Assembly (NCBI GenBank): GCA_905479165.1
Contig: CAJQLK010000042.1
Span: 246-64,245, forward strand
Length of the DNA: 64,000 nt
Direction of reading: 5' to 3'
Origin: an uncultured Flavobacteriales bacterium
GTDB lineage: Bacteria; Bacteroidota; Bacteroidia; Flavobacteriales; BACL11
The notes below the pieces were generated by a model. That model had not been told where the DNA came from. It ran no database searches and worked only from the letters and a program-made list of their open reading frames with translations. Shown here piece after piece: positions 1-64,000 of this stretch (position 1 is its first letter; every line of letters begins with the position of its first letter). A program made the position numbers and the translations under genes.

Positions 1-2866
1 GTGATTGATGGTTGTGCAATACCATTTTCTGAATAAACAAAAGTATAGGGAGAAACCCCAATAAAAGAAACATTTATAACTCCTTTCTCTTTTGCGTTAT
101 CACAAATAGTATCATTTCCTGAGATAAAGGCAGATATTGTTGAAAGATTTAAAACAATAGTATCATCAGAAATTCCATAAAATGAATTATTTATAGAGGA
201 ATTTCCATTCAACATTGTGTTATAATTCGTTGACCAAGACCCAAAGCCATAAGTAGGGTCAATAATTGGATTTAGTGTATTTAAGATATCATTATATACG
301 ATTTCAGTATGTGGGAAAACCGATATATTTATACCATTAAGATCAATTGAGGTATTCGTACCGCTAGGGATAATATCATATACAATTGTAGGCTTTTTAT
401 ACAATTGTAGCGTAATAGTATCCGCATAAGTTACAGTAAAGTTGATGTTTTCTGTAAGAGTTGAAGGGGATAAAAAATTACTATCAGAACTCCATGAATC
501 AAACCCATATAAAGCATCAATATTTGGCATTAAAGAGATGTTGTCTCCAACCATATTTGATGTGGTGTAAGGGAAAGCGCCAATAATCGTTCCATTTATA
601 TCAATTGATGTTGTAGTGCCTAAAGGATCTATGTTAAATACAACACCTCTACTCTCTCCAAAGTATGCTCTTACTAAAACATCACTTTGTAAGTCAAGCA
701 CTAAAGTGTCAATATTTGGGTCGTATAAATAAGATGTAGCTGATATTACCTCCCAATGATCAAATGTACCGCTTACTACTTCAAAAGGAAGGTCAATACC
801 ACCAAATCTTTGGTCAGTCCAACCAGAATTTAACGGATTAATAATATTACTATTACTCATTTCAACCTCTCCAACTCCAACTATTTCTACTGTGACATTA
901 AATATTCCTGTAATTGCAGTATCGCAATCCACAAAACCTGAATTCATACTATCACACCTTGCTAAAATAAAATCTCTTAAATCAGTAACATTAGATTGCC
1001 AAGCAGCATAAGTGCCACCCCAGGTTGTAATTTGTCTTGGCATTTCAGGCTCAATTACTGCGACCATACTGTCTAATACATATATCATAAAATCGCAAGA
1101 TAACCCTCCATTTGCTAAATCTTGCCACCTGTTAATATAGTCATCATGAAATTCTTGGTTGGTAAGCATTTCATTCCAAATTGGAACATGTCCTTGCCCA
1201 CCAGTATTACCTAAAGTACTTGCATCACATGGTGATGCGTCAGGGTCTGAACTTGGAATGCCTGTATAATTTGTTCCGTGGTCAAATGTATTGTCCATAT
1301 CCCAAAGCGTGTAACGCCATTTCTTTTTATCTCCATTAGGATCCATTCCTCTCCACCAAGCTGTATTCCAATTTAACCAGTCTTGACAAACTACATATGA
1401 ATTCAAAAGAAAATAATCGATTAAACTACCTGTATTGTATTCACTTTTTGCTTGATTATAATTTGCTTGATTAACCATTGGGTTTGCAGCAACGTAATTT
1501 ACAAAGTTATTCCAATCTGGTTGTGAATTAGGAGCTCCATATTCAGTCCAAGTGCCTCCCAAGTTTTTAAATATTGCAAGTTGTTTTTATCCTGATCGTA
1601 ATAATAATCAGTAAAATCATGATCATCAACTTTCTCCCTCATTTCATAAACACCCCAATAAGCACCATTTAAATATAGAATACATGAAGTAGTTGACCTT
1701 TCATCCATTCTTAAATCAGCTAACTGAGATAAATGATGAACATAGGCATCTCTAATATGCGCACCAGAACCTCCATATGAAAAAGGATAGTTATCATTTG
1801 CAGCTGCTTTTACAATTATTCTTTGAAATTTATCACGATTCTTAGTCATAAATATTTCATCTTGTAAAGCGTAATTATATCCAAATTGATCTCTCATCAC
1901 ATAATCAAATCCTCTTTGATCATAAGCCCAAGAATCATTACCATGTTTATTAAACTCACCAGTTCCTTTATCAAGTAATATTCCGTTTTTATCAAACCAT
2001 TCTATTGTGCCTTCAGGCTCAAGCCCTGAGCTTCCCCAACCACCATCTAATAAATCTTCAAGCCCGCCTGTTCCGGTATTTCCCGATATTGACAAAATAG
2101 GTATAGTGTGAGTGTCATTAATAAAAAAAGTATGGTAATCAATAAAACTAGAAGGAATTGTTGGATCCGAGCTATAGCAAATCGCTTTTACCACTGTTGT
2201 GTTTGTAATGTTAATTGCTGTGGTATAAAGAGCTGAAGTATTATTTGGCTCATCTCCATTAGTGGTATAGTAAATTGTAATGTTTGGCTCTGGAGAGCTT
2301 AAAGTTATATTAATGGCAGCAGCATTATATCCTCCAACTTGCGAGAAAACAGGAGCTTTGGCGTATTCTTGCATTGCACCAATATTAGGTGTATTAGGTG
2401 TTCCATTAACAAAAACACTCCATATTGCAGATCCATCTGTTTCTCTACCTCTAGTATGTGAATTTTGATTTGCAAACACTCTTATTGAATCTTGCAATAC
2501 TCCACCACCATCAGAAAGCATAAATACTTCACTACCCTTGGTTTGAGTAATTTTAAAATTAGAATGTGCATTCATGCCAATTACTTCATCTCTACCTGAA
2601 CAATAAACTAGTGCAGTACCACCAGCCGGAACAACAAATGATGACGGAATTATCCATTTTAATGGATTACTTACTTTGTCAGAAAGAGCCCATCCGTTTA
2701 TGTCTACTGCAGAAGCGGTTGGGTTATAAAGCTCTACCCAATCTTCATATTCTCCATAATTATCAGGGTAAGTATCGTAATTAGCTGCTGAATACTCGTT
2801 GATAACAATTTGTGCACTTGAATCAAGGCAAGCAAAAATAAATAGTAGAATTAAAATATTTCTCAT
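1..2866 (-). pseudogene. Secreted lamin-tail-domain (LTD) + CotH-family protein. The frame is broken by a 1-nt frameshift between 1500 and 1586, and the 3' end runs off the window.
   Basis: ORF 1499..2881 has a signal peptide (MRNILILLFIFACLDSSAQ, ATG at 2866), an LTD-like N-terminus (INEY..DWVELYNP..INGW) and a CotH-like core (YGGSGAHIRDAY..LYLNGAYWGVYEMREK). It stops at 1499. A second minus-strand frame is open from 1586 to position 1 and continues plausibly: GGTWTEYGAPNSQPDWNNFVNY..WRYTLWDMDNTFDHG. That frame then shows three ~85-90 aa internal repeats (IDPLGTTTSIDINGT / IIPSGTNTSIDLNGI) and ends with ICDNAKEKGVINVSFIGVSPYTFVYSENG at the window edge. Confidence 0.7.
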
Positions 2867-2870
2867 TCTA

Positions 2871-2878
2871 CAAAAATA
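2871..2878 (-). promoter_or_regulatory. Bacteroidetes -7 promoter box TATTTTTG, 4 nt before the ATG at 2866
   Basis: The minus strand reads gtgTATTTTTGtagaATG, an exact TAnnTTTG match. Confidence 0.35.
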
Positions 2879-2973
2879 CACATTTTATAATATTTTACTC
2901 TATATAATTAGAGGGTATCTTACGTATTCAAAAGATATTCTTATTCTTAAAATTAAAAAGCAAACTATTTTTC

Positions 2974-2981
2974 TACTTTTG
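2974..2981 (+). promoter_or_regulatory. Bacteroidetes -7 promoter box TACTTTTG for the 3005-5535 module
   Basis: Exact TAnnTTTG match 23 nt upstream of the ATG at 3005. Confidence 0.45.
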
Positions 2982-3004
2982 TCCTTTAATTTAATTAATA
3001 TTTA

Positions 3005-4396
3005 ATGTCGAACAATATAAAAGAGGATTTAAAAGTTTTTAATGATTTAATTGATGTGTTTTTAGAAGACGAGAAACTCAATCCTATTTCAGAAAATATA
3101 GAATCATCTGACATAAAAGAAGTGTTAAATATTTCATTGCAAAATGAAGCATCAATTGGTATTGAATTTACATCTGCATTAAGTGACTTGATGTTAAAAA
3201 GCCCTAAATCCTCATCAAAACTATTTTTTAATCAGCTTTTTGGAGGTAGACATAGTAAGGCTGTATTAGGAGATTTATTGGCTGTTTTCTTAAATAACTC
3301 AATGGCAACATATAAGATTGCAGGACCGCAAGTTGCAGTAGAAAAAGAAATCCTTTCTCAGGTTTATAAACTGGTTGGGTATGATAAAAATGCAGGAGGA
3401 ACTTTTCCAACAGGAGGAAGTATGAGCAACTTCATGTCCTTAGTAATGGCTAGAGATAAAGTAAATATAGAGATAAAGTATAGAGGTATTAATGAAAAAT
3501 TGATTGCTTATACATCAGAAAACTCTCATTACTCAATTGCAAAAAATGCATCCTTTACAGGCTTAGGTAAAGATAATGTTCGTTATATAAAATCGGATGA
3601 ACAGGGAAAGATAAATATTGATGCCTTTAAAAATCAAGTTGAAGATGACATTGCAAATGGCTTGGTTCCTTTTTATATAAATGCCACTGCAGGCACAACT
3701 GTTTTATGCGCGTTCGACAATGTTGAGGGGTTGGCGCCAATTTGTAAGAAAAATAATATTTGGCTGCATTTAGATGGGGCATTTGGCGGATCAGTTATTT
3801 TTAGTAAAAAGTACAATCACTTGGTAAAGGGAATTGCGCAAACAGATTCGTTTTGTTTTAATGCTCATAAAACTTTAGGAGCCCCATTAAGTACTTCAAT
3901 TTTAGTAGTAAAAGATAAGCATGACCTATATAATTCATTTAATAATGATGCTGCTTATTTGTACCAAACACATGATGAAGATTTTAATTTGGGACAAACT
4001 TCTTTTGAGTGTGGAAGAAGAAATAATGCACTTAAGTTTTGGACTATGTGGAAAGCAATTGGCACAAATGGAATTGCTAAAATAGTTGAGCATGAATTCT
4101 CACTTGCTGATACAGCAAGAAAATATGTAAATTCTAATTTCGATTATACATTGTATAGTTTTAAAGACTCGTTATCAGTGTGTTTTAATTATAAAGATTT
4201 TGACCCAGAAGATTTGTGCACGAAACTTTATGAAAGCAATACTTTAATGGTAGGTTTTGGTCATTTTCATGATAATGTATTTGTAAGGTTGGTAACGATA
4301 AATGGAGAAAATACTGATGAAGATTTAAAACACTTTTTTAATGTTTTAGAAAACTTTGCTAATGAAAATTCAGACTCTATAAAAAGAATATCATAA
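3005..4396 (+). CDS. Group II PLP-dependent amino-acid decarboxylase (GAD/CSAD/acidic-amino-acid decarboxylase-like)
   Basis: 463 aa. The PLP-lysine region SFCFNAHKTLGAPLSTSILVV resembles the NPHK..G.PLQCS..L.V motif of GAD65/CSAD-type enzymes. The length is typical for the family. Confidence 0.8.
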   Translation: MSNNIKEDLKVFNDLIDVFLEDEKLNPISENIESSDIKEVLNISLQNEASIGIEFTSALSDLMLKSPKSSSKLFFNQLFGGRHSKAVLGDLLAVFLNNSMATYKIAGPQVAVEKEILSQVYKLVGYDKNAGGTFPTGGSMSNFMSLVMARDKVNIEIKYRGINEKLIAYTSENSHYSIAKNASFTGLGKDNVRYIKSDEQGKINIDAFKNQVEDDIANGLVPFYINATAGTTVLCAFDNVEGLAPICKKNNIWLHLDGAFGGSVIFSKKYNHLVKGIAQTDSFCFNAHKTLGAPLSTSILVVKDKHDLYNSFNNDAAYLYQTHDEDFNLGQTSFECGRRNNALKFWTMWKAIGTNGIAKIVEHEFSLADTARKYVNSNFDYTLYSFKDSLSVCFNYKDFDPEDLCTKLYESNTLMVGFGHFHDNVFVRLVTINGENTDEDLKHFFNVLENFANENSDSIKRIS

Positions 4397-4399
4397 TAA

Positions 4400-5053
4400 A
4401 TGCAAAACGAGTTTATAGTTACCCTAGCGTGGCCAGAAGGAATGGTAAAAGCCGCTGGAGCTTGGTATGACAATATCTTAACGCAAGATGGAGAGTACAG
4501 AGTTGGTCATTCAGCAATAGCACTTATTACTTCAACTACAAAGAAAGTGCATTATTTTGATTTTGGGAGGTATCATACTGCTAAAGGATATGGTAGGGTT
4601 AGAGATATAGAAACTGACCCAGATGTAGTAGTAATTGATGCTGAAATTTCTGAGAATAAGATTACAAATATTGATGAGATTCTTTTATATCTATCGCAAA
4701 TGAAGGCTACACATAGTGATGGAAAAATGTATGCTTCAGTTCTAAGTAATGTAGATTTTAAATCAGCTTTTAATAAAGCAAAAGGAATGCAAAAAAAAGG
4801 CATGTTACCATATGGACCTCTTGTTAGGCCAGGCACAAATTGTTCCCGTTTTGTTGCAAAAGTAATTATTGCGTCAGAACCCTCTTTTATTAAAAAGTTA
4901 AGACTTAAATATCCTTTTTGTATTTCTCCATCTCCCAAAAGAAATGTAAGTATTTCAAACAATCACTATTATGTAGTAGAAAATGGAGTGATCATTGAAG
5001 TTAAAAAGAGTAAATTAGAGTCTTACTTTACATCTATAGAAAGATATGAATAG
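4400..5053 (+). CDS. Hypothetical protein; candidate circularly permuted NlpC/P60 (LRAT/YaeF-like) His-His-Cys enzyme
   Basis: 217 aa, starting 3 nt after the decarboxylase stop. Motifs are VGH37SAIALI, KVH51YFDFG and GTNC148SRFV. Their order and spacing resemble the HWAIYVG / VVHL / NCEHFV arrangement of LRAT-like proteins. This is a motif-level inference only. Confidence 0.45.
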   Translation: MQNEFIVTLAWPEGMVKAAGAWYDNILTQDGEYRVGHSAIALITSTTKKVHYFDFGRYHTAKGYGRVRDIETDPDVVVIDAEISENKITNIDEILLYLSQMKATHSDGKMYASVLSNVDFKSAFNKAKGMQKKGMLPYGPLVRPGTNCSRFVAKVIIASEPSFIKKLRLKYPFCISPSPKRNVSISNNHYYVVENGVIIEVKKSKLESYFTSIERYE

Positions 5054-5315
5054 ACCACAAAAAATTTCAGGCAAAGCTCAACTCATAAAAGGAATTGGAG
5101 CAAGCTCTTGGTTTACAATTGTAGAAGAAAATGAACTTTTTAGAATAGAAAGATTTTCTACTGATGGAGAATTAGAATGTTCCAGATTATTTGCTGTAAC
5201 ACCAAGTAGCTTTGATGTAAAACAACCATTTGAATTCACTTATCTTTCCCACTGCAAGCAATGTACAATCATACAAAATGAAATAACATATAAATTTTAT
5301 ACTAATGAATATTAA
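5046..5315 (+). CDS. Small hypothetical protein (89 aa) with a C-terminal CxxC (SHCKQCT)
   Basis: The start overlaps the upstream stop by 8 nt (ATGAATAG), and the end overlaps the next start by 11 nt. I do not recognise a family. Confidence 0.55.
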   Translation: MNRPQKISGKAQLIKGIGASSWFTIVEENELFRIERFSTDGELECSRLFAVTPSSFDVKQPFEFTYLSHCKQCTIIQNEITYKFYTNEY

Positions 5316-5535
5316 AGTATATGGTGCCGACTGGTGCCCAGATTGCGTAAACACAAAGAATTTCTTAAACTCAAAAGGAGTTGAATTTGAATACATTGAC
5401 ATTACTGACAATGAACAGGCAATAGCGCTTGTTGAGCAAATAAATAATGGGAGAAGAGTCATCCCTACTTTGGTAGTAGATGGTAAAACTTATACGAATC
5501 CAGGTATTGCTGGATTAATGAAAATTATCGCATAA
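5305..5535 (+). CDS. Glutaredoxin-like / NrdH-like small thioredoxin-fold protein (WCPDC active site)
   Basis: 76 aa: IKVYGADWCPDCVNTKNFLNSKGVEFEYIDI...GRRVIPTLVVDG. This is the classic Grx-like layout, with CxxC after beta1 and a cis-Pro region (VIPT). Confidence 0.75.
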   Translation: MNIKVYGADWCPDCVNTKNFLNSKGVEFEYIDITDNEQAIALVEQINNGRRVIPTLVVDGKTYTNPGIAGLMKIIA

Positions 5536-5569
5536 TAAAAAGTATGTTTACACTCTCAAAACCTACTAA

Positions 5570-7465
5570 ATGAGCGACTCAATAAAGCACGAATGTGGTG
5601 TAGCAATGTTAAGATTGTTAAAACCATTAGATTTTTACCAAAAGAAATATGGAACATCACTTTACGGATTAAACAAGATGTATTTGTTGATGGAAAAGCA
5701 ACACAACAGAGGGCAAGATGGGGTAGGATTGGCTAATGTAAAGCTAGATGTAGAAGCAGGAAAAAGATACATTAGCAGGAAAAGATCGGTAGCAACTAAC
5801 CCAATACAAGATGTGTTTAAGCAAGTAAACAGAAGGTTTGTTGAACTTGAAGAAAACGACCCTGAAAAATTAAAAGATCCAAACTGGATGAAAGATAATC
5901 TGCCATTTACAGGTGAGTTATTTTTAGGACACTTAAGATACGGTACTTTTGGAGAAAATACCATTGAACAATGTCATCCTTTTTTAAGACAAAATAATTG
6001 GAAAACACGGAATGTTGTTTTAGCAGGCAACTTTAACATGACAAATGTTGATGAGCTGTTTAATCAATTAGTTGACTTAGGGCAGCACCCAAAACAAAAA
6101 GCGGATACCGTTACAATATTGGAAAAAATTGGTCATTTCTTAGATGAGGCAAATGATGAGATTTACTATCAACATAAAGATAAATTCTCTAAAAAAGAGA
6201 TTACTAAAGTAATTGAAGAGGAGTTGGATTTACAAGATATCTTAACACAATCCGCAAAGTATTGGGATGGAGGTTATGTAATGTGTGGCTTGATGGGACA
6301 TGGAGATGCTTTTGCATTGAGAGACCCAAATGCTATTCGCCCAGCATATTATTATAAAGATGATGAGATTGTTGTAGTTGCATCAGAAAGACCAGTTATA
6401 CAAACTTCATTTAATGTAAATATTGAAGATGTTAAGGAAATTAAAAGAGGGCATGCACTTATCATTAAAAAGGATGGTACAGTTGAAGAAAAACAAGTTC
6501 GTGAGCCATTAGAAAGAAAAGCTTGTTCTTTTGAGCGTATTTATTTTTCAAGAGGAAATGATGTCGGAATTTATAATGAAAGACTAGAATTAGGTAAGCG
6601 TATCTTCCCAAAGGTATTAAAGTCAATAAGTAATGATGTAAAGAATACTGTTTTTTCTTATATCCCAAATACTGCTGAGGTATCTTATTTTGGTTTATTA
6701 AAAGGATGTCATGCTTACTTAAATGAAGTAAAAACAAAGAAGATTCAGGAGCTAGGTAATAATCCTTGTCATGACGAAATTGCTAAAATTATGGAAATTT
6801 CTCCAAGAGCTGAAAAGATAGCAATTAAGGATGCAAAATTGAGAACCTTCATTACTTCTGATGATAGTAGAAATGATTTGGTTGCTCATGTTTATGATGT
6901 TACTTATGGTACCGTAAAGCCTACTGACAATCTGGTTATGATTGATGATAGTATTGTAAGAGGAACTACCTTAAAGCAATCAATTATTAGAATATTGGAC
7001 CGTTTAAATCCTAAGAAAATTGTAGTTGTTTCTTCCGCTCCACAGATTAGATATCCTGATTGTTATGGAATTGATATGGCAAAAATGGGTGATTTTATTG
7101 CTTTTAATGCAGCTGTTGAATTATTGAAAGATACTAAACAAGAACAGATACTTACGGAGGCATACGAAAAGTGTAAAGCACAAGCTCATATACCAAAAGA
7201 GGAGATGGTCAATCATGTACAGGCGATATACAAGCCTTTTACTGCTGAAGAAATTTCGTCTAAGATAAGTGAGCTATTGACTCCTACAGGAACGAATGCT
7301 GAGGTGGAAATTATCTACCAATCTATTTCGGATTTACATGCTTCTTGCCCTGATCACCAAGGGGACTGGTACTTTACAGGAAACTACCCAACACCAGGAG
7401 GAGTGAAAGTGGTGAACAAAGCCTTCATGAATTACATGGAAGGAAATAACGCTAGAGCTTATTAA
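5570..7465 (+). CDS. purF: Amidophosphoribosyltransferase (class II glutamine amidotransferase + PRTase), long Bacteroidetes type
   Basis: 631 aa. It has an N-terminal nucleophile Cys (KHECGVAM) and the PRPP-binding motif VMIDDSIVRGTT. Confidence 0.9.
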   Translation: MSDSIKHECGVAMLRLLKPLDFYQKKYGTSLYGLNKMYLLMEKQHNRGQDGVGLANVKLDVEAGKRYISRKRSVATNPIQDVFKQVNRRFVELEENDPEKLKDPNWMKDNLPFTGELFLGHLRYGTFGENTIEQCHPFLRQNNWKTRNVVLAGNFNMTNVDELFNQLVDLGQHPKQKADTVTILEKIGHFLDEANDEIYYQHKDKFSKKEITKVIEEELDLQDILTQSAKYWDGGYVMCGLMGHGDAFALRDPNAIRPAYYYKDDEIVVVASERPVIQTSFNVNIEDVKEIKRGHALIIKKDGTVEEKQVREPLERKACSFERIYFSRGNDVGIYNERLELGKRIFPKVLKSISNDVKNTVFSYIPNTAEVSYFGLLKGCHAYLNEVKTKKIQELGNNPCHDEIAKIMEISPRAEKIAIKDAKLRTFITSDDSRNDLVAHVYDVTYGTVKPTDNLVMIDDSIVRGTTLKQSIIRILDRLNPKKIVVVSSAPQIRYPDCYGIDMAKMGDFIAFNAAVELLKDTKQEQILTEAYEKCKAQAHIPKEEMVNHVQAIYKPFTAEEISSKISELLTPTGTNAEVEIIYQSISDLHASCPDHQGDWYFTGNYPTPGGVKVVNKAFMNYMEGNNARAY

Positions 7466-7827
7466 GCTCTTTTGGCAACTAAACTATACCCAAGATATGC
7501 TGCTGGAAGGTAGAATATCAAATCTATTTTGAACCAGCCAGGGTGTATTAGGTTTTCTAAATTATACCAACCAGCAAAAGTGAACAATAAACCGATAAAC
7601 AAGAATTGATACTTAATGGCAGTTGAGTTTTTCCATTTTGAAACTTGAGAAAGTAAAGTAGCGACTAATGCTCCAATAAATGACCTTATAGCATGAGAAA
7701 AAATTACTAATAGAATAGCGCCTAAAGGTGCAACTGCCATGTATTTGTTAAGTGCTTCAGCATCTTCCATTGTCACCCCCTCATGTAAGGGATAGAACAC
7801 CATACTTAGATAATGCATACCCATCAT
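7462..7827 (-). CDS. Hypothetical multi-pass membrane protein; the true start may lie upstream at a non-canonical codon
   Basis: 121 aa and hydrophobic. The first ATG sits in the middle of a hydrophobic segment, and the frame stays open upstream to 7911. Confidence 0.5.
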   Translation of the reverse strand: MMGMHYLSMVFYPLHEGVTMEDAEALNKYMAVAPLGAILLVIFSHAIRSFIGALVATLLSQVSKWKNSTAIKYQFLFIGLLFTFAGWYNLENLIHPGWFKIDLIFYLPAAYLGYSLVAKRA

Positions 7828-7894
7828 ACCTAAAATTATACCTATTATAGTTGTAGTTATTGCTCTTAATATATCTTTAATTTTTGGTAAATAT

Positions 7895-7927
7895 AAAAAA
7901 GCCCCACCAAATTAGTAGGGCTTTTTT
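7895..7927 (-). terminator. Rho-independent terminator downstream of the S46 peptidase gene
   Basis: The minus-strand RNA reads AAAAAAGCCCUAC-loop-GUGGGGCUUUUUU, a 7-bp stem with one G-U pair, extendable by A/U pairs, followed by a U-tract. Confidence 0.7.
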
Positions 7928-7944
7928 ATTATATGCGAGAAGGA

Positions 7945-10341
7945 TTATCTTTTCTCAGTAGTGTATACATTGCCGTGCCACCAGAATCTTTGTTCTTTTG
8001 AAGAACCATATTGCTCAACAGCCATATCAAATGCTGAACCAAAAGAGTGCATATCGAATACAGGTAATTGAGCTCCTAAATATTCTTTAAGCTCTAATTC
8101 CTTAACTATAGTGTTAGGGTCTTCCAAAGCAGTTTCCATAGCTACAGCTGCTAACTCTTCTTCAGTCATCATGTCAGCATGCTTAGGCGCCATAGTCATT
8201 TCATCAATTAAGTGAGTTGCACCAGCATATTTATCAATAATAAACATAGTGTATCTAATATCAACAGAAATAGTTCTTTGGATTTCTTCTTCAAAAGCAA
8301 TATCACCACTCATAGCTTCCCAGTTACCATCAAAAGCAGTACCAACAATTTCACCCCAAGCATTAATAACAGGAGAACCAGAGTTACCACCAGTAATATC
8401 ATTATTAGAAATAAAGTTAATTCTTAAGTTGCCATCTTTATCAGCATATTGCCCGTAATCACCAACTTCATAAAGTTCTTTTAATCTTTCAGGAACTTGG
8501 AATTCTTCTGATGTAGCATCTTCTTTTTGCATGATACCATCAATAGTAGTAAAGTAATCATAATGCATAGCCTCACCAGGATTGTAATCACCTACATTAC
8601 CATAAGTTGCTCTCATAGTTGAGTTAGCATCTGGATAGTAAGTTTTATCAGGATTCATTTCTCTTAATCCAGCAATAAATAATCTGTTTCCTTTAGTTAA
8701 CTCTTCTCTTACAATTGCTCTTTTAGGAGAAATTTGCTCAATGTATTGGTTATAAATTGACATTAAAGTTTTGTAAGCAGGATCTCTTTCAATTTTCATT
8801 GTAGAGGGGTTTTCTAAAAAAGTAAAGAATTTCTCCCTTGATGAAAATACTGATCTGTTAAAGGTATTTTTAGCATACCAATCAAAATCTAACTTTTTGA
8901 AACCAAATAGTTGATTCTCAATTTTCTTAAATACAGGAGCATGTTGTGTTTTAGGCACATGGTAGTAGTACATCTCCAACATAGAAGCAAATAATTCCTG
9001 ATCAACTGATGTGTTATAATCTTTATAGAATTCTTTTGCCTCTTTTTTAATAGCTCTAATAGCAACATTTCTCTCTTTTCCTTCCTTAGGTAAAGATGCA
9101 ATTGCTCTATTCATTTTAAACGACCAGTACATAATTTCTGAACCCATAAAAACAGCTTCATTTAAGTAAGTTCTGTTTAAAGCAATTTTCTGATTTGTTT
9201 TGTAAGCGCTTTCAATTAAATCTAAAGCTTCACCATACTTTTCAACTTTTGCTTCATCTTCAGCTACCCAAGCTCTGAATTCATCTTCAATAGCAACTTT
9301 TTTATCATAAACCTTCATTGATTTTAACCCTTTAGATTGACCAATAAAGTATTTCCAATAGTTAGAAGTTTGAGCATATTTAGCAGCATACTGAATTTTA
9401 GTTTTTTTACTAGCATCCATCCCAGCTTTCATAATTGCCAACTTCTCATCACGGATATCAACAGTAGTTTGATTCGTAATATCTAAAGCTTCTTTCACTC
9501 CATAAGAAGTTAAGTATCTGTCAGTGCTTCCAGGGAAACCAAAAATCATAGTATAGTCACCATTTTCAACTCCATTTAATTGGATTGGTAAGTGGTGTTT
9601 TGGTTGGTAAGCAACATTTTCAACTGAGTACTCAGCTGGAGTTCCATCAGGAGCACAGTAAATTCTATAAAGTGCAAAATCTCCAGTGTGTCTTGGCCAC
9701 ATCCAGTTATCAGTGTCTCCACCAAATTTTCCAATTGAGGATGGAGGCGCCCCTACTAATCTTACATCTTTAAAAGTTTCATATTTCATAATGTAGAAAT
9801 CATTTCCACCAAAGAATGATTTTACTCTTGCATTGTAATATGTATCCTCAGTAGCTTCATCAACAATAGTTTTAGAAATTTCTCTAATTTTAGCTCTTCT
9901 TTCTTGCTCAGTCATATCAGTATTAAGCTCAGCAACTACTCTTGCAGTTACATCTTCAATACTTACTAAAAATGATGCCGTTAAGCCCTCATTTGCTAAT
10001 TCTTGATCACGACTCATTGCCCAGAAACCATCTTTTAAATAGTCGTTACTAACGCTTGAATGTTCTTGAATAGAACCAAATGCACAGTGGTGATTTGTAA
10101 GCATTAAACCTTCTGAAGAAATCATTTCAGCTGTGCAAAACCCTCCTAAAGAAACAATTGCATCTTTCATTGATGAGTTGTTTACTGAGTATAAATCCTC
10201 AGCAGTTAATTGCAATCCGTGAGCTTGCATATCACCCTCATTCATTGCTTGTAAAAGTTGTGGCAACCACATTCCCTCATCAGCTATCGCTGTAAATGAG
10301 AAGAATCCTGCCATTACGATTGATAAAAATCTCTTAGTCAT
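7945..10341 (-). CDS. S46 family dipeptidyl-peptidase (DPP7/DPP11-like) with an extra ~80-aa C-terminal extension
   Basis: The signal peptide is followed by the DEGMWLP motif, and the catalytic Ser is in TGGNSGSPV. The start is placed at M20 (ATG 10341) because a TAAATTTG box lies 21 nt upstream, inside the longer ORF-track version. Confidence 0.85.
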   Translation of the reverse strand: MTKRFLSIVMAGFFSFTAIADEGMWLPQLLQAMNEGDMQAHGLQLTAEDLYSVNNSSMKDAIVSLGGFCTAEMISSEGLMLTNHHCAFGSIQEHSSVSNDYLKDGFWAMSRDQELANEGLTASFLVSIEDVTARVVAELNTDMTEQERRAKIREISKTIVDEATEDTYYNARVKSFFGGNDFYIMKYETFKDVRLVGAPPSSIGKFGGDTDNWMWPRHTGDFALYRIYCAPDGTPAEYSVENVAYQPKHHLPIQLNGVENGDYTMIFGFPGSTDRYLTSYGVKEALDITNQTTVDIRDEKLAIMKAGMDASKKTKIQYAAKYAQTSNYWKYFIGQSKGLKSMKVYDKKVAIEDEFRAWVAEDEAKVEKYGEALDLIESAYKTNQKIALNRTYLNEAVFMGSEIMYWSFKMNRAIASLPKEGKERNVAIRAIKKEAKEFYKDYNTSVDQELFASMLEMYYYHVPKTQHAPVFKKIENQLFGFKKLDFDWYAKNTFNRSVFSSREKFFTFLENPSTMKIERDPAYKTLMSIYNQYIEQISPKRAIVREELTKGNRLFIAGLREMNPDKTYYPDANSTMRATYGNVGDYNPGEAMHYDYFTTIDGIMQKEDATSEEFQVPERLKELYEVGDYGQYADKDGNLRINFISNNDITGGNSGSPVINAWGEIVGTAFDGNWEAMSGDIAFEEEIQRTISVDIRYTMFIIDKYAGATHLIDEMTMAPKHADMMTEEELAAVAMETALEDPNTIVKELELKEYLGAQLPVFDMHSFGSAFDMAVEQYGSSKEQRFWWHGNVYTTEKR

Positions 10342-10362
10342 TAGTTTATTTTTTTGTTTAGG

Positions 10363-10370
10363 CAAATTTA
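10363..10370 (-). promoter_or_regulatory. -7 promoter box TAAATTTG for the S46 peptidase gene
   Basis: Exact TAnnTTTG on the minus strand, 21 nt before the ATG at 10341. Confidence 0.45.
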
Positions 10371-10439
10371 AAAAACCAATAACGCATATCCCTTTCATTT
10401 CAGTTGTTTTTAAAATGAGATGTTAACAATATTTTAATG

Positions 10440-10447
10440 TATTTTTG
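10440..10447 (+). promoter_or_regulatory. -7 promoter box TATTTTTG for rluF
   Basis: Exact TAnnTTTG, 9 nt before the ATG at 10457. The ORF-track TTG start at 10445 lies inside the box. Confidence 0.4.
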
Positions 10448-10456
10448 CATTATATT

Positions 10457-11200
10457 ATGGAAGAAAATAAACTTACAAGAATCAATAAATTCTTATCAGA
10501 AATAGGGTATTGCTCAAGGCGTGCTGCTGATAAATTAATTGACCAAGGAAGAGTAAAAATAAATGGGGAAATTCCTTTAATGGGAACAAAAGTTTCTGAT
10601 GAAGACGAGGTAAGTATAAACGGAAAAGTGGTGCACAGAGCCAAAAAGAAGAAGATGGTTTATATTGCTTTTAATAAACCAGTGGGTATTGTTTGTACTA
10701 CCGACCAAATGCGAGAAAAGAATAATATTATCGATTATATTAATTATCCTACCCGTATTTTCCCTATTGGAAGATTGGACAAACCTTCAGAAGGCTTGAT
10801 TTTTCTAACGAATGATGGGGATATTGTAAACAAGATTTTGCGCGCCAGAAACAATCATGAGAAGGAATATGAAGTAACCGTTAGTAAGCCAATCACCAAA
10901 GAATTTATTGAAGCTATGGCAAATGGGGTGCCAATTTTGAATACCCTTACTCGTAAATGTTTTGTGAAGCAAACCGATAAAAAGAAGTTCAAGATTATAC
11001 TAACTCAAGGATTGAACCGACAAATTAGAAGGATGTGCGAATATTTAGAATATGATGTTAGGAAGCTGAAAAGGGTAAGAATTATGAATATTAAATTAGA
11101 CATTCCTGTTGGGGAATACCGTGATTTTACAGCTACAGAATTGAACCAAATCAACCAGTCAGTAGAGCATTCTATTAAAACTTATGAGGAAGGGAAGTAA
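10457..11200 (+). CDS. rluF: RsuA/RluF-family 23S rRNA pseudouridine synthase (S4 domain + catalytic domain)
   Basis: The S4 region is RINKFLSEIGYCSRRAADKLIDQGRVKING, and the catalytic Asp motif is GRLDKPSEGL. Confidence 0.75.
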   Translation: MEENKLTRINKFLSEIGYCSRRAADKLIDQGRVKINGEIPLMGTKVSDEDEVSINGKVVHRAKKKKMVYIAFNKPVGIVCTTDQMREKNNIIDYINYPTRIFPIGRLDKPSEGLIFLTNDGDIVNKILRARNNHEKEYEVTVSKPITKEFIEAMANGVPILNTLTRKCFVKQTDKKKFKIILTQGLNRQIRRMCEYLEYDVRKLKRVRIMNIKLDIPVGEYRDFTATELNQINQSVEHSIKTYEEGK

Positions 11201-11204
11201 AAGG

Positions 11205-11945
11205 TTAATTCAAATTACTTAAAACTACATCCCATAATTCTTTACGAGCTACTAGGCAATCCTTAGCCGTTTGTTCTACTTCTTCCCATTTTTGTTTGTC
11301 ATCACCACATAAATCAGTTATAAGTTGTAGAGCTAATGGGCCGTGTTCTCCACCATCTAACTCTATGTGTCTTTCTAGGTAATACACAAACTTATCTAAC
11401 TTATATTCTTTGCTCAAATCATTTACAATAGCCGTAAACATATCTGGTATTAAATCCTCACGACCAAAAGTAAAAGCAGATGCAATTTTATGGGCATCTC
11501 CAGTTTTTAATACATCAAAAGTGGTAGCTAAAAAGGAATCAATAGCGGTATTAACTTTAGGTAAGTTAATGTCAGTAATGCTATCTACAAAGTTTTCAAT
11601 TTCATTAGTATTGGCACCACATTCTTTCATGGCATCCAAGTACATTTCATAGTGTGAGGCAGGCTTACCATCTGCATCAACATCACTTTCCTCTTCCAGC
11701 ACAATAGAGTTAATCAGCCTTCTTATTTTATTGTCCCCAATAGGTTTCCAAGGAAGAGTGGTGCTGGTCAATTCAATTTGTAATCCTTTTAATAAGGACA
11801 TAAAGTCCCAAACAGCATATACATGAACTTTCATGAGTTTTTGAACATCTTCAATGGTGTTAAGTTGGCTGTATAACGGATGATTTACTACATCTCTTTT
11901 GTGCTCAGCAATCTGAGTGTTTATATGTTGAATATTTTTATTCAT
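11205..11945 (-). CDS. DUF3050-like (heme-oxygenase-like fold) protein; last gene of the suf transcription unit
   Basis: 246 aa. From memory of the family, the segment HVYAVWDFMSLLKGLQ...RRLINSIVLEEESD matches DUF3050. Its start codon region abuts or overlaps the upstream gene end at 11945. Confidence 0.55.
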   Translation of the reverse strand: MNKNIQHINTQIAEHKRDVVNHPLYSQLNTIEDVQKLMKVHVYAVWDFMSLLKGLQIELTSTTLPWKPIGDNKIRRLINSIVLEEESDVDADGKPASHYEMYLDAMKECGANTNEIENFVDSITDINLPKVNTAIDSFLATTFDVLKTGDAHKIASAFTFGREDLIPDMFTAIVNDLSKEYKLDKFVYYLERHIELDGGEHGPLALQLITDLCGDDKQKWEEVEQTAKDCLVARKELWDVVLSNLN

Positions 11946-12451
11946 TATTTATTTTTAAGAATGGGAACAGCCGAACAAGCCTCCCCAAACATTAGACTAC
12001 TTACTGTGTTTTGCAATTTTTTGGTAATTGCCATATAAAGTGAAGCGCTTAAAGGAATTTGACCACAACCTTTTACAATCACTTTTTTGTTTTCAAATTC
12101 TGTGCTATCAATAGCATCAATATTAGCAGTGAATATTTCCTGAAATACATCCATTTTTTTTCCAAAATAGATTTCGCTAGCAATACCTTTCAAGTAAGAA
12201 GTAACTAGCATAAAAGCCCACATAGGGACAATAGCATCTGAGCTACAATTTATTGCTACTATTTTATCTTTGTAGATAGAAAAATCAAATTCTTTTAAAT
12301 TGGTTCTGAATTCTTTTTCTTTTAGGATAATCTCTTCAAAAAGAAAATCCTTTACATCTAAAACAGAAATAGATTGACTAGGTGCATAGTCTGCTAAATC
12401 AATTGTGATTAGGGCACTATTTGCTACTCTATTTACAATTTCATCTCCCAT
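11945..12451 (-). CDS. DUF2480-like protein, suf-operon associated
   Basis: 168 aa, 3 nt downstream of the DUF59 gene. From memory, this family commonly sits next to SUF genes in Bacteroidetes. Confidence 0.5.
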   Translation of the reverse strand: MGDEIVNRVANSALITIDLADYAPSQSISVLDVKDFLFEEIILKEKEFRTNLKEFDFSIYKDKIVAINCSSDAIVPMWAFMLVTSYLKGIASEIYFGKKMDVFQEIFTANIDAIDSTEFENKKVIVKGCGQIPLSASLYMAITKKLQNTVSSLMFGEACSAVPILKNK

Positions 12452-12454
12452 GTT

Positions 12455-12778
12455 TTATAACATACCGAGTTCTAGTTTTGCTTCTTCACTCATCATTTCT
12501 TTTGTCCAAGTTGGCTCAAACGTTATTTCTACTTTTGCATCTTTAACTGAAGGTAAGGTTTTTACTTTTTCTTCTACTTCAACAGGAAGTGTTTCGGCAA
12601 CTGGGCAATTCGGAGTAGTAAGTGTCATGGTAATTTTAACATCACAATCTTCACTAACTTCTACATCATATATCAAACCTAAGGCATAGATGTTTACTGG
12701 AATTTCAGGATCGTATATTTCACAAATAACCTCAACTACTTCTTCCCCAATTTTTTGTAATTCTTCTTCTGTTTTCAT
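12455..12778 (-). CDS. DUF59/MIP18-family SUF-associated Fe-S assembly protein (SufT-like)
   Basis: 107 aa: YDPEIPVNIYALGLIYDV...TLTTPNCPVAETL, the typical DUF59 Cys motif. Confidence 0.8.
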   Translation of the reverse strand: MKTEEELQKIGEEVVEVICEIYDPEIPVNIYALGLIYDVEVSEDCDVKITMTLTTPNCPVAETLPVEVEEKVKTLPSVKDAKVEITFEPTWTKEMMSEEAKLELGML

Positions 12779-12779
12779 A

Positions 12780-13196
12780 TTAATTACTGTAAGCTAATGC
12801 GTAAATTTTCATTTGTTTTATCATGGATAGTAAACCGTTTGCTCTAGTAGCAGAGAGCTGTTCTTTCAATCCTATTTCGTTTATAAAGTCAAGTTTTGCA
12901 TTTGCAATTTCTGATGGAGATTGTCCCGAAAGCACATTTATTAAAATAGCTACAATTCCCTTAGTCATAATAGCATCACTATCTGCTGTATAAATAATCT
13001 TTCCTTTAGTGTGTTCTGCATGAAGCCAAACTCTACTTTGGCAACCTTTTATTAAGTTGTCTTCTGTTTTGTATTGTTCTTCAATTGGTGAGAGTTCTTT
13101 TCCTAAATCAATAAGGTATTCGTACTTTTGCATCCAATCGTCAAACATTGCAAAATCTTCAATAATTTCAGTTTGTATTTCTTGTATAGCACTCAT
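12780..13196 (-). CDS. sufE: Cysteine desulfuration protein SufE
   Basis: 138 aa. It has the SufE motif IKGCQSRVWL and sits next to sufS. Confidence 0.85.
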   Translation of the reverse strand: MSAIQEIQTEIIEDFAMFDDWMQKYEYLIDLGKELSPIEEQYKTEDNLIKGCQSRVWLHAEHTKGKIIYTADSDAIMTKGIVAILINVLSGQSPSEIANAKLDFINEIGLKEQLSATRANGLLSMIKQMKIYALAYSN

Positions 13197-14410
13197 TATG
13201 ACAACATCAATTTTGCCTTTTTAATTGCTTTTACACAAACATCAATTTCTTGTTTAGTATTATAAACGGACAATGAAATTCTTGCCGTTCCAGGAATGTT
13301 AAACCTGTCCATAATTGGTTGTGTGCAATGGTGTCCTGTTCGGATAGCAACTCCCATTTTATCTACAATCAAACCTATATCATAAGGATGCAATCCTTCA
13401 ATATTAAATGAAATAATAGCTGATTTATGTGCAGCTGTCCCATAAATTTTTAGTCCCTCAATTTTTAATACCTCAGCAGTTACATATCGTAATAGTTCTT
13501 CCTCATATTTTGCAATTTCTGAAACTCCTAGATCTGTAATAAAATCAATGGCTTGTTTAAAAGCAATTACTCCAGAAATATTAGGTGTTCCTGCTTCAAA
13601 TTTATGAGGCAAACAAGCGTAAGTAGTTTTTTCAAAACTAACTTCTTTTATCATTTCTCCACCACCTTGGTAAGGCGGTAGGACATTTAAAATTTCTTCT
13701 TTCCCATACAAAACTCCAACTCCTGTTGGTCCGAACAATTTATGTGCTGAAAAGCAATAGAAATCAGCATCCAGTTTTTGCATATCCAAAGCAACATGAG
13801 AAGCCGCTTGAGCTCCATCAATCATTACTTTTGCACTAAAGTTATGTGCTTTCTCTATAATAGCTTCAATATCATTTACTGTCCCCAGAGTATTAGAAAT
13901 ATGGCTAACTGATACTAATTTTGTGTTTTTAGAAAGAAGGTTGTCAAATTCATTCATATCCAAACTTCCATTATCTAGCAGAGGAATGACCTTTAAAGTT
14001 GCACCTGAAATTTTGCAACACATTTGCCAAGGCACAATATTAGAATGATGCTCTAATGCTGAAATAATGATTTCATCACCTTCACCTAATAGTGTTCTGT
14101 AACCATTTGCAACAAGGTTTATGGAATCAGTTGTTCCTTTAGTAAAGATGATTTCATGGTTGTGTCTTGCACCAATAAATGCTTGAACAGTATTTCTTGT
14201 TTCTTCAAATTTATCAGTTGCTAATCCGCTTAAAAAATGAACTCCCCTGTGTACATTGGAATTTTCATCAGTATAATAATTTGCTTCTGCATCAATTACA
14301 GATTGTGGTTTTTGTGTTGTAGCTCCATTGTCAAAATACACCAAACTCATTCCATTTACCTTGCGGTTTAGGATAGGGAATTGTGCTCGTATTTTCTTAA
14401 TGTCTAACAT
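13196..14410 (-). CDS. sufS: Cysteine desulfurase, SufS subfamily
   Basis: 404 aa. The PLP lysine is in FSAHKLFGPTG, and the active-site loop is RTGHHCTQP. Confidence 0.9.
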   Translation of the reverse strand: MLDIKKIRAQFPILNRKVNGMSLVYFDNGATTQKPQSVIDAEANYYTDENSNVHRGVHFLSGLATDKFEETRNTVQAFIGARHNHEIIFTKGTTDSINLVANGYRTLLGEGDEIIISALEHHSNIVPWQMCCKISGATLKVIPLLDNGSLDMNEFDNLLSKNTKLVSVSHISNTLGTVNDIEAIIEKAHNFSAKVMIDGAQAASHVALDMQKLDADFYCFSAHKLFGPTGVGVLYGKEEILNVLPPYQGGGEMIKEVSFEKTTYACLPHKFEAGTPNISGVIAFKQAIDFITDLGVSEIAKYEEELLRYVTAEVLKIEGLKIYGTAAHKSAIISFNIEGLHPYDIGLIVDKMGVAIRTGHHCTQPIMDRFNIPGTARISLSVYNTKQEIDVCVKAIKKAKLMLS

Positions 14411-15631
14411 CTATAAACTGAAATCTAAATCAACATTTAGTTTTTGGGCTAATAATTTTTGAGCTAATAATTTAACTTCTTCTACAGAGATGTTTTCAAT
14501 TGCTTCAGATGCAAATGCGTAGGTTAAAACCGCCTTTGCTTCTTCAATACCAATCCCCCTACTTCTCATGTAGAAAAGTGCTTTTTCATCCAATTGACCA
14601 ATAGTACAACCATGACTACACTTTACATCATCAGCATAAATCTCTAATTGTGGTTTGCTGTCAATAGTAGAATTATCACTTAATAATAAATTGTTGTTAG
14701 ATTGGAATGCATCAATTTTTTGTGCATCAGGGCGCACCATAATTTTACCATTAAATACTCCTTTGGAATTCCCCAAATAAACACCTTTGTACATCTCATT
14801 ACTTCTACAGTGTGCACTTTTATGATCCACAAAAGTATGATTGTCAGCAAGTTGATTGTCATTCAATATTGAAACACCATTCATATTGCTTTCGCAATTA
14901 GAACCGTTTTGTTCAAAATTTAAGTTGTTTCTGGTGAATGAACCTCCAAAAATAAGTGTGTTAATATCGCAAGTAGAATCTTGTTCTTGATATACATTTA
15001 CTGTGTCAATTAGTCTAGATCCTGGCGTGTTGTTTTGTATTTTGTTGTATTCTACCTTTGTGTTTTTAGCGCAATGAATCTGAGTAAAATTATTTACCAT
15101 TGAAGTAGAATCATTAAGAGTTTGAATTCTTTCTACAAACTTTACCTCAGCATTATCTCCAACAGAAATTAGGTTTCTGTATTGAGAAAAATTATTTTCT
15201 GTATTTGTAAAAAACAAAATTTCAATAGGACTTTCTAGTACGGTGTTTTTATCCACTGTAATAGTAAATCCATTTTGAGCAAGGGCTTTATTTAGTTGTA
15301 AAACACTATCAGTTGTATTACTTTCAAAATTAGAAAAACCATTAATACTTACTCCTTTTATATTTGGACTTCCGATTAGTTTTCCATCAGAAAAAATAAT
15401 TCTATTCTCAAATCCTAAAGAATATTTTATAACTGTAGAGGAATCAATAATTTCTCCTGTATTTTCAATAGTGTATTCTTTAGTAACTATCTTTTTAAGT
15501 GAAGTATATTTCCACTCCTCATCTTTGGTTGTTGGAAATCCTTTTGACATGAAAGAAGTAAAAACCTTTTTCTTTTCATCAGAAATCTGCACCCCTTCCG
15601 AATACGATTTTAAATTTTCAATTAAGCCCAC
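14411..15631 (-). CDS. sufD: Fe-S cluster assembly protein SufD
   Basis: 406 aa with a SufB/D beta-helix C-terminal region (PQLEIYADDVKCSHGCTIGQLD). It lies between sufC and sufS. Confidence 0.85.
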   Translation of the reverse strand: MGLIENLKSYSEGVQISDEKKKVFTSFMSKGFPTTKDEEWKYTSLKKIVTKEYTIENTGEIIDSSTVIKYSLGFENRIIFSDGKLIGSPNIKGVSINGFSNFESNTTDSVLQLNKALAQNGFTITVDKNTVLESPIEILFFTNTENNFSQYRNLISVGDNAEVKFVERIQTLNDSTSMVNNFTQIHCAKNTKVEYNKIQNNTPGSRLIDTVNVYQEQDSTCDINTLIFGGSFTRNNLNFEQNGSNCESNMNGVSILNDNQLADNHTFVDHKSAHCRSNEMYKGVYLGNSKGVFNGKIMVRPDAQKIDAFQSNNNLLLSDNSTIDSKPQLEIYADDVKCSHGCTIGQLDEKALFYMRSRGIGIEEAKAVLTYAFASEAIENISVEEVKLLAQKLLAQKLNVDLDFSL

Positions 15632-16383
15632 TTTTTATCTTCTTCATTAGTTACCCAATCATACCCTTTTTCTTCTAGCTCATGCGCTAATTCTGCTCCT
15701 CCCGACTTAACGATTCTCCCATTGTATAATACATGTACAAAGTCTGGGACAATATAGTCCAGTAATCTTTGGTAATGAGTAATAATAATAGTTGCATTAT
15801 CCGCACTTCTTAGTTTGTTTACTCCATTAGCCACAATTCTAAGCGCGTCAATATCCAGCCCAGAATCAGTCTCGTCCAAAATAGCTAATTTAGGATCTAA
15901 CATTGCCATCTGAAAAATTTCATTTCTTTTCTTTTCTCCACCAGAGAATCCTTCATTCATGTTGCGGGATAAATAACCTTGCTTGATGCTTAAAAGCTCC
16001 ATCTTTTCTCGCATCATTTTTAACAAATCCTTAGTTGGAATAGGATCTAAACCTTGTGCTTTCCTTTTTTCTGTAATTGAAGTTTTTATAAAGTTAGAAA
16101 CTGAAATTCCAGGAATTTCAACGGGATATTGAAAAGAAAGAAATACACCATTATTTGCTCTTTCCTCTGGATCTAATTCCAATAAATTCTTTCCGTTAAA
16201 ATTAATATTTCCGCCTTCAACTTCATAGTCTTCATTACCAGCAATTACTGCCGATAGAGTACTTTTGCCAGAACCGTTAGGCCCCATGATAGCATGGATT
16301 TCCCCTGCCTTCACTTCTAAGTTTATTCCTTTTAAGATTTGATTATCTTCAATTCCTGCTTTTAAGTTTTTTATCTGTAACAT
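15622..16383 (-). CDS. sufC: Fe-S cluster assembly ATPase SufC
   Basis: 253 aa. It has Walker A (GPNGSGKST), the ABC signature (FSGGEKKR) and Walker B (LAILDETDSGLD). Confidence 0.92.
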   Translation of the reverse strand: MLQIKNLKAGIEDNQILKGINLEVKAGEIHAIMGPNGSGKSTLSAVIAGNEDYEVEGGNINFNGKNLLELDPEERANNGVFLSFQYPVEIPGISVSNFIKTSITEKRKAQGLDPIPTKDLLKMMREKMELLSIKQGYLSRNMNEGFSGGEKKRNEIFQMAMLDPKLAILDETDSGLDIDALRIVANGVNKLRSADNATIIITHYQRLLDYIVPDFVHVLYNGRIVKSGGAELAHELEEKGYDWVTNEEDKKWA

Positions 16384-16393
16384 TTTCTTGTTT

Positions 16394-17851
16394 TTAACCT
16401 ACTGAACCTTCAAGGCTGATTTCTAATAATTTTTGTGCTTCTACTGCAAATTCCATTGGTAATTGGTTAAGTACATCCTTGCAATACCCATTTACAATTA
16501 AGGCAATTGCAGCTTCTGTCCCTATCCCTCTTTGGTTGCAATAGAATATTTGATCTTCTCCAATTTTTGAGGTAGTTGCTTCATGCTCTACTTTGGCGGA
16601 GTTGTTTTTAACTTCAATATAAGGGAAAGTGTGCGACCCACATTTATCTCCCATTAGTAAAGAATCACATTGAGAAAAATTTCTAGAATTAATAGCACCC
16701 TTTGAAATTTTGACTAATCCTCTATAATTTCCATCACTTTTTCCTGCTGATATTCCTTTTGCGATAATAGTACTTTTAGTGTTTTTGCCTAAGTGAATCA
16801 TTTTTGTTCCAGTATCTGCTTGTTGTCTGTTGTTAGTTACTGCAACTGAGAAAAACTCTCCAATTGAGTTATCCCCTTTCAAAATACAAGAAGGATATTT
16901 CCATGTTATTGCTGAACCTGTTTCTACTTGTGTCCAAGAGATTTTTGCGTTTTTGTGACAAATCCCTCTTTTAGTTACAAAGTTGAAGACTCCACCAACA
17001 CCCTCTGCATTTCCTGGGTACCAGTTTTGTACAGTAGAATATTTTATATCTGCATCATCCATAGCGATTAATTCTACTACTGCAGCATGCAATTGATTTT
17101 CATCTCGCATTGGAGCTGTACAGCCTTCCAAATAACTTACTTGAGAACCTTCATCAGCAATTAATAATGTCCTTTCAAATTGCCCAGTTCCTGCTTCATT
17201 AATTCTGAAATAAGTAGAAAGCTCCATTGGGCATTTTATTCCTTTTGGAATATAACAAAAGGAACCATCAGAAAATACGGCTGAATTTAGTGCAGAAAAG
17301 AAATTATCTCTAGCAGGAACAACTGTTCCTAAATATTTTTTTACTAACTCTGGGTGATCTTTAATAGCATCAGAGATAGAACAGAAAATAATTCCTTTCT
17401 CAGCTAAAGTATCTTTAAAAGAAGTAGCTACTGATACTGAATCCATTACGATATCTACAGCTACATTTGCTAATTTCTTTTGTTCATCAATTGAAATTCC
17501 TAACTTATCAAAAGTCTTTTTCATTTCTGGATCTAAATCATCTAAACTATCCAAAACAGGTTTTTGTTTAGGTGCTGAATAATAGATTACATCCTGATAA
17601 TTAGGTTTGGTATAGTTAATGTTTGCCCAATTTGGCTCTTCCATTTCCAACCAAGATTTATACGCTTTTAATCGGTATTCCAACATCCATTCCGGTTCAT
17701 TTTTCTTTGCAGAAATAATGCGCACCACATCTTCTGAAAGCCCCTTTGGGATAGTGTCTGATTCAATGTCTGTTGTAAATCCGTATTTATATTCGGTTGA
17801 TGTTACCTTTTCTAATAACTCGTCTTCCGACTGTTTTTTTTGCTCACTCAT
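16394..17851 (-). CDS. sufB: Fe-S cluster assembly scaffold SufB
   Basis: 485 aa with highly conserved SufB segments ([24 protein letters not shown]..., [14 protein letters not shown]). Confidence 0.92.
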
Positions 17852-17863
17852 TTTTGTAAATTA

Positions 17864-18187
17864 TTATAAAGAAAAACTTTCCCCACAACCACAGGTTCTG
17901 CTTGCATTTGGGTTGTTGAATACAAACCCTTTTCCGTTTAGTCCGTCAGAAAACTCTAAGGTAGTACCAACTAAGTATAAAAAACTTTTTTTATTGATTA
18001 ACAGCTTGATGTCATTGTCTTCAATTAATTCATCTTCATCATTTCTTGAATTATCAAAGTCTAATTTATAGTTTAAACCCGAACACCCACCACTTTCAAC
18101 ACCAACTCTTACAAATTGCTTGTTTTCAGTGTCTTTATCTAGTAGATAAAGTAATCTTTCTTTTGCAGAATTACTTATTTTAATCAT
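17864..18187 (-). CDS. HesB/IscA-family iron-sulfur cluster insertion (A-type carrier) protein
   Basis: 107 aa. It has GGCSG and the C-terminal CGCGESF motif, and is the first gene of the suf operon. Confidence 0.85.
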   Translation of the reverse strand: MIKISNSAKERLLYLLDKDTENKQFVRVGVESGGCSGLNYKLDFDNSRNDEDELIEDNDIKLLINKKSFLYLVGTTLEFSDGLNGKGFVFNNPNASRTCGCGESFSL

Positions 18188-18216
18188 TTATTTAGAATTG
18201 TTCTAATTCAGGGCTG

Positions 18217-18224
18217 CAAAGATA
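18217..18224 (-). promoter_or_regulatory. -7 promoter box TATCTTTG for the suf operon
   Basis: Exact TAnnTTTG on the minus strand, 29 nt before the ATG at 18187. Confidence 0.45.
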
Positions 18225-18247
18225 CAAAATAAAGCGCATATTTTCTC

Positions 18248-18255
18248 TATCTTTG
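18248..18255 (+). promoter_or_regulatory. -7 promoter box TATCTTTG for thiL (4 nt before the ATG)
   Basis: The sequence reads cTATCTTTGcaccATG, divergent from the suf promoter. Confidence 0.4.
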
Positions 18256-18259
18256 CACC

Positions 18260-19315
18260 ATGAGTATATTAGAAGATAAAGGCGTGAATACAACTTCAAT
18301 TGAGAGTTTGGGGGAGTTTGGTTTAATAGATAATTTAACAAATGGAATTATAACTAAAAATAGTTCAACTGTTAAAGGTATTGGTGATGATGCTGCTGTT
18401 ATTGATATTGGAGATAAGTATCAATTAGTTAGTACTGATTTGCTAGTTGAGGGAGTTCATTTTGATTTAGCTTATATGCCATTAAAGCATTTAGGATACA
18501 AAGCTGTAGCTATAAATGTATCTGATATTTGCGCTATGAATGGTGATTCAAAACAAATAACACTTGGGCTTGCTTTAAGTAATAGGTATACAGTTGAGGC
18601 ACTTGAAGAATTATATGATGGAATAAAATTAGCTTGCGAACATTATGAGGTAGATTTGGTAGGTGGGGACACTACTTCTTCAACATCTGGCTTGATGATA
18701 AGTGTTACGGTTTTAGGTGAGGTTGAAAAGGATAAAATTACTTATAGAAGCGGAGCAAAAGTAAATGATTTAGTAGTTTGTACTGGAGATTTAGGAGCTG
18801 CTTATTTAGGACTTCAGATCCTAAATAGAGAGAAAGAAATGTTTAAGGAAAACCCTACAATGCAACCTGATTTAACAGGTAATGATTATGTATTAAGAAG
18901 GCAATTAAAACCAGAAGCGGCTACAAAATATACTAAAATTTTAAAAGAATTAGATATAGTTCCTACTTCAATGATTGATATTTCAGATGGACTTTCTTCT
19001 GAAGCGTTACATCTCTCAAAATCATCAGAAGTTGGGATTACTTTACATGAAGACAAAATTCCTGTAGATTATACTGCTATGAATTTAGCAAATGAGTTTA
19101 ATATGAATCCTATTTTTTGCGCTCTAAATGGTGGAGAGGATTACGAATTGCTTTTTACTATTGGCCAAGAACATTATGAAAAATTAAAGAACGATCCTGA
19201 TTTTACTATTGTAGGATTTGTTACTGATAAATCACAAGGAAATAATTTTATAGCTAATGATGGAAGCTCACATCCTCTAACCGCACAGGGATGGGATGCC
19301 ACGAAGAACATTTAA
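18260..19315 (+). CDS. thiL: Thiamine-monophosphate kinase
   Basis: 351 aa with the AIR-synthase-like fold motifs GEFGLI, GDDAAV and VGGDTT. Confidence 0.85.
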   Translation: MSILEDKGVNTTSIESLGEFGLIDNLTNGIITKNSSTVKGIGDDAAVIDIGDKYQLVSTDLLVEGVHFDLAYMPLKHLGYKAVAINVSDICAMNGDSKQITLGLALSNRYTVEALEELYDGIKLACEHYEVDLVGGDTTSSTSGLMISVTVLGEVEKDKITYRSGAKVNDLVVCTGDLGAAYLGLQILNREKEMFKENPTMQPDLTGNDYVLRRQLKPEAATKYTKILKELDIVPTSMIDISDGLSSEALHLSKSSEVGITLHEDKIPVDYTAMNLANEFNMNPIFCALNGGEDYELLFTIGQEHYEKLKNDPDFTIVGFVTDKSQGNNFIANDGSSHPLTAQGWDATKNI

Positions 19316-19326
19316 TAAAGTATATT

Positions 19327-20616
19327 TTAATTATTCATTAAACCTTCAATTTCCTCTATTTCAATAGGAATATTTTTCATTAAATCATCTGGTCCATTTG
19401 CTGTAACTAAGATGTCATTTTCTAATCTGACACCTAATTCTTCCTCTAAAATATAGATTCCGGGCTCGCAAGTAAACACCATCCCTTCTTTCATTGACCA
19501 ATCAAAATTACCAACATCATGTACATCAAGCCCTAAATAATGTGAAGTTCCATGCATAAAATATTTTTTGTATAATGGTTTTAAAGGGTCTTGTTTTTGC
19601 ACATCATGTTTATCCAAAAGTGCTAGCTTGATGAGTTCTAATTCCATTATTCTTCCAATTTCAGCATTATACTCTTTCAACTTTGTTCCTGGAACTAGCA
19701 TTTTTGTAGCTTCCTTCATCACATGAAGCACTGAATTGTAGACTGCTTTTTGTCGTTCAGAGAATTTCCCATTTACAGGTATAGTTCTTGTTAAATCAGA
19801 GGCATAATTTGCGTATTCTGCCCCAAAGTCCATGAGTAAGATGTCTCCATCTTTACAAGCCTTGTTGTTTTCAATATAATGTAAAACGCATGAATCAACT
19901 CCAGATCCTATAATTGGTTGATAAGCAAACCCATTAGAACGATTCCTTAAGAACTCATGCATCAATTCAGCTTCAATTTCATATTCCATAACTCCTGGCT
20001 TAATAAATGGAAGAATTCTTCTCAAACCTTTTTCTGTGATATTACATGCATTTTGCATTAGTGCAATTTCAATATCAGACTTAATAGCTCTTAACTCATG
20101 CATTATAGGAGCAACTTCTTTTATTGCTTTATTTGAGTATTTATCAGTAATCATATTTCTGAATCTGTCATCTCTTGTTTGAACATCAGATGCTGATCTG
20201 CTATGAATATTTTTATTCAGATAGATGCTATCGCATTTTGAAATCATCTCATACAATTTAGTTTCTAACTCATCTAACCAAAAAACAGTTTTAATTCCTG
20301 ATACTTTAAAAGCATCATTTTTAGTGAGTTTTGCACCTTCCCAAATGGCAATATGCTGATTTGTTTCTTTTAAAAATATAACTTCACGCATATTCTCATC
20401 AGGATGATTTGGAAATAAAACTAAAATACTCTCTTCTTGGTCAACCCCGCTTAACCAAAATAAATCATTGTTCTGTTTGAATGGCATAGTCCCATCTGCA
20501 TTAGTTGGCATTATATCATTTGCATTAAAAATGGCGAGATCATTCCCTTTTATTTTAGCATTAAGTAATAACCTATTTTTTATAAATAGCTGCCTGTCAA
20601 TTGTTAAGTATTTCAT
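19327..20616 (-). CDS. pepP: Xaa-Pro aminopeptidase (M24B family)
   Basis: 429 aa. It has the creatinase/prolidase N-domain and M24 metal ligands (DFGAEYANYASDLTRT, HGTSHYLGLDVHD, EPGIY). Confidence 0.85.
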   Translation of the reverse strand: MKYLTIDRQLFIKNRLLLNAKIKGNDLAIFNANDIMPTNADGTMPFKQNNDLFWLSGVDQEESILVLFPNHPDENMREVIFLKETNQHIAIWEGAKLTKNDAFKVSGIKTVFWLDELETKLYEMISKCDSIYLNKNIHSRSASDVQTRDDRFRNMITDKYSNKAIKEVAPIMHELRAIKSDIEIALMQNACNITEKGLRRILPFIKPGVMEYEIEAELMHEFLRNRSNGFAYQPIIGSGVDSCVLHYIENNKACKDGDILLMDFGAEYANYASDLTRTIPVNGKFSERQKAVYNSVLHVMKEATKMLVPGTKLKEYNAEIGRIMELELIKLALLDKHDVQKQDPLKPLYKKYFMHGTSHYLGLDVHDVGNFDWSMKEGMVFTCEPGIYILEEELGVRLENDILVTANGPDDLMKNIPIEIEEIEGLMNN

Positions 20617-20637
20617 CTGTTATTTTTAAAAGAATGT

Positions 20638-20645
20638 CAAAGGTA
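20638..20645 (-). promoter_or_regulatory. -7 promoter box TACCTTTG for pepP
   Basis: Exact TAnnTTTG on the minus strand, 21 nt before the ATG at 20616. Confidence 0.45.
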
Positions 20646-20712
20646 GTAAAATAAGGCTTATCTATAATTATTATGAATTAGAAAATAGGTTGTTTATTTG
20701 CACTATCTACCT

Positions 20713-20720
20713 TACCTTTG
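20713..20720 (+). promoter_or_regulatory. -7 promoter box TACCTTTG for sdhCAB
   Basis: Exact TAnnTTTG, 25 nt before the ATG at 20746. Confidence 0.45.
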
Positions 20721-20745
20721 CCATTTAATATTATAAAATAATAAA

Positions 20746-21426
20746 ATGAGTAATGGATTATCAGATTCTTCAGTTGGAAGAAAAGTTTTAATGGCCTTGT
20801 CAGGTTTTTTCCTGTTGTTTTTTTTAATGCAACATTTTGTAATCAATTTATTTTCGGTAATCAGTGCTGATTTATTTAATGAGATATCTCATTTTATGGG
20901 AACAAATGGATTAATTCAGTTTGTACTGCAGCCTATATTGATATTTGGATTTTTGTTTCATTTAGCAATGGGAATGTATTTAGAAAGGAAAAATAGTGCC
21001 GCGCGACCTATTAAATACGCAATGGACAAGCCATCAGAAAACTCAAATTGGATGAGTAGAAATATGCTTATCACAGGCATCATGGTAATGCTATTTTTAG
21101 CCTTACACTTTTATGATTTTTGGTTTCCAGAAATCAAAACAAAATTTATTGATGGCGATTGGAGTGGATTGCATAATGGCGAATTCCGGTATTGGGAAGA
21201 ATTACATCATAAATTTCAAGATATAATTAGAGTTTCAATTTATTGTGTTGCTTTTATTTTCTTAGCACTTCATTTATCTCATGGTTTTCAATCAGCATTT
21301 CAGTCAGTAGGATTTAATCATAATAAGTACACTCCAATAATAAAGAAATTAGGAACACTTTATGCTATTATAATTCCTTTTGGATTTATATTTATTGCAT
21401 TGTTCCATTATTTTACACAAAATTAA
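20746..21426 (+). CDS. sdhC: Succinate dehydrogenase/fumarate reductase cytochrome b subunit (b558 family)
   Basis: 226 aa and five-TM-like, with conserved His residues. It lies immediately upstream of sdhA/sdhB. Confidence 0.8.
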   Translation: MSNGLSDSSVGRKVLMALSGFFLLFFLMQHFVINLFSVISADLFNEISHFMGTNGLIQFVLQPILIFGFLFHLAMGMYLERKNSAARPIKYAMDKPSENSNWMSRNMLITGIMVMLFLALHFYDFWFPEIKTKFIDGDWSGLHNGEFRYWEELHHKFQDIIRVSIYCVAFIFLALHLSHGFQSAFQSVGFNHNKYTPIIKKLGTLYAIIIPFGFIFIALFHYFTQN

Positions 21427-21436
21427 AAATTAAGCT

Positions 21437-23452
21437 ATGTCAGTTTTAGATTCTAAGATTCCAGATGGACCATTAAAAGATAAATGGACCAATCATAAAA
21501 ACAAGATTAATCTTGTTAACCCAGCTAACAAAAGAAATATTGATATTATAGTTGTTGGTACCGGTTTGGCTGGTGGTTCTGCGGCCGCATCACTTGCAGA
21601 AATGGGATATAATGTAAAATCATTTTGTTATCAAGATTCTCCAAGAAGAGCACACTCTATAGCGGCACAAGGAGGGATTAATGCAGCAAAAAACTATCAA
21701 AATGACGGGGACTCTGTTTATCGGTTATTTTATGATACGGTTAAAGGAGGAGATTACAGATCTAGAGAAGCTAATGTATACAGATTAGCAGAGGTTTCAG
21801 GCAATATAATTGATCAATGTGTAGCACAGGGAGTCCCTTTCGGTAGAGATTACGGCGGGCTATTAGATAATCGTTCGTTTGGAGGAGTATTAGTTTCGAG
21901 AACATTTTACGCTAAAGGACAAACAGGTCAACAGTTATTATTAGGTGCTTATTCAGCATTAAACAGACAAATTGCAAAAGGAAAGGTTACTATGTACAAT
22001 CGTCATGAGATGGTTGAGTTGGTGAAAGTGAATGGAAAAGCAAGAGGAATTATTGCTAGAAACTTAGAGACTGGAGAATTAGAAAGACATTCGGCACATG
22101 CTGTTGTTATTGCTAGTGGAGGGTACGGAAATGTATTTTTCTTATCAACTAATGCAATGGGATCAAATGCAACTGCAGCTTGGAAAATTCATAAAAAAGG
22201 AGCGTATTTTGCAAATCCTTGTTACACACAAATCCACCCAACTTGTATTCCAAGAAGTGGTGAGCATCAATCTAAACTGACTTTAATGTCAGAATCATTA
22301 AGAAATGATGGTAGAATTTGGGTGCCAAAAAATATGGAGGATGTACTAGCGATTCGTGAAGGAAAACTAAGTCCAACTGATTTATCAGAAGATAAAAGAG
22401 ATTATTACTTGGAAAGAAAATATCCTGCATTTGGTAATTTAGTGCCTAGAGATATAGCTTCAAGAGCTGCTAAAGAAATATGTGATGCGGGGTATGGAGT
22501 TAATAGTACTGGAGAAGCAGTATATTTAGATTTTGCATCTGCTATCCAAAGATATGGCAAGCAAGAAGCTGCAATTGCAAGAATACAAAACCCTTCTGAA
22601 GCTGATATTTTAAAATTAGGAGAAGAGGTTATTGAATCAAAATATGGAAATCTTTTTCAGATGTACGAGAAAATTGTAGCAGAAGATCCATATAAAAAAC
22701 CAATGATGATTTACCCCGCAGTACACTACACTATGGGAGGGGTTTGGGTAGATTATAATTTGATGACTTCTGTTGAAGGCTGTTATTGTATTGGAGAGGC
22801 AAATTTTTCTGATCATGGGGCAAATAGATTAGGCGCATCTGCATTAATGCAAGGATTAGCAGATGGTTATTTTGTACTGCCTTATACTATTGGAAATTAT
22901 CTTTCTAATGAAATTAGAACAGGAAAAATTTCTACTGAAGCCGCAGAGTTTGTTGCTGCTGAAAAAGAAGTTTCAGATAGAATTGAAAAATTAATGAATA
23001 TCAAAGGCACAAAATCTGTTGACCATTTCCATAAGTTATTAGGTAAAGCAATGTGGGAATATGTTGGTATGACTCGTAATGAGGAAGGGCTTAAAAAAGC
23101 AATGACCGAAATAAAAAAAATACGTGATGACTTTTGGAAGGATGTAAAAATTCCTGGAGATAGAAACTCTTTAAACCGTGAATTAGAAAAAGCGGGGAGA
23201 GTAGCTGACTTTTTAGAATTAGGAGAGCTTTTTGCAAAAGACGCACTACATAGAAACGAAAGTTGTGGTGGGCATTTTAGAAAAGAATCAGTAGAGCTAG
23301 ACGGCTTACAAAAAGGAGAAGCAAAAAGAAACGATACAGATTATGCTTATGTTGCAGCTTGGGAATATAAAGGAGAGCCTGCTGATGCAGTAATGCACAA
23401 AGAAGAGTTAGAATTTAAGGATATTGAATTGAAACAAAGATCTTACAAATAA
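21437..23452 (+). CDS. sdhA: Succinate dehydrogenase/fumarate reductase flavoprotein subunit
   Basis: 671 aa. It has the FAD-binding motif [12 protein letters not shown], the covalent-FAD His region ([13 protein letters not shown]) and HYTMGG. Confidence 0.92.
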
Positions 23453-23456
23453 GAAT

Positions 23457-24209
23457 ATGGATTTAACACTTAAAGTCTGGAGACAGAAAAATAGAGAAGA
23501 AAAGGGACGTTTAGAAACCTATAAGGTTACTGGAATTTCGGAGCACGCTTCTTTTTTAGAAATGCTTGATATTATGAATGAACAATTAATAAAGGAGGGC
23601 ACAGAACCTGTGGCTTTTGATCATGATTGCCGAGAGGGAATTTGTGGTACTTGTTCTCTTTATATTAATGGAGAGGCTCATGGGCCTGATAGAAAAGTAA
23701 CTACTTGCCAACTGCATATGCGTATGTTTAAAGATGGTGAAACTATTTATATTGAACCTTGGAGATCGGCTGCTATGCCAGTGATTAAGGATTTAATTGT
23801 AGACAGATCTTCATTTGATAGAATTCAGCAATCTGGAGGGTTTGTTTCAGTAAATACATCTGGAAATACACAAGACGCAAATGCATTGCCAATACCTAAA
23901 ATGAATGCTGATAAAGCTTTTGATGCTGCCGCTTGTATTGGATGTGGAGCTTGTGTTGCTACTTGCAAAAATTCTTCAGCTATGCTATTTGTTGCTGCTA
24001 AAGTATCTCAGTTTGCTTACTTGCCACAAGGGAAAGTAGAAGCAAAACAAAGAGTATTGAATATGGTAGAGCAAATGGATATAGAGGGATTTGGAAATTG
24101 TACTAATACAGGTGCTTGTGAGGTAGAATGTCCGAAAAGTATATCTATTGAATATATTGCAAAAATGAACAGAGAGTTTTTATCTGCTTCTTGTTCGTCA
24201 GAGAGTTAA
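23457..24209 (+). CDS. sdhB: Succinate dehydrogenase/fumarate reductase iron-sulfur subunit
   Basis: 250 aa. Cys clusters are [20 protein letters not shown] and [12 protein letters not shown]. Confidence 0.92.
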
Positions 24210-24228
24210 AAGAAACCTAATATTATAT

Positions 24229-24262
24229 AAAAAAAGCAAGTTCATTTGAACTTGCCTTTTTT
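24229..24262. terminator. Bidirectional rho-independent terminator between convergent sdhB and the DEAD-box helicase gene
   Basis: A perfect 8-bp stem GCAAGTTC-ATTT-GAACTTGC (24236-24255) is flanked by an A-run upstream and a T-run downstream. Confidence 0.8.
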
Positions 24263-24268
24263 ATGTTT

Positions 24269-25513
24269 TTACTTTCTATAGTTTGCTTTCTTCTTTTTTC
24301 TATTTGCAAAGAATTCTTGTTTTTTTCTGTTCTTTTCTTTCTCAAATTCTTTCTTTTCTTGAGCATTCATTGGCTTGTCAGTTTGAGGAAAAGGATGATC
24401 TTTAATTACATCAATTTTTTTACCAATTAGCTTTTCAATATCTCTAATATAAGCATTTTCTTCAGGTTCAGAAATTGAAATTGAAATCCCTTTTTTTCCT
24501 GCCCTTCCACATCTTCCTATTCTATGCACATATGTTTCGGATTCATTAGGTATGTTGTAATTTAACACATGTCTTAACTCATTTATATCAATTCCCCTTG
24601 CAGCAATATCAGTTGCAACTAACACTCTCACCCCTCCATCTTTAAATGATTTTAAAGCGTTCTGCCTTTGGTTTTGAGATTTATCTCCATGTATTGCAGC
24701 AGCTTCAATATTCTTCTTTTTAAGATTTTTTACAATCTTATTCGCTCCATGTTTGGTCCTTGAAAAAACCAGAATTTGTTTTATTTCTTTATCCTTTAAA
24801 ATGTGAAATAGTAATTCTTTCTTACTTGTTTGATTTGTGAAATAAACATATTGTTGTATTGTTTCTGCTGTTGATGAAACTGGAGCAACTGATACATTTT
24901 TAGGGTTTTTCAAGATTGTTTTTGATAGTTCTAAAATATTTTTTGGCATAGTAGCTGAAAAGAAAAGAGATTGTCTTTTCTGAGGAAGCATTTTTATAAT
25001 CTTTTTAATATCATGAATAAAACCCATATCCAACATTCTATCAGCTTCATCTAATACAAAATATTTCACATCTCTTAGTGTGATGTACCCTTGCCCGATA
25101 AGATCAAGCAATCTACCTGGAGTTGCAATTAAAACATCAACTCCCGCATCAAGTCTTTTTACTTGTTTCATTTGCTTTACCCCACCATAAATAACCGTAT
25201 TTTTAATAGAGTTATATTTTGAGTAATCAGTAAAATTCTCAGCGATTTGAATGGCAAGTTCTCTAGTAGGGGTGACAATAAGTGCCTTTACTTTTCTTCT
25301 TCCTTGGTTTTGAGATTCGTTTTCTAAATGATGTAAAATGGGTAATGAAAAAGCAGCAGTTTTACCTGTTCCTGTTTGAGCAGTTCCTAGAACATCATTT
25401 TTATCTAAGAGAAGCGGAATAGCCTTAGCCTGAATTGATGTTGGAGTTTCGTAATTTTGATCTTTCACTGCTTTTTGCAATGATTTATGTAGTTTTAAAT
25501 CTTCAAATGTCAT
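24269..25513 (-). CDS. DEAD-box ATP-dependent RNA helicase (RhlE-like) with a basic C-terminal tail
   Basis: 414 aa. It has the Q-motif, AQTGTGKT, DEAD, SAT and HRIGRCGRAG motifs. Confidence 0.9.
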   Translation of the reverse strand: MTFEDLKLHKSLQKAVKDQNYETPTSIQAKAIPLLLDKNDVLGTAQTGTGKTAAFSLPILHHLENESQNQGRRKVKALIVTPTRELAIQIAENFTDYSKYNSIKNTVIYGGVKQMKQVKRLDAGVDVLIATPGRLLDLIGQGYITLRDVKYFVLDEADRMLDMGFIHDIKKIIKMLPQKRQSLFFSATMPKNILELSKTILKNPKNVSVAPVSSTAETIQQYVYFTNQTSKKELLFHILKDKEIKQILVFSRTKHGANKIVKNLKKKNIEAAAIHGDKSQNQRQNALKSFKDGGVRVLVATDIAARGIDINELRHVLNYNIPNESETYVHRIGRCGRAGKKGISISISEPEENAYIRDIEKLIGKKIDVIKDHPFPQTDKPMNAQEKKEFEKEKNRKKQEFFANRKKKKANYRK

Positions 25514-25587
25514 ATAGTAATATTGTTTTGCAAGTGTAAGTATATTACAAATGATAGCCTATTCATCTGTAGTTTATTGCAAATTAT

Positions 25588-25595
25588 TATGTTTG
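25588..25595 (+). promoter_or_regulatory. -7 promoter box TATGTTTG, 4 nt before the ATG at 25600
   Basis: The sequence reads atTATGTTTGtagtATG. Confidence 0.4.
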
Positions 25596-25599
25596 TAGT

Positions 25600-26376
25600 A
25601 TGAAGGAATCACTTTCGATAACCCTAATCCAAGCTAATCTTCATTGGGAAGATGTGGATGCAAATTTAAATCATTTTGATAAACTGATTTCTGTTATTAA
25701 AGAAATTGATTTAATTTTACTTCCTGAGATGTTCAATACTTCTTTCTGCCCAAAATCTAATCATTTATCTGAATCAATGAATGGGAAATCTGTTAGTTGG
25801 ATGAAGGAAATATCCAAGAAAAAAAAATGTGTTATTGCTGGCTCATTAATGATACATGATGAGGGTAAAGTTTATAATCGTCTAGTTTGGATTAGTAAGG
25901 ATGGGCAGATTTCTACTTATGATAAAAGACATTTGTTTTCATTAATAGATGAGGGAAGACATATTTCAAAAGGAAATAATCGTTTAATTGTAGAGCTAGA
26001 AGGTTGGAAAATTTGCCCTCTTATTTGTTATGATTTGCGTTTCCCAGTTTTTTGCAGAAATAATGTAGATTATGATTTGTTAATCTATTTGGCAAATTGG
26101 CCAATAAAAAGAATTGATGCATGGGATACGCTTTTAAAAGCTCGGTCAATAGAAAATCAGTGTTTTACTATAGGTGTGAACAGAGTAGGAGAGGATGGAA
26201 ATGGAATATCATTTAACGGATATACAAAAGTTTTTGATGCTTTTGGAAAGGAACTGCTTTCAGCTAAAGAAAATATGGAAGAAGTTCTGCAAATAGAAAT
26301 TAGCTTAGATGATTTGAAATTGAAAAGAAGGCAAATGAATTTCCTGCAAGATAGAGATAATTTTACTCTAGAATAA
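25600..26376 (+). CDS. Carbon-nitrogen hydrolase family amidohydrolase (omega-amidase/YafV-like)
   Basis: 258 aa. The nitrilase-superfamily catalytic triad context is LPE, K(RHLF) and ICYDLRFP. Confidence 0.8.
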   Translation: MKESLSITLIQANLHWEDVDANLNHFDKLISVIKEIDLILLPEMFNTSFCPKSNHLSESMNGKSVSWMKEISKKKKCVIAGSLMIHDEGKVYNRLVWISKDGQISTYDKRHLFSLIDEGRHISKGNNRLIVELEGWKICPLICYDLRFPVFCRNNVDYDLLIYLANWPIKRIDAWDTLLKARSIENQCFTIGVNRVGEDGNGISFNGYTKVFDAFGKELLSAKENMEEVLQIEISLDDLKLKRRQMNFLQDRDNFTLE

Positions 26377-27457
26377 GCCACTCTAATTCTAAATCCCAAT
26401 TGGAACGAATAGTTATTTCTGATGGGTAATTTTGCACTTTCTCTACCTGTACTTTATTTGCCCAATTTCCAGTTGTCCATTTCCTATCTTCATTTAAATC
26501 ACTAATATATTTCAGTTGATATTTCCCTGCAATAAGTTCATCTAAAATATATGGAGGATTAGTAAACGAGAATTCTTTAACTACTTTTTTATTTTGCAAA
26601 AGTTGGAAAATACAAGGTGTGGTATTGCTACTTCTGATTTCAAGTTTTCCATAAGAAATTTCTTCTTTTATAAGAGTGTCAATTAATAAACCATCAACAG
26701 AAGGGCTGTCAGTTTTTAGTCCAGTTGTATCAGAATTTGTACTATCAATTTTTATTATAGGATTAAATGAAAATAGGCAAAAAAAGCTATCAGTTTCTGC
26801 ATTTACGCAACTATCTAAATATGCAATACTTTCATCTTCATTATAGATAAAATCAAATTCAGTAAGTGCTACAGCTTTGTAGTTTTTAGCGTTCAAATTA
26901 GGGAAATGAAAGTTGCCTTCTTTATCAGTTTTTGCAATGTAATTAGGATTTTCTTTAAAGATAACAGAGTCATTTTTATTTTCTTCAAAAAGCATAATCC
27001 AAGCATTTTCTATTTGATCTAAAGTATAAGCATCTTGCAATTTTCCACTTAAAGTTAGCGTATCTAAAACATCAGAAGTTGAGAAAATGTAGTTAAGCGT
27101 GTCAAGTATATTTCCTTCATTTAAATCTTTAATACAAGAGCTTAACGCCAGATTGTAGGTTGCGTTTTCTAAAAGTGTATCTTCAATAGTTAAGAATAGC
27201 TCATTTCCTTTTATTATCTTTTGAATTCGTTTATTAATTGGGGGTGAAATGTAAAAATTTTGTTCCCAATTATTTAGCACAATAAACTCGTCAAAGTAAA
27301 ATGAAACAATTTTTTCATGAAGATGCTGGAAATTCTTTGTATCGTTTGTTTTTTGTAATATAGGTGCATTAATATCTTTTTCGCCACCAGTAGGTGCAAC
27401 TATATTAGCACAGGAAATAAGACACAAAACAATAAATATTTGCAGCAATTTTTTCAT
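26363..27457 (-). CDS. Lipoprotein with an Ig-like domain, hypothetical
   Basis: The lipobox MKKLLQIFIVLCLISC starts at ATG 27457. Conserved Bacteroidetes-type N-terminus APTGGEKDINAP. Function unknown. Confidence 0.6.
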   Translation of the reverse strand: MKKLLQIFIVLCLISCANIVAPTGGEKDINAPILQKTNDTKNFQHLHEKIVSFYFDEFIVLNNWEQNFYISPPINKRIQKIIKGNELFLTIEDTLLENATYNLALSSCIKDLNEGNILDTLNYIFSTSDVLDTLTLSGKLQDAYTLDQIENAWIMLFEENKNDSVIFKENPNYIAKTDKEGNFHFPNLNAKNYKAVALTEFDFIYNEDESIAYLDSCVNAETDSFFCLFSFNPIIKIDSTNSDTTGLKTDSPSVDGLLIDTLIKEEISYGKLEIRSSNTTPCIFQLLQNKKVVKEFSFTNPPYILDELIAGKYQLKYISDLNEDRKWTTGNWANKVQVEKVQNYPSEITIRSNWDLELEWLILE

Positions 27458-27522
27458 TAGGGCAAATAAACAAATAAATTTCCATAACCTCTCACTAGAC
27501 ACTCTTAACTCCTAACTTTATT

Positions 27523-27683
27523 TTATGCTGCAGTAATAGTTGAGATACTAACTTTCACACCTTCCAATTCTTGTATTTTTTGAGCGCAAGCCTCGAATGT
27601 TAAGCCAGTGTTATTACACCATTAATAAGTAAATTATGTTTTCCCTTTAGTTTTTTACTATTACTTAAATCAAAAGATTTCAT
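27523..27683 (-). pseudogene. Possible remnant of a short-chain dehydrogenase (SDR) N-terminus, frameshifted and truncated
   Basis: The minus strand reads MKSFDLSNSKKLKGKHNLLING. After a frame change it reads (C)NNTGLTFEACAQKIQELEGVKVSI...stop. This resembles the SDR Rossmann start K.xLITG...GIG...A..L...GA.V. Confidence 0.3.
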
Positions 27684-27893
27684 CAAGTTTTCCCATTTGC
27701 TAAATCGTTTTTTTTGAGGATCAGTATTTTCTATTCACTTACATCATTTTTTGATGTTTGATGCAAGCTAGATATACAAATACATTCTTCATGCTTAAGT
27801 AAGTTACTTGCAGCAATAATATGTAATGATGGATAAAATAACGATCGAAAATCTTTTACAAACAACTAGTAATATGCAGAATATTAAGCCAAT

Positions 27894-27921
27894 AAAAAAC
27901 CCACCAACTGGTGGGTTTTTT
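27894..27921 (-). terminator. Rho-independent terminator downstream of nrdJ
   Basis: AAAAAA-CCCACC-AACT-GGTGGG-TTTTTT, a perfect 6-bp GC-rich stem with flanking A and T runs, 22 nt past the nrdJ stop. Confidence 0.8.
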
Positions 27922-27943
27922 ATTTAAATATATTTAGAACTCT

Positions 27944-30532
27944 TTATCCGCATTTACTGTAACCACAGCTAACGCACTTCAAACAACCTTCTTCATAAAC
28001 CAAACCTTCATCACCACATTCTCCACAAGTATGATCGCTCACAGTTGTTCCGTTAGCAATAAATGTTTTTAATGCTCTTACAACTCCACTTTTCCAAGTG
28101 TTGATGTTCTCATCATAAAGGTTCATTTTTCCAATTAAATCAACAACATAGTGTAATGGCATTCCATGTCTTAAAACTCCTGAAATTAATTTTGCATAGT
28201 TCCAGAATTCTTTATCAAAAGAGCGAGATAAACCTCCCATAGTTACTTTGTACCCTTCTTTATCTTCATATTGGAAGTCATATTGAGATGATCCATCTTC
28301 TCTTTTATTTTTGATAATCCAACCGTATTCCACAGCTGCAGGCATATTAAATACATCCTCTGTCTTTCCTGTAAAAATTTCATAAGGTCTTCCGTTTAAT
28401 AATCCAACAACTGCAATCCATTTTTCTTTATTATTTTGGAAACGCACTACTTTTGCATCTAATCTTTTTGGCCTTGCTGGCGCTTTAGTCTCTCTAAATT
28501 CAGAATTTTCTAAAACAGCATCTTTCTTTTCATCAGCAGAAACCAATACACCAGATCTTGATCCATCTCTATAAACTGTAATTCCTTTTGTTCCTTGCTT
28601 CCAAGATTCTAAGTAAATATTACTTACCTCATCAAGAGAAACATCATTAGGTAAATTTATTGTTGAGCTGATCGAATGTGTAACGTATTTCTGAACTGCT
28701 GCTTGCATTTCAACTCTTTTATTCCAATTAATTTCTGGAGCGGTACTTCCTGCATAAGGGCTTTTTGAAATGTCAGTTTCACCTGTTACTTCCATCCATG
28801 TTTTTAAGTTATGGTGGTAAACATTAAATTCTTGCCACTTATCTCCTGAGTCATCAATAAAGTCAACTTTTGCATCTCTATCTTGCTCATTTAATTTTCT
28901 TCTTCTTTTGTAGTGCGTCATAAATACTGGTTCAATTCCTGAAGAGGTTTGAGCTAGCATACTTAATGTTCCTGTTGGAGCAACAGTACTAATTGAGATA
29001 TTTCTTCTTCCAAACTTCATCATTCTCTCATAAACATCAGGAAGCTCTTTTTCTAGCATTTGAACAAATTCTGATGTTTTTTCAATTTTAGAATCAAATC
29101 CAACAAAACTCCCTCTTGAAAGTGACATATCTATTGAACTATCAAATTCAGCTCTACATTTTTCTTTCATCATTGATTCAACCATTGCTATAGCCTCATC
29201 AGAATCAATTGCCATCCCAAGTGCTGCAACCATATCAGCTAGGGCAGTAAAACCAAGCCCTGTTCTTCTTCCTTCTTTACCAGTTTTTAATAACAGCTCC
29301 CAAGTTTCCTTCTCTACCATTTTGATGTTCTCGGGTTCATCATCAGCATCAACTTTATTTAAGATTCTTTCAATTGCTTCAGTCTCTAAGTCAACTAAAT
29401 CATCCATTAATCTTTGTCCCTCATATGTAGCTTTGTAGAAATCTTCCATTCTGAATGAAGCATCTTTTGTAAATGGGTTATCAACAAAATTGTAAAGGTT
29501 TAAAGCAATTAATCTACAACTATCTCCTCCTTGCATTGCAATTTCAGAACAAGGGTTAGTTGATGTATTTTTATATCCAGGATAAACAGAAGAAGTTGAA
29601 TACCAATGTTGACGATCCCAGAAAATTAAGCCTGGTTCGGCAGTATTATGTGCACATTGAATAATAGTTTTCCAAAGCGCTTTTGCATTTACAGTTTTTG
29701 TAAATTTAGGATTGTCAGATTCAATTGGCCACTTATGAGTGTATTCAGCATTTGCCTCAACAGCATGCATAAATTCATCAGATAATCTGATAGAAATATT
29801 CGCGCCTGTAACTTTTTTCAAATCTTGTTTTATAGTAATAAAATCCTCAACATCAGGATGTGCAATATCCATAGAAAGCATAAGAGCTCCTCTTCTGCCG
29901 TTTTGAGCAACTTCTCTAGTAGTATGCGAGAATCTGTTCATAAATGAAACGGCTCCAGAAGTACTTCCTGCTGCATTAGAAACACTTGACCCTGCTGGCC
30001 TTAAATTTGAAATGTCAACTCCAACACCACATCTCCTTTTAAATAATTGTGCTAATTGTTGGTCAGTGTAAAATACACCACCATAAGAATCATGTAATTC
30101 AGGAACAACAATACAATTAGATAAAGAAGCTAATTTGTAATAATTACCAAGTGAGCTCATTACACTACCTTGCGGAATAATGTAGCCAAACTCTTTAAAT
30201 AAGCTGTAAACTTTTGCTTCTGTTAAATCTTCTCTTTCTTGCCCGTATTTTGATAAGAATTTTGCACTTCCATTTAGATTAAATTTTAATTTATAATCTG
30301 CTTCAATTCTCCCAAATTCCTTTGCCATTCTTTTGTGCATATCATCAGGATTCTTCTCTACAAATTCTCCATCATAATCCTTCATAGCATACTTATTCAT
30401 CCAAGTAGTCCCCGCTAATTCATCACCATTAAAATATGCAACTGCAGATTCTAATACTTCTTCATAAGTAAATGTTTTTTGTTTTTTAGCATTTGTCAAA
30501 ACTTCTTTTTGTTTTTTTGATATTGTTGTCAT
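27944..30532 (-). CDS. nrdJ: Adenosylcobalamin-dependent (class II) ribonucleoside-diphosphate/triphosphate reductase
   Basis: 862 aa. The N-terminus is typical of Bacteroidetes NrdJ (ELAGTTWMNKYAMKD). It has the active-site region NPCSEI and a C-terminal Cys-rich tail, CGECG..CLKCVSCGYSKCG. Confidence 0.88.
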   Translation of the reverse strand: MTTISKKQKEVLTNAKKQKTFTYEEVLESAVAYFNGDELAGTTWMNKYAMKDYDGEFVEKNPDDMHKRMAKEFGRIEADYKLKFNLNGSAKFLSKYGQEREDLTEAKVYSLFKEFGYIIPQGSVMSSLGNYYKLASLSNCIVVPELHDSYGGVFYTDQQLAQLFKRRCGVGVDISNLRPAGSSVSNAAGSTSGAVSFMNRFSHTTREVAQNGRRGALMLSMDIAHPDVEDFITIKQDLKKVTGANISIRLSDEFMHAVEANAEYTHKWPIESDNPKFTKTVNAKALWKTIIQCAHNTAEPGLIFWDRQHWYSTSSVYPGYKNTSTNPCSEIAMQGGDSCRLIALNLYNFVDNPFTKDASFRMEDFYKATYEGQRLMDDLVDLETEAIERILNKVDADDEPENIKMVEKETWELLLKTGKEGRRTGLGFTALADMVAALGMAIDSDEAIAMVESMMKEKCRAEFDSSIDMSLSRGSFVGFDSKIEKTSEFVQMLEKELPDVYERMMKFGRRNISISTVAPTGTLSMLAQTSSGIEPVFMTHYKRRRKLNEQDRDAKVDFIDDSGDKWQEFNVYHHNLKTWMEVTGETDISKSPYAGSTAPEINWNKRVEMQAAVQKYVTHSISSTINLPNDVSLDEVSNIYLESWKQGTKGITVYRDGSRSGVLVSADEKKDAVLENSEFRETKAPARPKRLDAKVVRFQNNKEKWIAVVGLLNGRPYEIFTGKTEDVFNMPAAVEYGWIIKNKREDGSSQYDFQYEDKEGYKVTMGGLSRSFDKEFWNYAKLISGVLRHGMPLHYVVDLIGKMNLYDENINTWKSGVVRALKTFIANGTTVSDHTCGECGDEGLVYEEGCLKCVSCGYSKCG

Positions 30533-30772
30533 TTGGCTTCCTCTTTTGAGCAGTTAATTATCCTTATTTTTTTTCGTTTACAAGTTTAGAAATAAAGTGA
30601 ACTGTACAACCACATTGAACTTGTGGTTCTCAACAGATTTTTCAACAAAAAGTTAATAAGTAACTTAAGTGATTGAGAACTAATTAAATGAATTTAAAAT
30701 CAATATTTTAATGAAATAGTTCTTTAGATGAAGCTTATTTTTTTGAAGAATAAAAAAAGAAACTTTTAACTT

Positions 30773-31462
30773 TTACACAAATACCTCATTTAAAATACTT
30801 TCAAATAATAGTCTTCCATCTTGGTTGTTTAATTCTCTATCAGCAGCTCTTTCAGGGTGAGGCATCATTCCAAAAACATTTCTGTCTTTATTACAAATTC
30901 CTGCAATATTCATTAATGATCCATTAGGGTTTGCTTCCTCAGTAATATTCCCGTCTATATCAGAATATTTGAATAAAATTTGATCATTTTCTACTAGTAA
31001 TTTTAAAGTTTCTTCATCAGCGAAATACCTTCCTTCTGCATGTGCAATAGGAATTTTAACTGCTTTTTCAGCATACTGATTAGTAACTAAAGTATTATTA
31101 TTTGTAGTCTTTAAATAAGTGTTTTTGCAGATAAATTTGTGAGAAGTATTGTGTAATAAGGCTCCAGGCAATAATCCACTTTCAGTAAGAATTTGAAATC
31201 CATTGCAAATCCCCATTACATAACCTCCAGAATTAGCAAAGCCAATCACCTCCTTCATAATTGGTGAAAATTTAGCAATTGCACCTGACCTTAAATAATC
31301 ACCATAAGAAAACCCTCCAGGTAAAATTATAAAGTCAACATTCTGCAAATCAGTATTTTTATGCCAAAGTTCAACAACTTCTTGCCCCATAATTTTTTCA
31401 ATAACATAAATTATGTCTTTGTCACAATTAGAGCCAGGAAAAACAACTACACCAAATTTCAT
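30773..31462 (-). CDS. purQ: Phosphoribosylformylglycinamidine synthase subunit PurQ (glutaminase)
   Basis: 229 aa. It has the class I GATase motifs GICNGFQ and MMPHPER. Confidence 0.9.
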   Translation of the reverse strand: MKFGVVVFPGSNCDKDIIYVIEKIMGQEVVELWHKNTDLQNVDFIILPGGFSYGDYLRSGAIAKFSPIMKEVIGFANSGGYVMGICNGFQILTESGLLPGALLHNTSHKFICKNTYLKTTNNNTLVTNQYAEKAVKIPIAHAEGRYFADEETLKLLVENDQILFKYSDIDGNITEEANPNGSLMNIAGICNKDRNVFGMMPHPERAADRELNNQDGRLLFESILNEVFV

Positions 31463-31488
31463 ATTCTTATTTTTTTAATGTTGCAAAT

Positions 31489-32427
31489 TTACACATTATA
31501 AGCAATCAAGTACTTATAATAGATAGAAGAAATCACTAACAGTACAAACAAAATGTTAGCAATTATTCTACTTTTAGAATACACAAAGTAATTTCCAATA
31601 ATTACAGCTAAAGGCGTAAGAGTAAAGTAAAAATAATCATTACCAGAATACAATGCAATAATAATGCTAATTACAAAATATGCAAAAATTGATAAGAATG
31701 ATTTTCTTGATTTAATACTCTTTTTATAAAGCCATCTGAAAAGCTCAATAATTGAAATGAAACCAATTAAAGATAATACGACTAGCCAAATATTTAATGG
31801 ACTAGGATTCCAAATTAATTTTGGATGTTTAATAAGTTCAAATTGAGTAAATTCAGGAATAACAAATGCCGAGTTGCTTAAAAATGCATATACAAAATAG
31901 AAAATATAAGGTATTGTCATAGCTAGTAAAACCACGAAAATTGTACGCCAATTATTGTTAGTGTAATTAATGCCACTTACTAAAAATAAAAGTGAAAAAT
32001 AAATAGTATTGGGGAATGGAACTGAAACAATGGAAAGTAATAATGCAGCATTAAAAAATTCTGAAAAAGGATAATCTTTTTGGTAGCTTTCTAAAATAAA
32101 GTTAAGGAAGAAAAGTAAAATAAACGAAGAGCCCCATTCATTTACACTATTGAAAAAACTACTTCCAATTAGAATAAAAACAAAGCCAATTACTAAATTA
32201 TCTTTTTTGATAATGTTCTTTTCGTAAATCAAATTGTTTAATCCTAAAGCTTGAAAAAAAGGAAGAGTTAAACCCAAAAAAAACACTAAATAAGAAGAAT
32301 TTTTATCAGTTATAAAAATAGCATTAAAATCATAATTTATCAGTGGAATAATATTGAAAACAACACAAAAAATCACAAAAAATAAAATTATTGTGGGTTT
32401 CGGATTTATAAGATGTTTTAAAAACAT
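31489..32427 (-). CDS. Hypothetical polytopic membrane protein (~8-9 TM)
   Basis: 312 aa and very hydrophobic, with no recognisable catalytic motif. Confidence 0.6.
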   Translation of the reverse strand: MFLKHLINPKPTIILFFVIFCVVFNIIPLINYDFNAIFITDKNSSYLVFFLGLTLPFFQALGLNNLIYEKNIIKKDNLVIGFVFILIGSSFFNSVNEWGSSFILLFFLNFILESYQKDYPFSEFFNAALLLSIVSVPFPNTIYFSLLFLVSGINYTNNNWRTIFVVLLAMTIPYIFYFVYAFLSNSAFVIPEFTQFELIKHPKLIWNPSPLNIWLVVLSLIGFISIIELFRWLYKKSIKSRKSFLSIFAYFVISIIIALYSGNDYFYFTLTPLAVIIGNYFVYSKSRIIANILFVLLVISSIYYKYLIAYNV

Positions 32428-32447
32428 TGCACTTGATAAAAATTATT

Positions 32448-32455
32448 TAAATTTG
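32448..32455 (+). promoter_or_regulatory. -7 promoter box TAAATTTG for the 58-aa small ORF
   Basis: Exact TAnnTTTG, 24 nt before the ATG at 32480. Confidence 0.4.
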
Positions 32456-32479
32456 CAGCTGTAAATTAAAACAAAAATT

Positions 32480-32656
32480 ATGAATAAGATTTGGTATGCA
32501 ATTGGAGATTCTTTTGATTACTTATTTGCTATGGCTGATGGGATTGGAAATACAATAAACTATATCTATATTGGAGTTATATTTGCTTTTCTTGTAGTAT
32601 GGGTGAGCAAAATGCTAAAGCATAGAAAAGATAATGAAGAGCACGCTCCTTTATAA
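32480..32656 (+). CDS. Small membrane protein (58 aa), below the ORF-track length cutoff
   Basis: It reads MNKIWYAIGDSFDYLFAMADGIGNTINYIYIGVIFAFLVVWVSKMLKHRKDNEEHAPL, with one clear TM helix and a charged tail. It has its own -7 box. Its stop overlaps the purD stop within the palindrome TTATAA. Confidence 0.5.
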   Translation: MNKIWYAIGDSFDYLFAMADGIGNTINYIYIGVIFAFLVVWVSKMLKHRKDNEEHAPL

Positions 32657-33922
32657 ATCGAACCCTATATCTTTACGATAATATTTTCCTTTAAAGGAAA
32701 TTTTCTCAGCACTTGCAAATGATTTTGTAAGGGCCTCTTCTATATTTTCTCCAAAAGAAGTTAAAGCAATTACTCTTCCTCCGCTAGTTCTTAATTGTTC
32801 GTTTTCATTTTTTGTTCCTGCATGAAATACGATACTTTCTTTAATATCTTCTATTCCACTTATTACTTTACTTTTTTCATAAGCTTGAGGATAACCTCTT
32901 GAAACTAGCATTACTGTTGTAGCGGCTTGTTCGTTAATATTTAAATCTTTTTCACTAAAAGTTCCATCATCAATTCCTTTTAAAAGATTTAAAAGATCTG
33001 ATTTAATTCTAGGTATCACGACTTCAGTTTCAGGGTCTCCCATTCTTACATTATATTCAATAACTTTTGGCTGACCTTTTACATTTATGAGTCCAATAAA
33101 GATAAATCCCTTGTATTCAATATTATCTTTCTTTAGCCCCTCTACTGTTGGTTTAATGATTTCTCTTTCTACTTTTTCAATGTAGAATCTATCAGCAAAT
33201 GGTACGGGAGAAATAGCCCCCATACCTCCAGTATTTAATCCAGTATTTCCCTCACCAATACGCTTATAATCTTTTGCTGAAGGGAGAATTTTATACGAAT
33301 TACCATCTGTTAAAATAAATACTGAAAGTTCAATCCCATCTAAGAATTCCTCAATAACTACTATTGATGATGCATTTCCAAATTTTGCATCTTTCACCAT
33401 AGCTTTTAACTCGTCTTTTGCTTCTTGCAAATCATTAAGGATTAGCACTCCTTTACCTGCCGCCAATCCGTCTGCCTTTAATACATATGGGGCTTCAAGG
33501 CGTTCCAAAAAAGTATACCCTTCTGCTAAATTATCTTTAGTAAAAGCTTGATATTTTGCCGTAGGGATATTATGTCTGAACATAAATTCTTTTGCAAACT
33601 GCTTACTTCCTTCTAACTGCGCTCCTTCTTTTGAAGGCCCGATTAAAGAGATATCTTTTAACTGCTTATCTTCGTTAAAGAAATTATAGATGCCATTTAC
33701 TAATGGATCTTCAGGTCCTACTAAAACTAGTTCAACATTTTCAGTAAGAACAAATTCCTTTATGCTTTCAAAATCATTTACGTCAATATTAATATTCGTC
33801 CCAACTTCAGCTGTACCTGCGTTTCCTGGAGCAATAAATAATTGATTACATGAACTGCTTTTTGCAATTTTCCATGCAAATGCATGTTCTCTTCCTCCAC
33901 TTCCTAGTATTAATACGTTCAT
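32651..33922 (-). CDS. purD: Phosphoribosylamine--glycine ligase
   Basis: 423 aa with an ATP-grasp fold. It starts MNVLILGSGGREHA and contains the region GAISP. Confidence 0.92.
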   Translation of the reverse strand: MNVLILGSGGREHAFAWKIAKSSSCNQLFIAPGNAGTAEVGTNINIDVNDFESIKEFVLTENVELVLVGPEDPLVNGIYNFFNEDKQLKDISLIGPSKEGAQLEGSKQFAKEFMFRHNIPTAKYQAFTKDNLAEGYTFLERLEAPYVLKADGLAAGKGVLILNDLQEAKDELKAMVKDAKFGNASSIVVIEEFLDGIELSVFILTDGNSYKILPSAKDYKRIGEGNTGLNTGGMGAISPVPFADRFYIEKVEREIIKPTVEGLKKDNIEYKGFIFIGLINVKGQPKVIEYNVRMGDPETEVVIPRIKSDLLNLLKGIDDGTFSEKDLNINEQAATTVMLVSRGYPQAYEKSKVISGIEDIKESIVFHAGTKNENEQLRTSGGRVIALTSFGENIEEALTKSFASAEKISFKGKYYRKDIGFDL

Positions 33923-33931
33923 TCTATAATT

Positions 33932-34681
33932 TTATTCACTTTCCATAGCTATTAGGATTTCCTCAGTCAATTCCATGTTATGAAATACTTGTTGGACATC
34001 ATCATTTTCTTCAAGTAGATCTAAAAGTTTTAATACTTTTTCTGCCTGTTCAGCAGTAATTGATTTAAAATTATTTGGGATTCTTTGTAATTCAGAATTC
34101 TTAATTTCAATACCAAGCTCTTCTAACTTTACTTGCATATTATTAAAGTCAGGAAAATTACAATATATTGTAACAGCCTCTTCATCTACTTCCAATTCTT
34201 CTAACCCACCATCAATCAGTTCCATTTCTAACTCTTCAATATCTATAGTGATATTCTCAGGATCAATAGTAAAAACTCCCTTCCTGTCAAAGATAAACTC
34301 TAATGAGCCATTTGTTCCCATTGTACCATCACATTTGCTGAAATACGAACGAACATCAGCAACAGTTCGATTGTTATTGTTAGATGCACAATCTACAAAA
34401 ACTGCAATGCCATGCATTGCATAACCTTCCAAACTCATTTCTTCATAGTTTGCAGTATCCTTATCACTTGCTTTTTTGATAGCACGCATTACATTATCCT
34501 TAGGCATATTTGCTGCCTTTGCATTTTGCATTACCTGCCTTAATCTAGAATTTGTATCTGGATCAGGGCCACCTTCTTTTACTGACATTACAATATCTTT
34601 TCCAATTCTTGTAAAAGTTTTAGCCATTTTCGACCACCTTTTCATCTTTCTAGCCTTTCTGAATTCAAATGCTCTTCCCAT
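33932..34681 (-). CDS. YebC/PmpR-family DNA-binding transcriptional regulator
   Basis: 249 aa, starting MGRAFEFRKARKMKRW, a diagnostic N-terminus. Confidence 0.88.
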   Translation of the reverse strand: MGRAFEFRKARKMKRWSKMAKTFTRIGKDIVMSVKEGGPDPDTNSRLRQVMQNAKAANMPKDNVMRAIKKASDKDTANYEEMSLEGYAMHGIAVFVDCASNNNNRTVADVRSYFSKCDGTMGTNGSLEFIFDRKGVFTIDPENITIDIEELEMELIDGGLEELEVDEEAVTIYCNFPDFNNMQVKLEELGIEIKNSELQRIPNNFKSITAEQAEKVLKLLDLLEENDDVQQVFHNMELTEEILIAMESE

Positions 34682-34691
34682 ATTTTATTTT

Positions 34692-36482
34692 TTAATCATC
34701 TAGCTTTAATACAGCCATAAATGCATTTTGTGGAATTTCAACATTACCAACCTGCCTCATTCTTTTCTTTCCTTTTTTCTGTTTTTCTAATAGTTTTCTT
34801 TTTCTTGAAATATCCCCTCCATAACATTTTGCAGTTACATCTTTCCTCAATGCCTTTACAGTTTCTCTAGATATAATCTTAGCTCCAATCGCTGATTGTA
34901 TAGCAATATCAAACTGCTGCCTTGGAATTAATTCTTTTAATTTAGAGCATAATTTTTTCCCTAAAGCATAAGAATTTGTTTTGTGTACTAATGCTGACAA
35001 TGCATCAACAGGATCTCCATTTAACAAAATATCAAGTTTAGCTAAAACTGATGTTCTGTACCCAATAGGATAATAATCAAAAGACGCATAGCCTTTAGAG
35101 ACAGATTTTAGTTTATCATAGAAATCAAATACAATTTCACCAAGTGGCATTTCAAAAGTAAGTTCAACTCTATCAGTAGTTAAATAAACTTGATTGGTTA
35201 ACTCTCCTCTTTTAGCAATACACAGTGTCATCACAGAGCCGATAAAATCAGCTTTTGTAATGATTTGCGCACGGATATATGGCTCTTCTACACTTTCCAA
35301 AATACTTGGATCTGGGTAATCCGTAGGGTTATGAATCTCTAATTTTTTACCTGCTCTTGTGTATGCAAAATAAGATACGTTTGGAACTGTTGTAATTACA
35401 GTCATGTTAAACTCTCGCTCTAACCTTTCCTGCACGATTTCCATGTGTAACATTCCTAAAAACCCACATCTAAACCCAAAACCAAGTGCTGCAGATGATT
35501 CTGGAGCATATGTTAAAGAGGCATCATTTAATTGCAGTTTTTCCATGGAGTTTCTAAGCTCTTCAAAATCTTCCGTATCAACCGGATAAATTCCTGCAAA
35601 AACCATTGGTTTTACTTCCTCAAACCCTTTTACTGCACCATTTGCTGGATTTTCAGCTGTAGTAATAGTATCACCTACTTTTACTTCTCTTGCGTCTTTT
35701 ATTCCTGATATGATGTAACCAACCTCACCAGCTTTTAATGATTTTTTTGGAAACTGTTTAAGTCGTAAAGCACCAATTTCATCAGCATGGTATTTCATAT
35801 CTGTAGCCATGAACTTTACCTCTTGCCCCTTTTTTATTTCCCCATTTATAATTTTAAAATATGCTTCTATACCTCTAAATGTATTGTAAACTGAGTCAAA
35901 AATCATAGCTTGCAAAGGGGCGTCAACATCACCCTCTGGATGAGGGACCCGCTCCACAATTGCAGTTAAAATATTTTCAATTCCAATACCTGTTTTTGCA
36001 CTTGCAGGAATAATATCTTCATCTGCACAGTCAATTAAATCAATAATTTGATCTTTTACCACTTCAGGCTCTGCAGAAGGTAAATCAATTTTATTGAGTA
36101 CAGGAATTATTTCTAAATCATGCTCCAAAGCCAAATATAAATTTGAAATTGTTTGCGCTTGAATCCCTTGTGCAGCATCAACAATTAAAAGCGCACCTTC
36201 ACAAGCCGCAATTGATCTTGATACTTCATAAGAGAAATCAACATGCCCAGGAGTGTCAATTAAATTAAGGATATACTCTTCACCTTTATGCGTATATTCC
36301 ATCTGTATTGCATGACTTTTAATGGTAATTCCTCTTTCTTTTTCAAGGTCCATATTATCTAAAAGTTGAGACTCAGCTTCTCTCTCAGTAACTGCCCCTG
36401 TGAATTCTAATAATCTATCAGCCAAAGTTGATTTACCATGGTCAATATGTGCGATAATGCAAAAATTTCTGATTTTTTTCAT
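34692..36482 (-). CDS. lepA: Translation elongation factor 4 (LepA)
   Basis: 596 aa. It has the GTPase motifs [14 protein letters not shown] and NKID, plus the LepA C-terminal domain. Confidence 0.95.
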
Positions 36483-36544
36483 GAGATGCGAAAATACATT
36501 TTTTCACTTAAATATCACTATCTATGTTAATGCAGATATTTTAC

Positions 36545-36552
36545 TACATTTG
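36545..36552 (+). promoter_or_regulatory. -7 promoter box TACATTTG for the DUF2061 gene
   Basis: Exact TAnnTTTG, 22 nt before the ATG at 36575. This supports the shorter start. Confidence 0.4.
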
Positions 36553-36574
36553 TCATCCGAAAAGTATAAAAATA

Positions 36575-36823
36575 ATGAGTAAAGTTAGCATCAGTAGAAG
36601 AAGGCATTTTTTAAAAGCAATAAGTTGGAATTTGTTAGCAATGACAACAACATTTTTTTTGTTATCATACTTGCCACCTTATTTTGGTTTTGAACCTCTT
36701 GATAAGAGTCAAGTTGGTTGGTTAGTGATATTAGATAGAGTTGCAAAACTTATCATTTATTACTTTCATGAAAGAACTTGGTTTGCATCTAATTGGGGGA
36801 TTATTAAACCACCAAAAGATTAA
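36575..36823 (+). CDS. DUF2061-like small membrane protein
   Basis: It reads RRHFLKAISWNLLAMTTTF...YYFHERTW, which from memory matches the two-TM DUF2061 pattern. Confidence 0.55.
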   Translation: MSKVSISRRRHFLKAISWNLLAMTTTFFLLSYLPPYFGFEPLDKSQVGWLVILDRVAKLIIYYFHERTWFASNWGIIKPPKD

Positions 36824-37491
36824 ATTATCTCATCATCTTTCCTTAAGATGTAGTTGATTTTTATTTTATTTTCTTCACGAAATTTTTCTTCTAATTCTTC
36901 ATCAATTTCCCATTGGTATTTTTTGCGTTCAGGGCCTTCATTTTTATAAAAAATAGCTACTAAAATTCCTGCAACAAAACCTGCTAAATGTCCTTCCCAT
37001 GACACAGCTTCATTTGTTGGGAGTATCCCCCATATCATTGAGCCATATAAAAAGATAATTACGAATGATACTGCAGATAATCTTGGGTTTTCACGAATTA
37101 TCCCACTTACTAAAATAAAGGATGCAAGCGCATAAATTATTCCACTTGCGCCAATGTGGAATGATGGCCTTCCAATTATCCAAAGCCAAAAACCAGAAAT
37201 GAAAAATAGCCATAAAAATATTCTTGCTGCAATCTTTTTGTAGAATGTAAAAAGCATTCCTCCTAATATAAGTACAGGATAACTATTGTTTAATAAGTGA
37301 GTAAAATCTTTGTGGATAAATGGTGAGAAAAGAATGCCCTTAAGCCCGCTAAAAGTTTGAGGAGAAACGCCAAATTTTACAAATGAAAAGTTAAAATTTA
37401 CTTCAATGATTTTAACCAACCACATTGTAAGTAAAAATAAAAATGGCACAAATAAACTACTATAAAGATCTTTTTTATCTGATTTATTCAT
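36820..37491 (-). CDS. Rhomboid-family intramembrane serine protease
   Basis: It has the catalytic GASGIIYAL motif and a downstream His in a TM helix (WEGHLAGF), with 6 TM-like segments. Confidence 0.8.
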   Translation of the reverse strand: MNKSDKKDLYSSLFVPFLFLLTMWLVKIIEVNFNFSFVKFGVSPQTFSGLKGILFSPFIHKDFTHLLNNSYPVLILGGMLFTFYKKIAARIFLWLFFISGFWLWIIGRPSFHIGASGIIYALASFILVSGIIRENPRLSAVSFVIIFLYGSMIWGILPTNEAVSWEGHLAGFVAGILVAIFYKNEGPERKKYQWEIDEELEEKFREENKIKINYILRKDDEII

Positions 37492-37552
37492 CTGAAAATT
37501 TTGAAGAGTAAAAGTAAACAATTAATGCTTATAAATTGTATTTTTACAACAG

Positions 37553-40315
37553 ATGAAAGAAGAAAAGAAATTATTTTTATTAGATGCTTTTGCTCTTATT
37601 TACAGAGCATATTTTGCTTTTGCAAAAAATCCTAGAATTAACTCTAAGGGATTAGATACCTCGGCAGTTTTTGGCTTTGTGAATACTTTAAATGAAGTGA
37701 TACGAAAGGAAAAACCAACTCATATTGCAGTTGTTTTTGATAGGCCAACTCCCACTCTTAGGCACATAGAATATCCAGAATATAAAGCTCATAGAGAAGC
37801 AATGCCTGATGGATTGCGTGATGCTTTGCCCTACATTGACAAGTTGTTGGAGGCATTTAATATTCCTAAACTGTATAAAGATGGGTTTGAGGCTGATGAT
37901 GTGATTGGAACTTTGGCAAAAAAAGCTGAAAAGGAAGGATTTAAAACTTATATGATGACTTCTGATAAGGACTTTGCTCAACTAGTATCTGAAAATATAT
38001 TTATGTATAGGCCAGGAAACAAATGGCAACCCACTGCAATTTGGGGTATCCCTGAGGTGCTTGAAAAATTTGACATTCAAAGAGTTGATCAGGTTATTGA
38101 CTACTTAGGCATGATGGGAGATGCATCTGATAATATCCCGGGAATTCCTGGAGTTGGGAAAAAAACAGCTCAGAAGTTTATTAAAGAGTACGGCTCAATG
38201 GAAGGTCTTTTTGAGAATACTGCTGATTTAAAAGGGAAGATGAAAGAGAAAGTTGAATCAGCAAAAGAAATTGGATTGCTTTGTAAAAAGTTAGCCACCA
38301 TAATTACAGATGTCCCAATTGAATTAGATGAAAAATCCTTGATTATATCTACTAGAAATGAAGAAAAGATAAAAGAACTTTTTGATGAGTTAGAATTTAA
38401 AACGCTTTTACAAAGGGTGCTTGCCTCCAACTCTTCTACTACAGTTTCTAATAAAGAAATTATTATTGTAAAGAAAGAAACAACTCCAACTTCTCAATTT
38501 GATTTATTTGAAGAACCAGTGGAGCAGCAGAAAAAAGCAACTCCAAAAAGCAATTTTAAATTAGCCACTAAGGAGACTTTAAATAACATTGTTGATGATA
38601 TTGAATATAATAAAAAGTTTTCTTTTAGCATTATTACAGATACAAATGATGCTTTAACTACAAAGTTAGCAGGAGTTTCTTGCAGTTATACTGATGATAA
38701 TGGATACTATATTCCATTTTCAGAACATAATATTAAGTATCTAAAATCAATTTTTGAAAATGAGAAAACCACTAAAATTGGATATGATTTAAAATTTGCA
38801 ATTAAGGTTTTAAGTAATCATAATATAAATTTAAAGGGAGCAATTTTTGATGTGCAAATTGCTCATTATTTATTGCATCCTGATATGCGACATTCCTTAG
38901 ATATTATTGCAGATAATTATTTAAATATAATCATGATTGAAGAACAATCTATAAGAGGAAAAGGGAAAACCAAAAGCTTAATTTCTGAAATTAATTTCGA
39001 TAATATATGTGATTTTGCAAGTGAAAAATCATCAGTAATATTTAATCTTGCTCCTATTTTTGAAAAAGAAATGAACGAAGTTGAGGTTTTTGATTTGTTT
39101 GAAAAAATTGAAATTCCTTTAACTAAAGTTCTTGCTAAAATGGAATTAGAAGGAATAGCTTTAGATGTTAAAATGCTACAGAATTATAGCACACAATTAA
39201 CATCTGAACTTCAATTGCTTGAGAATAAAATTCATCAGTTGGCTGACAAAGATTTTAATATCTCTTCTCCAAAACAAATGGGAGAGATTCTTTTTGAAAA
39301 ATTGGAGCTCAGTAAAAAACCTAAAAAAACAAAATCAGGCCAATACTCTACTTCAGAAGAAATTTTGCTAAAATTAAAAGATATACACCCAATTGTTGAC
39401 GAAATTCTGACTTTTAGAGGAGTTAAAAAGCTCCTTTCAACTTATGTTGATGCATTGCCAGTATTGGTTAATACTGAAACCAAAAGAATTCATTCTACTT
39501 TTAATCAGTCTGTAGCTTCAACTGGAAGATTGTCATCAGTAAATCCAAACATACAAAATATTCCTATTAGAACCAAAAGAGGGATGAAAGTCCGTGAGGC
39601 TTTTATTCCTAAAGATGAAAATTACACTTTAATGGCTGCTGATTACTCTCAAATTGAATTGAGGATTATGGCATCATTAAGTAAAGATGATGGTATGCTT
39701 ACTGCTTTTAATAATGGTGCTGATATTCATTCTGCTACTGCTGCAAAAGTCTTTAAAGTTGATATTAAGGATGTGGATAGAAACATGCGTTCGCAAGCTA
39801 AATCTGTAAATTTTGGAATTATTTATGGCATCTCAGCGTTTGGTCTTTCTCAGAATATTGGTGTTAGCCGTACTGAAGCAAAGGAGATAATTGATAATTA
39901 TTTTGAGCAATTTCCAAAAGTAAAAGATTATATGGATTGGTCAATAGAGCAGGCTCGTGAGAAAGAATATGTGGAAACTATTATGGGAAGAAGAAGGTAC
40001 TTAAAAGATATAAATGCTAGAAATGGCATGATAAGAGCTATGGCTGAACGAAATGCTATAAATGCGCCTATTCAAGGCTCAGCTGCTGATATTATAAAAA
40101 TTGCAATGATTAATATTCAGCAAGAAATGGAGCAAAGAGAGATGAAATCAAAAATGTTGTTACAAGTTCATGATGAACTGGTGTTTGATATGCATAATTC
40201 TGAATCTTCAGAACTAAAAACACTTGTAAAAGAGAAGATGGTACATGCAGTTAGTTTGCAAGTTCCTTTAATTGTTGATATTGGAGAAGGATTAAATTGG
40301 TTAGAAGCCCACTAA
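37553..40315 (+). CDS. polA: DNA polymerase I
   Basis: 920 aa. It has a 5'-3' exonuclease N-terminus (LLDAFALIYRAYFA), a 3'-5' exonuclease-like middle region, and pol motifs DYSQIELR and QVHDELVF. Confidence 0.95.
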   Translation: MKEEKKLFLLDAFALIYRAYFAFAKNPRINSKGLDTSAVFGFVNTLNEVIRKEKPTHIAVVFDRPTPTLRHIEYPEYKAHREAMPDGLRDALPYIDKLLEAFNIPKLYKDGFEADDVIGTLAKKAEKEGFKTYMMTSDKDFAQLVSENIFMYRPGNKWQPTAIWGIPEVLEKFDIQRVDQVIDYLGMMGDASDNIPGIPGVGKKTAQKFIKEYGSMEGLFENTADLKGKMKEKVESAKEIGLLCKKLATIITDVPIELDEKSLIISTRNEEKIKELFDELEFKTLLQRVLASNSSTTVSNKEIIIVKKETTPTSQFDLFEEPVEQQKKATPKSNFKLATKETLNNIVDDIEYNKKFSFSIITDTNDALTTKLAGVSCSYTDDNGYYIPFSEHNIKYLKSIFENEKTTKIGYDLKFAIKVLSNHNINLKGAIFDVQIAHYLLHPDMRHSLDIIADNYLNIIMIEEQSIRGKGKTKSLISEINFDNICDFASEKSSVIFNLAPIFEKEMNEVEVFDLFEKIEIPLTKVLAKMELEGIALDVKMLQNYSTQLTSELQLLENKIHQLADKDFNISSPKQMGEILFEKLELSKKPKKTKSGQYSTSEEILLKLKDIHPIVDEILTFRGVKKLLSTYVDALPVLVNTETKRIHSTFNQSVASTGRLSSVNPNIQNIPIRTKRGMKVREAFIPKDENYTLMAADYSQIELRIMASLSKDDGMLTAFNNGADIHSATAAKVFKVDIKDVDRNMRSQAKSVNFGIIYGISAFGLSQNIGVSRTEAKEIIDNYFEQFPKVKDYMDWSIEQAREKEYVETIMGRRRYLKDINARNGMIRAMAERNAINAPIQGSAADIIKIAMINIQQEMEQREMKSKMLLQVHDELVFDMHNSESSELKTLVKEKMVHAVSLQVPLIVDIGEGLNWLEAH

Positions 40316-40317
40316 AT

Positions 40318-40527
40318 CTATTTCTTTTTAAAAAGTAAGAATAAAGCCACTATTGCAATCACCCCAATAAAAGCAGAACCCGCCTCTTGAATGTTGCCAA
40401 CAGGGTCCCATCCTAATAAGCTCTCGCCTAATAATAATTGAACTATCACACCAATACACAGAAAGGACAATGCTATAGATATAGCTCCAATTATTTTTTC
40501 CTGTAGTGATTTAAAGAATTCAGTCAT
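40318..40527 (-). CDS. Small two-TM membrane protein, paralog A (69 aa)
   Basis: TM1, then LLGESLLGWDPVGNI, then TM2. It shares the G-x4-G-x-D-x2-GNI linker with the neighbouring gene. Confidence 0.5.
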   Translation of the reverse strand: MTEFFKSLQEKIIGAISIALSFLCIGVIVQLLLGESLLGWDPVGNIQEAGSAFIGVIAIVALFLLFKKK

Positions 40528-40546
40528 AATGATTTTTGAGTTTAAT

Positions 40547-40577
40547 AAAATAGCCCCACTAATGTAGGGCTATTTTT
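40547..40577 (-). terminator. Hairpin / probable terminator between the two small membrane-protein genes
   Basis: The minus-strand RNA reads UAGCCCUAC-AUUA-GUGGGGCUA followed by UUUUAUU. The stem core is the same as in the hairpin at 7895-7927. Confidence 0.5.
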
Positions 40578-40597
40578 AATAGTTGATCAAAGGTAAA

Positions 40598-40825
40598 TTA
40601 TTTACCTGAGATTAAGCTCCAAACGATCAAGATTCCGATCAAACCTACAAATCCTTCAGCAGCTAATCCATTAATAACACCTACAATGTTACCAATAACA
40701 TCTAATCCCATGAAGCCATCTGCTCCAAAAAGGAAAGTTACTGTAATTGCAAGACCTAATACGGTCATAATTAATCCCATTAGTCCTTTAAAGAACCCGT
40801 TCATGTACTTAAATACTGCATCCAT
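40598..40825 (-). CDS. Small two-TM membrane protein, paralog B (75 aa from ATG 40825)
   Basis: TM1, then LFGADGFMGLDVIGNI, then TM2. The ORF-track TTG start at 40858 lies inside a TAAGTTTG box, so the ATG at 40825 is preferred. Confidence 0.5.
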   Translation of the reverse strand: MDAVFKYMNGFFKGLMGLIMTVLGLAITVTFLFGADGFMGLDVIGNIVGVINGLAAEGFVGLIGILIVWSLISGK

Positions 40826-40855
40826 AATATAAAATAATTTGGTTAATACTGATGC

Positions 40856-40863
40856 CAAACTTA
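40856..40863 (-). promoter_or_regulatory. -7 promoter box TAAGTTTG for the small membrane-protein gene(s)
   Basis: Exact TAnnTTTG on the minus strand, 30 nt before the ATG at 40825. Confidence 0.35.
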
Positions 40864-41119
40864 GAATTTAAATTGCTTCAAACTAAATATTTGCAATTAA
40901 ATCTTTCATTTTAATAATTTTTCTAAATACATCTATTTTGGATAAATATTATGTTTTTAACTATATGTAAATCAATTATATATGCGTAATAATTTGATAA
41001 TCAATATTATATAAAAAACACCTTTATAAACACAGAAATGTTAAGAATTGATTAAGAGTGTAAGTTATTGATTTTCATTGATAAAGGATGAAATATGACT
41101 AATATGGATGCTAAAATGA

Positions 41120-41827
41120 CTAATTTATACTAACATCTCTAATTGATAGTATATTTTGATTAAATTTATTGCTATTTTTGATAATATGTAACAACTTTTG
41201 GGCTACTATATTGGTGTTTTCTAGCTCATTTTGGGTGTAATAGTCTGTAAATTTGCTTAAAAGTGGGAAGTTTTTGGGATCAGAATTCCTTATTTCTGAC
41301 TGCATATTGGTATCTACTACTCCTGGATGAACAGAAAAAACGGTTAGATTTTTATGATTTTCCTCTGCAATTACCCTTGTTAGCATATCTAGTGCAGACT
41401 TAGTGGCGCAATAAGTACTCCAAGAATGAATAGGGCTATTGGCTGCTCCTGAACTAATATTTATCAATAGCTTTTTATCCTCAGGATAAGTAGTTATGAA
41501 TTTCTTACATAGTATCGTAGGAGCAACTAAGTTAATGAAGTATTCCTGAATGATATTGCGCGTTTCTTTTTTATCGAAAGGGACAATGCTACCAATAGTG
41601 GCCGCATTATTTATAAGTAAAATATCTTTCTGGCTCTCCTTTGGAAATTGTAATTGCTTAACAGCATCCAAATTACTCAGGTCAATTTTGGTAAAGGAAA
41701 AGTTAGGATGCTTAATTTTATTAGTACGGGAATATCCAAATACTAGATAACTCTGCTTTAATAGTAATTCAGCTATAGCCTTACCTATACCACCACCTGT
41801 ACCTGTTATGAGTGCAACTTTTTGCAC
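41120..41827 (-). CDS. Short-chain dehydrogenase/reductase (classical SDR)
   Basis: 235 aa. It has TGTGGGIG, NNAA and the catalytic YCATK. Its start abuts the stop of the upstream PLP enzyme gene. Confidence 0.8.
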   Translation of the reverse strand: MQKVALITGTGGGIGKAIAELLLKQSYLVFGYSRTNKIKHPNFSFTKIDLSNLDAVKQLQFPKESQKDILLINNAATIGSIVPFDKKETRNIIQEYFINLVAPTILCKKFITTYPEDKKLLINISSGAANSPIHSWSTYCATKSALDMLTRVIAEENHKNLTVFSVHPGVVDTNMQSEIRNSDPKNFPLLSKFTDYYTQNELENTNIVAQKLLHIIKNSNKFNQNILSIRDVSIN

Positions 41828-42973
41828 TTATAGTTTTGCTAGGGCTTGTTCCAAGTCAGTAACTAAATCCTCAATGTCTTCAATACCTACTGATAAACGG
41901 ATTAAAGAATCTACCACACCTGTTTTTTCTCTTTCTTCTTTCGGAATTGCAGCATGTGTCATACTTGCAGGATGTCCGCATAAGGATTCTACTCCCCCTA
42001 AACTCTCAGCTAATGTAAAATAATGAGTTGAGGAAACAACCTTAATTGCATCTGCTAATTTATTACCTACTATATTAAATGATACCATTCCTCCAAAATC
42101 ATCCATTTGTTTTGTAGCGATTTCATGATTTGGGTGCGATTCAAATCCTGGCCAGTATACTTCACCAACTTTCGGATGACCCTTTAAGAAGTTAGCAATA
42201 ACTTTTCCGTTTTCACAATGTCTTTGCATCCTTAGGTGTAAGGTTTTAATTCCTCTTAGTACTAAGAAAGAATCCATAGGGCCTGGTACAGCTCCACAAG
42301 AATTTTGAATAAAGTATAATCTTTCCGCTAAAGCTTCATCCTTACAGATTGCTGCTCCCATTACCACATCAGAATGACCACCCATATATTTAGTTAGTGA
42401 GTGCATAACGATATCAGCCCCTAAATCCAAAGGTCTTTGTAAGTAAGGAGTGGCAAAGGTGTTGTCTACCACAAAAATAAGGTCATGCTTTTTTGAGATA
42501 GCGCCTAAGCTTTCAATATCAATAATGTTTAGCATTGGGTTAGTTGGTGTTTCTGCCCAAATCATTTTAGTGTTCTCATTAATATAAGACTCAACTTTAT
42601 CCGCATTATCCATTCCTATGAAATGGAACTTAATTCCATAAAATTCAAATATCTTAGTGAAGATACGGTAAGTACCTCCGTACAAGTCGTTAGTTGATAT
42701 TACCTCATCACCAGGTGATAGTAATTTGATGATTGCATCAATTGCTCCAAGTCCACTTCCGAAACATAAACCATGCGTACCATTTTCCAAAGCAGCCAAG
42801 TTTTTTTCCAAAGCACTTCTTGTTGGGTTACCAGTTCGGGAATATTCATATCCTTTATGATCTCCAGGAGAAGCTTGTATATAAGTTGAAGTTTGGTAGA
42901 TTGGTGTCATTATTGCCCCCGTAGTTGGGTCAGGCTCCTGTCCTGCATGTATAGTTTTAGTTCCGAATTTCAT
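41828..42973 (-). CDS. Cys/Met-metabolism PLP-dependent enzyme (cystathionine gamma-lyase / gamma-synthase / beta-lyase family)
   Basis: 381 aa. The PLP lysine is in HSLTKYMGGHSD, and the N-terminal and C-terminal segments (RLSVGIED) are typical. Confidence 0.85.
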   Translation of the reverse strand: MKFGTKTIHAGQEPDPTTGAIMTPIYQTSTYIQASPGDHKGYEYSRTGNPTRSALEKNLAALENGTHGLCFGSGLGAIDAIIKLLSPGDEVISTNDLYGGTYRIFTKIFEFYGIKFHFIGMDNADKVESYINENTKMIWAETPTNPMLNIIDIESLGAISKKHDLIFVVDNTFATPYLQRPLDLGADIVMHSLTKYMGGHSDVVMGAAICKDEALAERLYFIQNSCGAVPGPMDSFLVLRGIKTLHLRMQRHCENGKVIANFLKGHPKVGEVYWPGFESHPNHEIATKQMDDFGGMVSFNIVGNKLADAIKVVSSTHYFTLAESLGGVESLCGHPASMTHAAIPKEEREKTGVVDSLIRLSVGIEDIEDLVTDLEQALAKL

Positions 42974-43004
42974 TATTCTAATTTTTGATATTATTTACTT
43001 TTAG

Positions 43005-43012
43005 CAAAAGTA
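43005..43012 (-). promoter_or_regulatory. -7 promoter box TACTTTTG for the trans-sulfuration/SDR operon
   Basis: Exact TAnnTTTG on the minus strand, 31 nt before the ATG at 42973. It is part of a 14-nt inverted repeat with the divergent promoter. Confidence 0.45.
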
Positions 43013-43035
43013 TTAAAAGTTGGAGTAATTAATTT

Positions 43036-43043
43036 TACTTTTG
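43036..43043 (+). promoter_or_regulatory. -7 promoter box TACTTTTG for the EamA transporter gene
   Basis: Exact TAnnTTTG. The ORF-track TTG start (43041) lies inside the box, so the TTG at 43059 is a more likely start. Confidence 0.45.
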
Positions 43044-43949
43044 CTAAAAATTAATCCATTGAATAAAATAGTATTAGCCCATATTTCTTTGTTTGTAGCA
43101 AATTTAATTTATGCTGTGAATTATACTTTTGCAAAGGATGTAATGCCTGATTTTATCCAGCCTTCAGGTTTTATTTTATTAAGGGTTACTGGGGCAATTA
43201 TATTGTTTTCGCTTTTCTATTTTTTATTTGTTAATGAAAAAGTAGAAAAGAAAGATATTATCCGTTTGGCAATATGCGGAATATTTGGAGTTGCTATTAA
43301 TCAATTGTTATTTTTTGAAGGATTGAATTTAACTACCCCAATTAATGCCGCTATTATTATGACGATTAATCCTGTATTGGTTATAATAATGTCAGCTCTT
43401 ATTTTGTTTGAAAAAATAAATATCAGAAAAGGAATTGGGATAGCATTGGGTTTGATTGGCGCTTCCACCTTAATACTAAACGGAGGGGATGTAAGTGGTA
43501 ACATTAATTTTATGCTGGGTAATATGTTTGTTTTTATTAATGCAGCAAGTTATGGTTTGTACTTGGTATTGGTAAAGCCATTAATGCAGAAATACCACCC
43601 AATAACGGTTATGTTTTATGTGTTTGGTTTTGGGCTATTGTATGTATTGCCCTTTGGTTATACTGAACTGTTGGCTGTTGATTGGGTGAGTTTTCCGACA
43701 ATAATTATTTGGGAGGTGCTATTCGTAGTGGTGTGTACTACTGTTATTGCTTACTTATTAAACTCATCAGCATTAAAATTACTTAACCCTTCCACAGTAA
43801 GTATTTATATTTATTTGCAACCGGTATTAGCTACACTATTTGCGATATTTAGGGGTTCTGACAGCTTAGATGAAATGAAAATTATTGCAGCAGTTATTAT
43901 TTTTGTTGGGGTGTATTTGGTAAGTGTTCGTTCTGTAAAGACAAGATAG
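43041..43949 (+). CDS. EamA/DMT-family transporter (10 TM). The true start is probably the TTG at 43059.
   Basis: 302 aa with two EamA-like repeats of hydrophobic helices. Confidence 0.8.
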   Translation: MLKINPLNKIVLAHISLFVANLIYAVNYTFAKDVMPDFIQPSGFILLRVTGAIILFSLFYFLFVNEKVEKKDIIRLAICGIFGVAINQLLFFEGLNLTTPINAAIIMTINPVLVIIMSALILFEKINIRKGIGIALGLIGASTLILNGGDVSGNINFMLGNMFVFINAASYGLYLVLVKPLMQKYHPITVMFYVFGFGLLYVLPFGYTELLAVDWVSFPTIIIWEVLFVVVCTTVIAYLLNSSALKLLNPSTVSIYIYLQPVLATLFAIFRGSDSLDEMKIIAAVIIFVGVYLVSVRSVKTR

Positions 43950-43960
43950 TATAAAATTCA

Positions 43961-43968
43961 TAAATTTG
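43961..43968 (+). promoter_or_regulatory. -7 promoter box TAAATTTG for yicC-gmk-nadD
   Basis: Exact TAnnTTTG, 16 nt before the ATG at 43985. Confidence 0.45.
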
Positions 43969-43984
43969 CAAAAAATATTTTCTG

Positions 43985-44890
43985 ATGATTCAATCAATGA
44001 CGGGCTATGGTAAAGCCGAATTAAACTTAACAAATGCTAACTTTACTATTGAAGTAAGGTCGCTTAATTCTAAACAAATTGATGCCAATGTAAAAATGTC
44101 ATCTGTTTACAGAGATAAAGAAATTGGACTAAGAAAACTACTTTCTGAAAAATTACAAAGAGGGAAAATTGAACTTTCTATTTGGAGAGAAAAATCAGAA
44201 TCGAATACAAACTATAAAGTAAATACTGAAGTAATTAAAGATTACCACAATCAGGTTCTGCAATTAAAAAAGGATTTAGGATTGAAATGGAATATGTGGA
44301 CAATGACTCCTTTTTCAGCTAAATCATCTGATATACTTCCAACACTTTTAAAAATGCCAGAGGCATTGATAAAAGGAGAGGAAAAAGCAAATGATAATGA
44401 GTGGGATGAAATTGCAAAAGGGATTGATATTGCGATTGAAAACATTTTGCAATTCCGAATGGAAGAAGGTAAAAAATTAGAGGAAGATATTACTACTAGA
44501 ATTAATACTTTATCAAGATTATTAACTGAAATTCTTCCTTTTGGAAAGGGTAGAATTGAGAAGGTAAAGAAAAGCCTAGCAGATAAATTAGCAGAAATAG
44601 ATACTAAGAATATTGATAAAAACAGGTTTGAACAAGAACTTATCTATTACTTAGAAAAACAAGATATAACGGAAGAGCAAGTAAGGTTAGATGCACATTT
44701 GAGTTACTTTTTAGAAACTATGAAAACAGATTCTCCTAATGGAAAGAAACTTGGTTTTATAGGACAAGAAATAGGTAGAGAGATAAATACTATCGGATCA
44801 AAATCATCAGATGCAGAAATGCAGAAGATTGTGGTGCAAATGAAAGATGAATTAGAGAAAATTAAGGAGCAATTATTAAACATATTGTAG
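43985..44890 (+). CDS. yicC: YicC/YloC-family protein (stress-induced; putative endoribonuclease)
   Basis: 301 aa. It starts MIQSMTGYG, and the C-terminal DUF1732 region is GFIGQEIGREINTIGSK. Confidence 0.88.
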   Translation: MIQSMTGYGKAELNLTNANFTIEVRSLNSKQIDANVKMSSVYRDKEIGLRKLLSEKLQRGKIELSIWREKSESNTNYKVNTEVIKDYHNQVLQLKKDLGLKWNMWTMTPFSAKSSDILPTLLKMPEALIKGEEKANDNEWDEIAKGIDIAIENILQFRMEEGKKLEEDITTRINTLSRLLTEILPFGKGRIEKVKKSLADKLAEIDTKNIDKNRFEQELIYYLEKQDITEEQVRLDAHLSYFLETMKTDSPNGKKLGFIGQEIGREINTIGSKSSDAEMQKIVVQMKDELEKIKEQLLNIL

Positions 44891-45454
44891 GTGGGAAAAC
44901 TTATTGTTATATCAGCTCCATCAGGAGCAGGAAAAACTAGTATTGTTCATCATTTACTTAAAAATATGCCTGAACTTTCTTTCTCAGTTTCTGCTTGTAG
45001 CCGTGAAAAAAGAGATAATGAAACACATGGAAAAGATTATTATTTTTTAGGTGTTGAGGGTTTTCAAGATAAGATAAAAGAAGCTGCGTTCTTAGAATGG
45101 GAACAGGTTTATGAAAATCAGTATTATGGAACTTTAAAATCAGAGATTGAAAGAATTTGGAGTGAAGGAAAAACTGTAATTTTTGATGTTGATGTGATAG
45201 GGGGAGTGAATATAAAAAAGCAATATCCTAAAGAATGTTTATCACTTTTCATTATGCCTCCATCAGTTGATGTTTTAAGGGAAAGATTAAGTGGTAGAGG
45301 AACAGAATCAGAAGCAAAATTAGAGATGCGTTTAGAAAAGGCAGAGCAGGAAATTTTAAAAAACCAGGAGTTTGATAAGGTAATTTTAAATGATGATTTT
45401 GGGATAGCTTGTGAAGAAACTATGGCAGTAATTACTAATTTTATAAACTCATAA
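44891..45454 (+). CDS. gmk: Guanylate kinase
   Basis: 187 aa with a GTG start directly after the yicC stop. It has the P-loop SAPSGAGKTS and Y..YGT. Confidence 0.9.
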   Translation: MGKLIVISAPSGAGKTSIVHHLLKNMPELSFSVSACSREKRDNETHGKDYYFLGVEGFQDKIKEAAFLEWEQVYENQYYGTLKSEIERIWSEGKTVIFDVDVIGGVNIKKQYPKECLSLFIMPPSVDVLRERLSGRGTESEAKLEMRLEKAEQEILKNQEFDKVILNDDFGIACEETMAVITNFINS

Positions 45455-45455
45455 A

Positions 45456-46025
45456 ATGAAAATTGGCCTGTTTTTTGGAAGCTTTAATCCCATGCATGTG
45501 GGGCATAAAGTTATCGCTTCTTATTTGGCAGAATTTTCAGCTTTAGAAAAGGTAATGTTTGTGGTTTCTCCTCAAAATCCCTTTAAAGAAAAAAACAGTT
45601 TACTGGACCAAAATCACAGACTTCAGATTATTAGGACTGAAGTGTATGATAACAATAAACTTGATGTTACCGATATTGAATTTAGTATGCCACAACCTTC
45701 TTATACCATTGATACTTTGGTGCGCTTGAAAGAAGATTATCCAGAAAATGAGTATTCGCTTATTATAGGGGCTGATAACTTACAGAACTTTCATAAGTGG
45801 AAAAATTATGAGCAAATTTTGGAGGATTACTCAATTTATGTGTATCCAAGGCCAGGTTTTGAAATTAATGGTTCTCATAAAAACATACATATTGTAAATG
45901 GTGTTCCTCAAATGGAAATTTCAGCTTCTTTTATTAGAAATTCTATAAAAGACAGAAAGGATGTATCGTATTTAATGCCGGAGAAAGCTTGGAAATATAC
46001 AGATGAAATGAATTTTTATAAATAA
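45456..46025 (+). CDS. nadD: Nicotinate-nucleotide adenylyltransferase
   Basis: 189 aa. It has GSFNPMHVGH and the ISAS/ISSTxIR-like motif (EISASFIRNSI). Confidence 0.9.
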   Translation: MKIGLFFGSFNPMHVGHKVIASYLAEFSALEKVMFVVSPQNPFKEKNSLLDQNHRLQIIRTEVYDNNKLDVTDIEFSMPQPSYTIDTLVRLKEDYPENEYSLIIGADNLQNFHKWKNYEQILEDYSIYVYPRPGFEINGSHKNIHIVNGVPQMEISASFIRNSIKDRKDVSYLMPEKAWKYTDEMNFYK

Positions 46026-46067
46026 AGATAGTTGACGGTTACTAGTTTGTACTCATTAGAGAAAAAC

Positions 46068-46499
46068 ATGAAAAAAAATAGTATAGATAAAAAAAGATAC
46101 GCTCTTCTAAAAATAGGGGGTGCGTTACTGATGTTTATTTTCATACTTTCATCTTGCACTATACAAATGAAGATAGATGTTTCTTCTGATGAAAAGGAGA
46201 AAAGTGGCATGAAAATTTTGGTTGAAAACACAGAGCAAAAAGAATACATAGGTTGGTGGGTGTATGGAGAGGGGCAACATATTTTTAAAGATGAACAAAC
46301 TCTTGAAGAATATGATATGGAATTCCCAAATGAGAATATGCAAGAATTAATTGAGCTTTACTTGGCAGTTTGTGAAATGGAATATTTCCCTATGGAGTGT
46401 AAAATGACCGGCCATCTAAAAAAAGAATTAGCAGAAAAACAAACTACCTTAATAGTTTCGGACTTTGAAATACTATACATACAAGGCTGTGGGGAGTAG
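46068..46499 (+). CDS. Hypothetical lipoprotein
   Basis: It begins MKKNSIDKKRYALLKIGGALLMFIFILSSC, which contains a lipobox. I do not recognise a family. Confidence 0.55.
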   Translation: MKKNSIDKKRYALLKIGGALLMFIFILSSCTIQMKIDVSSDEKEKSGMKILVENTEQKEYIGWWVYGEGQHIFKDEQTLEEYDMEFPNENMQELIELYLAVCEMEYFPMECKMTGHLKKELAEKQTTLIVSDFEILYIQGCGE

Positions 46500-46716
46500 A
46501 GAACAACAACCAAATAACCCTTTGCATGCAAAAAGATTAGTTGATATCCTTGAATTTCTGGTAGCAGAATATGGCTGGGAAGAACTAGGAAACGAGATAA
46601 GAATTAATTGCTTTATCACTAATCCATCTATCAAATCAAGCCTAAAGTTTTTAAGAAGAACTGAGTGGGCAAGAAAAAAAGTAGAACAACTTTATTTGAA
46701 TACTACCAGACAATAG
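46489..46716 (+). CDS. VF530/DUF2132-family small protein
   Basis: It reads NPLHAKRLVDILEFLVAEYGWEELG..INCF..NPSIKSSLKFLRRTEWARKKVEQLYL, which matches my memory of DUF2132. The start is uncertain: GTG at 46489 or the upstream ATG at 46465. Confidence 0.65.
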   Translation: MGSREQQPNNPLHAKRLVDILEFLVAEYGWEELGNEIRINCFITNPSIKSSLKFLRRTEWARKKVEQLYLNTTRQ

Positions 46717-47097
46717 TTTTTCCCATCAATTTTCTTATAAGCATTATTATCCCTAATATTATTAATAATCCAATTGAAATTAAGTGCCCTACATATGGCA
46801 CTAGTAATGTTGGTAACAAACATAATAGCACTAATGGCACTAGTTTTATTGCCCACCATTTTCTTTTGTTCCATGCTCTCCAAAATGTTCTGAGCAATAG
46901 ATAGGTTCCGCTAATAAGAATAATAGAATTAAGTACATATATAATTACCTACCATGCAGGATCTTCAGTTTCTTCCTCATCACCTGGGTCTTCAAAATTT
47001 GCTGTTAGTACAGTATTGTTTTCCGTAATTGGAAAAGAAGAATAACTCACATTGGTAAGTGTTGTTAGTGTAATAAAAAGGAGTAGTATTTTTTCAT
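46703..47097 (-). pseudogene. Disrupted small secreted/membrane protein gene, with an A-run frameshift and an in-frame TAG
   Basis: ATG 47097 is followed by A6, and this frame stops after 10 codons. One base further, the frame reads (K)ILLLFITLTTLTNVSYSSFPITENN..EDPGDEEETEDPAW, then TAG (46949-46951). It then continues in the same frame as VIIYVLNSIILISGTYLLLRTFWRAWNKRKWWAIKLVPLVLL... to the stop at 46703. This last stretch contains the 64-aa track ORF. Confidence 0.4.
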
Positions 47098-47126
47098 GTT
47101 GTAAAAATAGAGATTATTATATAATG

Positions 47127-47630
47127 TTACTCATAAATCTGATTGATTACCCCCCCATAATCTGCCCACTCCCAAATCCCTGATATTTTCCCATTTTTAA
47201 AATTCACTGTACGATAAGCCGAGAGTTCAACTGTATTTTCTCTTTTTACAGTTGCTTTAGAATAAACCCTTACACTACCATCAATTTCATAAGTATTTTC
47301 ATCAATTCCTGGCAAATAAATAGAATGTCCAATTTCTATGTAGAAACCATTTTTTTTTAATTGTGAAAGTATTCCATCTTGATATTCTGTTAAAGAAACA
47401 GGAACCCCTTTTGGAGAACCAGCAGTAAACGAATAGAAAGTAAAATCTGATGTAAAATATTGGCTAATATCTAAAGCCGAACTATCGCTACTTTCATAAT
47501 AATTATTGATATCATCAACTAGTAGCTTAAGAGTTTCCAAATTTTGCTCATAGCGCTTGATTTTATTCTCACTACATGAGAATAAGAAAATTAAAGATGA
47601 AAGAATGAGGATGTTTTTTAGTTTATTCAT
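47127..47630 (-). CDS. Hypothetical lipoprotein (possibly NTF2/SnoaL-like fold)
   Basis: It has the lipobox MNKLKNILILSSLIFLFSC and overlaps the 3' end of the upstream M28 gene. Confidence 0.55.
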   Translation of the reverse strand: MNKLKNILILSSLIFLFSCSENKIKRYEQNLETLKLLVDDINNYYESSDSSALDISQYFTSDFTFYSFTAGSPKGVPVSLTEYQDGILSQLKKNGFYIEIGHSIYLPGIDENTYEIDGSVRVYSKATVKRENTVELSAYRTVNFKNGKISGIWEWADYGGVINQIYE

Positions 47631-48654
47631 GATAAACAACATCTAATACAGTTTGTCCAACAGCATTAAGAGTTTCTTTATCGATATTACCCATATCATC
47701 TCTATGAGTGTGCCAATGCTTGTTGAAATTGCTTTCAGTAGCTGGATCATACTCAATAATATCAATAGTAGGAATTCCAGTAATTTGGTTTACATATAAA
47801 TGGTCATCAACTATTTGTTTGGCATTTTCAAATACAAAATACTTTCCAAAACCCAATCGATTGGCTTTACGCCATACCTTTTGCAAAATATTTGAACCAT
47901 AATAAAAGGAGATTTGCTCATGCCTAAAAGTGGCATCTTTAGCGCCAACCATATCTAGCAGAATTCCATAACGAGCATAGTAGTTTGCTTTGTGTGGATT
48001 CTTGCTCCAATACTGTGAACCTAAGCACCAAGAATCTTGCATAAGTGGGTAGCTGGAATTTTCAGGTTGACCATAATCTTCAGCATCAAAAAGTATAATA
48101 TCAACTCCTATTTTAAGATTTTTTTTACTGAATTGTCTTGCTAGTTCTATTAAAACTCCAACTCCACTTCCTCCATCATTTGCTCCAAGTATTGGGCTGT
48201 TTTGGTTTTCAGTATCATGGTCGGCAATATGTCTGCTGTCCCAATGGGCAAATAAAGCAACTCTATTATTTTTTTCAGGAGAGAAACTCGCAATTATGTT
48301 TTTCAAAGTATGATTTTTCCTATCATAAGTGGTAATAGGTGCTTCTTGAATAATTACATTTGGAGTATAAGTTTTGAATTTTTTCTCTAACCAAATAGCA
48401 CAGTTTCTCCAGCCTTTGCTAGAAATTACTCTTGGACCAAAACTTACTTGTTTTTCTATAAAATAATAAGCAGAATCTGCATTAAAAGTTGGGACTTCAA
48501 TTTTTGGTTTTGGTTTTTTTGAAGTAGTTTTTGTTTTTTGTTGAGGCTCAGTTGAGCAAGAAGAAAGAATAATCATTGCTAAAAGCAACACACCCCCCAC
48601 CCCTCTTTTTAGTAATGAGTTATTGTTTAATATCTTATATCTAATATTTATCAT
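47623..48654 (-). CDS. M28-family zinc peptidase-fold protein, glutaminyl-peptide cyclotransferase-like (lipoprotein)
   Basis: 343 aa with the lipobox LSSC. Metal-ligand contexts are FAHWDSRH, GANDGGSGVGVLIE, FDAEDYG and a C-terminal HTHRD. Confidence 0.75.
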   Translation of the reverse strand: MINIRYKILNNNSLLKRGVGGVLLLAMIILSSCSTEPQQKTKTTSKKPKPKIEVPTFNADSAYYFIEKQVSFGPRVISSKGWRNCAIWLEKKFKTYTPNVIIQEAPITTYDRKNHTLKNIIASFSPEKNNRVALFAHWDSRHIADHDTENQNSPILGANDGGSGVGVLIELARQFSKKNLKIGVDIILFDAEDYGQPENSSYPLMQDSWCLGSQYWSKNPHKANYYARYGILLDMVGAKDATFRHEQISFYYGSNILQKVWRKANRLGFGKYFVFENAKQIVDDHLYVNQITGIPTIDIIEYDPATESNFNKHWHTHRDDMGNIDKETLNAVGQTVLDVVYHE

Positions 48655-50121
48655 CTATTTTATCTCCCAATTACTTCCTTCTCTGCTATCTTTTATCTGA
48701 ATTCCAGCTTTGTCCAATTCATCACGAATCAAATCGGCAGTGCTAAAATCTTTATTTTTTTTTGCATTTCCTCTAAGTTTTAAAACTAATTCCATCACTT
48801 CTTCAGTAAGGTTATTTCCTCCACTTTCTTTTGAAGCAATAAGTCCTAAAATATCAGTAACAAAATCAGAAAACAGTTTTTGCATTTTTGATAAATCGGA
48901 AGCAGTTAAACTTTCTTTGCCATCTTTTACTGAGTTAATAATTCTTACTCCATCAAATAAATGTGCAATTAAAATAGGAGTATTGAAATCATCATCCATT
49001 GCAGCATAACAATTCTTTTCTAGCTCGTTAATATCATAAGTTGAGCTGTCAGAATTCTTTAGATTTTCTAAAGTCTCCATTGCATTCATCAGCTTTGTAA
49101 ATCCTTTTTCGGCAGCTTGCAAGGCTTCATTGCCAAAATCAACAGTGCTTCTGTATTGCGCTTGTAGTATGAAAAAACGAATTGTCATTGGGCTATAAGC
49201 TCTATCTAATTTTGCATGAGTTCCATTAAAAAATTCCTCTAAGTTGATGAAGTTTCCAAGAGATTTACCCATCTTTTTCCCATCAATTGTAATCATATTA
49301 TTGTGCATCCAATAGTTTACAGGATTACAATTATTACAAGCGTTTGATTGTGCGATTTCTGCTTCATGATGAGGGAAAACCAAGTCCATTCCACCTCCAT
49401 GAATATCAAAAGTTTTACCTAAATATTTTTCACTCATTGCAGAGCACTCCATATGCCATCCAGGGAACCCTTCACCCCAAGGAGAATCCCACCTCATAAT
49501 ATGCTCAGGATTTGCTTTTTTCCAAATTGCAAAATCGACTGAACTTTTCTTTTCTGATTGCCCGTCCAAAGCACGAGTTCCTTCTAAAGTATCCTCTATA
49601 TTTCTTCCTGAAAGAGTCCCGTAAGGATAAGATTCATTGTATTTATTTACATCCAAATAAACAGAACTATTTACCTCATAAGCAAATCCATTTTTTAGGA
49701 TTTTTTGCACCATTTCAATCTGCTCAATAATATGTCCAGTTGCTCTCGGTTCAATTGAAGGAGGTAAACAATTTAAAGCATCCATTGCTTTATGATAACT
49801 AATCGTATAGAATTGAGCAATTTCCATAGGTTCCAACTGTTCTAATCTTGCTTTTTTAGCAATTTTATCTTCTCCATCATCTGCATCATTTTCAAGGTGT
49901 CCCGCATCTGTTATATTCCTAACATATCTTACTTTATAATCAGAGTGTTTTAAGTACCTAAAAACCACATCAAAAGTAATTGCGGGGCGTGCATGACCTA
50001 AGTGGGGATCACCATAAACAGTAGGCCCACAAACATACATCCCTACATGATTTTTCACTATAGGATTAAAAATTTCTTTCTTTCTTGTAAGGGTATTGTA
50101 TATCTGTATTTTTCTGCTCAT
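48655..50121 (-). CDS. cysS: Cysteine--tRNA ligase
   Basis: 488 aa. It has the HIGH-type motif ([14 protein letters not shown]) and the KMSKS-type motif (KMGKS). Confidence 0.95.
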
Positions 50122-51080
50122 TATGCAATTTTTTCATATTTTTCTTTCAGATTTTTCATCATATCTGAAGTCATTTTTTCTAGGTTATATTTAATTTCCC
50201 AACCCCAGTCATTTTGCGCGTGCGTATCATCAATTGATGATGGCCAAGAGTCCGCAATTTCTTGTCTGAAATCAGGGTTGTAACTCATTTTAAAATTTGG
50301 AATGTGTTTTGAAACTTCCTCTGATAATGTTTTTGGTGTAAAACTAACACCTGCCAAATTATATGAAGAACGGATTTTTACTTGTTCAGCAGGAGCTTCC
50401 ATTAATTCAATTGTGGCACGGATTGCATCTGGCATATACATCATTGGTAAGCCAGTATTTTCAGCTAAAAAACTTTCGTATTCACCATCAGTTATTGCTT
50501 TATGAAAAATATCCACAGCATAATCAGTTGTCCCGCCACCTGGAGATGCTTTCCAGCCAATCAAACCTGGATAACGGATACTCCTTACATCTACTCCAAA
50601 TTTATTAAAGTAATATTCATTCCATCTTTCTCCTGCTTGCTTAGTAATTCCGTAAACGGTATTGGGTTCCATTATAGTATATTGTGGCGTATTTTCCTTT
50701 GGAGTTGTAGGTCCAAAAACCGCAATAGAAGAAGGCCAAAAAATCTTTTTAATTAACCCACCTTTTGCTAAATCCAATACATGAGAATGTGAACGCATAT
50801 TCAATTTCCAACCCAATTCAATGTTTTGCTCAGCAGTTGCAGATAGTAGTGCGGCTAATAAATAAACTTGGGTAACTTTATATTTTGCAACAATATTACG
50901 AAGGAGTTTTTCATCCATAATATCCAAAGTCTCAAAAGGTCCAGAATTCATTACCTCATCACATGATTGACGAATGTCTGATGCAATAACATTTTCGTTA
51001 CCGTACATTTTTCTTAGCTCAATTACTAACTCTGTGCCAATTTGACCTGATGAACCTATAATTAAAATTCGTTCTTGCAT
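50121..51080 (-). CDS. NAD-dependent epimerase/dehydratase-fold enzyme, L-threonine 3-dehydrogenase-like (extended SDR)
   Basis: 319 aa. It has GSSGQIG and the catalytic YGITK. The N-terminus resembles SDR-type TDH from memory. Confidence 0.65.
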
Positions 51081-51161
51081 GCGTTAAAATATTTTGACAA
51101 ATATAATATTATCTAATACTTTAATAGGAAAATTAATTTGCAATAACATTTTAAGATTTTA

Positions 51162-51169
51162 TATCTTTG
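51162..51169 (+). promoter_or_regulatory. -7 promoter box TATCTTTG for trhO-queD
   Basis: Exact TAnnTTTG, 24 nt before the ATG at 51194. Confidence 0.45.
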
Positions 51170-51193
51170 CTCTAAATTACGAATCAGAATATT

Positions 51194-52255
51194 ATGGATC
51201 CTAATACTGGCAAAAAAGGTATGTTTAATAAACTAAGCAAGGAACAAGGTTTAGTTTTGTTAGAAAATGAGGATTTTTCCAGAAAAACAGTTTCTTTTTA
51301 TAGGTATGTTATTTTAGATGCTCCTTTTGACTTACGTGATGAGCTATATTTAGAATGGAATGCACTGGCAGTTTTAGGGCGAATTTACTTAGCGCATGAA
51401 GGGGTAAATGCACAATTAAGTGTTCCTGAGCACAATTGGGAGGCATTTGTAAAGGTAGTTCATGCTAATAAATATTTTACAGCTATGCCCTTTAAAATTG
51501 CAGTTGAAGATGATGGAAAATCATTTTATAAACTAACAATTAAAGTGAGACATCAGATTGTTGCTGATGGCTTGCCAATTGATGAATATGATGTAACTGA
51601 TGTGGGGGTGCATTTGGATGCTGAAAAATGGAATAATGCATTAGAAAATGGAGCTACAGTAGTGGACATGCGAAATCATTATGAAAGTGAGATAGGAAAG
51701 TTTAAAGGAGCTATCTGCCCTGATGTTGAAACTTTTAAAGAGGAATTACCTGAAGTAAAAAAAATACTAAAAGGGCAGGAGGAAGATAAAATTTTACTTT
51801 ATTGTACGGGGGGGATTAGGTGTGAGAAAACATCAGCATATTTAAAACATCATGGGTTTAAAAATGTTTTTCAGTTGCATGGAGGAATCATTGATTATGC
51901 CCGACAATTAGAACAAGATGATAGTTTGGAAAACAACTTTGAAGGTAAGAATTTTGTATTTGATGAAAGGAGAGGCGAGCGTATTTCGGCTGATGTAATT
52001 AGTAATTGCCATCAATGTAGGGAGCCATTTGATACGCATGTAAATTGCAAGAATGTAAATTGTAATTTATTGTTTTTGCAATGTGATAATTGTAAAACTA
52101 AGTATGAGAATTGCTGCTCAATTGAATGTATTGAAATTATTAATTTACCAATGAAGGAACAAATGGTATTGAGAAAAGGAACGGATCAAAAGAAGATGTA
52201 TTACAGCCATAAAAGAGTTAACCTAAATTTAAATAAAGATGATAAGAATAACTAA
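51194..52255 (+). CDS. trhO: Rhodanese-domain protein of the UPF0176/YceA family (tRNA uridine(34) hydroxylase TrhO)
   Basis: 353 aa with the rhodanese active-site loop YCTGGIRCEK and a Cys-rich C-terminus. Confidence 0.8.
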   Translation: MDPNTGKKGMFNKLSKEQGLVLLENEDFSRKTVSFYRYVILDAPFDLRDELYLEWNALAVLGRIYLAHEGVNAQLSVPEHNWEAFVKVVHANKYFTAMPFKIAVEDDGKSFYKLTIKVRHQIVADGLPIDEYDVTDVGVHLDAEKWNNALENGATVVDMRNHYESEIGKFKGAICPDVETFKEELPEVKKILKGQEEDKILLYCTGGIRCEKTSAYLKHHGFKNVFQLHGGIIDYARQLEQDDSLENNFEGKNFVFDERRGERISADVISNCHQCREPFDTHVNCKNVNCNLLFLQCDNCKTKYENCCSIECIEIINLPMKEQMVLRKGTDQKKMYYSHKRVNLNLNKDDKNN

Positions 52256-52688
52256 AGAATTTAAGTTTGAAATGGCACATGCCTTGCATGGGTATGATGG
52301 GCTTTGCGCAAACATACATGGGCACTCTTACAGGCTTTGGGTAACCGTAAAAGGCAAAGTTAAGGAGGAGCTCGGACATCCTAAAAATGGTATGGTAATG
52401 GATTTTGGTGATTTAAAAAAGGTTGTAAAACCTAATATAGTGGACAAATTTGATCATGCTTTGGTGCTTAATGCTAACTCCCCGCATGCTGATATTAATT
52501 TGGAAGCTTTTGATAAAGTTTATCATTTGGATTATCAACCAACATCAGAGAATTTAGTTCTTAATTTTGCTAACTATATTAAAGCACAATTACCTAAAGG
52601 TGTGAGTTTAGTAAAAGTTGTTTTATCAGAAACTGCATCTAGTTTTGCTGAGTGGAATGAGGATGACGCTTCCTCTTATGTTATATAG
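52239..52688 (+). CDS. queD: 6-carboxy-5,6,7,8-tetrahydropterin synthase
   Basis: 149 aa. It has the motif CANIHGHSY and a downstream DH pair. It overlaps trhO by 17 nt. Confidence 0.85.
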   Translation: MIRITKEFKFEMAHALHGYDGLCANIHGHSYRLWVTVKGKVKEELGHPKNGMVMDFGDLKKVVKPNIVDKFDHALVLNANSPHADINLEAFDKVYHLDYQPTSENLVLNFANYIKAQLPKGVSLVKVVLSETASSFAEWNEDDASSYVI

Positions 52689-52755
52689 AATTTATATAAA
52701 TAAAAATGTATTTAAAATTATGCGCTAAATTATAGTTACCCTAAATTGGTTTTTC

Positions 52756-52763
52756 TATTTTTG
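52756..52763 (+). promoter_or_regulatory. -7 promoter box TATTTTTG for the cytochrome c oxidase operon
   Basis: Exact TAnnTTTG, 20 nt before the ATG at 52784. Confidence 0.45.
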
Positions 52764-52783
52764 CGAGCGAAAAAATTTATCAA

Positions 52784-53764
52784 ATGACAAATATTTTAAT
52801 TTTTATTATTGTAATCTCAGTTATTGCAACATTAGTTCAAATTGTTAGAGTTAGCGAGCTATTATCAGAAATAAAAAATAAGGATGTTAATGAAGTAACA
52901 GATAAAGATAATAACACTCAAGGGTTATTATTTTTAATAGTAGGTTTTGGCTTTTTAATTTTTGTTGTCTGGCAAATGATAACTTGGGATCATCTTTTAT
53001 TACCTCCTGCGAGTTCAGTACATGGGACTCAAATTGATTTATTAATGAAGGTGTCCATGGGATTAATTATTGTAGTATTTTTTATTACATCACCGATGCT
53101 ATTTTATTTTGCTTTTAAGTATAGGGGTAAAAAATCTAATAATGCATATTTTTTATCACATAATAATAAGCTAGAAGTTGTTTGGACTGTTATACCTACT
53201 ATAATTCTTACAGTGCTTATTATTTTTGGCTTAAAAACTTGGGATAATGCCATGAATGTTGAGGTCACTGAATCAACTAAATTAATTGAAGTTTATGCAA
53301 AGCAATATAATTGGACTGCTAGATACTCAGGCCTTGACAATAAATTAGGTAAAGCAAACTATAAATTAGTTAAAGGGAAAAATACTCTTGGTGTTGACAT
53401 GTTAGATATTAATTCTGCTGACGATAAAATGGCTAGAGAAGTTCATTTAGTAGTTAATGAGCCTGTATTATTAAAGTTTCGTTCTCAGGATGTAATACAT
53501 TCTGCTTTTTTGCCACATTTTAGAGTACAAATGAATTGTGTTCCAGGAATTACTACTCAATTTGGATTTACACCTAACAAAACAACTGCTCAAATGAAAG
53601 AAAGTGAGGGAGAGGATTTTGAATATGTTTTATTATGTAATAAGATATGTGGGGCTTCACATTTTAACATGCAAATGAAATTTATTGTTGAAACTCAAGA
53701 AGAATATGATATTTGGATTGCTTCTCAGGATAACTTAGAAAAAAAATTATTAACTCAAAAATAA
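52784..53764 (+). CDS. ctaC: Cytochrome c oxidase subunit II
   Basis: 326 aa. It has TM helices and the CuA site H(SAF)...CNKICGASHFNM (C-x3-C-x3-H-x2-M). Confidence 0.88.
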   Translation: MTNILIFIIVISVIATLVQIVRVSELLSEIKNKDVNEVTDKDNNTQGLLFLIVGFGFLIFVVWQMITWDHLLLPPASSVHGTQIDLLMKVSMGLIIVVFFITSPMLFYFAFKYRGKKSNNAYFLSHNNKLEVVWTVIPTIILTVLIIFGLKTWDNAMNVEVTESTKLIEVYAKQYNWTARYSGLDNKLGKANYKLVKGKNTLGVDMLDINSADDKMAREVHLVVNEPVLLKFRSQDVIHSAFLPHFRVQMNCVPGITTQFGFTPNKTTAQMKESEGEDFEYVLLCNKICGASHFNMQMKFIVETQEEYDIWIASQDNLEKKLLTQK

Positions 53765-53772
53765 TATAAAAG

Positions 53773-55524
53773 ATGTCGGAACATCATAAAGAAAACTTCA
53801 TTACTAAATATATTTTTAGTATGGACCATAAGATGATTGCAAAGCAATTTCTTTTAACTGGAATGTTTATGGCAGTTGTTGGGATGTTAATGTCTGCTAT
53901 TTTCAGAGTCCAATTGGCTAATCCTGGTGAAACATCTATATTATATAACTTACTACCAAGCACTTGGCTGAATGACGCAGGAGGTTTAAATCCTGATAAA
54001 TATTTAGCCTTAGTTACTATGCACGGTACAATATTAGTTTTTTGGGTGCTAACAGCCGGTCTTTCAGGTACATTTGCTAATTTCTTAATCCCATTACAAA
54101 TTGGAGCTAGAGATATGGCTTCTGGATTTTTAAACATGCTTTCTTATTGGTTCTTTTTTATCGCGACTGTTGTATTGTTGAGTTCATTATTTGTTGAGTC
54201 AGGTCCTGCTTCTGGTGGCTGGACAATCTACCCCCCACTTTCCGCACTTCCACAAGCAATTCCTGGTTCAGGTACTGGTATGACATTATGGTTAATTAGT
54301 ATAACATTATTTGTTGTTGGCTCATTACTTGGAGGACTAAATTATATAGTTACAATATTAAATTTAAGAACGATTGGAATGACTATGCAACGTCTTCCAC
54401 TAACAGTTTGGGCTTTATTAATCACAGCAATACTTGGGGTCCTTTCATTCCCAGTTCTTTTATCTTGTGGTCTCTTACTAGTTTTTGACAGATCATTCGG
54501 TACTAGTTTTTATCTTTCAGATATTATTATTAATGGTGAAGTTTTACATAATGAAGGAGGGAGTCCTATTTTATTCGAGCATTTATTTTGGTTTTTAGGT
54601 CATCCTGAAGTTTATATTATTTTATTACCAGCATTAGGTATTGTTTCTGAAGTGATTTCTGTAAATTCAAGAAAACCTATTTTTGGATATAAAGCAATGG
54701 TTGGCGCGTTATTATTAATTGCGTTTTTATCATTTATTGTTTGGGGTCACCATATGTTTATGACGGGGATGAATCCTTTTCTAGGGTCTGTATTTACATT
54801 TACTACTTTACTTATCGCCATACCTTCAGCTGTAAAGGTATTTAATTATTTAGCCACTTTATGGAGAGGAAATATTCGTTTTACACCAGCAATGTTATTT
54901 GCTATTGGAACGGTTTCAGCATTCATTACGGGGGGACTAACTGGAATTATATTAGGTGATAGTGCTTTAGACATTAATGTGCATGACACTTATTTTGTTG
55001 TAGGTCACTTTCATATTGTAATGGGTCTTTCTGCTATATATGGTATGTTTGCAGGGGTGTATCATTGGTTTCCTAAAATGTATGGACGAATGATGAATAA
55101 GAATTTAGGATATATACATTTTTGGGGTACTTTTATTTGTGCATATGGCGTATTTTTCCCAATGCATTTTTTAGGATTAGCTGGTCTACCAAGAAGATAT
55201 TACTCTAATTCTGCTTTCCCAATGTTTGATGGTTTATCAGACATTAATTCTCTTATTACTTTTTTTGCATTAGCAGGAGCTATAGTTCAAGCAATTTTTC
55301 TTTTTAATTTCTTTTATAGTATATTTAAAGGAACAAAAGCAAGTCAAAACCCCTGGAAATCGAACACATTAGAGTGGACTACTCCTGTAGAAAGAATTCA
55401 TGGGAATTGGCCTGGAGAATTACCAGTTGTAAAACGTTGGGCATACGATTATTCAAAGCCAGGAGCTGAAGAAGATTTTATTCTACAAACTGAGCCATTA
55501 AAAGATGGAGAGATAGAACATTAA
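53773..55524 (+). CDS. ctaD: Cytochrome c oxidase subunit I
   Basis: 583 aa. Heme-copper oxidase signatures are WFLGHPEVYI, the VWGHHMF-type motif (VWGHHMFMTG) and HDTYFVVGHFH. Confidence 0.95.
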   Translation: MSEHHKENFITKYIFSMDHKMIAKQFLLTGMFMAVVGMLMSAIFRVQLANPGETSILYNLLPSTWLNDAGGLNPDKYLALVTMHGTILVFWVLTAGLSGTFANFLIPLQIGARDMASGFLNMLSYWFFFIATVVLLSSLFVESGPASGGWTIYPPLSALPQAIPGSGTGMTLWLISITLFVVGSLLGGLNYIVTILNLRTIGMTMQRLPLTVWALLITAILGVLSFPVLLSCGLLLVFDRSFGTSFYLSDIIINGEVLHNEGGSPILFEHLFWFLGHPEVYIILLPALGIVSEVISVNSRKPIFGYKAMVGALLLIAFLSFIVWGHHMFMTGMNPFLGSVFTFTTLLIAIPSAVKVFNYLATLWRGNIRFTPAMLFAIGTVSAFITGGLTGIILGDSALDINVHDTYFVVGHFHIVMGLSAIYGMFAGVYHWFPKMYGRMMNKNLGYIHFWGTFICAYGVFFPMHFLGLAGLPRRYYSNSAFPMFDGLSDINSLITFFALAGAIVQAIFLFNFFYSIFKGTKASQNPWKSNTLEWTTPVERIHGNWPGELPVVKRWAYDYSKPGAEEDFILQTEPLKDGEIEH

Positions 55525-55525
55525 T

Positions 55526-56080
55526 ATGGATATAGCTTTAAGAAATATGGTTAAAAAACAGCTTTTATGGATATCATTAGCTGCTATTTCAATGTTTTTT
55601 GCAAGCATGTTATCTGCATTTATAGTTGAAAAGGCTGACGTTGGAAATTGGAAAGAATTTATTTTGCCAAATTATTTTGTATTTAGTACTGGGGTTATTA
55701 TCCTCAGTAGTTTAGTGTTATTTTTTATTAAACCTCAACTTAAAAAAGACAAGTCCATATTTAGTTTGGTTTTTACTGTCTTAATTTTAGGAATTATATT
55801 TTCATATTTGCAGATTAAGGGATGGCAGCAATTAACTAATCAAGGCATATATTTAACAGGAGTTGGTAGTAATATATCAGGATCTTTTTTATATATCTTA
55901 ACTTTAACTCATCTATTACATCTTGTTGGAGGGCTGGTTGGATTATGTATAAGCGCAATTAAATCAAAACAGAATTTATACTCAATTAATAATTATTTAG
56001 GCTTAGAGTTAACAGCTATCTATTGGCATTTTTTAACTGTACTATGGGTTATATTATTTGCCTTTTTAAAATTCTATTAA
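55526..56080 (+). CDS. Heme-copper oxidase subunit III family protein (short form)
   Basis: 184 aa, 5 TM-like, with the C-terminal motif YWHFLTVLWVILF. Confidence 0.7.
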   Translation: MDIALRNMVKKQLLWISLAAISMFFASMLSAFIVEKADVGNWKEFILPNYFVFSTGVIILSSLVLFFIKPQLKKDKSIFSLVFTVLILGIIFSYLQIKGWQQLTNQGIYLTGVGSNISGSFLYILTLTHLLHLVGGLVGLCISAIKSKQNLYSINNYLGLELTAIYWHFLTVLWVILFAFLKFY

Positions 56081-56096
56081 ATCAATAAATTAAACT

Positions 56097-57014
56097 ATGG
56101 ATGAAGTATTAGATGAAGCATTAGTAAAAGATCATAAACCAGCGTGGAAAGGAGGTGATCAGCCTTATGAAGCAAGTTATGGGAAATTAATGATGTGGTT
56201 TTTCTTAATTACTGACACCTTAACATTTTCTGCTTTTTTAGCAGCTTATGGCTTTAGTAGATTTAAATATCCTGATATCTGGCCAAATCCTGAAGATGTA
56301 TTTAGTCACTTCCCATTCTTACATGGAGAGCATCCACTTTTATTTGTTGCCTTAATGACGTTTATTCTTATTATGAGTTCGGTGACAATGGTACTTGCTG
56401 TGAATTACGGACATAAAATGCAAAAGAAGAAAGTGATTTTATGGCTTTCATTAACTATTGTTGGCGGCGCTATATTCTTAGGATCTCAAGCATGGGAATG
56501 GGGACATTTTATTCATGGTGATAAAGGAGGAATTAATACTAAAACAGAGCATGTAGTACATATTGCTGAAGGAGAAAAATTATCTTCTGTTTACGCATTA
56601 ATGGGTGCTGATGGACATGATGGAATGCATCATCACTTCACAGTTGATCAGGTGATTACAAGCTTAGAAGCGAATCCTCAATATAATATTAGAACAGCAA
56701 ATAGAATGTATCTTACAAATGAGGATGCAATTGCTTATTTAAGAGAAAATGCTTCGGAAGTATTATTAGGTGCAAATCTGAAAAATAATGAATACGGTCA
56801 TCCTTTATTTGCGGATTATTTCTTTTTCATTACAGGTTTTCATGGTTTTCATGTGTTCTCAGGCGTAATTCTATTAATCATTATTTTAATTAATGTAATT
56901 AAAGGTACTTATGAAAGAAGGGGTCATTATGAAATGGTAGAGAAAGTAGGCCTATACTGGCATTTTGTTGATTTAGTGTGGGTATTTGTATTTACATTCT
57001 TCTACTTAGTATAA
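56097..57014 (+). CDS. ctaE: Cytochrome c oxidase subunit III
   Basis: 305 aa with FITGFHGFHV and the YWHFVDLVWVFVF motif. Confidence 0.85.
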   Translation: MDEVLDEALVKDHKPAWKGGDQPYEASYGKLMMWFFLITDTLTFSAFLAAYGFSRFKYPDIWPNPEDVFSHFPFLHGEHPLLFVALMTFILIMSSVTMVLAVNYGHKMQKKKVILWLSLTIVGGAIFLGSQAWEWGHFIHGDKGGINTKTEHVVHIAEGEKLSSVYALMGADGHDGMHHHFTVDQVITSLEANPQYNIRTANRMYLTNEDAIAYLRENASEVLLGANLKNNEYGHPLFADYFFFITGFHGFHVFSGVILLIIILINVIKGTYERRGHYEMVEKVGLYWHFVDLVWVFVFTFFYLV

Positions 57015-57031
57015 TTAAAAAATAAATTATT

Positions 57032-57352
57032 ATGGCAAGTGAAACAAATGGAAATTGGTGGATTTGGAAGGTTTTTTGGATATTATTATTTATTACAGCA
57101 TTTGAAGTTGCTCTTGGAATAATTAAGCCATCCTTTTTAGTAGACACAATCTTTTTAGGTACAAAATTAATAAACCATGTATTTATTATTTTAACTATTA
57201 TAAAAGCAGCATATATAATCAATCAATTTATGCATTTAGGACATGAAAAAGTTACTCTAAAATGGACAATATTATTGCCTGCACTTATACTGGTACCATA
57301 TTTGTTATTTATTCTTTTAAATGAAGGATTCTACACCTATTTGAAAATTTAA
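57032..57352 (+). CDS. Cytochrome c oxidase subunit IV family small membrane protein
   Basis: 106 aa and 3 TM, positioned after subunit III as in Bacteroidetes/Bacillus cta operons. Confidence 0.65.
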   Translation: MASETNGNWWIWKVFWILLFITAFEVALGIIKPSFLVDTIFLGTKLINHVFIILTIIKAAYIINQFMHLGHEKVTLKWTILLPALILVPYLLFILLNEGFYTYLKI

Positions 57353-57365
57353 GTTTTTAAATATT

Positions 57366-58046
57366 ATGAAGATAGAAAAAATAACACTTCTTTTCTTAAT
57401 ATTGGCTTTACCCGCTATTATGTACTTTTATTTAACAAGAGGGTATAATAATTTTATTAAATTAGAGATTATAGGGGAAGCAGATTATAGTATTGATGAT
57501 TTTAGTTTTATTAATCAAGAAAATGATACTATTACAAAGGATAGTCTTTTAGGGTCAATTTATGTTGCAAATTTTTTCTTTACATCTTGCCCTACTATTT
57601 GTCCAACAATGACGAGAAATATGTCATATTTACAAGATAAACTTAGTGTTTATCCTAATATTAGGTTTTTATCTCATACCGTTGACCCTGATAATGATAC
57701 GCCAGAAAAATTAAGTGCCTATATTAATTTAATGCAACAAAAAAATATTAGCATTGATTTATCTAATTGGGATTTTGTGACTGGCGATAAAGATAAATTA
57801 TATGCATCAGCAGCAAACTATTTTGTTAATGCTAGCGTTGATTCATTAGCTCCTGGAGGATTTTTACATTCAGAGTATTTTATTTTAATTGACAAACAGG
57901 GAAGAGTTAGATCTGGTATTGATATAAATGGAAATGTTGTTGGCGCATATGATGGCACTAATGAAGTCCAGATGAAGGACCTTATAAATGACATTAATGT
58001 TCTAATGGCGGAATACAAAAGACCCTTAAAGGATGCTAAAGATTAA
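57366..58046 (+). CDS. SCO family copper chaperone/thiol-disulfide protein
   Basis: 226 aa. It has an N-terminal TM anchor, the motif FFFTSCPTICP and a downstream conserved His (GFLHSE). Confidence 0.88.
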   Translation: MKIEKITLLFLILALPAIMYFYLTRGYNNFIKLEIIGEADYSIDDFSFINQENDTITKDSLLGSIYVANFFFTSCPTICPTMTRNMSYLQDKLSVYPNIRFLSHTVDPDNDTPEKLSAYINLMQQKNISIDLSNWDFVTGDKDKLYASAANYFVNASVDSLAPGGFLHSEYFILIDKQGRVRSGIDINGNVVGAYDGTNEVQMKDLINDINVLMAEYKRPLKDAKD

Positions 58047-58266
58047 ATTATTTGTTTTAGTCATCTTAATGACTTTTTTCAATTCTCTCAGCCTTGCTCA
58101 GTGTGCAATGTGTAAGTCTGTTGTGGAGGCTAACTTGGAAGCAGGAGACACTAAAGGGGCAGGTTTAAATGATGGAATTTTGTTTTTAATGTCTATGCCA
58201 TATATAGCAGTATTTTTATTTGGAGTATTTTACTACTTGCAAAAAAAGAAAGCTAAAGTAGCTTGA
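58033..58266 (+). CDS. Small exported CxxC protein with a C-terminal TM anchor (77 aa), cox-cluster associated
   Basis: The signal peptide ends SLSLA-QCAMCK. After a soluble linker there is one TM helix and a KKKAK tail. It overlaps the SCO gene by 14 nt. Confidence 0.55.
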   Translation: MLKIKLFVLVILMTFFNSLSLAQCAMCKSVVEANLEAGDTKGAGLNDGILFLMSMPYIAVFLFGVFYYLQKKKAKVA

Positions 58267-58276
58267 GTCAATTAAT

Positions 58277-59167
58277 ATGAATTTATTCAAATACTATGTA
58301 CAACTTTTAAAATTCAGACTATCTATTACTGTTGTTTTTTCAGCAATGGTTGGTTACCTTTTAGGAATTGAAAACTTTGTATTTAATGAGTTTATATTTT
58401 TGATAGTGGGAGGTTTTTTCGTTACTGGATCCGCAAATGGTTTTAATCAAATTCTTGAAAAAGATAAAGATAAATTAATGGAAAGAACTGCTGATAGACC
58501 TTTGCCTCAAGGTAATCTTTCAGTATTCCAGGCAGTAATTTTTTGTATCACAATGGCATCGATAGGGTTATATCTTTTAAACTTTATAAATCCTCAAGGA
58601 AGTTTTTATGGATTTATGTCCAAATCTTCTTTATTTGGTTTAGTTTCTATCCTGCTCTATGTCCTTTCGTACACTCCTTTAAAGAGAGTTTCAACTATAT
58701 CTATCTTTGTGGGGGCTATTCCTGGCGCTATTCCATTTTTATTGGGCTGGGTAGCTGCTACTGATGATTTTGGAATGGCAGCAGGCACTTTGTTTGCAAT
58801 TCAGTTTTTTTGGCAATTCCCTCACTTTATTGCTATTGCTTGGGTACTTAATGATGAATATAAAAAAGCAGGATTTAAGATGCTTTTTGGGGGCGAGAAG
58901 AATACATATCCAGCAGTAATCTCAATTTCCACTTCACTGTGCATGACACTTATTTCGGTTGTTCCTTTCTTTTGGAGTTATACAGATTTAACTCTTTCAA
59001 TCTATGCTTTTATTCTGATTTTAATTTTAGGGGTTTGGTTTACATACAAGTCATATGATTTGTACAAAGAAACTACTGATGAAAGTGCAAAAAAGTTAAT
59101 GTTAGCTTCCTTTGCATACCTTCCATTAATGCAAATTATTTATGTTTTGGATAATTTCTTTTTCTAA
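58277..59167 (+). CDS. cyoE: Protoheme IX farnesyltransferase (heme O synthase)
   Basis: 296 aa with UbiA-family motifs (NQILEKDKDKLMERTADRPLP). Confidence 0.9.
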   Translation: MNLFKYYVQLLKFRLSITVVFSAMVGYLLGIENFVFNEFIFLIVGGFFVTGSANGFNQILEKDKDKLMERTADRPLPQGNLSVFQAVIFCITMASIGLYLLNFINPQGSFYGFMSKSSLFGLVSILLYVLSYTPLKRVSTISIFVGAIPGAIPFLLGWVAATDDFGMAAGTLFAIQFFWQFPHFIAIAWVLNDEYKKAGFKMLFGGEKNTYPAVISISTSLCMTLISVVPFFWSYTDLTLSIYAFILILILGVWFTYKSYDLYKETTDESAKKLMLASFAYLPLMQIIYVLDNFFF

Positions 59168-60174
59168 GATTTAGAAAAAATAAAGAGAGAGTATGTAGTT
59201 GCTGTTAGCAAGAAAAAAGCACCAATTTGATGTAGAGCTGCAAGCCAAATAGGGACTACTAAAATCAAAGTAAAAATACCTAAGACTGTTTGTAGTAGCA
59301 CAATCCCTAGTAGGAAATTAAGAGACCTTTTCTGATTGTTTGCTAATTCTAATTTTTGGCCTTTCTTCCAAATGTAAATTACAAAGGCAACTAAAACTAA
59401 TGCAAGAATTCTATGAATAAATTGAACACCATACCTTCCTTCAACAAAATTTTTCCATAATGGCTCAAGTTGATATACAGCATCAGCAATCCAATATTCA
59501 CCCATTTTTGGCCATGTATTAAATCCAATTCCTGCATTTAAACCAGCTACAAATCCTCCATAAATAATTTGAATAATTACTAAAATCATCAATATTTTTA
59601 TTAGGCCAAGAAGTAAAGTATTTCCACTTCTTTTTTTTGTAAAAATAAGTGGTAAAACTACCCAAAAGGTAAATGCAAAAGTTAAAAATGCTGTGATTAA
59701 ATGCACTGCTAATCTGAAATGACTTACATCAGGATTATTTACTAAACCACTTTTCACCATCCACCAACCAATTGCTCCTTGCATAGCTCCCATCAGAAGT
59801 AAAATAGAGGTTTGAACAATTAGTTTTTTGTTTAATCTTTTCTTTATCAGAAAATAAATGAAGGGTATGATAAATATTAATCCTAATAATCTTCCAATCA
59901 TTCTGTGTAAATATTCCCAGAAAAATATATATTTAAATTCAGATAATGTACAGTTAAAATTAATTTTTTGGTATTCAGGATATGCCTTATAAAGGTTGAA
60001 AGTTTCTTTCCATTCTGTTTCATTTAAAGGGGGTATGGCTCCCATAAATAAATTCCACTTTACCATTGAAAGTCCAGAATCTGTTAAGCGAGTAATCCCA
60101 CCTACAAGTACCATAATAAAGATTAAAGTACAACCAGATAATAACCAATATATTACGGCTTTGTCCTTTTGCAT
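59164..60174 (-). CDS. ctaA: Heme A synthase (COX15/CtaA family)
   Basis: 336 aa and 8 TM, with conserved His residues in EYLHRMIG and FIHRILA contexts. It is convergent with cyoE, overlapping it by 4 nt. Confidence 0.85.
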   Translation of the reverse strand: MQKDKAVIYWLLSGCTLIFIMVLVGGITRLTDSGLSMVKWNLFMGAIPPLNETEWKETFNLYKAYPEYQKINFNCTLSEFKYIFFWEYLHRMIGRLLGLIFIIPFIYFLIKKRLNKKLIVQTSILLLMGAMQGAIGWWMVKSGLVNNPDVSHFRLAVHLITAFLTFAFTFWVVLPLIFTKKRSGNTLLLGLIKILMILVIIQIIYGGFVAGLNAGIGFNTWPKMGEYWIADAVYQLEPLWKNFVEGRYGVQFIHRILALVLVAFVIYIWKKGQKLELANNQKRSLNFLLGIVLLQTVLGIFTLILVVPIWLAALHQIGAFFLLTATTYSLFIFSKS

Positions 60175-60705
60175 TTAGATGTAGTAAGGAGAGATTAAAA
60201 CATAAACTAAAACTCCAGTGAATGAGACATAAAGCCACATTGGGAATGTGATTCTTGCAATCTTTTTATGGTGCTCAAAATTTTCTTTTAAAGCCCTGGA
60301 TAATGTAATTAATACCATTGGCATAATAACTGCTGAAAGTGTAATGTGTGAAATTAATATAAAATAATAAAAGTACTTGATAAATCCTTCTCCTCCAAAC
60401 TTCACTGACTCATGTGTTAAGTGATGCGTGATATATGATAATAAGAAAATAGTTGAGAGTATTAATGCAAGATAAATCAATTTTTGGTGCAATGCTCTAT
60501 TCCCATTTTTAATTGCTTTTACTGCAAAGATTAACGTAAAGAAAACAGTCCCATTTACAATTGCGTTTAGTAGTGGTAAAAAGTCAATTTCAAAACCACT
60601 AACTTTAGGAGTTACATAAAGTATTGCTACTACAACTGGTATAATAATTGATAAGATAATAATTATTGGCTTGTGATTCATAAAGTTAGTTTTGAGTTTA
60701 TACAA
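60175..60705 (-). CDS. DUF420-family membrane protein (cox-assembly associated)
   Basis: 176 aa and 4 TM, with the HKKIARITFPMWLYVSFTG motif typical of DUF420/YozB from memory. It lies directly upstream of ctaA. Confidence 0.7.
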   Translation of the reverse strand: MYKLKTNFMNHKPIIIILSIIIPVVVAILYVTPKVSGFEIDFLPLLNAIVNGTVFFTLIFAVKAIKNGNRALHQKLIYLALILSTIFLLSYITHHLTHESVKFGGEGFIKYFYYFILISHITLSAVIMPMVLITLSRALKENFEHHKKIARITFPMWLYVSFTGVLVYVLISPYYI

Positions 60706-60706
60706 T

Positions 60707-62449
60707 TTAGTTTAAGTTTAAATGTAGTTCTTGTAATTGTTCTTCATCAATATCTGAAGGCGAATCAATCATCACATCTCTACCAGAGTTATTTTTAGGG
60801 AATGCAATAAAATCGCGGATACTTTCATGTCCTCCCATAATTGCACATAAACGGTCAAAGCCAAAAGCAACTCCACCATGTGGAGGTGCTCCATATTCAA
60901 AAGCTTCCATCAAAAATCCGAATTGATCTTTTGCTTCTTTATCTGTAAATCCAAGATGTTTAAACATGAGTTTTTGTAAATTTCTATCATGTATTCTAAT
61001 ACTTCCACCACCTATCTCATTTCCGTTCATCACAAGATCATAAGCATTGGCACGAACTGCTGCTGGGGCAGTATCTAGTTTTGCAATATCATCAGGTTTT
61101 GGTGAAGTAAACGGGTGATGCATTGCATGGTATCTTTCAGTATCTTCATCCCATTCTAACAATGGAAAATCTAACACCCATAAAGGGGCAAATACCTCAG
61201 GATTTCTTAGTCCTAATTCTTCTGCTAAGTGCAATCTTAATATTCCTAATGCTTTTCTTGTTTTATCTAATCCTCCTGACATTATTAGCAACAAGTCACC
61301 ATCTTCACAACCTGCCTTTGCTGCCCATGCTCTTCTAGCATCTTTATCAAAAAACTTATCTACTGTTGATTTTGATGTTCCGTCCTCATTGAATTTACAA
61401 TAAATAAGTCCTGTTGCACCGACTTGTGGTATTTTTACAAAGTTGACTAATTTATCTAATTGCTTCCGCGTATAGTTTGCACATCCTTTTGCATTAATAG
61501 CAAGTATTGCTTCTGAGTTATCAAACACCCCAAAATCTTTTCCTTGGCATTCGGCATTCATTTCTACAAAAGCCATATCAAATCGAATATCTGGTTTGTC
61601 TGATCCATATAAACGCATGGCATCATCATAAGTGATCCTTGGGAATTCATTCAGCTCAATTCCTTTTACTTCTTTAAGTAAATGCCTTGTTAATCCTTCA
61701 AACATATTTAGGATATCTTCTTGTTCAATAAAGGACATTTCACAGTCAATTTGAGTAAACTCTGGTTGTCTGTCGGCACGCAAATCTTCATCCCTAAAGC
61801 ATTTCACGATTTGATAATATTTGTCAATTCCACCTACCATGAGCAGTTGCTTAAAGGTTTGTGGAGATTGTGGTAAAGCATAAAACTGCTTTTTGTTCAT
61901 TCTACTTGGCACTACAAAATCCCTTGCTCCTTCAGGTGTTGATTTAATTAAGTAAGGCGTTTCTACCTCAATAAATCCTTCAGAGTTTAAAAAGTTTCTT
62001 GTTTCAGTAGAAACTTTTGCTCTTAGGATTAAGTTTTCTTTAACAGGATTTCTTCTGATATCTAAATAGCGGTATTTCATTCTTATTTCATCACCACCAT
62101 CTGTTTCATCTTCAATTGTAAAAGGTGGCGTTTTCGAAGCATTAAGAATTGTTAAAATACTAACCTCAATTTCAATTTCACCTGTATGGATATTTTTATT
62201 TTTTGATGTTCTTTCAATCACTTTACCTTCAACTTGGATAACAAATTCTCTACCTATTTTTCTGGCATCAGAACATAAATCAGCATTTACATCCATATTA
62301 AACGCTAATTGAGTAATACCGTATCTATCTCTCAAATCAACAAAAGTCATACCTCCTAAATCTCTTGTTTTTTGAACCCATCCACTTAGGGTTACTTTTT
62401 CTGAAACATTATTTATGTTTAACGTTCCGCAATTGTGTGTTCTTAACAT
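60707..62449 (-). CDS. aspS: Aspartate--tRNA ligase
   Basis: It shows class IIb motifs ([31 protein letters not shown]). The start is set at M27 (MLRTHNCG) because a TAAATTTG box lies 18 nt upstream of it, inside the longer ORF. Confidence 0.93.
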
Positions 62450-62467
62450 GTTTAAAAATATTTGCTG

Positions 62468-62475
62468 CAAATTTA
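62468..62475 (-). promoter_or_regulatory. -7 promoter box TAAATTTG for aspS
   Basis: Exact TAnnTTTG on the minus strand, 18 nt before the ATG at 62449. Confidence 0.45.
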
Positions 62476-62481
62476 ACACAT

Positions 62482-62489
62482 TAGTTTTG
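62482..62489 (+). promoter_or_regulatory. -7 promoter box TAGTTTTG for tadA
   Basis: Exact TAnnTTTG, 12 nt before the ATG at 62502. Confidence 0.4.
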
Positions 62490-62501
62490 TAATTTCGCAC
62501 T

Positions 62502-62948
62502 ATGCAAATAAATCCTTTCGATGACACTTATTTTATGAAAGAAGCCTTGAAAGAGGCACAAAAATCATATTTAAAAGATGAGGTTCCAGTTGGCGCAGTT
62601 ATAGTTTGTGAAAATCAAATTATTGCAAGAGCTCATAATTATACAGAAACTTTAAATGATGTAACTGCTCATGCCGAGATGCAAGCTTTTACTGCTGCTG
62701 CTGATTATTTAGGAGGAAAATACTTAAATGAATGCACATTATACGTAACATTAGAACCTTGCGTAATGTGTGGAGGAGCATCCTATTGGACGCAATTAAA
62801 AAAAATTTTTTTTGGAGCTAACGATGAAAAAAGAGGATTCTCCTTACTTTCAGAAAATATTTTACATCCAAAAACTGAAGTCGAAAGCGGATTAATGAAA
62901 GAAGAATGCAGTAAATTATTAACTGATTTTTTTCAATCAAAAAGATAA
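62502..62948 (+). CDS. tadA: tRNA adenosine(34) deaminase
   Basis: 148 aa with the CDA zinc motifs HAEM and PCVMCGGA. Confidence 0.9.
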
Positions 62949-62955
62949 ATAAGCG

Positions 62956-62963
62956 TATTTTTG
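62956..62963 (+). promoter_or_regulatory. -7 promoter box TATTTTTG for the bacilliredoxin gene
   Basis: Exact TAnnTTTG, 21 nt before the ATG at 62985. Confidence 0.45.
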
Positions 62964-62984
62964 CGCCAATAAAAATAAAAAATT

Positions 62985-63401
62985 ATGAATTATCCAGAAG
63001 AAATGTGTGCGCCTATGCGTGCCGATTTAACATCAGTAGGTTTTGTAGAATTAAAAACATCTGAAGCAGTATCGGATTTACTAGATAAAAAAGCAGGAAC
63101 TGTATTAGTTATGGTAAATTCAGTATGTGGTTGTGCAGCAGGAAACGCTAGGCCAGCCGTAAAAATGACAACTAAATTTGATAAGAAAGTGGATACTTTT
63201 GCTACTGTATTTGCTGGACAAGATATTGGTGCTGTTGCTAAAGCAAGAGAATACATGGCTCCATTTCCTCCTTCATCACCAGCAATTGCAGTTTTTAAAG
63301 ATGGGAAATTAGTTCATTTTATTGAACGTCATCATATTGAAGGTCGTTCAGCTGAAATGATTGCTGAAAATATTAAAGATTGTTTTGATCAAATCTGTTA
63401 A
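62985..63401 (+). CDS. BrxA/BrxB-family bacilliredoxin (DUF1094/YphP-like)
   Basis: 138 aa. It has VNSVCGCAAG (the CGC redox motif), FAGQD and SSP..A.FKDGKLVHFIERH, closely mirroring B. subtilis YphP from memory. Confidence 0.85.
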   Translation: MNYPEEMCAPMRADLTSVGFVELKTSEAVSDLLDKKAGTVLVMVNSVCGCAAGNARPAVKMTTKFDKKVDTFATVFAGQDIGAVAKAREYMAPFPPSSPAIAVFKDGKLVHFIERHHIEGRSAEMIAENIKDCFDQIC

Positions 63402-63430
63402 GAATTTGCGCTTAATTTTTAGTTAATTTA

Positions 63431-63455
63431 GAGGTGATATTCACCTCTTTTTTTT
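63431..63455 (+). terminator. Rho-independent terminator after the bacilliredoxin gene
   Basis: GAGGTGA-TAT-TCACCTC, a 7-bp stem, followed by T8. Confidence 0.8.
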
Positions 63456-63548
63456 ACTTCAATTTTTTGAAGAAAATATTTATGGTGAAGTGTTTAAAAA
63501 ATTTGTATCTTGCGAGCTTAATAAAAGATTATAAATATTTTTAATAAT

Positions 63549-64000
63549 ATGAAGAGGATATTACTTTTTGCATGTGTCATTTTTTTGAGTTTGACTACTG
63601 AATTATTTGCTCAACCTATAAATCTAACAACCACAAATATTTTAGCTAATAGTGCAGATTTAAATTGGGATGCTTCTCCTTGCGGTGGCAATGTAACTTT
63701 ACACTATAAAGTACTTGGGACAGCCTGGCCAGGGTTATCTGTTAGTAATCCGGCTACATCTCCTTATGCTTTAACAGCTTTAAATCTTAACACTTCTTAC
63801 GAGTGGAGAGTAAAATGTTCAGGCACTAATACTTGGTCTTCTATACAGAGTTTTTCTACAGGTCTTACGGGCTGTACAGATGCTTCAGCATGTAACTATG
63901 ATCCTATGGCTACTACAGATGATGGCTCTTGTAATTTACCTGATGGTTGCACAAATACTAGCGCTGCAAATTATGACCCATCAGCTGTATGTGATGACGG
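63549..64000 (+). CDS. Secreted protein (partial; continues past the window) with an FN3-like domain followed by repeated Cys-rich CNYDP motifs
   Basis: The signal peptide is MKRILLFACVIFLSLTTELFA-Q. An FN3-like segment follows (LTTTNILANSADLNWDA...YEWRVK...SFST). Then come GCTDASACNYDPMATTDDGSC and GCTNTSAANYDPSAVCDDG. Confidence 0.7.
   Translation, partial: MKRILLFACVIFLSLTTELFAQPINLTTTNILANSADLNWDASPCGGNVTLHYKVLGTAWPGLSVSNPATSPYALTALNLNTSYEWRVKCSGTNTWSSIQSFSTGLTGCTDASACNYDPMATTDDGSCNLPDGCTNTSAANYDPSAVCDD

Follow-up and report, generated by a model that had tools for sequence, protein, structure and literature searches.

The taurine pathway of animals and cyanobacteria depends on cysteine dioxygenase (CDO) and the decarboxylase CSAD, which make up the classical route from cysteine through cysteine sulfinate to hypotaurine. 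Mammals have two routes to hypotaurine, this one and another from pantetheine through cysteamine, and hypotaurine is a known acceptor of sulfane sulfur. A thiol-amine conjugate is also the substrate of glutathionylspermidine synthetase/amidase, the amidase of which is a papain-like Cys enzyme of the CHAP-domain type with a redox-regulated catalytic Cys and a link to oxidative stress. Among the enzymes of the permuted NlpC/P60 fold, LRAT, Tox-Act1 and the Bacteroides lipoprotein N-acyltransferase carry out acyl transfer, and both LRAT/PLAAT and the lipoprotein N-acyltransferase (DUF4105 clade) acylate amines through a Cys thioester (PMC12994826). TseH of Vibrio cholerae, a T6SS effector, has a phospholipase activity that is lost in a catalytic point mutant, and conflict-type genomic contexts are stated for the TseH clade (Pfam DUF6695) in the same 2026 paper (PMC12994826). 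The function of TANGO2, a member of the TANGO2/NRDE family, is disputed, the proposals being heme trafficking (PMC10470608), acyl-CoA binding (PMC11867700) and Cys-Ntn hydrolysis of fatty-acyl derivatives (PMC13044924).

A module of four genes in a 64-kb stretch of DNA from an uncultured Flavobacteriales bacterium (the window) resembles each of these systems in part. Like the taurine pathway, it has a decarboxylase similar to CSAD, GAD and GADL1, but neither the 64-kb window nor the orthologous loci of its marine clade contain a CDO homologue, and the module adds, by translational coupling, a TseH-like enzyme for which the known pathway has no equivalent. The likeness to glutathionylspermidine synthetase/amidase would be conceptual, lying in the amide of an acid with a decarboxylation-derived amine, whereas homology was not detected, the module has no ATP-grasp synthetase, and its NlpC/P60 domain is permuted. 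Cys-Ntn hydrolases of the TANGO2/NRDE family, together with DinB-like proteins, are partners of the same TseH-like enzyme in other Bacteroidota, but neither is present in the window.

Gene organization and transcription

The four genes of the module, all on the + strand, encode a CSAD/GAD/GADL1-type decarboxylase of 463 aa (positions 3005-4396), a TseH-like protein of 217 aa (4400-5053), a DUF6695 C-terminal domain protein of 89 aa (5046-5315) and a glutaredoxin-fold protein of 76 aa (5305-5535). Their junctions are a 3-nt gap (TAA TAA ATG, 4394-4402), an 8-nt overlap (ATGAATAG, 5046-5053) and an 11-nt overlap (ATGAATATTAA, 5305-5315), and the list of open reading frames and a reading of the sequence confirmed this layout in full as it had been given in a preliminary description of the region. 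The close spacing of the genes is kept in orthologues down to approximately 55% identity.

The single Bacteroidota-type -7 promoter box that had been reported upstream of the module is present on the + strand (TACTTTTG, 2974-2981, a match to TAnnTTTG), 24 nt 5' of the decarboxylase ATG. By itself, such a box would be weak evidence for a promoter; the whole window holds 116 matches to TAnnTTTG, with 110 +/- 10 expected, and so shows no enrichment. However, of 26 orthologous loci from the marine clade, 24 have an equivalent box 10-37 nt ahead of the decarboxylase start, although the intergenic DNA around it has diverged, and this conservation supports a real promoter element. A sigma-70 scan gives no useful information in Bacteroidota.

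Since no terminator-like site was found on the + strand from 3005 to 7300, a fifth gene, which the preliminary description had not considered, may be co-transcribed with the module. This gene, 34 nt downstream of the glutaredoxin gene on the same strand (5570-7465), encodes a PurF-like class II glutamine amidotransferase/PRTase of 631 aa, which scores below the cut-off of the NCBIfam purF model (122 bits against 350). It adjoins the module in 26 of 27 marine-clade loci and in none of the distant loci, and is probably a housekeeping gene outside the pathway. The gene of the 217-aa protein is itself part of a conserved housekeeping synteny within streamlined marine genomes.

The decarboxylase

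The product of the first gene matches Pfam PF00282 (Pyridoxal_deC; 260.8 bits, cut-off 27; E = 2e-77), and its best matches in the PDB are CSAD (2jis, E = 4e-71), GAD67/65 and GADL1. By sequence it is a group II PLP-dependent decarboxylase of the CSAD/GAD/GADL1 type, much as had been proposed from its motif. The PLP-lysine motif, NAHK, aligns with NPHK of CSAD (2jis and 6zek) and is kept in all orthologues. The substrate signature of CSAD, as given in a preprint that cites Agnello 2013, is F/W-x19-S-x-Y (bioRxiv 10.64898/2026.08.27.747329). At these positions the window decarboxylase reads F-x19-S-M-A in the motif alignment, keeping two of the three CSAD positions and departing from the CSAD-specific signature at the third, and with Ala in place of the Tyr its substrate may differ. 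The Ala is common to the marine clade, with one exception (L028), whereas the DUF6695-linked decarboxylases of distant taxa, including those with CDO directly upstream, have a canonical F/Y-x19-S-x-Y that reads S-M-Y. Two other assignments were rejected, the scores being far below the respective cut-offs: PanP-type PLP aspartate 1-decarboxylase (TIGR03799, 124 bits against 606) and L-2,4-diaminobutyrate decarboxylase (NF052646, 170 bits against 900).

A TseH-like enzyme in two parts

The two middle proteins, for which no named family had been recognized previously, both belong to Pfam families. The 217-aa protein matches PF25218 (TseH; 148.6 bits, cut-off 27; E = 2e-43) and has a profile match to the TseH structure 6v98, to which it is approximately 20% identical; its AlphaFold model (pLDDT 76) has a Foldseek match to 6V98 only (E = 1.7e-7, TM 0.62/0.72). 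Profile and fold together uphold the earlier suggestion of a permuted papain-like (NlpC/P60) protein. His37, His105 and Cys148 (in NCSRF) are invariant over 34 diverse homologues, and the His precedes the Cys, which is the permuted order; His59 was rejected as a third catalytic residue, many homologues having Ile there. The protein has no signal peptide and is, as judged from these comparisons, a TseH-like permuted NlpC/P60 domain with a predicted activity of Cys hydrolase or acyltransferase. It is of the same superfamily as LRAT/PLAAT and the Bacteroides lipoprotein N-acyltransferase, but is soluble, with no membrane anchor, and would acylate a small amine instead of a lipid or protein. The N-C-S-R-F stretch resembles what we take to be the NCEHF Cys motif of LRAT-like enzymes, a lead only; the PDB searches gave no direct sequence or structure match between the 217-aa protein and LRAT-family entries.

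The 89-aa protein matches PF20405 (DUF6695 C-terminal domain; 85.5 bits, cut-off 25; E = 3e-24). Its model is all-beta, with seven strands (pLDDT 86), and a fold search of the PDB returned nothing significant (best E 0.24, best TM at most 0.48, to beta meanders of the FABP, lipocalin and PH-like kinds). Its conserved features are WF, Cys45 and Ser-His-Cys70, whereas Cys73, the second Cys of its CKQC (CxxC) motif, is lineage-restricted and missing in most of the DUF6695 family. A T9SS C-terminal sorting domain was considered for this beta domain and rejected: the protein matches PF20405 only and not Por_Secre_tail, has no signal peptide, and is a separate open reading frame.

Homologues of the 217-aa and 89-aa proteins occur fused, as proteins of 300-370 aa, in other Bacteroidota, and in every evaluable locus but one (L039) the two domains are fused or encoded side by side. 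Sequence comparison identifies them as the two parts of what other taxa encode as a single fused protein, so that the module comprises three functional units and not four.

The glutaredoxin-fold protein

The last gene of the module encodes a protein with WCPDC at residues 10-14 that matches PF00462 (glutaredoxin; 55.2 bits, cut-off 22.9; E = 8e-15), and its description as a Grx-like thioredoxin-fold protein with a CPDC motif stands. The nearest NCBIfam models are mycoredoxin (TIGR02200, 71 against a cut-off of 89.5) and the YruB type, both below cut-off, as is NrdH (TIGR02194, 34 against 85.75). The gene is confined to the marine clade, where it is present in 20 of 27 loci and missing from some members, and its link to the module is lineage-specific. 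The CxxC motif of the 89-aa protein is found in all 28 glutaredoxin-linked loci, but as it is also found in 16 loci that have no glutaredoxin, and as the glutaredoxin set is a single clade, this correlation is not independent evidence. The dedicated dithiol relay that had been proposed is accordingly a weak part of the earlier interpretation, given a second Cys that most of the family lacks and a glutaredoxin found in one marine clade.

Distribution and gene neighbourhoods

A scan of species-representative genomes gave approximately 590 stretches matching DUF6695, and the top 80 are almost all from Bacteroidota. The full four-gene set with the PurF-like gene is found in one marine Flavobacteriales clade only, and the trio of the decarboxylase and the two DUF6695 halves is found again in distant Bacteroidota. 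The idea that the genes travel together thus holds, well beyond close relatives, for the decarboxylase and the 217-aa/89-aa pair, but fails for the set of four, which is not syntenic outside the marine clade. In five distant loci (L086, L087, L088, L093 and L095), the stop of the decarboxylase gene overlaps the start of the DUF6695 gene; loci with this junction belong to the Bacteroidales, a Marinilabiliales-type lineage, the Vicingaceae and the Flavobacteriales, and their enzymes are only 40-48% identical. Three other loci (L008, L009 and L012) have the decarboxylase gene approximately 6 kb away from that of the DUF6695 enzyme. A CDO gene (PF05995) lies directly 5' of the decarboxylase-DUF6695 pair in four of the ten decarboxylase-seeded contexts and also in L044, and the three genes form a run in L044, L086, L087, L088 and L093; the cultured Labilibaculum antarcticum is among the species with CDO-bearing loci.

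In 28 loci, the DUF6695 enzyme is preceded by a member of the DinB superfamily in which a triad of His is invariant, and in 22-23 of these a TANGO2/NRDE-type Cys-Ntn amidohydrolase (N-terminus MCT...(N/S)RDE, Cys2 intact) is encoded directly 5' of DUF6695. The slot 5' of DUF6695 is occupied by the decarboxylase, with or without CDO, in 42 loci and by the DinB-like and TANGO2-like genes in 28, with an overlap of 0 (counts that are not phylogenetically independent), and this mutual exclusion suggests that the two modules feed, as alternatives, a single downstream enzyme. Among 89 DUF6695 loci, 47 have partners other than the decarboxylase or no partner, and 19 lack any informative partner. Some of these 19 are in plain housekeeping synteny, with RNase E/G on one side and, on the other, an MnmE-like gene recognized by eye from its N-terminal sequence.

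The neighbours of the family include genes for an ECF sigma factor, an anti-sigma factor, an AhpC/TSA peroxiredoxin, thioredoxin, CMD/AhpD, rhodanese-thioredoxin, DsrE and a disulfide reductase, and YceI and MMPL genes are also clustered with the DUF6695 enzyme. Because the anti-sigma factor of these clusters is a zinc-finger protein of approximately 90 aa with an Hx3Cx2C motif, control by an equivalent of the EcfO-Reo regulon of Bacteroides was rejected; Reo is a large protein that extends through both membranes, and the genes of its regulon encode NigD lipoproteins.

Proposed pathway and alternatives

Our leading, though tentative, reading is that the module represents, in a reduced form particular to its lineage, a cytoplasmic sulfur/redox pathway found across the Bacteroidota, in which the TseH-like enzyme acts with a hypotaurine-type amine pathway during thiol or oxidative stress. 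The gene order and coupling, family assignments, conserved catalytic residues, split-versus-fused relation and recurrent neighbours are computed features of the loci, to which we add, by inference, the substrates, the direction of the reactions and the role of the glutaredoxin. The CSAD-type decarboxylase would strip CO2 from a small acidic amino acid derived from cysteine, by default cysteine sulfinate, yielding a primary amine of the hypotaurine type. The 217-aa and 89-aa proteins, made by coupled translation, would then act as one two-subunit enzyme, its His37/Cys148 pair forming a thioester acyl-enzyme and making or breaking an amide bond on the amine, most simply by N-acylation or deacylation. 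The glutaredoxin may keep the catalytic Cys, the Cys45/Cys70/Cys73 cluster of the small subunit, or both, in the reduced state. As a hypothesis, we still prefer the core of the preliminary interpretation, in which an amine-forming decarboxylation is linked to acyl or amide chemistry at a Cys; it draws contextual support from the CDO gene that precedes the decarboxylase gene in relatives and from the oxidative- and thiol-stress clusters, while the proposed dithiol relay is doubtful. Counting against the pathway are the lack of CDO in the window and the marine clade, the Ala for Tyr replacement, the decarboxylases that often stand alone, the 19 partnerless loci of 89, the gap of approximately 6 kb in L008, L009 and L012, and the 89-aa fold, which has no informative match.

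Another possibility, unlikely in our view, is that there is no shared pathway, and that a stand-alone decarboxylase supplies CoA synthesis or osmoprotection with beta-alanine, hypotaurine or taurine, beside a TseH-like pair and a glutaredoxin in an unrelated redox role, with the tight spacing a product of genome streamlining. The decarboxylase family is alone in five of the ten sampled decarboxylase-seeded contexts, its IMG name is sulfinoalanine/aspartate 1-decarboxylase, more than half of the DUF6695 loci have other partners or none, the decarboxylase lies at a distance in three loci, and the housekeeping PurF-like gene is equally tightly syntenic in the marine clade. Against this stand the overlapping decarboxylase-DUF6695 junction in four lineages with enzymes so divergent, the CDO-decarboxylase-DUF6695 run in five loci, and the mutually exclusive upstream positions of the decarboxylase and DinB/TANGO2 modules.

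The reaction order is not fixed by the gene order, and the TseH-like two-part enzyme could instead come first, as an amidase or peptidase acting on a low-molecular-weight thiol or peptide that has been over-oxidised or conjugated; the cysteine or cysteine sulfinate set free would then pass to CDO and the decarboxylase, in a salvage or detoxification of damaged thiols comparable to the mercapturate pathway. Proteins of the DinB fold include thiol S-transferases, and the 28 loci with a DinB His-triad protein before the enzyme, 23 of them also with TANGO2/NRDE, are in keeping with this order, as are the thiol and redox neighbours of the family. We nevertheless regard it as quite unlikely, since genes for biosynthesis of low-molecular-weight thiols were seen in none of the loci, the window has no DinB, TANGO2 or CDO, and the permuted NlpC/P60 relatives characterised so far use acyl or lipid esters, not peptides (PMC12994826).

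Sulfane-sulfur handling, in which hypotaurine from the decarboxylase would take up persulfide sulfur to give thiotaurine, with Cys148 as the persulfide carrier or transferase, has in its favour the rhodanese-thioredoxin fusions, rhodanese and DsrE encoded beside CDO-decarboxylase-DUF6695 loci. It is improbable, because the window has no rhodanese or DsrE gene close to the module, a papain-like His/Cys arrangement typically goes with acyl chemistry rather than sulfur transfer, and a rhodanese alone would suffice. Finally, the Pfam family name, the fold match to 6V98, the conflict-type contexts of the TseH clade (PMC12994826) and a small gene directly 3' that recalls a toxin-immunity layout might suggest that the 217-aa protein, like TseH, is a toxin directed at other bacteria and the 89-aa protein its immunity factor, but this is highly improbable: despite the shared family, permuted fold and His-before-Cys order, identity to TseH is low, the DUF6695 C-terminal half is obligatory in the module and, in many species, covalently joined to the enzyme, as an immunity protein could not be, the neighbouring genes have metabolic and redox functions, the synteny is of the housekeeping kind, and no T6SS or immunity context, nor any secretion-system or polymorphic-toxin family, appeared among the scanned neighbour clusters recurring in at least four of 90 loci, two of which clusters have no Pfam match.

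The preferred pathway also has a speculative extension, to which we give little credence. The two upstream modules, which are not homologous to each other, may lead, as alternatives, to the same amine made from cysteine, for example hypotaurine, much as mammals reach hypotaurine in two ways, if the TANGO2 homologues are pantetheinase-like amidases that release cysteamine, the DinB-like proteins, with their three-His metal site, are thiol dioxygenases, and the DUF6695 enzyme converts the amine to an N-acyl sulfur compound for defence against oxidative stress.

Implications

DUF6695 and TseH-like proteins are at present read as interbacterial toxins, and this survey points to a cytoplasmic version tied to cysteine-sulfinate/hypotaurine metabolism and to an oxidative-stress cluster under an ECF sigma factor and a zinc-finger anti-sigma factor. 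Should this hold, abundant marine Flavobacteriales would have a new bacterial pathway to a sulfur-containing or antioxidant metabolite, and a widespread domain of unknown function (DUF6695) would have its first physiological role. The DinB/TANGO2 partner module would in addition be a genomic handle on the disputed biochemistry of TANGO2. Human TANGO2 deficiency is reportedly responsive to vitamin B5, and if the reading of the two modules as alternative routes is true, they would offer a biochemical lead for that disease.

Organization of the gene cluster and its surroundings

The window sequence bears out the four + strand ORFs and the junctions of the preliminary description: the decarboxylase gene (3005-4396, 463 aa) is followed by genes for the 217-aa TseH-like protein (4400-5053), the 89-aa DUF6695 C-terminal domain protein (5046-5315) and a glutaredoxin-fold protein (5305-5535, 76 aa), joined by TAA TAA ATG at 4394-4402, ATGAATAG at 5046-5053 and an 11-nt overlap at 5305-5315. 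The sequence TACTTTTG at 2974-2981 matches the TAnnTTTG box of Bacteroidota, which is not enriched across the window (116 observed versus 110 +/- 10 expected). Of 26 related marine loci, 24 keep such a box 10-37 nt 5' of the orthologous decarboxylase gene, even though the intergenic DNA around it has diverged, and the box in the window is therefore accepted as a likely promoter. A second match (TAGCTTTG, 5207-5214, + strand), within the 89-aa ORF and about 90 nt 5' of the glutaredoxin start, could be an internal promoter or due to chance.

No terminator-like site was found on the + strand before 7300, and a gene encoding a PurF-like amidotransferase (5570-7465, + strand, 631 aa) starts 34 nt past the glutaredoxin stop codon, so the transcript of the module may include it. 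The PurF-like protein scores 122 bits against a purF equivalog cut-off of 350, is highly conserved and syntenic within the marine clade of close Flavobacteriales relatives (present in 26 of the 27 marine-clade scan loci, L004-L030), and is probably a divergent long-form PurF of Bacteroidota. Convergent with this gene, and overlapping its stop codon by a few bases, is a small ORF (about 7462-7827, - strand) of 118-121 aa, hydrophobic-looking and without a Pfam match, that is kept in the related loci L084 and L085. Upstream of the module, an LTD/CotH/PKD/CHU_C surface-protein gene (1499-2881, - strand) ends at 460 aa, versus 1176-1182 aa in L001 and L085, and is in two pieces (841 and 353 aa) in L084, which suggests a frameshift, pseudogene or assembly error. 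Synteny with L084 (16160-20270) would place a suf Fe-S cluster (SufB/D, SufS, SufE, FeS_assembly_P), with a DUF2480 gene and a HamA_HO-like/haem-oxygenase-like gene beside it, at about 11-16 kb of the window; the sulfur and iron theme of this region may be coincidental.

A proposed two-subunit TseH-like enzyme

The two middle proteins had been left without a named family, but both match Pfam entries. The permuted papain-like fold proposed for the 217-aa protein was correct: it matches PF25218, 'TseH-like' (E 2e-43), a profile built from its homologues retrieves the TseH crystal structure, and the sole PDB match of its AlphaFold model (pLDDT 76) is TseH (6V98, E 1.7e-7, TM 0.62/0.72). His37, His105 and Cys148 (N-C-S-R-F) are invariant among 34 diverse homologues; His59 is not. 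Permuted NlpC/P60 relatives, among them LRAT-like enzymes, Tox-Act1 and a Bacteroides lipoprotein N-acyltransferase, use Cys thioester chemistry for acyl transfer or hydrolysis; the TseH clade/DUF6695 has been described as a T6SS-type toxin, and TseH has a phospholipase activity that is lost in a catalytic point mutant (PMC12994826).

The 89-aa protein matches PF20405, the 'DUF6695 C-terminal domain' (E 3e-24), and is modelled as a seven-strand all-beta domain (pLDDT 86) for which no significant structural neighbour was found. When 1.8 billion representative proteins were searched exhaustively, 321 proved related to the 217-aa protein, and many of these are single chains of 300-370 aa that combine a TseH-like domain with a DUF6695 C-domain. 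Among the scan loci (the best 80 of about 590 matching stretches in species-representative genomes), the two parts are fused in 7 and otherwise encoded by adjacent, usually overlapping ORFs, the C-domain being missing from only one evaluable locus, and alignment places the fission point of the two halves in a variable linker. Being fused or adjacent in relatives and divided at such a linker, the pair should, on sequence grounds, be treated as one two-subunit enzyme, and an immunity role for the 89-aa protein is thereby ruled out.

Cys45 and a Ser-His-Cys70 motif of the C-domain are widely conserved; Cys73, which completes 'CKQC', is a feature of the marine clade shared by only a minority of lineages elsewhere. 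The last gene of the module was rightly called glutaredoxin-like: its product has a glutaredoxin fold (PF00462) with a CPDC motif, the nearest models being mycoredoxin and YruB-type, both under cut-off. This gene is present in 20 of the 27 marine-clade scan loci and absent from L021, L026, L027, L029 and L030. Given the limited distribution of Cys73 and of the glutaredoxin, the 'relay' envisaged in the preliminary description is lineage-specific.

The decarboxylase and cysteine dioxygenase

The first gene encodes a group II PLP decarboxylase (PF00282, E 2e-77) of the GAD/CSAD type, as had been recognized; among solved structures it is closest to CSAD from human and mouse (E about 1e-71), to GAD67/65 and to GADL1, and its scores against the NCBIfam models of PanP and DABA decarboxylase lie far under their cut-offs. 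Cysteine dioxygenase (CDO) and CSAD make up the classical pathway by which cysteine is turned into hypotaurine. A CDO gene (PF05995) is directly upstream in 4 of 10 decarboxylase-seeded contexts (L086, L087, L088 and L093), and the order CDO-decarboxylase-DUF6695 recurs in scan locus L044. The cultured Labilibaculum antarcticum (AP018042.1, about 4.458-4.461 Mb; L086:5283-8371) has CDO, a CSAD-type decarboxylase and a fused TseH-like/DUF6695 gene. Genes for rhodanese-thioredoxin fusions, DsrE, peroxiredoxins, YceI and DUF4833 flank such runs, of which a literature search found no description. In L088, a Tara contig, CDO appears to be split by a frameshift into two overlapping ORFs (4692-5248); a sequencing error could explain this, or the gene may be a pseudogene. 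A protein of about 510 aa with an FMN-type 'Glu_synthase' domain (PF01645) adjoins the CSAD-type decarboxylase at three loci (L088:7791-9320, L089:4438-5979 and L094:5413-6963), whether DUF6695 is present or absent, and may be a further pathway member.

In alignment, the decarboxylases of distant loci (other Bacteroidota) bear the canonical CSAD recognition signature F/Y-x19-S-x-Y, as given in bioRxiv 10.64898/2026.08.27.747329, and the window enzyme and nearly the whole marine clade have F/Y-x19-S-M-A, with Ala replacing the motif Tyr. From this replacement, and since no CDO gene is found within the 64-kb window, the window decarboxylase probably acts on a related amino acid that is small and acidic.

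Distribution of the module

The window derives from a lineage of uncultured marine Flavobacteriales, and the full set of decarboxylase, two enzyme halves, glutaredoxin and PurF-like protein is found only in the marine clade (L001-L030), within which identity of the 217-aa protein falls to about 48-55%; synteny of all four genes beyond close relatives was thus not borne out. The decarboxylase does travel with the middle pair into distant taxa. Its gene is directly 5' of the 217-aa gene in 20 of the 27 marine-clade scan loci (about 6 kb away in L008, L009 and L012), a diverged homologue is directly upstream at 7 of the 53 distant loci, which belong to Vicingaceae, Bacteroidales and other Flavobacteriales and whose TseH-like enzymes are 40-48% identical, and in 5 of 10 decarboxylase-seeded contexts a fused DUF6695 gene overlaps the decarboxylase stop codon. 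Judged from these arrangements, the decarboxylase-DUF6695 linkage is much older than the marine clade. The only hit with a non-Bacteroidota label (L065, an uncultured Rhizobium sp. MAG) has a DUF6695 N-terminal sequence identical to that of a Chitinophaga pinensis MAG (L061), and is probably a binning contaminant, not a true alphaproteobacterial occurrence.

In the remaining distant loci, the commonest direct upstream neighbour is a TANGO2/NRDE-family gene (22 of 53), whose products all start with MCT... and retain the (N/S)RDE motif, features that active Cys-Ntn hydrolases should have. It is preceded by a DinB-superfamily gene (about 168 aa) with an invariant three-His set. Operons of DinB-like, TANGO2/NRDE and DUF6695 (N and C parts) genes occur in many Bacteroidota (L032, L037, L041-L043, L047, L050, L052 and others; for example, L050:6794-8938), often behind genes for an ECF sigma factor and an anti-sigma factor of about 90 aa with an Hx3Cx2C zinc-finger motif. 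Also nearby are YceI, a membrane OB-fold protein, DUF4833, AhpC/TSA peroxiredoxins, thioredoxins, a CMD/AhpD protein, an MMPL-type transporter, DUF3179, a class I disulfide reductase and MerT-HMA. Of 89 loci, 42 have the decarboxylase (with or without CDO) in the slot upstream and 28 have DinB (with or without TANGO2) there; no locus combines the two modules, and 19, some of which are plain housekeeping synteny, have neither.

Possible function

These observed genes, motifs and contexts support an enzyme system that works in the cytoplasm and is linked to the metabolism of cysteine-derived sulfur and to thiol/oxidative stress; they do not favour a T6SS-type toxin. The module is best regarded as a CDO/CSAD-type sulfur-amine pathway with an uncharacterised TseH-like enzyme, within a stress regulon. 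In the most economical mechanism, tentative as a whole, with substrates and reaction direction inferred, the decarboxylase would yield a hypotaurine-type amine, the two-subunit TseH-like enzyme would make or break an amide on that amine, and the glutaredoxin, a lineage-specific addition, would hold the cysteines of the enzyme reduced. Decarboxylases standing alone and DUF6695 loci without a partner would suit compact synteny without any common pathway, an unlikely explanation though one to be taken seriously. Somewhat less likely still, the TseH-like enzyme would act upstream, on damaged thiol conjugates, to set free cysteine or cysteine sulfinate, a reading made attractive by the DinB/TANGO2 pairing. 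A sulfane-sulfur or thiotaurine role for the module is improbable. That the 217-aa and 89-aa proteins are a toxin and its immunity protein is very hard to credit, as the two are fused in other species and the scanned recurrent neighbour clusters contain no secretion-system or toxin-delivery family.

Speculating from gene position, the CDO+CSAD and TANGO2-like+DinB-like modules could lead by separate, convergent routes to a single amine. Mammals likewise reach one amine by two routes, from cysteine sulfinate and from pantetheine/cysteamine, a likeness to the two mutually exclusive upstream modules of Bacteroidota. The function of TANGO2 is disputed: a role in heme trafficking (PMC10470608) has been challenged (PMC12782551), and the protein has been described as an acyl-CoA binder (PMC11867700) and as a Cys-Ntn hydrolase (PMC13044924). 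The DinB-TANGO2-DUF6695 operon is a possible genomic clue to this question, and if the two routes are indeed convergent, TANGO2 homologues would be amidases.
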